NCBI GenBank assembly: GCA_046563655.1
Contig: CM102283.1
Span: 2,232,001-2,296,000 of the forward strand
Length of the DNA stretch: 64,000 bases
DNA from: Yuukianura sp. NJ FZ-2021
Taxonomy: Eukaryota
Direction: 5' to 3'
Under the pieces are notes generated by a model. It saw only the letters and a list, made by a program, of their open reading frames with translations, ran no database searches and was not told the DNA's origin. Shown here one piece after another: positions 1 to 64,000 of the stretch. The translations under genes and the position numbers were made by a program. Each line of letters opens with the position of its first letter. Positions within the stretch are counted from its first letter, which is position 1.

Positions 1-529
1 TTAACTCTGAGTTTATAGCCTTTTTAAGTATTCTTTCCAACTTTTTCTTTGTGTCACAAATATCTTTGTTCATTTTGAAACTAGTGAAGCATGTAGTAGG
101 TTCGGCATAGTAATGTGAAACCGGAAATCAATAATCTGCATTTACTTGTGTAAGATACAAGGTCAAATGTCACTTTCTAAGTGAACTTATAACCACCCTA
201 CTAAAAAGCCACTTTTGGTTTACATAACTTTTATATATAACTTTTTATCACTTTTCAAAGTAACGTTATCTATTTACTTTTCTGAAGTAAGCTTCGATGC
301 GGGCTATTGTTAGTTTAACTTAGTTGGTGATTTGATCCCCCTTGTTCTGCTTCGGTTTCAAAATTTCAGTATAAAAAAAACTGAAAAAAACTTACGTGTT
401 GAAGTGAGAGTTGACACGGTGATGGTTGGAGCAAAAACATTTTGAAACCCGGCAATTTTTAAAACAGAAACGTTTGGTGGAACTGATCAACGTTTGAAAT
501 TCGTCAATTGAAGTTGAAATTTATCGAAA

Positions 530-1591
530 ATGTCCTTCAATCGTCCTGTTCGCAGACCGCTGCCGGTTGTGCTAATTTGCCTATCAGTGATTGTGACAAC
601 GTTCTTTCTGTTCAACGTTCAAAATTTTACACCACCCAATGTTCCCGCCTTTGTATCCAACTTCAAAATCCCGTTCATTCAAACATCATCGGCAAATTCC
701 ACTCAATTCGGAACCGGCCCAGGCGCTGACTTAAAACTCGCTTGGATTCTGCACTTCAACTACGAACCGCATCCAGAAGTGGTCAAAATCCTGCTCCACT
801 TTTACGCCAAACACTTTGTATTTATAGCCATCGTGTGTCCGACGGGGCGAAGTGAGAAACTGCTTCACGTCGATACGTCAACAGTTGACGCCGAAGTGGT
901 TTGGGCTCCTGCGTGTCCAAACTACTTGCGCAACGCAGTGGCAGGACTCATGATGATTTGCTACTCAAAGGGGCTGCAGTTGCTCCAAGCCAGTTCAAAG
1001 GTCAACCAGGTCAACTTTGTCGTTTTGTCCAACGATGACGTTGTGCTCAACATGACCAAAGTGAGGGAGTTTGCGTATGAAGGACATCCAGTCTCACACA
1101 CGTCCCGACCAAAAAAGAAACCGCCAATGTTCGAACCGCCAAAACCCAACGAAACTTATTTTGAAGGCTGGTCATGGGCTAGTTGGTGGCCGGAGTGTCA
1201 AAAACTGTTTACAAAAGTGCCGCAGGAGTTCAAAAACAGATATTTGCACCGATACGGAGACAGAGCAATGAAGGGAGCCGTGGACGTATTCCTTTTGCCG
1301 CTCAAGTCTGTTCCGGAATTCCTGTTCCTAACAAGTATCGTGGGAGAGTGCTGGATCGAAATGAACATTGTAAATGCTTTGGCGATGCTCACTGAAGCTC
1401 CAACATTGTACTCGTACGACACGGAGATGCTGATGTACCATTGGCCACGTTACGGTGCCGTCGTTACACCGGAGGAATTTGAAAAAGCAATTGAAGGAAA
1501 GACAATCATGTCGTTTCATCCGTTCAAACTGAGTTTTCCTAAGCACAGAGCAGCCTTTATAGAGTTCATGACCAAGTACAAACTAAACTAA
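530..1591 (+). CDS. STELLO/DUF288-like putative glycosyltransferase, type II membrane, copy 1 (intronless)
   Basis: 353-aa ORF with basic N-tail and one TM helix. Motifs WILHFN..HFYAKHF, LSNDDVVLN, GAVDVFLLP, IEMNI and FHPFKLS resemble the recalled C-terminal domain of STELLO/DUF288 proteins (..DD..LN, D.YY.P, EIA.P, HP.K.S). Confidence 0.75.
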   Translation: MSFNRPVRRPLPVVLICLSVIVTTFFLFNVQNFTPPNVPAFVSNFKIPFIQTSSANSTQFGTGPGADLKLAWILHFNYEPHPEVVKILLHFYAKHFVFIAIVCPTGRSEKLLHVDTSTVDAEVVWAPACPNYLRNAVAGLMMICYSKGLQLLQASSKVNQVNFVVLSNDDVVLNMTKVREFAYEGHPVSHTSRPKKKPPMFEPPKPNETYFEGWSWASWWPECQKLFTKVPQEFKNRYLHRYGDRAMKGAVDVFLLPLKSVPEFLFLTSIVGECWIEMNIVNALAMLTEAPTLYSYDTEMLMYHWPRYGAVVTPEEFEKAIEGKTIMSFHPFKLSFPKHRAAFIEFMTKYKLN

Positions 1592-2164
1592 CATTCAATT
1601 TAATCTCACTCAACTATTTAGTTTTTGAATAACCATTTCAACGCCCACATTTTGTGGGTGTAATGAATTAACACGACAACAAAACCTTCAATTTAGGCTT
1701 AACTGTGATGTTAGTTGGATTTAATCAAGTTTAATTAATCATTGATTTTAGTATGTAATAACTAATATAATTAACTAATTTTCATTTATTTAAATTTTTG
1801 ATAACTTTTCTTCCCTGGCATTGGTGAGCTGTTTTTACCGTAAAAAATTTTCTTAATTTTTTTTTTGTTATAAATTTGTCTTGTCGTATTGTTGGTATTT
1901 GGCAAAACTAAAATATAATTAATAATTTGCATACTAAAAAATAAAGTAAGTAAAGTTGGTGATTTGATTCCCCTTGTTCTGCTTCAGTTTCAAAATTTCA
2001 GTATAAAAAAAAAACTGAAAAAAACTTACAAGTTAAAGTGAGAGTTGACGCGGTAACGGTTGGAGCAAAAATAAATTTGAAACCCGGCAATTTCTAAAAC
2101 AAAAACGTTTGGTGGAACTGATCAACGTTTGAAACTCGTCAATTGAACTTGAAATTTAGCAAAA

Positions 2165-3199
2165 ATGAAAATGTCGCTAAACCGTCCTGTTCGCAAACCG
2201 CTTCCGGTTGTGCTAATTTGCCTATCAGTGATTGTGACAGCGTTCTTTCTGTTCAACGTTCAAAATTTTACACCGCCCAATGTTCCCGCCTTTGTATCCA
2301 ACTTCAGAATCCCGTTCGTCGCCCAAACATCAAGTGCTGACTTAAAACTCGCTTGGATTCTGCACTTCAACTACGAACCGCACCCAGAAGTCGTCAAAAT
2401 CCTGCTCCACTTTTACGCCAAACACTTTGTGTTTATAGCCATCGTGTGTCCGACGGGGCGAAGTGAGAAACTGCTTCACGTCGATACGTCAACAGTTGAC
2501 GCCGAAGTGGTTTGGGCTCCTCCGTGTCCAAACTACTTGCGCAACGCAGTGGCAGGACTCATGATGATTTGCTACTCAAAGGGGCTGCAGTTGCTCCAAG
2601 CCAGTTCAAAGGTCAACCAGGTCAACTTTGTCGTTTTGTCCAACGATGACGTTGTGCTCAACATGACCAAAGTGAGGGAGTTTGCGTATGAAGGACATCC
2701 AGTGTCACACACGTCACGACCAAAAAAGAAACCGCCAATGTTCGAACCGCCAAAACCCAACGAAACTTATTTTGAAGGCTGGTCATGGGCTAGTTGGTGG
2801 CCAGAGTGTCAAAAACTTTTTGCAAAAGTGCCGCAGGAATTCAAAAACAGATATTTACAACGATACGGAGACAGAGCAATGAAGGGAGCCGTGGACGTGT
2901 TTCTTTTGCCGCTCAAATCCGTTCCAGAATTCCTGTTCCTGACAAGTATCGTCGGAGAGTGCTGGATCGAAATGAACATTGTAAATGCTTTGGCGATGCT
3001 CACGGAACCTCCAACATTGTACTCGTACGACACGGAGATGCTGATGTACCATTGGCCAGCTTACCATGCCATTACGCCGGAGGAATTTGAAAAAGCAATT
3101 AACGGGAAGACAATCATGTCGTTTCATCCGTTCAAGCTGAGTTATCCTAAGCACAGAGCAGCCTTTATAGAGTTCATGACCAAGTACAAACTAAACTAA
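2165..3199 (+). CDS. STELLO/DUF288-like putative glycosyltransferase, copy 2
   Basis: 344-aa ORF nearly identical to copy 1, with an ~10-aa shorter stem. The ATG homologous to copy 1 is at 2171. Confidence 0.75.
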   Translation: MKMSLNRPVRKPLPVVLICLSVIVTAFFLFNVQNFTPPNVPAFVSNFRIPFVAQTSSADLKLAWILHFNYEPHPEVVKILLHFYAKHFVFIAIVCPTGRSEKLLHVDTSTVDAEVVWAPPCPNYLRNAVAGLMMICYSKGLQLLQASSKVNQVNFVVLSNDDVVLNMTKVREFAYEGHPVSHTSRPKKKPPMFEPPKPNETYFEGWSWASWWPECQKLFAKVPQEFKNRYLQRYGDRAMKGAVDVFLLPLKSVPEFLFLTSIVGECWIEMNIVNALAMLTEPPTLYSYDTEMLMYHWPAYHAITPEEFEKAINGKTIMSFHPFKLSYPKHRAAFIEFMTKYKLN

Positions 3200-4517
3200 C
3201 ATTCAATTTAATCTCACTCAACTATTTAGTTTTTGAATAACCATTTCAACCCACATTTTGTAGGTGTAACGAATTAACACGACAACAAAACCTTCAATTT
3301 AGGCTTAACTGTGATGTTAGTTGGATTTAATCAAGTTTAATTAATCATTGATTTTAGTATGTAATAACTAGTATAATTAAGTAATTTTAATTGATTTAAA
3401 TTTTTGATAACTTTTCTTCCCTTGCATTGGTGAGCTATTTTGTTTTACCGTAAAAAATTTTCCTTTTTTTGTTCTTGTCTAATTGTTGGTATTTGACAAA
3501 ACTAAAATATTATTAATAATTTGCATAATAAAAAATAAAATAAGTAAACTAAATTGTCATCATGATTATTACTTAATTAGTTTAAATTTATTTTAACATT
3601 TAATACAATGCAGTACGGCTGTGGGAAAAGTTAAGTATGAAGAAAAATTAGGCAGAGAAGGTTTAAACCTTGAGAGATTAATCAATAATTTCCGAAATTT
3701 AAGGATTTCAAAAAAGTTCCAAAAATTTTAATAAATTTTTTAGAATTTTCAAGAGAAAACTTCCAAAATCTTTCAAAATAGGCCAGCGTGGGTGAAAGCA
3801 TAGTCACTTTTTGGGCTTTCTCCCGGAAATTTTCGGCTGTCTTCGGCCCCTCCTTTTCACTTACAAGCGGCATACAAGCAATCCAAAAATTCTTTCAAAA
3901 AACAAAACAAAACCGAACGGGAGGTTTTTCTAAAAAATTTTTTAAACTTAACTACCGGAAGATATAGTTTTATATATTGCAGACTAAACTTTAAACCGGC
4001 AGGTTATAGTGTAGACAAGTCGCCCTTAAACATAAACTGAATTTCAAATAATAACATTTTTTGTACTTTTACAACAAATTTTGAAATGTTACATTTCAAT
4101 TTTAAGATCTGTGCTATGTTCCACGTATGGACTCACTACGCGATAATGTTAATCTGTGTCTATTCGTGTTATTTTCAAGGTCAACTGACAATTCCTCATA
4201 ACCCAGCACGTTATCACAAGCAAACAAATTGAGTTTACATTTTGCTTCAGATTGACTTTTTAAGTGGAACCGTGCCTAACAAAACAACCATGAAATAGCT
4301 ACGAGTTCAAAACAGTTTTGGTAATAGGATAGTCTTATTATAGTTCAGTTCAGTTCTAAAATTTAAGTGAAAACAAGCCAACTTTAAATACATAGTGAAA
4401 CATGAACTGGTGGAAGTAATCCGGTTGCTGGAATCGATCACACGACCAATAAAGTCAAACGGAAAACGTTTCAACCAAAACACAAAACGTTTCAAACAAA
4501 AAGCAAAACGTTTCAAA

Positions 4518-5570
4518 ATGGTCCGTCCAATCCGTCGATATCTACCGATTTTGGTGATTTTTTCTCTAATGTTTCTTGTCACGCTAGTGCTTTACTCTAA
4601 AATTGCATTCAAACAAAACGTTCCCACCTTTGAAACGTCCAATATCAAAATCCCGTTTGTTGATTGGTCGAACGACACGACGCTCCGCCCCGGCACCGGT
4701 AACGACGTCAAACTCGCTTGGATTCTGCACTTCAACTACGAACCACACCCAGAAGTCGTCAAGATCCTGCTCCACTTTTACGCCAAACACTTTGTGTTTA
4801 TAGCCATCGTGTGTCCGACGGGGCGAAGTGAGAAACTGCTTCACGTCGATACGTCAACAGTTGACGCCGAAGTGGTTTGGGCTCCTCCGTGTCCAAACTA
4901 CTTGCGCAACGCAGTGGCAGGACTCATGATGATTTGCTACTCAAAGGGGCTGCAGTTGCTCCAAGCCAGTTCAAAGGTCAACCAGGTCAACTTTGTCGTT
5001 TTGTCCAACGATGACGTTGTGCTCAACATGACCAAAGTGAGGGAGTTTGCGCACGATGGACGTCCAGTGTCACATATCTCGCCGTCTCTCGATGCCCCAC
5101 CAATGTTCGAGCCACCGGAGGGTGGCAAGGGAACTTATTTCGGTGGGTGGACATGGGGATCATGGTGGCCCGAATGTCAAACCCTGTTTTCTAAAGTGCC
5201 GCTGGAGTACAAAGTCCGTTTTTTGAAAAGGTTTGGAGACAAAGCATTTAAAGGTGGAGTGGACGTGTTCTTTTTGCCGATCGAATCTGTTCCGGAATTC
5301 ATTTTTCTTACGAGTATTGTCGGAGAGTGCTGGATTGAAATGAATATTCCGAATGCTTTGGCAATGCTGTCCGAACCAATCAGATTTTTTTCGTCTAAAC
5401 TTCAAATACTTGCTTATAGGTGGGATGACCTTGGGGTTATAGTGACCCCGGAGGAACTGGAAGCCTTGTTAATGGAACACTCAATTCTGTCTTTTCATCC
5501 TTTCAAATTGAGTTATCCAAAACACAGATCTGCTTTTACAGAGTTCATGTACAAGTACAAATTGAATTAA
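4518..5570 (+). CDS. STELLO/DUF288-like putative glycosyltransferase, copy 3
   Basis: First ATG at 4518 (MVRPIRRYLPILVIF), TM helix, same core as copies 1/2, divergent C-half ending KYKLN. Confidence 0.75.
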   Translation: MVRPIRRYLPILVIFSLMFLVTLVLYSKIAFKQNVPTFETSNIKIPFVDWSNDTTLRPGTGNDVKLAWILHFNYEPHPEVVKILLHFYAKHFVFIAIVCPTGRSEKLLHVDTSTVDAEVVWAPPCPNYLRNAVAGLMMICYSKGLQLLQASSKVNQVNFVVLSNDDVVLNMTKVREFAHDGRPVSHISPSLDAPPMFEPPEGGKGTYFGGWTWGSWWPECQTLFSKVPLEYKVRFLKRFGDKAFKGGVDVFFLPIESVPEFIFLTSIVGECWIEMNIPNALAMLSEPIRFFSSKLQILAYRWDDLGVIVTPEELEALLMEHSILSFHPFKLSYPKHRSAFTEFMYKYKLN

Positions 5571-6729
5571 CTTTGACCCTAGTTAAGTAACTGTGATAAC
5601 TTGAAAACCGGCAGTTAACCAACATTGTGAAGCATTTAATAACTTCCTCACCTTAATTTAATCTCAGTCAAAAAAATTTTGTAGACATAAGTAAATGTTA
5701 TGTTAAAAACGAAGAATACAAATTTAGCAACGAAAAAAATAGTCTAGGCCGATCATAAAAAGAACGAAAAAAGTCAAAGGCGACATACCGTCATTTTAGT
5801 TTAAGTTCAGCCAGCACACACTGTTTCGAATTTCGATCTCTTTGTTTAAAGTGTAGTCAACTGATGCATTGAAATCAGTTTAGTCAAAAAGTAACATTAG
5901 TATAACATTAGTTAACTTTAGTCAATGTTTAACTTAACTTTGTACCATTTTGGAAAGTTTCACATTAGAAAATTTATAATCTTTATCAAAATTCGCAATT
6001 GAGAATGAACAAATTAAAACTTAATTTAACTTAAATTGGAAGTCATTTTGCTAAAATTGTGTATTGAGGTGTTCCATTTTTGAAAATAGAAAAAAATTGG
6101 AACTTGTTTTGGCGTTACTGAATTTTGTGAGAAAATTTTGTGTTTGCGGAAACAAAATCTTCACAACAATTTTGTTTGGTCAAAAATTTAATTTTTCAGG
6201 TGAGTGGACTTCCTCACTGCGACCTCAACTAGTTCATCGGTTGGTTGATTGCGAATTTGTAGATGCTGTTTTTTTCTCAGCTTTTTTCTTTAAAATGGAG
6301 TGAATTTTCAAAAAGAGCGATTAAATGGATGAGTAGTCGGGTTTATGCAACTTATTCAATTTTTTTATTGGTTTCGTTTGAAATTTGAAAATAACCAAAA
6401 TCAATTCCAAAATTACCAAAATTGAATTCAAATTTGACATAAAAATTTCATTTAAGGCAATAAGAAAATTATAATCACTTTTCAACTAGGGAAAGTAATA
6501 ATTAACCTAAATGTTCAAACAACCGACGCGGAAATTTACAAATTACGACATTAATTGCTCAAAGTCAGAGAAAGTGAAGTGCAGTTAAAATAGAGTTGGA
6601 AGAGCAAAATTGAAGCTGACAGGAGCAGTGTTTTGTAAACCTAAGTGACAGTGACATGCGTAGTACAAAAAATTGGATTTCGGAATTTGGCGTTCAGCTT
6701 AAGAAATTTAGTAAATTTTTTTTCTTGTT

Positions 6730-7672
6730 ATGCATTTGTGCCTTCTGTTGTGTATAGTCGCTGGAGCAAATGCGTTTGCAAATTCAGAAAAAGTGAAAGT
6801 TAAATACCCTAATTTTCAAAATGAGCAAAAGATTAATCGAGCAGTTCAATTAACTCCGTACAAAACTGACATGAAACCTTTCAAATTTCAAAATTTCCGC
6901 AATTTTCGCAAAGATGACACCTTGGGGTCAGTGGCGCATCTAAATCCAAGGTATATAGTATATAATTTATATATATATAATTTGTAGTATAAATATAAAT
7001 AATTTAAAATGGGGCAATGTGAGACAAAAGTCCGCGAATGTTTTTTTTTTTTAATTTTTCCGTAGACGCCAACCGGAAATGGCAAGACAAGCACCAATAC
7101 AATCAATCAACCACATCGGAATTACTCGTCGTCGAGGTCAAGGTCAAGGTCACGCTCGGTTTCGGTTGAAAAGCAAAACATGGAATTTACCTCCGGGGAA
7201 TCACGAACCGTGTGACGGTTTGGAAAATTTTGTTCGTGACCTTGAAATTTTAAGTTTCGAATTGACGGTACTCGGATTCATGAAGTACGCAGCAGCTTGG
7301 ATTCTGCATGCTTTTAACCAAGCCTATGAAGCCATGAGTGTTTACGGTATCGATGGATTCGACCGAACTTTGATGCTGATGAACCGAATTCGACCCGGTA
7401 CCGTACCGAATCAAATTTCCCGCCGAACTGAATTCCTCAGTTTTCTAAACCATTTAGTCACAACCTTCATTTCACATCCACTCGGCAATATCATTTTACT
7501 TTTGGACACGCAAGCACAAATTCTAGCATTCGTCAGTCTCGTACTTGATATTTTTACAATTTTTCATGAAATTTTGGCTAAAATGATTGACAAAGTTACT
7601 GGAATGGATTTGAAAGAAATTTTTGAAGGTTATGCTTGTAAAAATCCGTTTTTGAAAAACAAGCTTGCATAA
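6730..7672 (+). CDS. Two-exon putative secreted protein of unknown function (~275 aa)
   Basis: Signal peptide MHLCLLLCIVAGANA. Exon 6730-6950, GT-AG intron 6951-7065, exon 7066-7672 joins in frame with the 197-aa ORF; aataaa follows the stop. Confidence 0.7.
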
Positions 7673-7808
7673 ATAAAAACTCAAAACAAATTTTCTAATT
7701 TTTTTAAACTCAACCTAAACAGTGTGTTTCCTTTTTTTTTTGCTGGAATTGATAAAAAGCTTCTCGAAAGTTAGGTTTCTGAAATCAGTGTTCAGCAGAC
7801 GCTGGAAG

Positions 7809-8804
7809 ATGACACGACGCTGGCAGCGATTGGAAGTTTGGACAATAATTTTAGTTACACTTGGAGTAATTTTGATACTGTTGAAAGTTTTTACGTCAAC
7901 TTCGCACGGAAATTTGCACACCGGAAAAAACGTTAAGAACATCACACTCGCTTGGATTCTGCACTTCAACTACGAACCGCACCCAGAAGTCGTCAAAATC
8001 CTGCTCCACTTTTACGCCAAACACTTTGTGTTTATAGCCATCGTGTGTCCGACGGGGCGAAGTGAGAAACTGCTTCACGTCGATACGTCAACAGTTGACG
8101 CCGAAGTGGTTTGGGCTCCTCCGTGTCCAAACTACTTGCGCAACGCAGTGGCAGGACTCATGATGATTTGCTACTCAAAGGGGCTGGAGTTGCTCCAAGC
8201 CAGTTCAAAGGTCAACCAGGTCAACTTTGTCCTTTTGTCCAACGATGACGTTGTGCTCAACATGACCAAAGTGAGAGAGTTTGCGCTTGACGGACGTCCA
8301 GTGTCACATGTCAGTCCGGCACAAGATAGTCCGAACATGTTTGACCAAGAACAGCCGAAAAAGAAGTATTTTAAAGGATGGAAGTACGCCTCCTGGTGGC
8401 CAGAGTGCAAACAACTTTTTTCAAAAGTTCCCGCCGTGTATCAAAGAAGATTTAAAAAACGGTTTGGAAACAGAGCGATGAAGGGTGGAGTCGACGTGTT
8501 CTTTTTGCCGTCCAAAAGTGTTCCTGAATTTATATTTTTGGCAAAAATTGTTTCGGGATGTTGGATTGAAATGGCTATTCCAAATGCTCTGGGAATGTTG
8601 TCAGTACCGGTGAAATTTCACACTTCTGTTAATGGATTGTTTGTGTATCGCTGGCAAAAACGCGGGAAAATTGTAAGCCCGGGAAAATTTGAACGCGAAT
8701 TGAACAGTAGTACGCCTATGGTGGCTTTTCATCCGTTTAAACTAAGTTTTCCTGAACACAGAACGGCTTTGAGCCAATTTATACCAAAGTATTACCTAAA
8801 CTAA
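7809..8804 (+). CDS. STELLO/DUF288-like putative glycosyltransferase, copy 4
   Basis: ATG at 7809 (MTRRWQRLEVWTIILVTLGVILILL), same core, most divergent termini, ends FHPFKLSFPEHR..KYYLN. Confidence 0.75.
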   Translation: MTRRWQRLEVWTIILVTLGVILILLKVFTSTSHGNLHTGKNVKNITLAWILHFNYEPHPEVVKILLHFYAKHFVFIAIVCPTGRSEKLLHVDTSTVDAEVVWAPPCPNYLRNAVAGLMMICYSKGLELLQASSKVNQVNFVLLSNDDVVLNMTKVREFALDGRPVSHVSPAQDSPNMFDQEQPKKKYFKGWKYASWWPECKQLFSKVPAVYQRRFKKRFGNRAMKGGVDVFFLPSKSVPEFIFLAKIVSGCWIEMAIPNALGMLSVPVKFHTSVNGLFVYRWQKRGKIVSPGKFERELNSSTPMVAFHPFKLSFPEHRTALSQFIPKYYLN

Positions 8805-8939
8805 AAGTTTAACTTTTAATTGTCCACTGTTAACTTCACTTTAACCTAGCATAAGTTTTTCGTAGCCTACGTTGTTTGCGTAACGTTTTAACTTTTGGTT
8901 TTGGCTGTTTTTTAAATTTCGAAATTTTTGAAAATGAAA

Positions 8940-10578
8940 TTAAAATTCGTTTTCAGCTTCCAACGACGCTGGATTTTTTGCCATGACACGCGCCAAACGC
9001 CCGTCAATGTAATTTTCCAAGTCTTCAATTCTAGTTTGTTGTAGCTGCACAATTCTGCGTAATTGTGATACCATTTCCACAAGGCTCTAAAAATTTTGGA
9101 AAAAATTTTACGAAAAATTTTGAATACTAGAGGAAAAGAGAAATTTTTTACGAAATCTCAGGAACGGAAAGTTCGAAATCTTTACCATTTTGGTTTCGCC
9201 GCGGAATTCAAACGGCATTACTCCTTCCTCTGTGTGATTATTTGAAGGCGAGGCGGGAGCAGTGTTTCGACGTTGATGGGTTTCAGGATTTCGTGGAGCT
9301 GTAATTACGAAATTAAAAATTTTGAAAAATTTTGAAAATTTTGAATCCAAACAAAATAAAATTTTGAAAGTTTGTACTATGAACTGGACGTTTAATATCT
9401 TTTTGGACAATGTCATCATCTTCATCGCTGGATTCCTCTGAGGTTGACAGTGGGCGCGACACTACTTTTTGTGTAATGTAAACCCCGTCATTGGTTTTTT
9501 GAATTTCTCGGTGGGTGTTGATCTTCCCGCGTGCAGATTGTACTCGAACGAGTGGTGGTTTATTATGTGGAACTGACGAGAAAGTGTTCTGCACATGCGT
9601 GGGGTACTTGATTTCATTGTCATTTGAATCCAGCCTTCTGATTGGCTTGCGATTAGAATCCAGTGTTTTGATTGGTTCCAGTCCAGCGTCGTCTGCTTTG
9701 GTACACTGAGCTCGCTTTTCTGTCAGAAGCGCCTGTGCAATGCTCCTTATGCTCATGGTTCTCTTGGGTTTTCGGTTATGTTCGGCTTCTATCAGTTCCC
9801 GGGCAACAAATTTCATACTTTTACGCCTATCATTCATTTGTATCTGCGCCGAAGCAGGTTCTTGCGCAAACGTTTCTTTGAAATAGATGTTTTTGAAGAC
9901 TATGGACACAGTGAGTTCTCCAGTGACTAAGGTTCCATATTTTTCTACTTTCGGCTGGAGGTCATAGGTCATCAACTTTGGATTTGGAGTGGGCTGGAAG
10001 TCTTTGAGGTGGATGGCCACAGTGCCAAGACACTCGTCACCTAGGAGACGACGGTGGTACACTGTCAAGTTGATGATGGCACGGTTTCCCTGTCGTGGAA
10101 TCTCTCTGGCGGGAAAATTTTCAAAATTCAAAAGTTTGTGAATTTAGAATTGACTCTTGAACTTGGTACGACGCATGGGCCAAACGGTGCTTTTAACTTT
10201 AAATGGACACCCAATATTTTAAAGTACTTTGCACATGCGCAAAAACTTACATTAAAAACGTTTCATTGACCCACACAAACGGATTAACTCCTCGTTGAAG
10301 CACTGACGTTTGGAATTTTTCTTTCCCGCAAGTTACTGCAACGTAGGCGTCATTTGTTTCTAAAAAAACGAAGTGGGAAATTTAAAAAGTTTTTAAAAAA
10401 GTTACATAAACTTTTTTCAAAATATTATGTATACGAGTTACCGTATCTTCCGCGTAGAAGCAAACCTCGTGCTTCCAGAACTGGCAATAAAAAAATTGTT
10501 TAGACTTTTTTCTAGAGTGGAAGTAAAATTAAAGTTTTGAATTTTACTTGTTAATTCCACATGTGTTGGATTCTGCAT
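8940..10578 (-). CDS. Class I Rab11 family-interacting protein (C2 domain + FIP-RBD), Rip11-like, ~388 aa
   Basis: Exons 10578-10548, 10480-10442, 10359-10251, 10105-9378, 9298-9186, 9086-8940 splice in frame. N-term MQNPTHVELTILEARGL..TNDAYVAVTCGKEKFQTSV..EIPRQGNRA (C2); C-term IEDLENYIDGRLARVMAKNP (RBD). Confidence 0.88.
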
Positions 10579-10884
10579 TCTGAAAAACTGGGCTTTCCAA
10601 CTTTCCTTTGAATAAGCACAACATAAAACACGTGCAAAAATTTTCTAAAATTTTAGACTTTTAAAACAGTTTTGGAATAGTTATTTGGAATTTTTAGAAT
10701 TCGAAACGCAAACCTCACTTTCCGTGAAGGACAAATTATTCTGAACTGAAAATTGTCCATAATTTGAAATTTTTTCAAAATTTCCCCTTGATTTCGGCAA
10801 TGATGCTAATTACGGGGTGTCATAAAAACTTCATCTAAATTGCATCTTTTACAGCGTTTAGCTTCTCGAACTGTCATAAACTAA

Positions 10885-11072
10885 ACTGTATTTCAAGTCA
10901 GCATCATAATTTCTGTGTTAAGTTGGATACAAATGCTAATTTTTATTTAAAAGTTTAAAAATTCCAAATCTAATAAAAGTTTTTATCTCATTTATTAACA
11001 TCGCGTTAATTCCATTCGGCTTATTTTCAATTTCAAAATCCAAACGTAAATCCTGAAATTTTCTATTCCAAA
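10885..11072 (+). repeat. ~190-bp dispersed direct repeat, copy A
   Basis: actgtatttcaa..ttctgtgttaa.ttggata..aaatgctaatttttattt..gaaattttctattccaaa recurs at 14009-14212. Confidence 0.85.
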
Positions 11073-11359
11073 CAAGGTAGGACTATGCTCAAGGGTTGAG
11101 CATAGGTCTTCTGGAGGAGTAGACAATGGATACGACCAAACGAGAGAAACCGTTTTCTCGAGATTCATACAGCAAAACGTCGCTCAAAATTTTCAGTGCG
11201 GATATAGGGCCTTTTCGTAATGATAATGAACTAATGAACCGTAAACATAATGAACCGTTTGAAAACGTTTTTAACAAAAAGTTAAAAAAAAAACGCTTCC
11301 ATCAAAATGTACAGATTGAGCTCTGAACAGTTTTCACTCTCTTCAAATTTATGTTGATG

Positions 11360-11365
11360 CATAAT

Positions 11366-11400
<35 letters not shown>

Positions 11401-12703
11401 TAAAAAAAAATTTCTTCGTTCTTTTTTATTGTATGTATTCAAAGTAAATAGATTTCGTAGAGTTCTTTCCCGGGAGGCAACGTTCCCAGTATTGAAGCAG
11501 TGTTACCTCTTTGTATGGCGATGCTTACTCGCTGAAGTAAAAAAGAAGTTGCTCGATTGTCTCCAGTTGATTCAGAAATTCGGTGTCCAATGGATTTTAG
11601 AAGACGTAGTCCTTCATCACCAAACACTCCCGAGGTCTCGACAGCTATAATGGAAACAATGAATCGATTTTCGAGGTCGCGATAGATGTTATGTTTGTGG
11701 ATTTCAGCTAATGAAGACGGATGGCCAAGCGAAGAGGAAGAAGTTGGAAGGTAGGAAGCAGCATAAGTATCCCGGCATGTAAAATCCCACACCAAGCAAC
11801 GCCCAGTCTTCCATGGAATGAGCGTCATGCCATCTGGCCGTTTTCCGTCTGTTCTTGAACATCCGGATGGTTCTTTAACGTTTGGTATGCCAGCTGAATG
11901 CAAAGCTCTGGAAATGATGTCGTTGATGGAGCCATGTCTGGAGTTTCTACCGGCGCTTTGAATGCAACTTAAGCCGTGTAGGCCGTCACTCGACACTGAA
12001 GTCCCACATTTGCAACGATGAGGCTGGCATACATTGGAGCCTAGGCGAAGGCAGCAAGAGATTCTGAATGTTTCGTCAGAAAGTAGAGTTCCAAGCGGAG
12101 AGGAGGGAATCGCATGCAGCCAGTCACCTGAGTGAGGGGCGGTTACGGCCAACAATCGTGCTTTGTCAATCAGAGTGTTGCAATTTTCAAGCAGAGAAGT
12201 ATAAATCCGTTTGAAGATGATCGTTTCCCAAAGATTTTGTATTTTTGCGTCGTGAGGTGCTTCGAGACCCAATTGCGACCAACTCAGAGAAGCAAGGTCC
12301 AAAGAATGGTCGAAAGGAGAGAGATATGGCGGAAGAAAGGCGGAGATAAGGTCGGCACAACTATTTACTGAGGCCAAAAATGAAAATGTAGCACAGTCCG
12401 TAGCGTGTCGTACCCCCAAACCACCTTGGTTCACAGGTAAGGAAGATTGTAGCCAGGCTTCATCGGTTAAGTTTGTGTTAATGGTGGATTCCAAAACGGC
12501 GCGTAAGGATGAGTCGTAGGATTGGAGAAGGTCAGTTTCTAGGAATGACGGCGAACATCTGAGAAAGTACAACAGTCTTGGTGTCGATACTGAGGCCCTG
12601 AGCAGGAAAAAAGCAACATGCGCAGGCAGGTAGGAAAGTCTGGAAGAGAGTTTCTTGAAATCTTCAGTTTTGACTATAATAAATTATTTTGACATAATAA
12701 ATT
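11360..12703 (-). mobile_element. 5'-truncated CRE-clade non-LTR retrotransposon (post-RT region, zinc knuckle, restriction-like endonuclease)
   Basis: ORF open from ~12675 to stop at 11439 with CKCG..HGLSC..RH..IN and KEP.G..R.DGKRPDG.T..PW..G..L.WDFTC.DT..ETSG.FG. Poly(A) appears as poly-T at 11369-11398. TSD-like ataataaatt at 11361 and at 12676/12694. Confidence 0.9.
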
Positions 12704-12735
12704 ATTGTTCTCTAGTATGCACAAATTTTGAAATA

Positions 12736-12942
12736 ACAACGTCCATTACCGGGCGTCAAATTGACTGCAGAATTTGACAAAAATGTGTAACATGTACAAA
12801 ATTGAACGTTGAAACTAACCTAAACAACCTGCACATAATTCATTGCCAGTGTTGTCATGACAACGTCCATTACCCATCATCAAAATAACTGCACAATTTT
12901 ACATTCATGTGCAATAAGTTTGCATCATGCACAAAATTGAGC
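12736..12942 (+). repeat. Degenerate ~124-bp tandem duplication
   Basis: acaacgtccattacc and tg.acaaaattga.cg each occur twice at ~124-bp spacing. Confidence 0.6.
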
Positions 12943-13406
12943 GGGAGGGGTCCAAAATCGATTGTTTAAAATCGAAATTATCAAAATGTCTAGTAAATGC
13001 AAATTTGACCCCTGTCATTCATAATTCACATAGTAATTATTTAAGCCGGATTTCCTACCCTCTAATCAGTTTTAGTTTAACAACGTAACTAAACATAATG
13101 TCAGAGAATGAGAAGATCAAAACTTCGTTGTTTAAAAATATTTTGAGTACAATGCAGACCTAATACAATGAGGACTTAAGAATCAGAAACGTAATGTAGC
13201 CGCCCAATTTTGCGTTGTTAACTTAACACTTTGAGTGCAATGTAGAGGTAGAGAAAACACTTGAGCCGTAGATAACCCCCCGACTGCGATGGGGCTTATC
13301 TTTCGGTGGAGAGGGTCCTAAAAAAGGTGACAGACTGACAGACAAAGTCGTATCAATAGGCTTCTTCAGCATGTCGTAGACATGCGTCTCCAGAAGACGG
13401 ATTTGA

Positions 13407-14001
13407 TGGCTCTGAACCTGATTGAAGTCTTGTAAAATTTAACATCGTCGCTATGCTTCTATCGTAAATCTGGTCATTATATTCCTTTTACGAACTAGTA
13501 TCTATATACATGTAAACTAAGTTGTAGGCAATAATATTTGAACGCAAATGATAGCTAACCGGCATATAACATCATCGTTGGCAATTCAACATCTAAATTA
13601 TGAGTGGCAACATTGCGAGTTCAAGTACAACGCAATTCAGACGTTTAGTCTGGCTCTGAACCTGATTGAAGTCTTGTAAAATTTAACATCGTCGGTATGC
13701 TTCTATCGTAAATCTGGTCATTATATTCCTTTTACGAACTAGTATCTATATACATGTAAACTAAGTTGTAGGCAATAATATTTGAACGCAAATGATAGCT
13801 AACCGGCATATAACACCATCGTTGGCAATTCAACATCTAAATTATGAGTGGCAACATTGCTAGTTCAAGTACAACGCAATCCACACTCTGAACTGGCTCT
13901 GAACATGATTCAATTCTTGTAAAATTTAACATCGTGGCTATGCTTCTAAGGTAAATCTGGTCATTATATTTCTTTTACGAATTAGTATCTACATACATGT
14001 A
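13407..14001 (+). repeat. Tandem repeat, ~244-bp unit, ~2.4 copies
   Basis: tggctctgaac.tgatt starts at 13407, 13651 and 13894; copies 1 and 2 are nearly identical. Confidence 0.95.
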
Positions 14002-14008
14002 CAGTACA

Positions 14009-14212
14009 ACTGTATTTCAAATCAGTATCAGAATTTCTGTGTTAACTTGGATAGAAATAGAAATGCTAATTTTTATTTCAAAATTTAAAAAAATTTAATC
14101 TAATCAAAGTTTATAAAAGTTTTATCTCATTTATAAACACGACGCTAAATTAATTTCGGCTTCTTTTCACTTTCAAAATCCAATCTTAAATCCAGAAATT
14201 TTCTATTCCAAA
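14009..14212 (+). repeat. ~190-bp dispersed direct repeat, copy B
   Basis: Aligns with 10885-11072. Confidence 0.85.
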
Positions 14213-15172
14213 AACGGATTTGATGTGGTTGAACTCAAAATCAACAGATTTGTATCAAATCCTTGTTTTGCACTCTAACTCCTGTTTTGATGGCATGAGC
14301 TTTGGACCTTGAAATCCTTGGACTTCCATAATGCATCAATTTTTTAAGCTTACATCTGAATTTGAACTGCACAAAAAACAATTTTCAAGGTTAACAGCAT
14401 AATAATGTCCACCTTCTATTATATGCCCTCACTTTTTACATTTTTTTTTGTAAAATTAATTTTTCAGTAATAAAAAATATGCTTTGAAAAAATTGTGTCC
14501 AAGTCCAATTAAAACCCAACGAAATATTTACACGCAACCAAAAATTTGGTGGATTTTTTTAAAGGTTTGTCAAAAAAGCAAAAGCTAAACACAAGAACTC
14601 TACAGTTTACTTTTTTTGGAAGCTTCTTCATATGAATTGTGACAAATCTGAAGTGAGTCAATTTGCTTTGTTCCGTGCTGACCTCTTTTGAACTTTCAAT
14701 ACGGTCGTAAATTTTATGTTCTGGTGGAAGTGTTGTATGTAAAATTTCATCTTTGGAAGCTTATCATAGTGTTTGGTTTGGTCTCTTTCGTTTGTTCTGA
14801 AATTGAAGTCATTGATAGCACCAATTTTTCTAACATCCTGCAAGTCTTTACAACTTTTTTTTGGTTTCGAATTTCATGTTATCGGGATCTCTTCTCTGCT
14901 GACTGGCTTGTTTTCAATGAACAATTTCTTTAGTAAGTTCTAAAGCTTAAGACAAACGGAGACGAGATTTAGTCAACTTTTTAGTTCCAAGAAATTCATT
15001 GCAGAAGACAAACGTCTATAAAGTGAATCCAGTTTCCTGGAAGGACTGTCTTATTTTTGCCTTTGTGCTTAAATCTGCTTCGATTAGTTTTGTCTTCGAT
15101 TAATCAGCAACAGCTACTCCGAGGCTCTAGAACTGTCTTTAGTTTAACATTACTTTGTAGTAAAAGTTAGCC

Positions 15173-16590
15173 ATGATTACGAACAACAGTTATATGGGCC
15201 CACCGATGCCCATGGCCCCACCCAGTGCTCCGATGTTCGTCTCTCCAGACACAACGTTCAGACAAGCCCCACCGGCAGCCATGGATTTTCGACAGCAAGT
15301 TCTTCAGGATTTGGCATCTTGTCCACCGCTAAGGGAGGATCAAGTTGTAGAGGCTCTGGACAACTACGTTTCAGGTTTTTCAAAATTTTGAATTTACAAA
15401 ATGTCGAATTTTGAAAGTCAGGCCTTATTTCTCGATTTTTACCCAAACGCAATTTTGTTAGAAAAATCTCCAGCTCATCCAAAATTCTGGCTTTCCAAAT
15501 TCATAAATAAGTTTGAGATAAAATGGAAGTCCCACCTACGAGGAAATTGTGTACTTTGCTTATTCTGAATTTTGGAAATTATGAAACTTTTTTTTGAAAA
15601 TTTAAAATTTTTATCGTTTTTAGGTAACTGCTGCTACGGAGATTCATTCATAAAGGAAATGAAGGTCAGAGATATACTGGCCACGCCCATTTATGCCTAT
15701 GACCTTGAGATGTTCGTTGAGACACGAATCAAAGAGTGGGTGACTGAACCGTACCGAGGGGAGTACTTGGTCCAGGAAAATACTTTTGGAGTTCCCGTAG
15801 ACTTCTGGGCGGTTCCGATTGCACCGCCGGTTCGATTCGGATCTTCTACGCAAGCGCACATCGTGCCCGGAACTACTTCAGTTGTCAACTGTGCCCAATG
15901 TACTGGAATTGGAAACGTCCAATGCGGAATCTGTGCAGGGTCGATGTCAACAACTTGTACAAACTGTTCTGGAACTGGAACGACTGATGTTATGCAACCC
16001 GATGGAACGTCAAGTACGAACTTCAAAAACTGAAAAAAAAATTTCAAAAAAAAAATTGTTTTTTAAATTATGAAAAAATATTAATTTTGTGTGTGTTACT
16101 TTTAGAACGTGTCAAATGCATCAAGTGTAAGGGCCTGCGACGCACTGCTTGCGACACTTGCAAGGGCAAGGGCACTGCGACATGCAAATCTTGTCAAGGA
16201 TTTCGTCGTGTCAAGAACTATGAGAAGATGGTCGTGTCATGGACAACAGTTCTAGAGCAGAGTGTGCACAAAGATGGCGGACAAGTATGCGTAGCTAAGT
16301 TGAAGTTTGGGCAATTATCGAAGAAAACAGTAGCTGAAGTGTGCAGTCCAGGGCCACAAGATGTCCAGCCATTCACGATGTTCCGGACTTTTCTGGACAC
16401 GAAGTACGGTGCCCAATGTGCACTGCCACATCAACGTGTACTTGAAATCAGACAAAGAGTTCATCTCTACCCGGCAACTGAAGTGATCTGTCAGCACAAG
16501 TCCCGTGATCACCGATTTCTGATTTATGGACAAGAGAGACATGTCTACTTTCCCAAGGGATATCCACGCTCATGCTGCGTCATTGCTTGA
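15173..16590 (+). CDS. SSUH2: SSUH2-like protein, paralog 1 (DnaJ-type CxxCxGxG repeats, C-terminal CaaX)
   Basis: Exons 15173-15374, 15624-16013, 16106-16590 in frame. NCCYG, F.E.R...W...PY.G, VPGT..V..C, multiple CxxCxGxG, IYG.E..VY.P.GYP..CCVIA*. Confidence 0.85.
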
Positions 16591-17100
16591 AGTCATTGTT
16601 GGGAAGTCAGCTGTATATAAATCAAGAGATTTAATTAATTAACCTAAAATGCCAACTAAGAGATTTAATTAATTAATTTATAGTAGTACATATTATTTTA
16701 GTTTAATTAATTAGTAGGGTACAAAGGAGTTACTTTTCCACTGATTAGTCTCATAATGTAGTCAGTAACAGCATAGGTAGTAAGTAGGATACATTTCCGT
16801 AAGGTGGCGTAACTTTTGCAGTAGCGGTTACTTGATTAACTTGGGCTATCATGATTTCTTGGGCTACGATTTTTTGATTTTCGATTTCCGTAGTAATGAT
16901 TTCTGCTTGATTACGATTTTTCGTATTTAAGATTTCTGCTTAGTTAATTAATACAATTTTCATGACAACTGCGGCAATTCGATAGTTACATGTTTACGTT
17001 CCTACTAAATAAATTTCGAGAAAAAAACGATTGGCATTTTTGGTAGATTTTTTCACAAGACTTTTAGTTTTTCGGATTCCATTTTTTTCGGAGGCGGAGG

Positions 17101-18462
17101 ATGGGCTGGTCATGGTGGAATCCATGTTGTTGGATTGGATACTGCGATGAGAAACCGAAACTTTTTAGCGACAAGTGGGGCCTGACGAATGAATTCATCA
17201 ATGAAACTTGTTCCATTTTGACGTTGATTATCGTGTTAAGAATTCTGGCTAAACTGGAGTACATGTTTCCAGTTGGACAGAACAGAGTGACTGACGACTC
17301 AGTTGGAACTGGAGACGAAAGGATTGACAACGATGTTCGTCCAAGGCCACCGCCACCAACTCCTGCGCCATCCGGTGAGTCCATCTGAAACTTTTTTTTT
17401 AAATTTTAATTAAATTTTCATAAAACGTTCAAATTTTGTTATGTTTTGTCTTATAAAATTTTTGTACTGTGCAGGATGGATTCCAACTGGTGCAGCAATT
17501 GTCCAGGATTTGATTCTACACCAATTGCGCCGTGGTGACGAAGCTCCGGCTGGAATTGGTCCACTTCAGGTAGAAACAGTCATGCGCATACTGGATCTCA
17601 GCTACAAAGTGGAACTGGATGCGACCACCGATGTTTTCTTTACGGATGGCCCTGAACTTATCCTGTCAGGGTCAAGGGCCTGTTTGGACTTTGTGCGGAG
17701 AGCGGCCCTGGAGGAAACCGGAAGAGACTGGGACATTCCACCTGAAATGGAAGTTCCCGCCCATTTTCTTTTGGTGCTCCTTAGGGGAGAGTTTCCGGCG
17801 TAAGTCTTTCTTCTGAAAAAGTCAAAGGTCAAGGTCAAGGTCAATTCTTGTTTAACTAAGGCTATGTTCTGTAGTATGGTAACTCTGTACCAAAGGAGGC
17901 TGTGGAGGAACGGTCAAGAGTTTCAGAGAATAAGTCAGCTGACTGATCCGTACGAGTTGAATTTGGCGGGAAAAATGAGCAAGCGGGAAATGATGGCCGA
18001 GATTGAAATGTCGCTGAAGGCACTCGACGTATCCCTGGGCGACAAACAATTTCTGGTTGGAGATCAGCTGACCGCTGTCGACGGTTTGGCCTTTGGGATA
18101 TTAGCTCAGATGAACTGGACGTCAAACCATGACCTGCTGACCGTGATCCAAAGTACTAAAATTTAAAAGTCATAAACTACTTTTATTACCTTTAATTGCT
18201 GGTATCAATTAAAACTTAATTGTAATTACTTTTTCAAGAATTCCCGCGCCTCGTTACTGCTACAAACATCCTACGTGAACGACTGTGGAGCGACTGGAAT
18301 CCGCCAGCTGATGACCTCGAAATTGTTCAAATTTTCCCGCGCCCCTCTCAACCACAAGAACAAAGCTCCCAGCATTCCTCATCTCCTGAAACACGCCGCA
18401 TTCCCACCGTCAAATTCAAATCATACAAAAGGCCACCCCCTATCCGTAAAACTTCTTCTTAG
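17101..18462 (+). CDS. Divergent failed-axon-connections (FAXC)/metaxin-like GST-fold protein
   Basis: Exons 17101-17374, 17475-17799, 17875-18152, 18239-18462 in frame. LHQ..R..LQVETVMRI..L.Y (GST-N-like), LKALDVSLGDKQFLVGDQLTAVDGLAFGILAQ and KFPRLV..LRERLWSDW (GST-C-like). Start and 3' end uncertain. Confidence 0.78.
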
Positions 18463-21400
18463 CCTTAACATTTGATTAATTAACCAATTAATCAACTAAT
18501 TACAACAGCATTCTTTGCTTTTCAGCAGCCTAACGACTCTGCGGCGAATGATTAGCCGTCCAAGTCATTCAAGAATACATCAATCAAAAATCATTGATGA
18601 TTTTTCATGAAGCCCTTTTCTGATTGAGTAATCCCTCCAGGTTCAAGACAGAAGTTGACCGTTGACCCCTTAAGGGCCCAAGGGTCACCAGCCATGACCT
18701 CCTTATTCCTCGCCAGTATCAGACGAGTCAACAAGTCAGTTTGTTCAATTTATCATGTTTGAACAATCAATAAACGAAAGAACATACCGTAGTTCTGAGT
18801 CAACTGTTGTAAAGTAGGTAAAGTGCTAAGTGTTAAAGAGAACAACGACACAATTTGTTTTCAAAAAAGAAGTTAGTACTTGGACCAAGGGCCGAGCCCT
18901 GTTTGTCAAAATCCTATTTTCTGTTTTGAATGAATGAAAACTTAAACACGGCTAAAAGATGAAAAGAAGGTTGTGGATCCTTTGTTATGTTGGACATGGA
19001 CGGTACGAAAACTTGACTGTACGGTAAGTCTGTTTACACTCAAATTTTATGATAGTCAAACCGATAGTTTTATTGCTGTCGTCAATTCTCGGACATCATT
19101 TTCCTCTTGGATGCCGTTTGCTGCTGCTTTGTCATTGGTAGGCACTCATCGTCGGTAAGCAAAAAGCTAAAGTCTTGTTCAAGGTAAGAGCAATTCAGGA
19201 ATGTTCAAAGTTCAAAGTTGACACAAGGTCATTAAACTAACCATTTCCATTGTTATGCACAGCCGTGTCCATCCAGTATGTACAGTCAGTGACTTAGGAT
19301 GAAAGGAAGGACAAGATAAAATATTTGAAAAATGCGGTCCAATTACATCACTGCTGGAATGCCCTAGGATGAGCTACCTAATAAAATCTAGCATCGCTTC
19401 TGTCCGTGGGAAACATCATCACTGGTGACTCCTTCCTGGATCTTTAGAGCGTAAGATTGACTGTTTTTCCATTTGTAATTTGATCGTTAAAAGATACTGA
19501 TGGAGGGTAGATCGGATAGTGGACAAGGTGGGGAAGATGTGATACTAAAACGATCTTTGTTACAGGCTCTACATTCTTGGATATCTTTTGTCTTTTGGTC
19601 GTGGCGTGGCATAAGTTATAGCTTTGGATATCTTTGGACGGAGCCCTCAGGAACATCAGCTGAAGCAGTAACGCAGTAGGGAGTAAATTAATTAACTTGG
19701 ACATTTGTACTAACAATAGAATTATTAGTGATGATCAGGAGGGGGTGGGCATAGTAAGAAAGAGAGAGGTTCATTCAAGAGTGTTGAAAGTTGATCTTTG
19801 ATGGTTACATGTTTTCGTTTTGGCAGGGTGAACGTTCAACAATCATCGGTTTTAAGGAATTCAAGAGAGGGGCCCTTGGATGTTGGGATTGGAGGTATGT
19901 GGATGGATTGGTCTGCTGTTGGTGAGGTCCGTCTGTCTAGGAATTTTTGGCCAAACCGTGAAATATTTGTGTCATGACCAAACGGTTTGGATTTTGGAAG
20001 TGTACGAGGGATATGGAGGAGGACTTAGACAATGGAATTAGTCTTAAGGTACTTGTTTCTTCGGTGTGACCAAAGTACTTTTCTTTTTTCCTTTTAAGGA
20101 CCCTCTGCTGTGATTCCCTTTGTCAAGGAACAAGAAGGAAGAACGTTTCTCTTCCTTTTGCCAAGAGTGGACTGTGTTGGGGTATGAATGCTTTCTGGGA
20201 AGAAGATGAAGACGATTAACCCGACTACCCCGGGTACACCAAGTTACCACGGATTTTGGGTTATTGTGGGAGGATTTTGAAAGCCAGCAAAATGGTTCAC
20301 ATCAACAATCGAATTTCAACTTCAACTTCAAATCTTCAACCGGCGAAAGACTAAACACTTCAAAAGAAAACCGTTTTTCTTTTCCAGAAATGAATTTCAT
20401 GGTTTTAAGGATCGGATCACACACATAACCATCCAGAATAAGAGGATCCCTTGGTAACAGTACTAACGTCAGGTCTTATGAGAGGATTTGGACAGGCCCT
20501 TTCATGTTCACTTTATGTGTTATTGACTTTTAGAGACCCAACGGACTTATACTTGCGATGAAGCCAATATCCTGTCAACAATCAAGACGACGACTTGTTC
20601 TTTGATCTTCTTCCTCCCTCATCTTCTAAGACTCCTCGAGTAGTTATCCCAGGAACTCAGCATCTTCATGATCTTCTTCACCGTTCCCACCAAGAACAAA
20701 CAGACTTTACAATTACAACACTATGCACTTCATTCCATCTCCACAGAACAAGAAGAGTTAAATGCCGAAGGGATGACAACAAACAACACGACGACGACGG
20801 GACCAAACTTGAATGACAACTTCTTGTGGACTCTTGAGTTTTGCTCTTCTCACTAACAAGTTAAGTTGGACGCTCATTGAAAGAAGAAACAATAAGGCCG
20901 TTAGGTCAAATTTCAAGTCAATTTATTCAAAAAACAATTCTTTTGTGAATACCCTTAGGCTGATGTGTCAAGTCAAGTCATTCTTATACAGACGTGTCAA
21001 CTCTCGTTCTCATCATCACCAGAAAACCCAGCAGAAGATTAGGTAGACAAAGACAAGAGCGAAGCAGTGCAGTTCTTAAGTCAAGAGTCAAGTTGGCCAT
21101 TCATCGTTTGTCACTTCAACTGTCACGAAGTGCAGCAAATTCTTTAGTTTGCAGTTAAAAACCTTGGGTTCAGTGGTTTTTAAAGCCCTTAAGTGATTGG
21201 TCGGATGGTGATTGGTGGCTGCAAAGTGGTTTGTGTCAAGGAATTCAATTAGGACAAGCACATTCCTCTCCTTGGTGTACCACTATATGCGCCATTAATT
21301 TCAAGTATTAAGAAGGACCTTACTTCGGTAGTGGCGTAACTTATTGATCTTGGAAAGTGTTGTTGGAGAGGATTCTCAAGATCATTTTTTATCATCATCA

Positions 21401-22345
21401 TCAGCATCTTCGTTGCTGAGTCGAGGAATAGTTTCTTACATCACCGCAAGCAGAAGCAGCAAGAAACTAAACCTCGAAGGCTTGAACAATTGAATTGTGA
21501 GCTGAGAAGAAGGTTGACTCTTTCCATTGTTAACTACTCCAGTTCCAGTTGGGCCGTGGAAGGTGGTGCTACTTCTAGTAGGCTCTACGACTTACATCGT
21601 CTTCGTCAGTCAAGAAGGTACTAAAGTTCTTAAGCATTTGAAAAGGTAAAAAAGTGGCTTTTTACAACCTCCTCTCTTGTGTCCTCAGGATCATCAGAAA
21701 AACTGCCGCCGTGGCCGTGGACTGTGAAAAAAAGAGAAGACAAGGAGACGAAGACGTGGAAAAAGTGCCTGTCCACCTCACTTATTTCTTCGGTCGGAGG
21801 TATTGAATTTCGGCTGTGAAGCTGTGTGTAGCTGCTGGTTAAAGAGCCAACGATTAGAAGAAGAGGAGCCCTTTTTCTGGATATCTTTCAAGTTTCAAAA
21901 GGAAAGAAGGTGGTGGTGGTTTGAAGTGTAACCTGAAGCAGTAAGGGATCATATTGGCTATGGAAGATCAACAAAAGAAATAAGGTATGACTCTTCCAAT
22001 TGTTCTCCAAAAAATACCCTAACTTACTACAGCCAGTATAACAGGTAAAATGCTGGTGCTTTCAGGTGTAACAAGTACAAATATTTATAGATTCCAGTGG
22101 AATGTGGTAGTCCCTCCGAAAAACCTTTGGGAAGTTTTGCTCAGTTGAACAAAAACGGAACCTTGTGAGGATCGAACAGCATCGAGTAGGAGAAGAAACA
22201 AAAGTAGTACCTGATTGGATTTTGAACGGAACAGAACAAAACAGCATTATTGATCAAAACGTTGTGCAAAACGGAGCAAGGTCAATTCAAAGTTTGAATC
22301 TTCAAGGGAAATCTCAAGTTCAACTTTCAATTCCATTCAATCCCA

Positions 22346-22490
22346 CAGCAAAAACTCAGCAAATTCTGCACAACTCAGCAAAAACTCTACTAATTCAGCA
22401 AAACCTCAAAGAATTCAGCAAAAACACACTAAATTCGGCAAAAACTCAGCAAATTCAGCAAAACCTCAACGAATTCAACAAAAACTCAAA
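22346..22490 (+). repeat. Degenerate minisatellite (cagcaaaaactc/gaattcagcaaaa units)
   Basis: About 10 imperfect copies of a cagcaaaa-based unit. Confidence 0.75.
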
Positions 22491-22933
22491 TCCAGATTAG
22501 TTTTTTGGCGCATTTGGCTAAAAAACCATAACAAATCACACGAGCTTCTTGAGCGTCAATCATTTCATCATCCCCCTTGCACCCCTCCAGGAAACTTCGC
22601 ACACAAGGTTATCACTAATTTCATCTCTCAGTCTGGATTCTGGATGCAAAGTCTGCAAAAAAGTGTAAGATTTGTAAACTTTTTGCAAAGTATTAGTGAA
22701 AATTACAACATCATCGTCAACTAATCTACTCTTGGTGTTCAATTGAAGGTCACCATTGTTTTCTCAACGAACAAGGAACATTGGGAAGCAATTGAGGACG
22801 ACGAATAAGTAGTAGTGGACATGCGTGTTTGACCAGGAATCATCTGCCAATCCAACTGTCAAGTGAATGTCTTTCAATTTGGTGATTGATTACTAGCCAA
22901 AAGTTAATTGGCCAACCTAACTAGTTTGAAATA

Positions 22934-25187
22934 ATGGAAATCATGAATACATCAAGAACTCAGATGCTGTCGCCCACAAAGAGTGAGAAGTCACTCTTTT
23001 CTGACCCAGGATCGCTCCTGTCTGAAGAAGAGGTCAAGGAAGCCCTTCTAGGGTCATCGCAGTTCCAAAACTGTTGCTATAGTGATAAGTTGGTTCGTGA
23101 CATTGACATTTCAGAAATCCGTGATGCTCCGATCTATCGCTACACCATTGAAGTCTTCAGTGAAGACAGAAGGAAGGCCTGGACGACGGTGCCTTATAAG
23201 GGGGAGCCCTTGAGCCAAGAGCCCTATGACCCAGCCTACGTTGACCTCTGGACACTTAATGTTCCACCGACAGTTCACTTTGGGAAGGGGAAAAAGACGG
23301 TGGAAGTACCCGGGAGTACGACGGTAGTCAATTGTGCTCAGTGTAATGGTATTGGCAGTGTCCAGTGTGGGCAATGTGGTGGATCTCAGACGAATCCCTG
23401 CTCGTCGTGTGTGGGCTACGGATTTGGGCAAGTGATGATGGAGGATGGGCAGGCGGGTAGGTTCAAAAACACATTTATCAGGTTCAGCCTTTCAGTGCAA
23501 TAACGTCGTTACCTAATTGTTATTGCACTCTCGCAACCACTCAACTCCTATTTAGAAACCAATTTTTCAAATTTCCAAATACCAAAATTTAAAATTTTCA
23601 CAAAGGACGATTGCTGCAAATCGTTTTTGCTTTGGAAAAGGCGTATAGGTTCGTGTTTTTGAAATTTCAAAATTTTTGAAAACTAAAGGTTTTGGTTTGG
23701 TACTTACTGTGCTGCATTAACTTCCAGAGTGAGGATAGCTTCTAGTCCGAACGTTTATTTTTTTTTACTTTTTCAAAATTTTGAGTTCTTGTAAAAAGTT
23801 TGTTTTCGGTTGAATTCCGGTTTTCAAATTTTCAAAGTTTCAAAAATGTAACCAAAAATTTGTATTAATTGAGTTGAACTTGAACATTGGGTAGGTTCCA
23901 GCGGTAGTTTTCTAAGCGCCTTAATTTTTTATATTTTCAGAACATTTTTATTTGCATTCCATTTCTCGAAGTTTTTGCCCTCGAATTCCGGTTTTCAATT
24001 AATTTTCGAAATTTCAAAAGTTGTTTTTGTTTTGGTTTTGATTGCTTGATTGAGCAGCTTCCAGAGTCAGTTTTCAGCCTCTTGTCGTTAATTCTACTTG
24101 TGATACTAGTATATACTTGAATTTTGTTTTTTGTTTCTGGCGACATGCAAGATCATAATGTTGTGCTCTTGAATCGATTATAAAGTCATTAGAGGTCACT
24201 GAGCATTTCAAAGTTCTCCAAATCAAACTCACAGCATAACCCTACTTCCTTATAGGCTTCATTTTCAGAAAAGTCTATTGTTCTCATTCAGAAATAATAT
24301 AAATTCATGTAAATGTTAATGCCCGAACGTGACTTTTAGTTGGAAAATTTCGATAACCTACAGGGTAAAGTCAAAAGGTAGGAAAAAGAAAGGGGAGTTG
24401 GAGAATAAGCGTTGTTGATTTTTATGACACCTCGATTTTTACGGCTCAAAAAATCTTCCAAGTCGAAAGAAAAAAGTTCCAAGTCGAAACTGAAAAATGC
24501 TGAAAGTAAAAAACATAATGAAGACGACTGGTATGCTTAAAGCTGCTCTGAAAAATGCTAAAACATGCTCTCTCCTTAGACATTTCGAGTTCAACATCCC
24601 AGAGTCCAGTCTGTAAAAAACGAAAATGCTCAAGTTTCTCTTGGTCTCGTGAATTTATGACTTTTAACTAATTTTGATTTTCTTTTTTTTTCTACCCAGG
24701 TCGAGTCGTTTGCCCTTCATGTAGTGGGAAAGGGCGAATTCCGTGTTCTCCGTGTGGGAAGAAAGGTGTGATCTTGTGTGGTACTTGCAAAGGAACCAGA
24801 AAAGTCAAAAATTTTGAAAAATTGGATGTTTCTTGGAAAACAAGTCTGGAGACAAGTCCTGGACGGAGTTCTGGCAAAATCAAATTACCCGCTAAAATTT
24901 TGGGGAATTTACGCGGAACTCTGGTGGTAGAAAATTGTAGTAGTGTTCCTAAGAAGCTCAAGTCTTTTGACACATTTTCGGAACTCCTGGACTCGGAACT
25001 GAGCAAACACAATTTAGGCGGGAGTCACCGAATTCTGGAGATTCGGCAAAGAGTTTATTCAATTCCCGCCACTGAAGTCAGTTACCACTGGAAGGGAGAA
25101 CCGGGAGCCTTCCTCATCTATGGCCATGAAAACCTAGTTTACTTTCCTCAAGGACATCCACGAAAGTACAAGTGCAATATACTTTGA
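22934..25187 (+). CDS. SSUH2: SSUH2-like protein, paralog 2
   Basis: Exons 22934-23456 and 24700-25187 in frame; colinear with paralog 1 (VPG.T.VVNCAQC.GIG.VQCG); ends in CaaX CNIL*. Confidence 0.85.
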
Positions 25188-28100
25188 TTTTGAAAAAAAT
25201 GACTTTTTGGGGGACCCTTGAAGTCCAAATTTTGAAAATCCGAACCTTAAGGGACCTTGTTCCGAAGAAAACGAAAACAAAAGAAGTGCCTTTGAGTGGA
25301 TCCGATGTGCCAACGGCCCTTATTTTTATGACTTTTCTTCAATTTTAAGTTATTTTAAGTTTTAGTTTTTCGAAATTTTGGAAAATTTTAAAAGGACACG
25401 TTTTTTGAAAAGCTGTAACTGTTAAGATCAATATTTTCAATTGTTTAGTTTCTGTGTCATCCCTTGAGGGCCCTCTGTAGGGTCATCCCTTATTTGTTAA
25501 CTTTTAGTTTATACTGTTTTCTAGAAAAGTAAGAAAAAGTTTTATTATGGCGCGCAGTATCGTGAATTGTTTAAATTGTTAGGTTTTAGGTTAGGTTGTT
25601 AGGTTGAAGATCCCGAAGAATAAGGTCATTGTTGACCCGTGCTCATTGTTTTGTGTGTAAATATGAAAATTTATTTGATCAACACGCTTATTGTTGCGCT
25701 TTTCAAAAGAAACCTCGAGCCTTTCAAAACTAGCAATAAAACGAACCCAAATTTTGAAATTTATGGAGGACTTTGATTTCCAAATTTGTGAAAGGTTAGA
25801 GTTTTTGGGGCTAAACCGTTACACTTTAAAACGTCGTTTTTAGGTTAGAGAGAGTAACAACAAATTGGACAATTTCAAACGTTTTGGAAGAATTTTTGAA
25901 AAAAATGTCGGATTAGGATCAAAAACCATTTAAGGAATGAGAGTTTACCCCTTTTCGAACTTTTTTTTTTGAAAAACGTTGAAAACTTTGGAGTTTTGTG
26001 ATTTCAAGTTTAGATTTCAGGTGAGACTGAGGTGAGACAAAGAATTTTTAGAAAAGGAGACTTAAGGGCTCGTCTACGACACGACGACAGCAAGAATTTT
26101 TTCAATTTCATTTTTTTTTGAAAAGGAGCACAAACGACAGACAGAAATAGAAAACAATTGAAATTTTGAAAAAAAAGAAAAGACAGGAACCCTTAACGTC
26201 TTTATCATTCCTTGACACTTTCGGTTCTTGTAATTAGTTGGCGTCTAGAGACTTTCTGGAGGACCCTTAAGGGACAAGTGATGTAGGGGGAAGGGTACAA
26301 GGGGGGACTTTTCTAAAAAAAAAAAGTTTTTTGTTCAAACTGTTCAAAATGTACCGACCACCAATTACGAAAAAAACAAAAACCGAAAAACTTTTTTTAA
26401 GACAAACCGCTTGCAGGCTCTCGCGGGCCCTTAATTTCTCCGACGAAAGTTCTCCGCCCATTTCCTTTTTTCGTTTTTTTAAAAAAGTGGCGTCTCAAAT
26501 TAAAAGGATCGGATTTTGAAAACTAAAAGATGAAAGTTGAAACCTGTATTTTGTAAAAAGCGGTTTACCAAATTTTTTTTTCGAAAAATCTTTGTGTTTG
26601 GAAAACTGTTTTTCAAAAAGTTGACTTTTCAAGTCATTAAGTTCAAACTGAGATGTTTTGGCAAGATGCAGTGGCGGTATTTGATTAATTTAAAGTGAAA
26701 TTAAGGTAAGTCTGCTTGAGATAGTTAAGGCAATTAATTAAAAGTTGAGGCAATTAATTAAAGTTAAAGTAAAACAGTTAAGACAAAGAGAGATGCCAGT
26801 GTCATCTTGGCCTTTAAAAGTTGTATTTTATTTTACTTTTTTTGAAGTCGAAAGTAGGAAGAAGTTCAAGCAGTAGCGGAAACCCGAAAATCCGCTTTTT
26901 CGTGAGAAGGAAAAACAAGTTTTCAAAAAAAAAGTTTAAAGGGTGTTTGAGGAAGCTGAAAAGTTGATTTTTGAAAAAAAAAAAGTTTGAAGCCAGTTTT
27001 TTGAATGGGAAGGAAGTAATTCATCGAGGAAGGAACATGGTCACCATATGCTTTCTTCTGCCTAAAAACCATCATCATCCGCTGCATCTCCATTCGTCAG
27101 ATGCTGCTCCCTTAAACTTACATATGTTCAACCGAAGTGTCCCTTGAAGAATCAACAAGTCCCTTCATTCATTTGTTAAGGGACGCTGCTGTAAGTTTAC
27201 ACAACCAACCAAGCAGGAAACCAAAATAATTCAAAAGCTCCCTTGAAAAAATATATCAAAAGGCACCACAAAAACCAAGAATTGAACACAAAGTACCCAC
27301 CTTCGGCAGAAGATCAACAACTTTCAGCGTAACCCGTTCCATACAAACGGAAATCATGAGGGGAAAACCTAATCTAGCCACACAAGTTTAACCTAACGTA
27401 ATCTCACAAACTTTTGCCAACTAACAGCATCAACATTGCATAAAGTTAGCCTAACATTGCATTCCTAGCCTAAACCTAATCTAACATACCAGGCAGAACA
27501 GAAAATATGAGGGACGAAGTGAGCTAAAATGCGAGGAAGTTGGTGAGACATTCTATAGATTGTCTAAAAATTTAACCGTATACCGTTAAATTGTGGCAAC
27601 AGCAAAGTTTAAAGCTTCCACTTTCAACAAACAGCGTAGAAATTGTGAAAAATAAAGAAGTAGTTTAGCTTAATGGTTGGTTATTTGATATAAATCTAAA
27701 TTTAATATGGGAAAAAAATTACATTGACTTTTTTAAATTTAAGTTTTTTTATATAGTTAAATACAATATTAACATGTTAAGATAATGAAATAATATATTT
27801 TTTAAAAACATGGTTAGCTTTAGGTAGATTTTATCAGAATTTATTTTGAAATTTGACAAATAGTGAGTGATTCTGATTTGGCACTGGAGTCCCCTCATAT
27901 TTTTTATGGAAAAGATGATATGTGGATGTGGTTTCTCTAACGTAAAGTGCTTAACAATGGATTTTGGATGAGTCATATATTTTCCGAAGCCTGAGAAGAT
28001 TTTGTGCATGTGTTAAATTTCTGCATTCATTCACAAAAGTCAATAAGGCCGTTATTAAGTTTTGGCAATTTGCAATTTGCAAAAATTGCAGTAAAAACAC

Positions 28101-29905
28101 CCCTTTGAGAAACGTTCCGAAGTGTTTGGAATTTCGCCCAGAGCAGGTCTGTTGATCATCTTCACCTGTCAGAACTCGTTAGAATTGAAATTTAAGATCT
28201 AAAGGATCTTAACGTCCACTTGTCAATGGAAGTTAACTCTATGCCATCTTCACCCCTCCATCAACGTAGGCTATTCTAACCTAACCTCCATAAAAACTTG
28301 ATTTGTTAGACAACATGGCTCGAGGGTCACGCAACAGGGAACAAATGACAAGGGAAACGAAAATGAAATCACAAAAGTCCGTTTCATTAAGAAAAAAAAA
28401 CAATTCTTAATCATTTTCTTTTTTTTAATCTTTACATTTTCGTGTTTTTAATTTCACTTTTTGCCAAAATTTTCTGTGGCTTCTCCCTTTAACTTCACGA
28501 AATGAAATGAAAGTGAAGCTACGAGAATCATGTTCATAAACGTGAAAAAAAAATCAAAGTTTGTTAAATTATTTTTCATTTTTGGATTTTTTTCTCATTT
28601 TTTTTTGTAACAGGAAAAACAAAACGAACTTGAAAAAAAAAGTGGCATTTTTTTAAGTTTACTACTAATTAAATGTGTGTGTTCGTATGATCACTTATTT
28701 ATTATTGATTTGTCCTAATTTTTTTTTTTGAATTTTCTTTTTTAGATTTCACTTGTTTGCCAAAATTTTTGAATTTTTATGACGTTTTGTTCGGTTATGA
28801 CCAAAATGGATTGAAGTCGTGCCGTGCCGCAGCATGTCCACCCAAAATTAAAACTGTTTATTGTTGAGAGGGAGGAAGTGGAGGTCATGAGAAAGAGTAA
28901 AAGAAGGTCAATGTCAAAATATTTTAAAGAGTGATTCTGGGCGGCAATTTTGAAAATGAAGCCTTTATAAGGTTTGATACGAAAAAAAGATTTTTTGAAA
29001 AAGCCTTCAAGGCAGAAACTCAAGAGGTCAAAAGCTGAGGTCAATAATTAATTGACCATTTAGCATAAAACGGCAATGAACCCACATCTTCAGTTTTTGA
29101 AAGTGTCAATTTTTGAGACCAATTTTCGAAAATTTATTTGCATTGGAAAAACCAGTGAAAGGTTTGAACTTTTCACATTTTTGGCAACTTTGCAAATCAA
29201 GCTTAAAAAATAATTTTCACGTTTTTTATCGAAAAATAAAACATTGTACAAGAAAAGTGTTTGACAACTTTGAAGTGTTTCAATATTTTTTTTTGCAGTT
29301 TTCGTGTTTCAAAATTTTCAATTTGACTTAAATAATCACGCATGCGCATATCGCATGTTAAGCAAAAAACATAGTAGCAATTTTGCAACATTTTCATGAA
29401 TTGTCGTCATCACTTTTCGTGTTAAACGATGAGACACACGAAACTTGAAATTTTTTTCCCGAAGTGATATTTGCACAAAATGACGAAATTCTTTTCTTTT
29501 TTTTTTAACGAAAAGTTGCACCGAAAGAAAAACTTTTGACTTTTCAAAAAACTGTAAACTAACTCAGAGTTGCTTTGTCTTTTTCACGTGAATGTTTTTT
29601 TTTCTGTAACAGGAAATGCTTGTTCTGAATGAAAAATGAGCTAAGCTCATCTCCAAAGTAAATTGCAATTTTTTTTATTGTTCTTATTCGATTATCCGAC
29701 CGAGTCTGGGAAAAAGCTTTGTTTTTTTTTGCACTATTTCATTAGCTTGCAAATTTTTTATGCAAACTCATTTACATTGAGAATGAAGTGGTTCGGTGGT
29801 GGTGATGAAGCAGAAGTTGAGTTAAGAGAAGAATAGTTATGCTCAAGTAACTAAAAATCTTACTAATCATTTTGATTTACTCTGGGAATTGATGTATCTA
29901 TGTCC

Positions 29906-29995
29906 AATAGTTACTCCCTCCGTCTCGTGTGATGTGCAAAATAGTTACTCCCTCCTTCGGTTCGTGCTGCAACGTGTACAATAGTTACTCCCTCC
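29906..29995 (+). repeat. Three exact 16-bp direct repeats (aatagttactccctcc) with 18- and 24-nt spacers
   Basis: Copies at 29906, 29940 and 29980. Confidence 0.85.
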
Positions 29996-31389
29996 GGTGT
30001 TAAGTCTTTACTGAGATTGAGCGGGGTCGTTGACCTCTACCACTCCTTCCAGAAGAACGTCTTCTTCCTGTCTATTGTTATTTTTCTACTTACTCACTGT
30101 TGTCGGAACTGTGATGCACATGCGCGAGCAAAAAAAAATCAAAAGGAGAAACGGCGCTTAAGGATTTGAAAGGAAACTGCAAAAGATCTGAACAGTTCCA
30201 TTTTTTTAACGATGTCGTTCGTTTTGCAGTGAAAAGCTTTAGGAAGACAGGCCAGGCCGTTTTCTTAGTTTGAAAATTTAAATCCAACAAAGTTTCTTTT
30301 TTGCGAAAATGTTTATGCTCGTTTTGAAAAAAAATGAGTTTTGCTTAGCCCATAAATTGTTGTTTGTGGCATAATAGGGGATGAAGTTGCACAAAAAACA
30401 TTGTTCAGCTTGGACATGTCATACCAGTGTTTATATGCTTGTGCTCGTCTTTTCAATAAAAACTTTTTTTTTTAAATTTTTCTTAACCAGAAGGCACGAG
30501 CAAAAGATTTGCCATTTAATTTACAATAGTTCCATCCGAAAATTAAAAAAAAATCTGTGAATTTCTTTCAAATTTTAGTGGAAAACACTTGTTGTTCAAA
30601 AATAAGTTCAATTTTGAAATACTCTAGTATTTCAAAATCGATCGTACGAATGAAGTCAAGAAAATTTTGGCGAACAAACAAATTCTTTAAACTGAGTCTT
30701 GTGTGTATTTCTTTCGACAGAAAGCAATGCTTACTAGTTGCATCTTGTTTTTGTTTCAGTTCAGACATTTTTGCAACATGGAAGATGCAGGGGTCGGTGC
30801 AAAATTCAAAAAAGTTTTGAAATTTGGCAATTCTTTTTGTGTTCTAATTTCGAATTCTTTTGCTTGGATTTTACTCTGTGCAACAATGCAAAATTGTTCA
30901 ATTATTGTTGTTCAAATAGCTTTGGAAGGGGGGGGGGGACATTGGTCTTGGGAATTACAATGATAGAAACATGTTGCCTTACCCCTCCCCTTGCTTTGCA
31001 GAAAAAATGTTGCACTTCCTTCTTCGTAATCAAAATCAAGAGGAGGTAGATGTTTGATTCACCACTTGCAAAAAGTAGAGGCTACCAACACCTCTTGCTG
31101 CTAAAAATTTTCAGACAATTGCCAATTTCGTCTTACAACCTTTTGGAATTCAGGAGTTTTTTAGTCAGTTCAAAAAAACAGAGTTTTATGTGAATTGGAC
31201 AAAGTTTTTGTCAACACGCTGCTTCCAGTTTCAATTCATTTCGAACCAGTTGTATTGTAGTTGTAAGACTTTTGTAACTCGAAGTTTTTTAACTAAAAGC
31301 GAAAAATTTTTGATGAAATTTTGATATTTCATTTTGAAAATTTGACATTTTTGAATTTTTGAACAAGTGAACTACAAGCTTATTTCAAA

Positions 31390-34300
31390 ATGAAGGGCTA
31401 CTTGATTGAGGACGACGACTTGGAAATTGCCATGAAGGTAACGAAATCATACGTTTAAAAAATTTTTTTTAGCACAAAAAAAGTTTCTGAAATTTTTCTG
31501 ACAATTTAAAAAGTTCAATTTGTTACTTTTTCACCTCGTGTTGGCCTAACATGACCTGATCTTGAAACGACAAGTGTCAAAGTGTCCAACACCTTGTTGG
31601 CTTCACATTAATTAGTTCAGACTACCACAAAACATGTTTTGACTAAATTTGGAAACTGATCAACACTTTCAACTGTTCAACGCGTTGATCGCTTAGCACT
31701 TTGTTCATTTAAAAAACCAACAGAAACGTGAAAAACGAAAACGTGATCAACAACAACAATGTAAAAATTCATTTGTTGAAGCGTTAACTACATTTAAATT
31801 ACACATCTCATGTTTATGTTCCAATTGAAGTCATTTGAAGTCAATTCAAGTGAGATTAAATGATGCAATGACCGTCTGCGCATGCCTCCAAGCATTATCC
31901 ATTACCATTTATAGGTTGACATTACATTAGCCTAACTAACCTAACAACATAACCTAATCTAGCCTAATCTTAACATCTCCAAGGATTCCTATTTGCAATG
32001 TTTGCTCATAGCATCGAAATTGCAAAAACTTTTTGTTTTCCTTGGGGATCACCTTTCATCTTCGTCGAAGTCTGCCAAATAAGGGAAGACGCTTAAACGC
32101 TTTCGATTCAAATCTCGTACCACCCATAACTTGTCACATTTCAAGCACATTTGTAACAAAAGGCTTTTAAATCTCAATTAACAAAGATCTCAACCTCAAT
32201 TAATTAAGAAGTTGATTAACGTCAGTTAAAAAAGGATTTTGAAAAGGATTTTCAAAAAAAACTTAATTTTGAAAAGAGGATTTAGGTGGAAAGCGTAAAG
32301 GATTTTGAAGGGCGGCGCTCAAATTTGGAAAGAGAACAATAGTTTATTAAAACTTAAACTTTAAGCGGGGGTTTTAAACGGTTTAAATTTTGCAACTTAG
32401 TTTTGCAAATTCCTAATTTGTTAAAAGTTTTTGGAAAGTTTGTCAACTTAAGAACCAGGCTGTACATAACAATTTTAATAGAAAAACACATAAATTACAA
32501 CAGTTGTGCTTGGAGGAACTGTCATGAGCATGCGCTTTAAAACTTTGCCTAAATGTCACAACTGCGACAATTTTATAACTGCCACTCCCAACAAACCACA
32601 ATTTTTGTGTAAAAAACACCAAAACACACACACAAAATTGTTTTTGAACAAAACATTTTTTTTTACCAAAAAAAAAAAACTATATTCGCTGAACGTCAAT
32701 TTTTTTTTTTTTGTGTTTTTGTTTCTTACATTCGTAGAATCTCAGTTTTTGCTGTTTCTATTGCTTAGGACGCCATTTTTTTTCTCATCGACATTCACAG
32801 AATACCAAACCTTTGTTGTTGACATGCGCAGAACCCCAATTTTTGTTGTTGGCATGCGCAAAAACATTGGAATGCGTTTGAATCAGATCACATTTGACCT
32901 TGGATTGCATCGGGCATGTTTAACAGGACGAAGATGCTGACATCGAAAGCTGTCGAAGCTTCCGGTGTATGCTCAGAACAGCAGCGGGAAATTCAAATTT
33001 GGAATTTAGAAAAAGTTATTAATAGACGCATTTCGTTACGGTATACGAAACATTAATCAGGATTTATAGTCTTTGTGAAGGTGACGAGGAGAATATTAGC
33101 ATGCGACTTGTGACCAAAAGGGATACAGAATCTGTCATGCGCAGAAGTGTGTCACTAGCCACTTAACTTAAACATTAACAGAGTATATTACTGTTATCAC
33201 TTTGGCCACATTAGCATTTAAATTGACAATTTCTGCTGCAAAAGTTCAAACGAATTACATTCTGGGACTGTTTACATGTGACATGAAATTGAATTCCAAA
33301 AAGTTGTGATTTCCCGACATTCCTTGACTCCCAAATTTCCATTTTGTTTAGGTAGGATTAGGTTACGTACCTCACTCTGCGATTTCCTTTTTTGAAATCA
33401 GTTCTTTGAAATTGGCGCTTTTGTTTTTGAATTTGGCGCTTTCTTTTGGAATGTAAATACCTGTATGAGCAATTAACGTTCCTTTTGAACAGAGGAGGAA
33501 GAGAACGGGTTATTCCTCTGAAATGAGTCAATTAAAATGCTTTCTTTCATTTCGTATTTTCCACGGTGGTCGTTGGCTGCGATTCACTCTGGATTCGGAC
33601 ACAGACTAAACCAATTCGACATGTTTTTAATTTACATTTTAATTTCCGCCTTTGTCTTTGCCTTAATTCAAAAATTTCACCCAAACAATACACAAATTGG
33701 TGGCGGCAAACGAAAATTTTGAATTTTTGGAGCAGCTAAAACTGTGAATCACTATTTAAGAGTCAAAATGCAACCACATCACAGTTGCCACCACAAATTG
33801 TTGCCAACTTGTTGGCAACATGTCATATTTTCCTTGCAATACCATACATTCATGATCATAATTTAATTTTTTAATTTTGAAAAGTTGACGTTTTTCAAAA
33901 AAAAAAGTTTAGAATAGGAAACTGCTTGGGGAAAGCAAAATGACAGCCCTTAACGAAAACTTAAAAAAAAACAGTTTGTAAGAGTTTTAATTCATAAAGA
34001 TTTTTGTTAAAATGAGAAATTGCAGTTTTTAAGTTAAAAAAAAGAAAAGAAAAAGCATTTTTCCTTGAAACAAATTAAATTTCAATTAAAACACGGGAGA
34101 CTACTCAACTAAGCGTAACTCGTTCAAGGTCTGTTTCCTAATTTACCAAATCTGGCAACGGCATCTCAGCGGTGCACCACTCTACAGCATTTTGTTTCGC
34201 CGTTTCATTTCTTTTTCTTTAATTTCGTCTTACGTTAAAAATTAGGAAAATCCCGTTTGAAATTACAACTTAAAATGAACATTTTGATAAGAAAATGCAT

Positions 34301-37300
34301 GTAGTTTTTGTGCTTGGTAAGCAGAGGGGCAAAAAATATGTTGTTAAAACCGGTGAAATATGTATTTAAATATGTACTAAAAACAAGTGAAATATTTACT
34401 AAAATATTTTTTATTTCACGAAATATTTTTTTATTTTCGGGTCTTAAAACACCATATTTCTCGGAAAAGTACAAAATATACGTATTTTATGGATTATGCG
34501 GGTGTACTTCGCGTGTAACACAGCTGTGGTGGCAAAAAAACAGCCGACTTTTTGCGCTACACAATTTTTTTTTCCAATTTTGATCCAATTTCTTAGAAAA
34601 AAGTTGAGAATTTTTAGAGCACCCAAAAATCAGTGTTGCTGGATGCCCACTTTGGTGACATTTCGTCCAGTGGATAATATATTTTATCCGGTTTTACCCG
34701 GAAGAAATGGCCGAATAAAATGGATAGAAATGGATACATCCGGATACTTCAACCTAATTTGTTGTGGGTCGTGGAAGAAATATTTTGTACATGATGCAAT
34801 TGCCTAGACTAGGTTTTCCAACTTATGCGATTTTGCTGGGAAAAATTAAAGTTGTATAAAATATTTAAAGTGAAAAATTGTATTTCCTGGGGTACATTTC
34901 ACAATTCGAAAATAATTCCTTTTTGGTCAAGATGTCACTTGCAGAGATCTGACTGAGGAAAACGTAACGTAAACTACATACCTCCGCTCACACTCTTGGC
35001 AAAATTTGCCTAAAATGTCCAAAATTGTTAAAAATTTGCCGAGAATGCTTCCTTTTTGGCAAATTGGACGAATATTTTCCTAAATATTTTTTATATTTTT
35101 TTTTGAGAAATATTTTTTTAAAATATAAAAATATGTAATATGTAAGAAAATATGTTTTGCCCCTCTGTTGGTAAGTGACTACAATTTCATTCCTCAAAAG
35201 TTGAATGACCTATGAAGTTTTTATCTAATGTTAAATTTTGAAATAGTTTCCGCGTATTCCGCACCTTAAAAGTTATTTGTTTTGCCAAAACTCAAAATAT
35301 CTCAGGTTCTCATCTGGTTGCAGAGATTCGAAAGAAAAAATGAGTAATAATGAAAGGTGTTAAAAATCTCGCCTCCGTGCAAGAGTGCATGACATTTGAG
35401 CAGCGGGGTCATGACCTCGCAACCTTCAATTTTAATGCTAAGAGTTTTGGTAGTGGGTGGCTAAAATATTCGCAAAAAACTTTGAAATTTTATTGCAATT
35501 TTTGTTTTTCCTTTTCAACACAAAGGCCAGAGGCTGAATTCGCGATAGTTCGAAAAAAGAAGTTTTTTCTCAGAATCAATTAGTATAATCCCGACATTTT
35601 TTTTTGCAACTTGACTTTTTGATATGCAAGAGGAGATTTTTTTTTGGAAATTCAGCATTGTTAAAAATTTGATTGTTTGAAATTGGTTTATGATTAGGTG
35701 ATTATCGTTGGAAATGGATCTGTTGGAAAATCTTCCATGATTCAGCGATTTTGTCGTGGAGTTTTTACGCGTGACTATAAGAAGACAATTGGAGTGGATT
35801 TCCTGGAACGCGTGATGACCATAGATGGACACACTGTTCGACTCATGTTGTGGGACACGGCAGGTCAAGAAGAATTTGACGCCATCACGAGAACGTACTA
35901 CCGCGGCGCAAGTGCGTGCGTCCTCACTTGCAGCATCACCGACCGAAACTCATTCAATGCACTGCCCATTTGGAAAACAAAAGTAAAAAAAAAATCTGAA
36001 ATCAAAATTTACTAAACTAAAAGTTTCTAGTTATAAAGTTGCTTTAGAAAAACTTCTTTTTCTAAACACAACATGATTGTAAAAAAAAATTGCTAAACCG
36101 AAATTCTTTCCCACCAAAATCCAAAATCTGTATTTGTGAAATCTAAACTCTTTGAATGACGACGAAAAAAAAAGTTCATAGAATTTCATCGCAAAGTGAA
36201 CTCTAAGCATTTTCTTTGTTTTTTTTTTAGGTCTGCCGAGAATGCGGTGACGAAGTGCCAATGATCCTGGTTGCGAATAAATTCGATTTGCAAAAACAAG
36301 CGGTTGTTGACAGGTAAAAGTTTAGAACAAAAGTAGAACAGAGTCAAAAAAAAAAAGAACAAAGGAATTTTTAAAACTCGGCCAGTAGTGAAAAGTACAA
36401 ATGACATTTTTGAACAATGCACCGCGGCGGATGAACGGTTTTCAAAGCATGAGATTCTACGGTTTTAAGTAGCAAAGAGAAAACCAATCACCACTTAACC
36501 CACATTTTAAAAATCCAAAAAAGTATTTAACAACAAAAATTTTCAAAAACAAACTCGTAAATTTTTAGTAACTTTGATTTCTATACTTCACTCTCCGCAT
36601 TAGTTTGCAAATTGTTGCATTGATTTTTAAGAACTTTCATATGTTTTGCCATTTGGGTCAAAAACGTTGAAAGTTTTTGTTTGTTTGTCCAAAACACAAA
36701 AATGTTGTTTGTCGTTTTCAAACCTTTTCGATGTTTGTTTGCTCAAGATGTTTTTAAGTGCTATTCGAAATTGTGAATTTCGAAATTTCCAAAACTTTCC
36801 CGCCAAAAATTTGTTTGCTTATTTTTATCTTTGTTTGCAGTGACTCCTTGGAAGAAATGGCAAAGTGTCTAGGAATTTCCAAAGTTTTTCGAACCTCTGT
36901 AAAAGAAGATTTGAATGTTCTCACGGTGTTTACCACATTGGCAAAAGACTACTTGACCTCTTACTTAGCCCTAGATGACCTCCGTGGGGTCAACGACCTT
37001 CATGGGGTCAATGACCTCCAGGAAACCGACGCCTTCTTGAGCACAATCGACAGCCTCAGTCTCGTCCCTGCGCATGCCCAGGACAAACCACACCATAAGT
37101 TTCACACGCCAGTTTTCAGCTTCCGAACGAACCCCGTGCCGGTTGTGCCTCTCAAGAACGGGAAAATGAAAGGTCAAAAGGTCAAAGTTGTTACGACCAA
37201 AAAGCCGAAGAAGGTCAAAGGTCACTACGAGGGCAAACATTTACTGTTGCCGACGTTCCATACCAAACCAAACAAGACTCCTTTGTTGAATCCAGTCATC

Positions 37301-37522
37301 TTGAGAAGTCACACTGTGGATTCTGAGGGGCCCTTGAAGGATGATGGACTGATAAAACTAGGTTACAGGAAAGTGCTTGGGCCGAAAGAGGTCAAAGGTT
37401 ACTGCTTCTCTTCCAGTGGAAACCATTATACACATTGGGAAAATATGCCGTTTAGGTTGGACGCTATAACGAATCGAGGTCATTGCAGAAAACAAAAGAA
37501 TAGCTTTTGTAACATTCTATAA
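31390..37522 (+). CDS. RAB23: Ras-related protein Rab23 (~365 aa, extended C-terminus)
   Basis: Exons 31390-31437 (MKGYLIEDDDLEIAMK), 35698-35982 (GNGSVGKSSMIQRFCRGVFTRDYKKTIGVDFLER, WDTAGQEEFDAIT..YYRGA), 36231-36313 (NKFD), 36841-37522 (RTSVKEDLNV..CNIL*). Confidence 0.93.
34322..35167. mobile_element. Non-autonomous hAT-like DNA transposon (MITE) in Rab23 intron 1
   Basis: TIRs cagaggggcaaaa / ttttgcccctctg and a perfect 8-bp TSD ttggtaag at 34314-34321 and 35168-35175. Confidence 0.9.
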
Positions 37523-38048
37523 AGCGACACCTATGTGTAAGAATGCAAGCGTCTGAGGTCAAAGGTCATAGATTACCTAAATAATCTAGTTTATTTAAGT
37601 TAACTTATATAAAGTTATGAAACTTTGTACAGTGCTATTTACAGTTAAGGTTTACGAAGACGAAGTAAGTTTAAAATGCCTGAGAAAACATGAAATTGTT
37701 TAAACTGACGCATTCGGAACTTCAAATTGCTTCCAAAGTATTATTTACATTTAGTTTTAGAATTACGAAATTTTAATAAATTAGAAAAAGTGACTGTTTT
37801 GAAATCAATTCGTAGCTCACATGAGAGATTTCAGCTTGAATTTATAGTTTTTGAAATTTTTCGAAATTTTGATTAACTGCTTTGATTCTGACAAAATACT
37901 GCAAGCGAAAATGCCCTCCTTCTTTTTCAATTTTACAATTTCAACTCAGCAGGATCTTCCGAACTTCGTCTGTGATTTTTTTTGTTTGATACGATGGTAA
38001 ATTGGAAATTTTTCTTTTGTGTCCATTTGATTGTTGTTTTTTTTTTCT

Positions 38049-39743
38049 TTACTTCTTGCGCCCTCCTCCTCCCATGGCCAGGATTTGTGCAATGCGAATG
38101 AAAATATTGATTGTGTCCAAATAAATTCCGATTGACCTTGAAAGTAAAACAATTGACAAATTCAGACATTCATACATGAAATGGAACACAGTGATATGAG
38201 AATAAATGTATATAGTAATTAGTAAGCAGAAAAAATTACTGATTGACTGGATCATATTCGTGGTTGACTGGAGTTAGTTCGGCGATCTTGATAATACGTT
38301 GCGTGTCATACAGAAGAAATGCTAAAAATCAAAAAAAAAAAATCAATCCGGATACATTCATCAGGAACTTTTTTCATTTATGTTTCAATGCTCACCGCTG
38401 AAAAGGACAAGGCCTCCATAGAGCGAGATTGAGAACAGCCCAGCTCCCAGAGCAGTTGTAGGAGGTAGAAACATGGAACCTGGTGGACAACAAGTTTAAG
38501 CACTGATTAATTTAACTTAAGCATGGAAAATCTAAGTTATGCTGAACAATGATAAACGAATTAACGAACCGAGAGACGATGCAAAGACAACTCCAAGACC
38601 AATTGCCAAAGGACCGCCCATGTTCAAGAACTTCTCACTCGGAGCACAAACTGCCAATGTTGAAAGACCGCCTGACGAAAAAAGCAAAAACATTGTTTTC
38701 TCATTCGAGTTGAACAATGATAAAGAAATAAAGGGAAAGTGTAATTTGACTTCACGTACCAATTACTCCAGCGGTCATCACTGCCTGTGGTTTCATTCGA
38801 AGGATATTAAAACTTCAATTCAAAGTGGATTAATTAACCAATAGTCTATGTTGTATACAAGCTTACGGCTCTTAGCATAATGGGACCGCCCACCATACAG
38901 AGTGGGGCCAAAACAACGCCCATCACTCCAGAATGTGCCATCCAAGCCATTTGCTTCGTTCCAAAACCAGGTGAGTATGGAATCGATCTGAGATACAAAA
39001 ATCGCTGTTAATTAGTTATCAGTCCGTATGCATGACACTGGAGGGACAAATCCTGTGTTGCTTACCTGCAAACCATCTGAGTCCCAATCAAAGCCACCAA
39101 GCTCCCACCGATGACGAGCTGAAAGCAACAAGAGTTGTTGCAAAATCGACGTTTTTTGTACGTTTTCTAGTAGTGCACTGCTCAATCTTACCCAAGAGTT
39201 TTTCGACATCAGGTTCATCATTGCTGGACTGCGGAAGGCAGCAGCAGCACTGGCAGCAGTGACGATAATTGATCCACCAAAGTACTGGTAAGTTGCGTGA
39301 ATTCTGTCACGAACGAACTGTGGCCACACCATGGATCTCTCAAGGGCTCCAGCTTCGTTGGAAAATCCAAGTCCATAGTAACAAAGAGCTCCAAGTCCAA
39401 ATGCTGATGCTCCGATCAGTACTCCTTGACCTTTTGTAAAGAAATCAGAATTAAATCACAGTAATCATCAGTTTCTCCTCAATTCAGCTGGTTAGCTTCA
39501 ATTACCGACTCCGAAAGGTGCTCCACTGGTGGGTTGCATCATCCGTTCCTTGATGCCCATCTTCTCTTTGGCTCTTCGAATGAAATGCTTGTCTGCACGC
39601 AACGTAGCATCGGTTTTGAAGTTTCGAGCGAAGTTTGCGGGATTCAGTTGCAGTTTCACGGTATTGCCAAGCGAATAAGCCCGATTGAAAGCTTCAGGTG
39701 TCCGAAGGGATGTACAAAGGATCCGAGAGGCCTGGGACAGCAT
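38049..39743 (-). CDS. GHITM: Growth hormone-inducible transmembrane protein (TMBIM5, Bax inhibitor-1 family), multi-exon
   Basis: Mitochondrial-type leader; WPQFVRDRIHATYQYFGGS, GGLSTLAVCAPSEKFLNMGGPLAIGLGVVFASS, YDTQRIIK, YDPVN, IYLDTINIFIRIA..GGRKK*. Confidence 0.93.
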
Positions 39744-40369
39744 CTTGGAAACTCCGAAATAGTCGGCTATACTGAAAGGACAACGTTAATCGATTAATCA
39801 TGGATTTTATCAAAGCGACAATCAAATTACACGAGCATAAACAACAAAAATTACGTACCGTTAAAAGTTTGATCAGCTGACAGATACTTCTAAGTCGAGG
39901 TAAAAAACAGACCTTCGCCAAATCCAAAAAATCAAGGTTAATTATTAATCGAAGCAACAATTTATCGAACGCAAGAAACCAACCTTACGATAAACGATTT
40001 TGTTGATGACAAAGAACGAAATGACAAGCAAAAAAACTGAAACCAGAAAACGAAAACGGAGAAGAGAAAATAAAGTTACGTAATTCAAAAAACTTCTAGA
40101 AAATTTTATGAATTTCGCGGGCAAACAATTTCTTGCGTCTGTTTCTAAGAGCAACGAAATCAAGGCGTCAGTTTCGTCGAAAATTATTAAGGTTCAATTT
40201 TACAAATTCCAAAATTTCAAAACTGTATTTTAGATGGAAAATTCGAGTGTATGAGTAACATAACTCCAAATTTCAAAATGCTAGAAGTGGAAAATTCGAA
40301 GGTGTGTTAATTTAGTTAATTTATTTATCCATTTATGCTTAAAATTTATTAATTTATTCTAAAATTGAA

Positions 40370-43300
40370 TTACTGAGTGTACACTCGACGCAGTTTTCCA
40401 GCTCCAGCCATTGACCCACCAGGATGCATTAGAAGATGATCTGTAGGCGTTACCCGGCGACCGGAAGATGACGACGAAATGATGCTGGATCGGAACGTTT
40501 CTCCTCGAAGCGAAGCTCTCATGTTGTTTCGTCGTTGAACTGGAGTTGGTTCCACTGGTTCCATCGGTTCTTCATCTTCTGGTTTCGGCCTAGTAATTAA
40601 TTCGATTAATTAAAATTTTGAAAAGCTACTTGTTTGACAATTTGTAATTTTCAAAATTTTCCCAAATTGGTTACTTGGCACAGAGTGGACAGTTCCAGAA
40701 ACTTTGATGCTTGCCAAAATCTTCTCCCTCTTCCAAAGTGTTCGGCAAGTCCTCTCCGAGCGTTTCCGGAAGAAACAGGCACGCTGTACCCGAAATGCAT
40801 GCGAGAATCCCGAGCAGAGTCAGCGACAGCGTAGGATTAGTCCGACCCTGGAAATTTTGAACTTGACCTTTGACCTTGACATAGTTAACATAAACCTAAA
40901 CTAGCATAATACACGGACTTACCAAAGAGGCAATGAACGGAGAGACGATGGAGGCAACGTAACCCATGATGTGAATGACGTTGACACCTTGAGCGCGGAT
41001 GACCGTCGGCAGGAGTTCGGCAGCATACTGGAGTCCAATGTTAAAAGCGACGTTGACAAACAATCGACTTATTAAGGCCGTCACCAGAGCCAAGGTCACC
41101 ACTTCAAGTATACAAAAAGGTATTACCACAAAGTCATTCGCCGAAAAGGTCACAGGCAAGGTTCCTTGACAGCCAAATTCAACTTTGTTTAACAGGTTAC
41201 GCAATAACTCAAGTTTTCAAAAACTTTGAGTCCAACAATTTTTTCCACTTTTTTTGTTTTTTCCCCTTTTCTGCTTTGAATTTTATCAATTGAAAAGTCC
41301 AAGGTTCGTAAACCAAAAAGGTAGCACGCCATTTCGCCGAATCATTTACTACGAAGCGCATTTCGACGAATGAATTTCGTCGAAACGAATTACTACGAAA
41401 GTCGATTTACTACGAAAGGTACTTTACTTCGAAATCGAACTACACCGAAACGAATTACTACGAAAGTCGCTTTACTACGAAAGTCGCTTTACTACGAAAG
41501 TCGCTTTACTACGAAAGTTGAATTACTACGAAAGCCCAAAAAGATGTGGTTGAAGTAAACTTGGGCGGCCAGACTGTCCCCACCCGTTTTTAATTTTCGC
41601 GCTGTTTCCATTGTACCCACCCAGTGTCCCCACCGGATGGATACATTTGTCCCCACCACAACCAAAAGTAGTACGTCCACCTAGCGGTAATACAATAACC
41701 TTTGAATTCAAGCTGGCAACGTTCTTTACTTTTTGATTTGGTAAATCCTATTATATTTTCCCGCGCCGAAGGCGCGGCGTTAGGTTTGGTTTTACTTCTA
41801 TCACATTAACAATTACTATTAAACGTTAAATTTAATGTTAGGTCGTAGTAATTTAACTTTCGTAGTAATTCAAGTTTCGTAGTAAAGCGACTTTCGCTGT
41901 AATTTAACTTTCGTAGTAAAGCGACTTTCGTAGTAATTCGTTTCGGTGTAGTTCGATTTCGAAGTAAAGTACCTTTCGTAGTAAATCGACTTTCGTAGTA
42001 ATTCGTTTCGACGAAATTCATTCGTCGAAATGCGCTTCGTAGTAAATGATTCGGCGAAATGGCATGGAACCAACAAAAAACAACAACGTTTTTTCTACAC
42101 CTAGTCACACAGTGTTGTAGGAAATAGAATTCGGTTGTAGAACCTTGGAAAAGCCCATCTCTCTGAATTTTTTAAATTCCATTTACCACACGAATCGCAA
42201 TTGGACCTTGGCGAATTCAGTTTAAATTTTGTGCAAAAACTTAAAAGTGGAGTTATTGCCTAACCTGTTAAAGAAAAGTATTTCATTTTTTATAAAAGTC
42301 ATTGCTTACTTCCCTGCGGGAGAAAGGCAGAAGCAAGGCTAAACCCTCCGGATAACATCATGGCAGTGAAGGCCAGCCAACGTCGCCCCACACGATCCAG
42401 AGTGAAGATGACCAACATATCTGCAGGAAACTCCGTACTTGATGCAATTGCAAACGAAATGAAAACGTTGTCACCCAGATTCAAAATCTGAAAAATTTCG
42501 TGTCATTTCGAAAATTATTTTCAAAAATGAAGAAATGTATGAGATATAGCAAACTTACGTTTCTTGAATGTCCATCGTAAACCAATGCAATCAAAGCCCT
42601 AAAAACACAACTTTGAATTTATAATTCCCAAAATTTCGGAATTTCAAAATGCAAAACTTACCAAATGATTGTAAGGAAGAGAAAGTTTTTGGCAATTCTC
42701 GGTTTCTTGAAAGCTTCTAGAAGACTTGGTTCAACTTCTTGCGAAAATTCTTCGTACAATTTGTTTGCACCATCCTAAAATTAAAATTTGTGTTAAATTA
42801 TGTCACTGTAAACTAAACGTTGTAAACCTAACAAAATTTTAACTTATGTTGTATAGTTACCTCAAATTCCACAAATATCTCTTCCGAAACATGTTTTCGA
42901 TTCACTTTGGCAAAACTTCGAAGAATTTGTGTTGCTTCTCTGGCTCTACCTTTTGACAACAACCAACTAAATTCAGAAAGTTCCAAAATCGCAATTAATA
43001 AATTTTCCAAAATCGAAATTTTTTTGCAAAAAACAAAAAAAAAAAAAAAAACAAAAAAAAAACAACAACAAATTTTAAAAATACCGTGCGCTTTCCGGAA
43101 CAATGCAAATGGCTCCCAGAGCCAGTGACAACGGTAAACTAATTGCGAGAGCATAGATTATCCAATTCTGAATTGAAAGAGCAAGTGCCGGAAGTAACAG
43201 CGTTCCAATCGTGTAGAAAACAGCAATGGACAAATTGGCAACTAAAGTACGATATGTCGGACCAACATACTCCAGAACTACAAAACCAAAAAAAAAATGA

Positions 43301-44987
43301 CCTTGACCTTTGACCTTTTGAAGTAACATGTCATCAGCTTACCCAGAATGTAGATCATGGTGAAACAGTTGTCAAAGGCCATGCCAGTGATGAATCGAAA
43401 AACCAAAAAAACGTAAAAATTTTGGTAAAAGACGGCCGACAGAGCGCCACCTACACATCCAAGGACGTTGGCTGTAACAAGGGCTGGAACTCTGCCTCGA
43501 CTGAATTATAATATATAAATTATAATATACTATTATTACACATATTATAACAATTCAGGTCACAAAGGTCAATGACCTTAAATTTTCTTTTAGAGTTCAA
43601 ATGACTAAAGCGTAAGGACTCAAACCTGTCTGCTATGAATCCAATCCCAATGCCACCAATAATTGCACCGACTGTAAAAAAATAAATTGCAATTAATTAA
43701 TGTATTAATAATTATATTATATATAAATAATAATTTTTAATAAGTTCTGTGTTGGTACGGTAAAAGACGGCATTGGCTATGGTGATTCTCAACTCTGGAT
43801 TGCAAAGCCACTGTCCATCAGGATTCTAAAATTTCAAAAAATATTGAATATATTTTAATATTGTTAATGTATTTTATATACTACATTATATTATAGTAAT
43901 TAGATTATATATTTATTTTTTACCTCCATCACTAAGGTGTTATAAGGTACATTGCCCTCTGAAGCAGTTTTTACAGTTCTATCCCAATCCCAATCCCGAC
44001 AACGTTCCAGTGTGGTCCAAGATGGCGCTGAGGCGGGAGATCCAAATTTCCCGCGCTCTCTTGCGTCACGTGTCCGCGTTAAATTGGCAATGCTCTGTGC
44101 ATTGATGCTCACGTTTGGAAGAAGCCGTAACTGAACAGGTCGAGTAGGGCAGGTCCTGTTTCTGGACTGCGCAGAAGCAGAATTTGATGGTTTAGGTGTC
44201 GTCCCGCCAGGTTTTGGCCGTTGATTACCCGTTCCGGGTGATCCACGACCACTGCCGGGTTCCGGTCGGCCAAAGTCGGGATTCTTCGGTTTTTTAGTCG
44301 GAGGACTCGGACGAGGTGGGGCAGTGGTATAGTAATGGCGGTATTTGTAGTCATCGTCGTTGTCTTGCTTGTATCCGTGTCCATAGTAACCGTCATTGGT
44401 ATCAGGTGGTGATGGATATGGACGAGCATAGCGTCGATTTCGAATTGAAAATGCTTGGTTTGTATCGGCATGGTAGTCACAAATTTCGTTCGGGTTTCGC
44501 CGGAGTAGGACGGAACATCTCAAAATTAAAAATTCAAAAAGTTTAAATGAGGCGGCAAATTTTGAATTTAGCTTTAGTTTGAATTTAGAAAAACATTTGC
44601 TTTTTACTTACGACTGTTGTGCTTGTGACACAAATTCTTGAGCTTGGTCGGGTTGCCAAGTGAAGGTCATGCAAGGGTCAAAGTCTGCGTTTGGAATTAC
44701 CCATGGAACGGACAGGTTCCGTCTGAAATCAAAAGTAAACTTGGAGATATGCGCAGAACTCTACTTTTTAACTGCGCAGAACCTAACCTTTGTACAGTAG
44801 TTAGTCCGAGGGTGTTAATGCATGGATTTTCCTGACACCAGTACACTCGTGGGTACAAGTAGAAGAATAGTTGACCAAAGAGGACAAAGGTCACGAACAT
44901 TGCAAAAGGCGCTTGGAACAGAAACAGAATCTTCTGGTAAAGCCCAAACTCCCCTACATGCACCAGCATCATATCGAAATCAATCAT
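40370..44987 (-). CDS. SLC22 organic cation/carnitine transporter-like (MFS), multi-exon
   Basis: MIDFD..L.HVGEFGLYQK, EYVGPTYR, VPES..WLLSKGR, DRVGRR, QYAAELLPTVIRAQG, LPET.G..LP motifs across exons; likely last exon 40370-40590. Confidence 0.9.
41188..42272. mobile_element. Outer inverted-repeat element (MITE family A) in SLC22 intron
   Basis: tttaacaggttacgcaataactc (41188-41210) versus gagttattgcctaacctgttaaa (42250-42272) is a 22/23 inverted match; the same ends occur at 52946-53197. Confidence 0.7.
41320..42071. mobile_element. Inner foldback MITE with ~200-bp TIRs built of ~15-bp subrepeats (actacgaaagtcgcttt)
   Basis: 41320-41532 is the reverse complement of ~41845-42071 (gccatttcgccgaatcatttactacgaagcgcatttcgacgaa); internal gcgccgaaggcgc hairpin. 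Confidence 0.88.
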
Positions 44988-46817
44988 GATGAACAACTTT
45001 TACTGAAAGTTGACACACTCTATTCTAATTTTAATTAAAAATTTAACTTAATTTATACTTAAACTGATTTTAATTAGATAATTTGAATTTAAAGGTGTGC
45101 CGGTGACAGTGACAATGACTACACGAAAGAGCACAGAAAACAGTTTACGTTAGTTTGATTGATTTAGAAGGTAAATTCTGGCCAAATTTCTATCAAATTG
45201 CAAAGCGGTTTTCCGTATCCGTTTGATTACCCCGCAGTCATTTCCGTTAAGCCCAAACTTTTTAGACTTTTTACAATTTCCATGAAATATTTAGCACTAC
45301 GTTCGAAATGTAAAGTACAAACTCATTTTTTTTTAACGAAAAAGCCCGATTTTTCAATTTGCTTTAAAAATTAAAACCGAAATAAATTCATGAGAAAAAT
45401 TTAACACAAAAGTTAATAAACGGGTTTACTTGAGTAGCGAAAGATGAACAGCGAATTTTAAAAGTTTTCGAAAAATGTGGACCATAGTGGGCAAAATTTC
45501 ATTTTATCCAAATTTGTGCTTTTCTAAGGTTATGATTTAATTATCCAGTTCTTCGGAAATAAATTTCTGGAGGAACGCTGTTTTTTTACTTACAACCATA
45601 GACTATTTGTTTTCATCTTGTATACCGTAAAATAGGTGTTCTATTCGGAAATTTACAGTATCTAGCGGGATGTCATGTTAACCCATTGATGGGTTACAAG
45701 ATGTACGTCAATCTTAGCGACTTGATGAGACAAACAAATCATATTGGTCTTATCGTTATCAGTGATCGATGCGGATGGCTTTGCCTCTGACACGGAAGGA
45801 AGATGCGGCTCATCTGCTGGGGGCGAAGCCCCAGCAAGCATGCGCTGCATGCTTTTTAATTACTAATACTTCCAGTTCCAATACAACTAGGACGGGTACA
45901 TGATTAGGGGGGTGTTCCTTAAGTCAACCGGAACGCCATATTCTACTATGGCAAAACGGAGTGCATTAGTTTACAAAACATGGATTTTAGAAGCAAAGAA
46001 TTGCCATTTCTTTCGAATCGCAATAAATACAGCCTGACTTTTCACATTTGCTTTTGCTTTTATGACTTATAAGCATAGCCAATGGTGAAACACCATTCAA
46101 AAAGTATATCCTCCGTGAATCCATCGTCTTCACTTCACTTGTTCTTCATCCTCATTTCATCATTTCATTTCATTTTCGCTATCAAACATTCGTCGGTAAC
46201 AGGAATATTGCGGTACACCAATAATTGTAACACTTGGAGCTGTGTCAGATCATCAGTCAATTACTAATCTGTAAGCTAACCCTCTATAATTGTTATTCTT
46301 ATTATTGACCAAACCTTGTGTAGTATGTTGTTCTTGCATCCCTCAGCTGACCAACGATTTGGAATTCCGACAAGGTGTGCAATAACGGTGCAGCTAACGG
46401 GTCTCCTGTTTTGGCAACAAAATACAAAAGGATCCATTGGTGCATTGATCTTCTCGGTAAGATAAAGGTAAATAACCATAACTACTCAACACGATGATAT
46501 TCAAATGGAGTTCAGTTTGATCAATCAAATGATTTTCAGGTGAAGGTGACGGTGTATTATTTGTGTGTATATAACTAATATGAGATGCGGGATGAAAAAC
46601 ATTTTGAGCAGTTGTCAAAATGTTTGTTACCTAATGCAGCTAACCTGTGTTAGTTTATAGTTTAAAGTTTAAGTTTCAAGTTGTGAGGTGAAGTGAAACA
46701 TGGCGACAAAGTCGGTCGTCTTCAGTGAATTGAAACGATTCCCTTCTGGAACCGTAGTTTTCAATTTAATTGTTGAACACACTAGTCAATCACTCACTCA
46801 CAGTCTTCCGAAAGTAC

Positions 46818-49800
46818 ATGGAGGATGATAATGGGTAAGACGTAAATGGGAAATTGATTATGGGTGGAAGGTTATTGGAGGTTGGACAAACGGTAGGTAA
46901 TTGATGAAAATCTCCTCGTGCGTTATTTAGTTAACAGATGGCAATTGTAGTAGTACGTAAGTTCTAAGATATAAATGTTTATCCCGTCGGATATCAATTG
47001 AGATGAGAGACGATAAGTGGAAGTCATAATGTGTTATGTTTTCATTACTTCCTTAGGATAAGCAGTGGCTTCCGGGACTGGTACATCGACAAGATGGATC
47101 CGGACAGCTCTACGGGCGGACTAAACGAGAATTCGGAGAGTGGGGAATTGGATTCTCTGCCAGGAGATGCTGAGTACCATTTCAACAGTAATTCCCGGGA
47201 TTCGCTGTCTAAGCAGAGCATGAACTCTGAGCGTACAAACATCGATGCTTTAGACGACACCGCTCGTGACACAATCATTGTGCCACCACTGGATGATTCC
47301 AGCAGCTCAACGAGTCTCAAACGTCATCCGAATTCAGTTCTAAAAGGAGGAGAGGAGCAGGATCACGATCTTCTGGACTTTGGAGGTGACGACGATGGAG
47401 AGAAGGAGGAAGGGGAAGAGGACGATTCTGATGAAGGAGAACTTCCAGATGATCCGAGTAGTGACGAACGATCTGCCGGAGAACTTTCGAGTCATTCAGC
47501 AGTCGACTGTGAACGTTCTACGGCTGGTCTGGAAGATGGAGAAGTTGACGACGATTGTCCTCCACAAGCTACGGGAAAACGAATGATCAAAACGTCAAAA
47601 ATTCGTGAAAAGGAGGAGCCTATTGGCGATGAACTGGAAGAAGGCGAAGTGTCAGATGACGAGGAACGGCGAAATAAGGGACCGATGCCTATTTGCAGAT
47701 TTTTCGGTAAAGGACAATGTACTTGGGGAACTAATTGCAGGTACGCTGTGTTGTAGATCGTTTTAGCTTTGGTTAATTAATCATAAGTTAATTAACTTCG
47801 GTTTTAACTGTGTTACAGGTTCCTTCATCCTGGAGTCATTGACAAAGGCCTGTACACGATGTTTGACAAAGTGAAGCCACCACCTCCGCCTGTGCCACCA
47901 ATGTTCCTTCCAAAGCCGGGTTTACTTGGACATGCTCCACCGAATTTTTTAATGCCACCAGCACTTCGGATGGAGCCGCCCATCATTGAAACTCCGTGGG
48001 AACGGGCACAGAGAGAAGCAAAAGAGGTATATTCGTACATTCTTGGTGCGAAATTTTAAAGATATTTCACTTCACATTCTCACTTCGAGTGCTAAATTTT
48101 TATAGCTCATAAAACAGTCTGAGAAAATCAAGGAGACAGACATCGACTTTGAAGATAAGAAAATGAATTTGACACTGACACAAGAAGAGTTCGATAAAGA
48201 AAATGACTACTACGTTAAGAAGCTTGGAACGCCTGAAAGAGAGCCACCACCGTAAGACTTCGCTTTCCTTTTCACACGTTAATCGATTAACTCAACGTAT
48301 TTTTAACTTAATAGTGAAGACTTGGAGCCAGAAATCAATGAATGGGATCTTCCATCGCGGCGTCCTTTCCCGCCAAAAATTGATCCCAACTTTGTCCGTG
48401 AGAGAGTTCATCACTTGAAACCACCAGGACGGGGCCTACGACAAGCTCCACCACGTGATTCTATCAGAGAAGCTCCACCCCTACACGAACCAGAGGTAAT
48501 CTTTGGCCTAATGAAGCAAGTACCACAGAAACTTACTGTTTACTGTACTGCAAGGATAATTCCATATACTGGAAGTATCGTTAATGAATATTGTTGGGTT
48601 TGATCAGGTTCGTATGGTAAGGGAGTCGAATCTGCGAAGACCTTCTCGCTTTCATCATCCTGACTCTCCACCTCCAGTCGGTCGAGTTCCACGAAGAAGT
48701 GGCAGCTACGAAGAGTAAGAAATTCGTGTTCATCGTGAACGTCAATGACCTTGACCTTAATAAGTATGTATTGTGCTTATTAGGGAAGCTGAACCACGTC
48801 GTGTAGGCCGTGACCGAGGAAAGCCAAAGGATGACTGGCATGATCCTTGGGCCAGACCACACGAGCACAAATCTGGGAAGCGGACGAGCTTATCCAAAAG
48901 GTCACGAAGCTACTCCAGTGCCTCGTCAAGGTCATCTTCTTCATCTTCCCAGTTCTCTAAAAGTACTAAGAGCAGCAAGTCCAGGTCGAGGTCAAGGTCA
49001 CGAAGCTCAAAGTTTTCCAAGGGATCACCCAGGCAGAGGAAGACGAAGGAAAGCGTTGTCAGAAAAGCTCCGCCACGACGGCTATCACCTAAGCCCAGTA
49101 AGTTCTGTGTACAATTGAAATATTTTTTTGCAATTTTTTGCAGAAATGTGCAAAAAAAAAAAAAAAAGTTCTGAAGCTTGCAATGTTTTTATGCTTTTCT
49201 TATTTTTAGTGCGAATTGCTCCACCACTTCCATCGAAAGATGATTTTGGAGACAGACGAGATGGATTTGGTTTCGGACAAGGACAACAAGGTTACAATCG
49301 TCCTCCACGATATGCCCCGCCTCCCCCACCAATTCGAGGAGGAAGTGGTGGCGGGATGAAGGATCGGATGAACGATAAGCCTCCACCTAACAAATTCATG
49401 TAAGAGCTACACTCACCTCTTCAGCGTTCCGATTAACTTTTACATGCTTTTACATCTTTTTGTTTGTCATTTTTTAGGAAAGAACGAGAGATGAGAGGCT
49501 CGAAGCGGCCACTGCTGGAGAGTTGGACTGCTCGATCTTCATCTTCCCGGTCACGTTCAAGAAGTCGCTCATTTTCAAAGACTCCGCCTGTCAAACGTGG
49601 ACCTGGACCGAAGCGATCCAAGTTCTCACGAGAGCGATCTCGCAGCAAATCTGTGTCTCCGAGGAAACACCGATCCTGGTCAAGGAGTTCAAGCTCGTCT
49701 TCACGAAGTTCTGTAGATAAGTTCGGACCAGCTCCGGCACTAGCTAAGCGTAAGAAATTCAAAAGCCTTTCGAAAGAACATTTTTTTAAGTTGAAACTTG

Positions 49801-50617
49801 AAACTCGTTTTTTTAAATTGTTAGAGCGAACTTTTCCTGACCTGGATAAGGATAAAGAAAGGAAGCCGAAAATGGCTCTTGACAAAAATGCGCTCGTGAA
49901 GCCAATCAAGACAGAGCCAAAGGATGAACCGCGACCCAGAATTAAAACGGAGGTAAATTCAAAACTAACGTTGACCTTGTTGATCTTTCCCGCTCAAAAA
50001 TTTCATTCGAAACAAAGTGACTACTTTTCATCATACGACACAAAGTGGACATTTGTATTCATACGAGACAATGAAGTCACTTTTGTAACAAAAGTTTTGT
50101 TAACTCATGTTTTTTGTTAGCAGCAATCCAAAGCCAAGGTGAAGATGACGTTGAAACCTTCAAGTGGAATCAAGATGAATAAAAGTATTTTGGATAAATT
50201 GGCCGATGATGTCATGGGTAAGAAAGTTCAAAATTATAATTGACACCTCTACTCTCAATTGCTTTACAAGGAAACGCTTATTAGTTTCCATTCATTCAAC
50301 TTACGTGCTCCTGCATCAGTTTTTCGCAAAAAGTGATTGACTCATGTGGAGCTTCATTCATTCAATCAATGACTCCCCGTTTTCCTGTTTTTCATGTTTG
50401 TTTTCATGTTTTTTGTGTGTTGTCCTTAGGTGTTGATGATGATGACAATTCCAATCCACGAAGTGGTGGTGGAAATTCAAGAACTGCTTCAGGCGATGAA
50501 GACCAACATCAACAAGCGGCTCCTGGACGCATGAAACAGTCCCGAAGAGAAGAACTGTTGAAGCAATTACAAAAAGTCGAAGAGGCAATTGCCAAAAAAC
50601 GATCCAAGATTTCATAA
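46818..50617 (+). CDS. ZC3H18: Zinc finger CCCH domain-containing protein 18 (NEXT/PAXT-CBC adaptor), multi-exon
   Basis: Acidic N-term with ELEEGEVSDD, ICRFFGKGQCTWGTNCRFLHPG, ETPWER, DDWHDPW, RS-rich region, C-term SRREELLKQLQKVEEAIAKKRSKI. The start is either micro-exon 46818-46834 or the ATG at 47094. Confidence 0.9.
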
Positions 50618-50929
50618 AAAGTCTTAGATTTCCTGGAACAAGACTCGAATCTTGAGAGGGAGGGAAAATACTGACTCAAATGTGCGCATAAAATGTTTCT
50701 CTTCCGCCCAGGTCAAAGGTCAAGTCCACCACTTTTCTCATTTATGTTTTTTTTTGTTACAAGTTTAGGTTGAGTGTTTTTAATTAAAAAGCATTGTCAA
50801 AGCGCATGTGCCGGGCAAAAGATGACAATATCAATCAGTGCGACATTTTACTTTTGTTTTAATGTCCAGAAAAACCAGTCTCCAGTGGACTATCCATTAC
50901 ACATGTTTTGTTTAATCATTTTTTGCCGT

Positions 50930-51121
50930 TGGTTACATCAAAATTTACTCTGTTTGGTGGTTCCAGCAAAAACTTTGCTGGTTCCATCAAAAATCTGGCT
51001 GATTCCATCAAAAATCTTACTGGTTCCATCAAAATTTTTTGCTAGTTCAGGCAAAATTTTTTGCTGGTTCCATCAAAATCTTTGCTGGATCCGTCAAAAT
51101 TCTTTGCTGGCTCCACCAAAC
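50930..51121 (+). repeat. Minisatellite, ~21-bp unit (ctggttccatcaaaatctttg), ~8 copies
   Basis: Repeated ggttccatcaaaa core. Confidence 0.9.
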
Positions 51122-51516
51122 TTGTAAGTTAGGATGATGTTTAGCGTTACATTAAAAATTTTGTTTGTACTTATTGTGAATTATTAAATTCATATAAAAA
51201 GTTACCACGACCACTTAATTCTGTTGGTTTGGCCTTAACCTAATCTTAATCCTAAAGGCATTATATGGACTGTTCGAGATCAACTTTTGTGTTTTTCATA
51301 AGAAAACGAAAAATGGCACTAAAATTATATCCCTGGCTTGATCTTCTTATCACAGCAGCCTCGAAATTGCGAAAGTTTTAAAATAATTGTCATTTTGTAA
51401 TTTGTGAGAAAAGGTTTGTTGTGATTGGTTGATTTCTTAAAAACTAAAATGGCGGGAATATAAATTAAGTTTAGGGAAAAGTGCGGGAAAATTCAAAATT
51501 TAAAATCATGTTACTA

Positions 51517-54500
51517 CTACCTACCATAACCACGCCAAAAATTAAGTACAAATACTACTATGCTGGTGGAAACTTGTAGACTACGACTATAACTTAGGAC
51601 TAGCGCATTCGAACTGTCTAAAAATGGAAACTTCGAATTGTTGTTGCTAAATTGTCGATGTTGTGAAGATGGTGAGGGGATATCACTATCACTTTGAGTT
51701 GTAACAAAACTTTCTTCGCCACTCCACCTTAACCGATTTTCTAAAACCGTAGTTTCTCTAAGAATGGTTTGAACGTTAGCCAAGGAGTCACAGATTGCTG
51801 ATGTGATGGAATTGGCAGTATCCATGAACTCCGCAGTTTCAGACGATGCTGGACTGTCTTCTGTTTCGGGTGGACAGCGGTGTGAGGGGTCGATTGACCT
51901 TGGTTTGATGTTGGCCGTTTTGGGACAACCGTAGAAACACAGTGGAACGCCTTTGGTTGTTCCACGGTTGAGTGTGGACGATACTTGGGAAGCATTCTGC
52001 TCTGGCATTCGGATTGTCACAGACAGAGTTGAGATCGGTAAATGGCCAATTACCTGTTATGTACAAAAAAAAATTAAAATCTGAAATTTTGAAACTTGTT
52101 AGAAAAGTAAGTTTTTGTGTTAAAATTGTTCGACTATTACCGTATTACTTACGCGAATAATCTCGACTACCGTAGAGTCATACGGAAAGTGGATTCGCAC
52201 ATGCTCACTTCGCGTTACTTCTTCAATGTAAACTGTTCCCGCCGTAGACGATCCGTCTGAGAACATTCCAGGTACCTCCACAAAATTTTGAAAAAAACGA
52301 GTTTTAGCAAATGTTCAAAAAACGTTTGCAAATGTTTTCAAAATTGCAATATTTTAACTCACCTCGTCGAATGTTGCCTGGTAGGTTTTCCGTTCAGCAC
52401 ATTCGTTATTTTTGACTATCACAGTGACCTGCGTACAACCAATAAAAAAAACACATTAGAAACAGGAACTTTCAGGATTTGATGAATTGCGAAATCAACT
52501 TTTTTGAAAACAACTTTTGGAAATCCACTCCAGCTTCTACATAATACATAGTATTTAAACGTATCTCCACCGTTCCGGTTTCAACTGGTGTTGGACAGGT
52601 GAGTGGTGATGACAAAGACAGACGGTGTGAACCGGTCTATCAATTAAGTTAATTTGCAAAAGGTGTAAATTTAATATTTAACTTTTAACTAACAGTGTTG
52701 TATTTCAAGGTCAGGTATTTTTTTTTGTTCCGTTTGAAAGAAACTGAAATAAATGTAGAAAAAAAAAACTGAAAAATTAAAAATAAAACGAAAGAAACTA
52801 CTGCTGTTTTGTTTAGTTTCTTTCACTTGGAGGTTTTCTTCGTTTAGGATTTTTTTTTCAGTTACTTTCAGATTTTTTCACTTTTTAGTGGAAAGTGAAA
52901 TATTTAACTTCTAACCAAGGTGTCTTGACAACATAAAACTTTTTGTTTAATAGGGTAGGCAATAACTCCATCTTTTAAAAAATCCCGAAAAAACATAGTT
53001 TTGAACCAATTTACACTTGAAAGTGAAAAAAAATACCAGTTTCATTTGACAGATTTTTTGAATTTTCTTAAAAATTTGAGCTTTTGAGCTTCTGGGCCTT
53101 TTTTAAATTCAAGTCCCGATAACAACAGAGGTAAACTCATTTTCGAAAATTTTGGTAAAAAAAATTCAGAAGTCAAGTTATTACCTAACCTGCTAAAGAA
53201 AAAGTATTCTTTGTTTATTAAGCTTGCTACTAAACTTACCAAGGTCGTTGTAGTAATATCTTTGGGTAGTGGGTTGAGGCCTCCCTTGTTCGTAATTTGT
53301 ACAGCGACGGAGTCCAGGTCCAGAAGTGACCAGGCCCCTGACAGGGAGCAGTAAGGGACATCAGTGAAGTTCAAGGGATCTGCGAAGCTCTTGAGATTTG
53401 TGAGGCCGTACAAGGCACAGCCGACTGTCGGTTCGTTCGGAGAGACTCTCGGGGTACATCGAGATGCATAGGCTCTTCTGGATCCACCGCCGTGACCGTG
53501 TCCATGGTGACCGTGGTGGACATGGACATTGGTGGAAGTGGACATGGACGAGGTCAAAGTGTGACCTGTCCCACTTCCCACTGCGTCCGCAGAGCAATTG
53601 TTCCCTAGTCGCACGTTTTCCGTTTGAATCCGCTGGGCCAGACGGACGAAAAAATGGTAATTCCTAAAAAGAAAATGAACATAAATCAAACTGATTTTCA
53701 AAAATGAAAAAAGTGTTTCCTTCAAAAAACGAAAAAATAAATCAAAGAAATGAATCGCCGGAAAGTTGTCAGACGGAAAATATTGTTGAAAAGACATTTA
53801 AATTTGAATATGGCAAAAGCCAGGAGCACAAAGGCATAAACTACAGTCAAAAAGTTTTTGCAATTTTCAACTTCTCGTATAAAACGGTGTCAAATTTTGC
53901 GCAAAAGGCGTCAAAACAGCTTAAATTTCAAAAGTTTTATGAATTATGAGACGTTTGCAATAATTTCAAAAGCCTAAAACAACCCACATGGAATTCTAAC
54001 TCTCTCTTCACTTTTTGGTTTTATTAAAAAAAAACGATGATGTACAAAGTGTCAAAAGATCAAGAGTTTCGGTTTTCCAAAACCTCAAATTCAAGCCAAA
54101 AATTCAAAAACGTGCAAATACAACATTTTTCTTCAAAAAATAGTTCCGAAAATACGTTATTATTGGAACCCAAAAAATTTTAAACCTGCAAACACAACAT
54201 TTTTCATAAAAATTCCGAAAATAATAGGCGAACCTAAACCTGAACCAACGAAAAAAAAATCTGGAAACAAAATTTTTCAATCCTATGAAAAAAAAATCAG
54301 GAAACAAAATTTTGCAATATTATAAAAAAAAAAACCGAAACAACAAAACTGTATCTCTGTTTCTGTATCAAAACGTCGAAAAATTTTAAACTCTGCTTGA
54401 ATTTTCGTTTTTTCTTCTGTACCACAAAAAAATTCTTTTCTCCCACAAAATTTCAAAGTGCAACAATTTTTTGCCCAAAAAAATATAACGTGTAAAATAT

Positions 54501-57500
54501 GTAACAATGTGCTAAAAATGAAAATTATGAAAATTACTCCCAAAGATAATAAAATAATAATAACTTATACAAAAATTCTTTTATGTCGTATGTTTGAGCG
54601 TGTAGTTTTTCATCGACTAAAAACATGGCAGTACGCCTTAAGGAGCAAGATACAAAAAGTCATATCGTAAATCAAGCTCCTTGAACATGACGGATGTATT
54701 CGTAATTCAAGTTTCTAAGGAATTTGTACTTGTACGAATAAAAAAAAAGTTTTTTAGCCTTCGAGCGCGCGAGTCGTGCTCCTTGGCTGGTGGGATGTTG
54801 GCGAAAAACACGTTGTTTCTGAGCCAAGTTGTTAAGATGACGGTCAAACAAATTTATTGAGTCCGCTTTCTATTTCATTATGATAACACAAAATAAAATT
54901 TTCGTACACAACAAACCCATCAACGCCAAATTCCAATTCGGAAAAACAAAATTTTTCAAAAATTTGTCTGTTTTTATACCATTTTTCATAAATTATCTCA
55001 CTGTGCAAAGAGTGTGAGCGTGAAAATTACATTTTGCCATACTTTCAATTTGTCTCTGGAAAATATGGCGAAAATAAAAACTTTTTTTTACACCACAAAA
55101 AAAAAAACAGCAACATTTTTTTTGTATCTAAACTTTTGAAAACTTCGCCCGCGCTTTTTTAAGTTTGTTGTGTTTGGACCATAAACTTTTACTGCTTTCC
55201 AAATTTACTTTTTAAAAAACGGACAAAAATTTATTTGCGAAAAGAATCAGCAGAATTTTTTTTTAAATTCTTGCTTACTTACAGTAAAAGTTTTTAAGTT
55301 TGAGAAAAAGTGAAGCCGCTTTATGTTGACTTTACGATGACGATTTTTCGCGGAAAGAAAAATTGCAAAGCTTCTGGCTTTGTTGTGATTCGTTTCTCGT
55401 CAATTTGACACCCGAACGTGATTTCGCATCTTTTCGCAACATTAGTCCATTTTTGCAACAAAGATTATGAGGCTAAAACACTTTTGAGAAGTTCCAAACT
55501 TTTGGCAACTTCGCTCTCAGTTTTGACTTTTTAAAAATAAGCTGACAAGAGTGTTTAAACAAAAAGCAGATGTGAAATGTACCGCTTAGCTTCTGCTTGG
55601 AACCATACTGCACAACATTGCAATTTTTTACTACTTTTTTGGCAAACCTCAAATAACTTTTTTTGAAGTCTAAGCATTTATTTTAGGTAGTTCCATTGCC
55701 AATCTGTCTAAGAGCTTTTTAGAACTCGGAAAGTAATAATTGCCACGACCTTTGCCATTTTGGCTTCAACCACCAATTTTCAACACCCTCGCATCACTTT
55801 GGTGCAAAAATTTAAAAATTTGCCATTTCTGTCTCAAAATGTGCACGAATCTTGTCAAGTTTAGCGACAACTCCGCCTAATCCTTGCTTCTTAAATTTCA
55901 ATAATGCTTAAAAGCGTGGGCTAAATGCGAAAAATGGGAAACGACACTTGCGAAAATTGCAAAAACGAGTAACTTTATGTCAGTTTTTTGCAAAAAGCGG
56001 AAACTTTTTGTTAGTTTTCTGCAAAATAGAGTGATTTCATGCTAGGTTTCTGCAAAAAGGAGTAACTTTATGTTATATTTTAGCAAAATGGAGTGACATT
56101 ATGTTAGTTTCTGGCAAAAAGGACAAATGGGATGTTAAAATTCTAGGAAAAGGAGTCTGTAAGTAAAATTTAAACATTAGTCTTAATTGCTAAAAACTTA
56201 CAAATCGCCTCGACAGCTCTTGGACTGTTTCTTGGTACAGTCCTTGAGTTCATTTTGAGTGGAACAAATAGTGGAAGTGACCCCAGGGGGAATTTGAGAC
56301 GGAATTTCGTCACGGTAAGTGTCGTACAGGGATTTGAGAGTGTTGTAAGTATCCAAACATGGCTCAAAGTCACAGGAACTGTCGCCTAAAAACACACAAA
56401 AAAACACATTTTGAAAAACTGAAAAGACATTTGACAAAATTTAATTGACTTGATTAAAACTGACAGAGATTCAGAACTAAATTCGGCCTAAAATCCGCTT
56501 AGAACTAGTTTTGTATTTTTGACTAATTTTTAAAAGAATTTTGCATCGTCATGAAAAAATAGACTATGCAGACTCTTTCAAACCAACTGCAATATACTTT
56601 GACCTGACTCTCACGCTTTTCAATCGCTAAAATGCATGTCATAAAATTGTAAAAATTTATGACTCGAAGATTTAAGCGTTTTTAACAATTTGCGATCTTC
56701 ATGGTGTGAGAACAATCAAATTATGAGGGTTTCTAAGTATTTAAGGGGAGAGTTCACACGTAATTGAATGGAAAAACTTTTTAGCTTTTGCAATTTGCAA
56801 TAATAAATTATTGCAATTTAGATTGCAAGTTTTTAGTGCTGCTGACTCTTAATAGGTTTTGGCTAATCGGCTGCTTTGAGAGTCTGGAACATAATTGTTT
56901 TAAAATTCTTTTCAATTTAAAGTGCTTTATGTTAAAGTTATTTTTAAACACTTTTTTCAAAAATTATTTCAAATGCTAATTTTTTTCTAACGTCTTTAAC
57001 AACTTGAATTCTACGGATGATTTCAAAACAAAAAAAAACGAGTTTCTTAGAACTGAGATGGGAGTTTTACATCGACAGAAGGGAAAAAACCATGGAAAAA
57101 AAAAGTTAGCGTGATTGCGTGACAGGATTTGACCTCTGACCTCCTTTTCTCAATGCCCTTTCTGAATGGTGTGTTAATTGAATTAAAGTTGGAGATACTA
57201 GATACACTCTGGTCCATAACTTTTTAGAGTGAATAAGTTAAAGTTAAAGTAAAAAAAAACAAGCTTGAAAAAAAAGTTATGCTTTTTAGTTATAAAAACT
57301 TGAAAAAAGTAATGCTTTGAACTTTTTTGTACCAATTTTTTTGGACTAATTTGATTTGAAAGGAGCGGAATTGCAAATAGAAGAAAATTGAACTAAAAAG
57401 TAAAAAGTTAAAGGAAAAGTTGTATGCAATTTCCCTAATGAATTGAGAGGCCTCATTTCCTTTTGCGTCAAATTAATTAAATATTTGCACAGAGGAAACA

Positions 57501-57729
57501 AAACAAATAATTTACTTTTAACCAGAAGGCGGGAGATTATAATTTGCAACCAGCCAGACGCTAGAATGTCAAACGCTGAAAAACGCTAATTTTTCTTCAA
57601 TGCTAACTTTTTAGCAATTTTTCGGTTCGTTTACTAAATTAATCAAAAACGAAACTTACCATGGCAGAAGGTCAAAATTAGCACTAGAATGCCAAGGCTG
57701 GAGACACTCGTGATGACAGACTGTAACAT
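51517..57729 (-). CDS. RGM: Repulsive guidance molecule (RGM/DRAG-1 family) homolog, divergent, ~467 aa
   Basis: Exons 57729-57660 (signal peptide), 56385-56202, 53663-53240, 52428-52363, 52275-52153, 52053-51517 splice in frame. CRGDLNYH, C.L.GAW.L.D...VQITN, VTVIVK..EC...K.YQA..DE, P..F.DGS, RMPE, LCFYGCP; hydrophobic C-tail. Confidence 0.88.
52938..53208. mobile_element. Short MITE family A copy in RGM intron
   Basis: tttaatagggtaggcaataactc (52946-52968) and aagttattacctaacctgctaaa (53175-53197) are imperfect inverted repeats matching the ends at 41188/42272. Confidence 0.65.
55960..56120 (+). repeat. Minisatellite, ~31-bp unit (gagtaactttatgttagttttctgcaaaaa), ~5 copies
   Basis: Repeated gagt.actttatgt.agttt..gcaaaa in an RGM intron. 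Confidence 0.8.
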
Positions 57730-60700
57730 TTTGAATTTTGGCAGCAGAGGGAATAAGGTAAAGGTCGACTGTTTACAAATGACTTTTTCAAAAAACTTTT
57801 CAAAAAAGTTTTGAAAAAAGCTCAATTTCTAAAATGGCCTCCACTTGTCAGTCGATGCGGTGCTTAAGCAGTCGTTGTCTAGTAAATAAATTTCTATCGT
57901 TTCACATTAATCTGTCAGCGACGAACACAGTTGAACTGCAGCACAAGTTGCAAATTTTTCGAATTGAAAATTTTCGAATAAAAAATTTCAGTTCTGAAAT
58001 TCACTGGCACTTTAGTTTTTGGGAGGGACTTTTTTGAAACCCTGCAACTTTTTGAACTTTTTTTGAACTCCAAGGTCAATCACCTTGCCAAGCCCTTAAG
58101 GGTACCTAACACTTACAACCCTTAGGTTGAATCTTTCCTTTTAAGGTACCTGTTCCACAATAATAGATTTCCAAAAAGTATACTTGTGGTAAGCTCGTTC
58201 TGAACGGAGAGTGTAGAACTGGATTTGTGTATTGTGTTAATAAATTTTAACACTTTTTGAGTCGAGCCTAAAGATGACTTGGCTCTGCAATTTGTGGTGC
58301 TCAAATGGACCAGTTTGACTTAGGTCTTGCAATTTCTGTGATTATTGTATGAGGGACACTTGTTTCCTTGAGTCAGCAGCATAAATTATGGAGATGAGTT
58401 TAATTTCAGTAAAGATCTGGGCTGATCTTCTCCTCCGTAATCTCTGTCTTCTTAAAATTAGTCTCTTCTTAAAGTGGTTCGACTTTAAAACTGTTAGGTT
58501 TAGCTTTAGTTGGTGAAGATTATTTGAAAGATGACGTAGTTCAGAGTTGGGGAGGCCAGTATGGATAGAATACTCGCAGCACCAGCACTTTTCTTCTCAG
58601 ACAGCACGACGACACTCTTGGATTTGAAATGAACAAGTTCTCCTTGATATGCGCAAAGATGATCAACTTCTCCACTAGGATGATATCTACAATCCGTGAT
58701 CTTAAGTAATACTGTAGCTCCGTAGTCTGAGTGGCTGGGGCTGGTTAGACTTAGAGTTCGTGCGGAAGGATGGTTGGAGATTCTGAACAGGGAAAACCTT
58801 TTAGGAAATTCGCACAGACTCTGAGGAGGATGATGAGATCTCCTTGGATACGGCGGGTTCTTGCAGAAGACGAACAAGAAGAAGAAGTGCTGTTGGTGGA
58901 AGTAGTTGTCTTGGAGCTATTGGCATTGAGGACTCTCAAGTAGACTGTGTCATGACTCCAGAGGGGATGAATCCTTTATACAGACTCCTCGAAGGAATAA
59001 CGATATGTCAACCACTTATGTTGTGTTCTTCCTTTTGGCCAGAGTCTTCTACCACTACTTTGGTTGATCGTCTTTTGAATGGGAACTGGTCATCATCCTA
59101 AGATATTAAGAGAGAGAAACCTTAAGTCAACTTTATAAGTTAAGTCATAGATCGAGTAAAAGTTGTTATCAATGACTTTAAAGTTACAGTTTTCCAAGAC
59201 AAACTCAATACTGAAGCCTTTGACACCCAAGTTATATACTGAAAGTGACGACGATCTTAAGTTGACTCTTACGAATATGCTTAAGTTACGATGAAACTTA
59301 CGTTTTTTAGCTTAGCTTAGTATGGAAACGGGGATATCCAAGCGATTGTTCGTCAAAGGTCAATTTTTTATGGCCTTGCAGAGGCTGCTGACACGAGCCG
59401 AGATGTATACAGCTGCTAAAATTAGACCAAAGTTAGACCTCTTTATGTGTTTTGTATACAAAGATTGGACATGGACCAAGTTGTGGAAATGTCCGAGACA
59501 ATTGACGTCACAACCAATTACTAATTGACTTAAATTTACTTAATTGTTTTCAATAACTTACGACGTTCAGCTCTTCTCTTGCGTTGAACTTGAAGAAACT
59601 GCGAAAAAGTTGCACTCTATATGTTGTTTACTTTTTTCCCGCTTCCAACGCCAAATCACAACTGAACAGGAGTTGTCGCAGTGTGAGATACTTTAAGGCC
59701 GTCCAAGTACCCACCACGGTACTTACAGTACCCCTGACACGACCAGGGGGGTACTTGAACAAAAATAAACTTTCTTAGAAACTGGGAGATTTAAAAAGGG
59801 ACTTGGACAAATGATGTGGGACAACTCAAGGTCTCTCTGAGGACACTTTTTCAGTCATCGGTCACACTCACAATTGGCAACAAAAGGTTAAGGGCCGTAC
59901 CCTGCTAAGGGTCCTTCTTTCAAATCCCAAAAGGCCCCTTCAGAAACACCTGAGTTGGTTATTGAACTCTGAATGCAGCATTTGACATGCATGACAATAG
60001 GATTGTTCAAGAAGAGAAAAGTCTCTGCAGGTTGAGGAGTATTTGAAGTCCCCCCATTTAGTCCTTCTTGCTGAGCCTATTTTCCAGTTGATTGTATTTT
60101 AATTGCTGAGCTGGACAATGGGCAACGACTGACACTGGCAGGAGGGGTACTTGAAGGGTCTCTCTTTTTCTAGTCATGTTGAGCTGGTGGAACGAATGGT
60201 CTGGAATAGTAATCGACTCTCGCACTGATTTGGTCCAAAGCAAAAGTTTGACTGAAGATGAGGAAACTTTTGAAAGGAGAGAACCAAAAATGAAATCGAA
60301 GACGTTTTTGTGGGCCCTTAAAGTCTTTCTGCTGGAGGGGAACCTTTAGCATCTTTCTGGGCTTAAAACGGGTACAACCAAGTAGCGAAAGCGAAACTCA
60401 ATTTATTGAAGCATTTCCCGATTAACTTCGAAGTCTGAACCTAACATCTCTCAAACGAATGTCAAAGGTCACCATTTCCCAAAAATTGTTATACAGCCTT
60501 GCCAGTATGCGTTAAGCCAAACCTACCCTAAGTGTTGGCCTAACCATACAATTTTCTTTCACTGTTAACCTGAGGTAAATCATTTTACGTTAGCCTTTGA
60601 CCCGGAGTGTGGTGACTTCAGGTCAATCCAAGAAAAAATTTCTGATGATGTCGACACCGCCAAGATAATAGAATTCAGAATCGGAACACGGATTCTAGAA

Positions 60701-63700
60701 ATTCAACGCCGAACAGACAGACAGACAGGAAAGAATCATATTTGAACTTTTGTTAAAAGTTGTTTTCATAATGAGAAAACCTGCTGGAAGGGCTCTTTTT
60801 TGTGTAAGATTTTTTGACAGCTACCCAATTGGAAATGGTTTTTGAAAAGAAGTATCCCATGAAGCGAAACACAGCAAGAAGACGTTCGTTTGTGGCCCCC
60901 ATTTTCTTTTTAAATCTTTTCATGCCTACCCGCCTTCAAGCCCCCCCCCCTCATTTTTGGAAAAAGTTTTCATTATCCTCTGTATAAGTACATGGAGGGA
61001 AGGGAGAGTAATAATAAAAAGGGACCCTGCCCCCTTCCAGGACCCTTATTTATTACTTACACTTTTCTCTTAAGACCTATAATAATCATCTTCCCTTCAC
61101 AAAATTATGAAAAAACGTCATACTGTGTTTCAAAAACTCAAAAGAAACACGTACGAAAAACATTCAATGTTGTAAAGAACACATTTCAAAAAATGTCACG
61201 GCATGAAAAAGTCATGCGCAGTGGGCCCTTAAGATTTGAAAGTTCGTAGTTATAAGTTTCGAAATTCGAATTTGCTGCAGAGTAGACTTTACAGCGTCGA
61301 TTTGTTGAAACTTAACTGAAAATTAAGGAAACACATGTTTTCAAAAAAAAATCTTTCGTTTTTGAAAAACGGAAAGTTCATAAAATGACCTTTGTTTTTA
61401 GGAACTTGTGTTAAAAACTTAATTTCCTTCACATGTTTTGAATTTTCCGCTCATTTTTTCAAAAATATTTTTTTTTAAGTTCTAGGGACAGTTGAATAAA
61501 CAAAAGGAAACCAACTGGATGTTTCACATTAGTAATGCAAGTGTGGTACCCTTAAGTGTTCCTTAAGTCTCTCAAGATTAACTTTTGAAAAAATGTTGCG
61601 TGGGAAGTTTCAAAATAAGGAAGTGTGAAAATTTTGAACTTTTTTCTAGACAGCTTGTCGATGTGCTAAAAGCAGAACACTTTAGTTCCAAAAGGTCACC
61701 ACACTGCATTAACATTATTTTGAAAAACAATAGAACACTTTGTCTCAGGAAGGAAAAAGTTTTTCAGCCTGTTCAAAATTTAAAAAAAAGTTCTTTCAGC
61801 TTGTTCAAAATTCAAAAAACTTTCCACCTGCTTTTTCTAAACAAAGAGCATTTAATTTTGTTTGTGGTAAAAACAAACCAATTCTCACCTTTTCACGCCT
61901 TGACGCTTTTTCTCCTCTTTTTCAGTTTTTTTGTTCTCCCATAAGCCAGCAGGTGAACATGTTCACATGTCCGTAACATTTGAACTTGTTCACAATTTAC
62001 AAGTTCAGATCCGGTCCAAAGATTAAAGTTTATGAACAACAAAAAAAGTTATCAAAAACTTGTTTTTCTGGAACTTTCATTTGAAAACAATTAAAGTCTC
62101 AGAAAAACAGACTGTGAGCATTTTTCATTCAATTGGGATTTAAAATTGCATTTCTTGGTTAAAGGTTGGGCTTGCCTTCACAAAAAAATTGAATAAACTT
62201 TTTCGAATTTCACTATTTCCAAAATTTTGAATTTGAACGAATGACGGATCATGCGCATGCTTGAAGAAAAGAGTTATGCGCATGCGTGATTGGGAAACAA
62301 TGTTAAATCTCTGTATCTTGTGACAGGAGAGGGAGTTATTTAATGATAGGAGACGTTTATGCATGCAATTAGTTGTTGTATAAATCAGATTCAAGATTCC
62401 AGAGCCCCTGCTGCAGTCTTGATTGTTTGATTCCATTGTTGTGGGAAGGGGGATTGTTATGCAGCCTAAAAGTTAGGTTTTATACGAACCTAAAAGTTAG
62501 GTTAAAGAAACCTAACGTTATGTTTTATCTCCTTGGCCCATCTATCCTAATCTCCATCTTTGAAGCCTACGCAGGAAAACAATGGAGAGGAACAATTATA
62601 AGGCTTGACGTTAAGGAAGAAGAAGATCCAGACTTTTCTTTTGAGCAACAAACAGGGATGATGCATGGGATCTCATCTCTGGATCCACCAAATTTATACA
62701 AGAAGACGATGACCTTCACATTTTGAATTTGTTACAAGTTGAATACAAAAGGTATACATAGTTGGGCACTTCAGGAAAAAGTTCGTTTCGAGTTCCAAAC
62801 CGGTACATCGGTAAGGAATCGAATGCGTAGTGGTACCGCTGAATACAAATTAACTTATCGATGCAAAAATTCTCCAACTGCAACAATTTTATCCGCGATT
62901 CGTTCGTTCAGTACAATTTTCCAAAAAAAATATCTCAAAACTAAATGGTATTGAGTCTTTTAAAAAGTTCCCTTTAAAAACAGGCTACCACAAATTAGAA
63001 ATACATTTTGTCGAATTGAAAATTTTCTAAAATTTTGGAAAATATATTTAGAATCCTGCAATTTGTTGAAGAAAAAACAACATATTTTTCTTCAGTTGTT
63101 ACTGGTGAGTGTCGATTAGTTCACAAAAATTTTGTTTTCGTTTCATTCCGGAACCTGGCTTTGTGTTGAACTATGAAAATCGTTTGGAACGTGAATGAAT
63201 CTTTTTCTTTGTATGTTGTTAGGATTGATGGTAGTTTCGTAACAGGTTTTAATTTGAAGATTTAGAGAGTGTTGGGCTTGGATGGAAGAATGGAAATGAA
63301 TTCAGAAAGTTCTTGTGAGAACACAAAGATGCAAAGAGATCTTAGGCCTCACCTGTGTTATTTCTTGGAACTCCCAATAGCTTTTCATGGCCTCCAGATA
63401 TTACGTTGGGATGACTTTCACACCTTATAAGTACATCGCAAGAGGCTTCAATTTACAACAATCATGTACTACCCAACCACAAACAGCCACAGTGGATCCG
63501 GTACTGTCTTCCAACAAACCTCATTCCAAGATACATCCCGCCAGATCAAATTTTTTCTGGTTTTCTCTCAAACCGAATTTTAATTTCAAATTGACTTCAG
63601 CACGAGCGTCTGTCTATTCATTACAAAAAAAAAGAGAGAAAAAATACAACCAAAAATTTATGTTTAACTAAAACATTAACTAAAAAATTATTTCAGTAAA

Positions 63701-64000
63701 GACAAAAGTACCTACTTCAAAACGTCTTGTTTCTTTTTTTTTTGCGTTGAAGATATTTTTAAATGCCTGTTTTGGTATTTTTGACATTTCCACACCAGAA
63801 GTTGTCGTGGCAACGGCGCATCACAATGAAATTTAAGCAGTACATTGTTATTTAGCCTCATTTTTGAGAAATAAGAAGCAGTGGATAATTTTTTTTTTCA
63901 AGTGTCGTAATTTTTCGTAAGTTAAGATTTTTTGTAATTTCCAGCATCACTGATTAATTTTTTAATTACCTTCCAATTTATCAAAATTTCACCAAGTGAG

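Follow-up and report, generated by a model that had tools for sequence, protein, structure and literature searches.

A springtail-type RGM ortholog of Yuukianura in which GLTN replaces the GDPH autocleavage motif

Repulsive guidance molecules (RGMs) are BMP co-receptors and ligands of neogenin. Mutation of the four-residue self-cutting site of an RGM causes iron-overload disease in people, and many D domains of VWF and mucins fold without the Gly-Asp-Pro-His (GDPH) motif. RGMs are described in a review as auto-cleaved and as present in arthropods except Drosophila (PMC10084454). Cleavable members of the VWD fold carry GDPH at the turn where RGMs have it; autocleavage is reported to begin with an attack of the Asp side chain on the backbone of the same residue, and cleavage to stabilize the FCGBP domain (PMC10880436); in cleaved RGMB, Pro169 is the new N-terminus. 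Uncleavable hemojuvelin mutants are reported to lose BMP co-receptor activity partly or wholly, some being less surface-competent, and the same paper relays, second-hand, a preference of neogenin for the two-chain form of hemojuvelin and of BMP-2 for the single chain (PMC4395201). Reviews already mention RGM on cells in single-chain form. Neogenin is reported to bind the RGM beta-sheet opposite the GDPH-bearing one (PMC10880436, PMC7354924), and RGMB to bind the FN5 and FN6 domains of neogenin together (PMC8063088). Caenorhabditis elegans DRAG-1, described as a lone invertebrate RGM, promotes BMP signaling, associates with UNC-40 (PMC4433240), and requires its GPI anchor (PMC8595726).

The window, i.e., the whole 64-kb stretch of Yuukianura DNA analyzed here, carries an RGM gene of six exons on the minus strand, from 57729 to 51517, with a spliced frame open over 467 aa. 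At residues 171–174 its product has Gly-Leu-Thr-Asn (GLTN; codons GGC CTC ACA AAT, by direct read), in the context CALY-GLTN-LKSF, where the RGM family has GDPH. A sequence-only reading of this DNA had proposed GLTN in place of GDPH in an intact six-exon frame that keeps CRGDL, and all of this is borne out by the direct read and the splice model; CRGDL spans the exon 2/3 joint. The features of the gene are:

57660..57729, minus strand: exon 1, with the start codon, a hydrophobic stretch at aa 1–23 (putative signal peptide by eye), and a GT donor
56202..56385, minus strand: exon 2, encoding the helical N-terminal domain of RGMs, in which five Cys and the RGDL loop lie (PF06535, E 3e-4)
53240..53663, minus strand: exon 3, end of the N-domain, His/Gly-rich linker, and first strands of the vWF-D-like C-domain (PF06534, E 0.003)
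53485..53535, minus strand: run of the His/Gly-rich linker between the two RGM domains, with seven His within twelve residues
53396..53407, minus strand: GLTN site in the middle of exon 3, replacing GDPH
53351..53371, minus strand: insertion of five residues behind strand 2 that holds an N-glycosylation sequon (Asn183) and Asp-Pro at 180–181; a gap relative to RGMB
53330..53338, minus strand: GAW motif, with Ala195, which corresponds to RGMB Ala186, on the neogenin-binding face
52363..52428, minus strand: exon 4, C-domain strands and Cys236 (RGM profile, E 1.9e-8), with canonical splice sites
52153..52275, minus strand: exon 5, C-domain strands, with Ile288 at the family Arg (RGMB 283, hemojuvelin 288; PF06534, E 0.026)
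51517..52053, minus strand: exon 6, end of the C-domain, relocated Cys349, Cys377, tail, and stop (PF06534, E 0.0024)

The five introns all begin with GT and end in AG. The acceptor of exon 5 is GAG (52276–52278), a rarer type, chosen because it keeps the frame and is matched by the relatives; a CAG acceptor close by would disrupt the frame. The boundaries of exon 3 are identical in the relatives P0253 and P0254. His-rich linkers are also seen in Folsomia and in P0008, and may bind metal.

The tail-to-tail neighbor at 47007–50617 (plus strand) has several exons and encodes a CCCH zinc finger (PF18044, E 3e-6) along with an RS-rich tail; it presumably resembles ZC3H18. A degenerate tandem repeat with a unit of about 21–22 bases (50940–51125) lies downstream of both convergent genes. 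Farther away, at 518–8801 (plus strand), four long single-exon frames of 348–399 aa each have an N-terminal hydrophobic stretch, and two have nearly identical starts; they look like a tandem gene family, possibly encoding type II membrane enzymes.

Matches of single exons to the Pfam families RGM_N and RGM_C each fall under the curated cut-off when taken alone, and RGM_C (PF06534) with neighboring exons joined scores 27.6 bits. A profile of 50 RGMs recognizes five exons in the window, with E from 1e-23 to 2e-8, all else having E >= 0.7. The helical RGM_N domain is present with its RGD/RGN loop and six Cys, and the relatives also carry PF06535; the vWF-D-like beta-sandwich of RGM_C is seen by Pfam, by the RGM profile, and by Foldseek and structural alignment of a model of the Allacma protein. 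At the first hairpin, GLTN is found instead of Gly-Asp-Pro-His. The homology to RGMs proposed from the letters is thus upheld by Pfam, profile, and modeled fold, and on these grounds we consider the Yuukianura protein an RGM ortholog by descent and fold, outside the autocleaving GDPH type.

The Allacma protein (49% identical to the window protein), modeled from an alignment in which GDPH members abound, matches RGMB with a Foldseek E of 5e-14 and a Z of 21.9 (rmsd 1.7 A over 152 residues), and its N-domain matches those of RGMB and RGMC with Z of 7.8 and 7.2, the structures matched including 4uhz_B and 4ui1_D. A search of the ESM Atlas yields RGM clusters only. In the sequence alignment of the Allacma fusca relative with RGMB, GLTN pairs with GDPH without a gap; in the structural alignment, Thr155 of the model corresponds to RGMB Pro169, the alignment start in five of six RGMB C-domain rows. 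RGMB positions are counted along a vertebrate RGMB-like row from Asp168, which recovers all eight residue names given in the papers.

The nearest named proteins, 46–49% identical, are those of Orchesella dallaii, Allacma fusca, and Folsomia candida (P0002, P0003, P0005), annotated merely as unnamed, uncharacterized, or RGM A. These neighbors suggest that the genome is that of a springtail. GLTN is present in all 11 nearest relatives covering the site, all in the top-scoring group and comprising these three species and eight fragments, one of which (P0012) duplicates a Folsomia stretch. Since three codons differ from those for GDPH and GLTN recurs in 11/11 near relatives, it is not a sequencing slip. 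In the 11 complete rows GLTNLK never varies; in this stretch 30 of 63 columns are invariant, and over whole proteins 138 of 373. In a quick tree of 36 chosen rows, from which the four motif columns were not removed, the four full springtail-type RGMs group together (support 100); their stem measures 2.74 changes per column, and the end branches 0.25–0.64.

Alignment with metazoan RGMs, which the sequence-only reading had suggested, shows GLTN fixed in springtail-type RGMs. Among 153 retrieved proteins and the window protein, GDPH is seen in 106, GLTN in 12, and another motif in 13, the remaining 23 being misaligned fragments or proteins in which the site is uncovered. All six named insect, crustacean, and myriapod RGMs (Nilaparvata, Schistocerca, Frankliniella, Cherax, Trinorchestia, Strigamia) have GDPH, so its loss arose on the springtail line and was then held. 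GLTN reads as a clade-fixed remodeling rather than decay. The sequence-only reading had noted neither this fixation nor the loss of the motif in other lineages.

With the springtail GLTN group excluded, GDPH is replaced in 13 of 119 other sampled proteins. Clade III nematodes have GSRH, in 15 of 83 rows (P0165–P0247) and also in Loa and Toxocara; the records are P0156, P0165–P0178, and P0180, with genera including Ascaris, Toxocara, Brugia, Loa, and Enterobius. Other replacements are GDRH in Steinernema, GAPD in Rhodnius, GHTH in Cyprideis, GSWH in two Trichoplax records, and GDLH in Hypsibius, with five further variants in unassigned records; the singletons may be errors or dead genes. In the quick tree, the GSRH group is nested among GDPH-bearing nematodes, so that this loss is separate from that in springtails, giving at least two independent clade-wide losses.

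The reading from sequence had also called for a search for a canonical GDPH paralog, and none was found in the 98.7 Mb genome with PF06534, PF06535, or a GDPH query. PF06534 gives two matches, both inside this gene. PF06535 gives five, one of them exon 2; the two weakest (E 0.285) have stops. The two best remaining PF06535 matches (L008, L009) were rejected as RGM paralogs, having two in-frame stops. They are 72% alike over 292 bases, and both resemble window positions 41155–41211; given the stops and these likenesses, they are a dispersed repeat. The translation of this non-coding repeat, found in the window also near 42232–42277, mimics RGM_N at 25 bits, above the cut-off. A shorter GDPH-bearing query matched this GLTN exon alone in the genome; a full insect RGM query missed even this gene, gave no other match, and is uninformative on paralogs. 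In six frames of the 64-kb window there is no second exon 3 and no GDPH. Yuukianura RGM thus appears to be a single ortholog, a GDPH paralog or alternative exon being not found among the best-scored candidates, a scope in which its absence is not proven.

The face that bears the motif is altered at further positions. In the springtail rows (RGMB numbering), position 162 is Gly, Glu270 becomes Lys/Arg, position 281 is Asp/Glu, and Arg283, conserved in 89% of 90 GDPH rows, becomes Ile. By spacing, RGMB Arg283 corresponds to hemojuvelin Arg288, although a one-residue shift (as in HMMER) pairs it with the next Lys/Arg. Mutation of Arg288 is reported to block hemojuvelin autoproteolysis (PMC4395201), and in the ternary complex of RGMB the motif-bearing face is described as pointing towards GDF5 (PMC7354924). 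The five-residue insertion has a sequon in all 11 complete rows; its Asp-Pro is seen in five of 11, including the window protein, and is missing from all three named species. Near the C-terminus the Cys-Val-Phe-Asp motif is gone and one Cys has moved, but the Cys count of the mature chain remains 14, which suggests a re-routed disulfide Cys349–Cys377. Cys167, which would tie strand 1 in the two-chain form, is retained.

Leu and Thr stand where autocleavage needs Asp and Pro, as had been noted from the letters, and Leu cannot act as Asp; on established chemistry, self-cutting at the GLTN site can be considered excluded with high confidence. As no nucleophilic attack is possible with the Asp side chain gone, the protein should mature as one chain, and springtail RGM is very probably made uncut. 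The exon 6 tail is moderately hydrophobic and may be a GPI signal: its best 13-residue hydropathy is 1.93, with a charged end, compared to 2.3–3.3 in seven relatives, the Allacma record being devoid of a hydrophobic tail.

The loss of GDPH had further been proposed as a possible uncoupling of the protein from neogenin/Frazzled. This does not hold as argued: neogenin binds the opposite face, and the equivalent of Ala186 is kept in 10 of 11 rows, so that motif loss alone does not uncouple the two. In RGMB, A186R is reported to weaken NEO1 binding (PMC8063088). Equivalents of Gln198, Thr200, and Thr217 are kept in all rows covering them, and those of Lys221, Lys230, and Tyr232 are kept as well; the family-conserved Lys215 is Leu in 11/11, and Pro188 and Asn192, conserved in the family too, are also altered, where the assignment of residues other than Ala186 to the neogenin face follows from strand alternation, not coordinates.

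On the receptor side, the genome has one neogenin/Frazzled gene (G000:C5, about 4213700–4219425; L005, 6997–7780). Between FN5 and FN6 it encodes a Pro/Ser/Thr-rich spacer, inside one exon, that is 23 residues longer than in NEO1 (19 in the metagenome relative L007, 1819–2400); the Trp-to-Trp distance is 59 aa here, 55 in L007, and 36 in NEO1. This comparison sets two neogenins against NEO1, and the spacer may extend beyond springtails. The FN5–FN6 junctions of Drosophila Frazzled and C. elegans UNC-40 are short. The FN4–FN5 linker is longer too, and about five residues are added to the FN5 loop on which RGM specificity depends in vertebrates. A prediction of the complex between the Allacma RGM C-domain and the FN5 and FN6 pieces of this genome gave 0.45, 0.25, and 0.00, with a median below the mark of 0.34; run without an alignment, with two species mixed and the receptor in two pieces, it carries no weight as evidence. 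Uncoupling thus has on its side the spacer and the second-hand report of a two-chain preference (PMC4395201), but not the motif. We put some binding to neogenin/Frazzled, perhaps weakened or rearranged by the spacer, at slightly better than even.

The contacts of RGMB to BMP are given as Arg100, Gly101, Leu103, and His106 (PMC7354924). They are retained in Yuukianura RGM as RGDL..H by sequence comparison, the equivalents Arg82, Gly83, and His88 of the contact loop being encoded in exon 2, which is consistent with the BMP-binding N-domain proposed from the letters. The genome has 13 matches to TGF-beta family ligands; two of them (G000:C2:9331706-9332026 and G000:C6:39984-40304) have identical scores and frame lengths but lie on different contigs, pointing to recent duplication or assembly redundancy. 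As for the suggestion that the uncut protein is a BMP co-receptor or decoy, the N-domain contacts speak for a co-receptor and the loss of this activity in uncleavable hemojuvelin mutants speaks against it, though these are destabilized point mutants, which tempers their weight; the decoy role found no direct support.

The reading we prefer, with a probability of about 0.58, is that of a single springtail-type RGM ortholog that has given up autocleavage and serves as a single-chain, probably GPI-anchored BMP co-receptor. Leu and Thr in place of Asp and Pro would prevent the self-cut and leave a single mature chain; the rebuilt face and the glycan loop would substitute for the stability that cleavage lends to other VWD domains, so that this RGM may fold and get to the surface, where human point mutants often fail. 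Probably GPI-anchored, it would bind BMP ligands by the kept N-domain and tune BMP signaling; with the neogenin interface largely kept on the RGM side, some binding to neogenin/Frazzled may persist, possibly altered by the FN5–FN6 spacer. This spacer keeps alive a tentative alternative, about one in four in its strong form, in which the two proteins co-evolved towards uncoupling, RGM rebuilding its cut face and neogenin gaining some 20 residues, to yield a single-chain, neogenin-independent BMP modulator (a co-receptor, or a decoy if shed). The spacer splits the two domains that RGM clamps, the enlarged FN5 loop and the Leu at Lys215 point the same way, and the two-chain preference would fit; set against this are the seven kept residues from Ala186 to Tyr232, though these are perhaps structural, and the restriction of the spacer comparison to two neogenins.

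It is unlikely that the protein becomes two pieces by another route, i.e., a host protease cutting the basic His/Gly-rich linker or acid hydrolysis of the Asp-Pro eight residues downstream. The linker has Arg-rich stretches, vertebrate RGMs are reported to be cut by furin and SKI-1 (PMC8063088), and the Asp-Pro of the window protein is shared by four other rows; it is missing in six of 11, however, and has no preceding Gly and following His, and the linker is not conserved. More improbable still is a neofunctionalized surface protein whose rebuilt face has a new partner and whose BMP binding is weak or gone. The very long stem branch with strong conservation after it, the charge reversal on the face lying towards GDF5 and netrin in RGMB, and the weak Pfam match of the N-domain would agree with this; the kept RGDL..H and all six N-domain Cys would not, and no partner is in sight. 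A decaying gene or an assembly error, to which the uncommon GAG acceptor would point, is largely refuted by the open six-exon frame and by GLTN in 11 relatives from separate records.

Because point mutants misfold, tests of cleavage that use them are confounded. The conserved, probably uncut RGMs of springtails and clade III nematodes would be folded comparators, opening the way to a structure of the uncleaved state and to a direct test of the need for cleavage in trafficking, BMP co-receptor activity, and neogenin binding. Co-evolved uncoupling, if true, would mean that the two RGM signaling arms had come apart in nature, and would provide an answer as to the purpose of GDPH cleavage. The surprise is tempered, since the replacement recurred several times and single-chain RGM species have already been described. 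No description of a springtail RGM or of an RGM lacking GDPH turned up in our literature search; earlier notice of variants is possible.

The window protein shares GLTN, the sequon insertion, the face changes, and the relocated Cys with the springtail RGMs of Orchesella, Allacma, and Folsomia, and differs from them in the His/Gly-rich linker, the downstream Asp-Pro, and the weaker hydrophobic tail. The insect, crustacean, and myriapod RGMs belong to the same family and are the nearest named arthropod comparators; GDPH is kept in all six. With vertebrate RGMa, RGMb (Dragon), and RGMc (hemojuvelin), the Yuukianura protein has in common the domain order, the RGD-loop and His of the N-domain, the vWF-D-like fold, the 14 Cys of the mature chain, and the GAW motif; it differs in GLTN instead of GDPH, Ile instead of Arg283, the glycan-site insertion, and the Cys shift, at about 28–29% identity. 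The VWD domains of mucins, VWF, and FCGBP have the same fold (Z 10–15 with the Allacma model), whereas RGM is without their C8/TIL/E modules. Among nematodes, the clade V relatives of C. elegans (Necator, Haemonchus, Pristionchus) carry GDPH, hence DRAG-1 does not prove neogenin binding by an uncut RGM. A parallel in motif loss is clade III nematode RGM/DRAG-1, in which the Asp-Pro pair is likewise replaced clade-wide, but by other residues, with His and the face around the motif retained and Arg283, Lys215, and Glu270 mostly kept.
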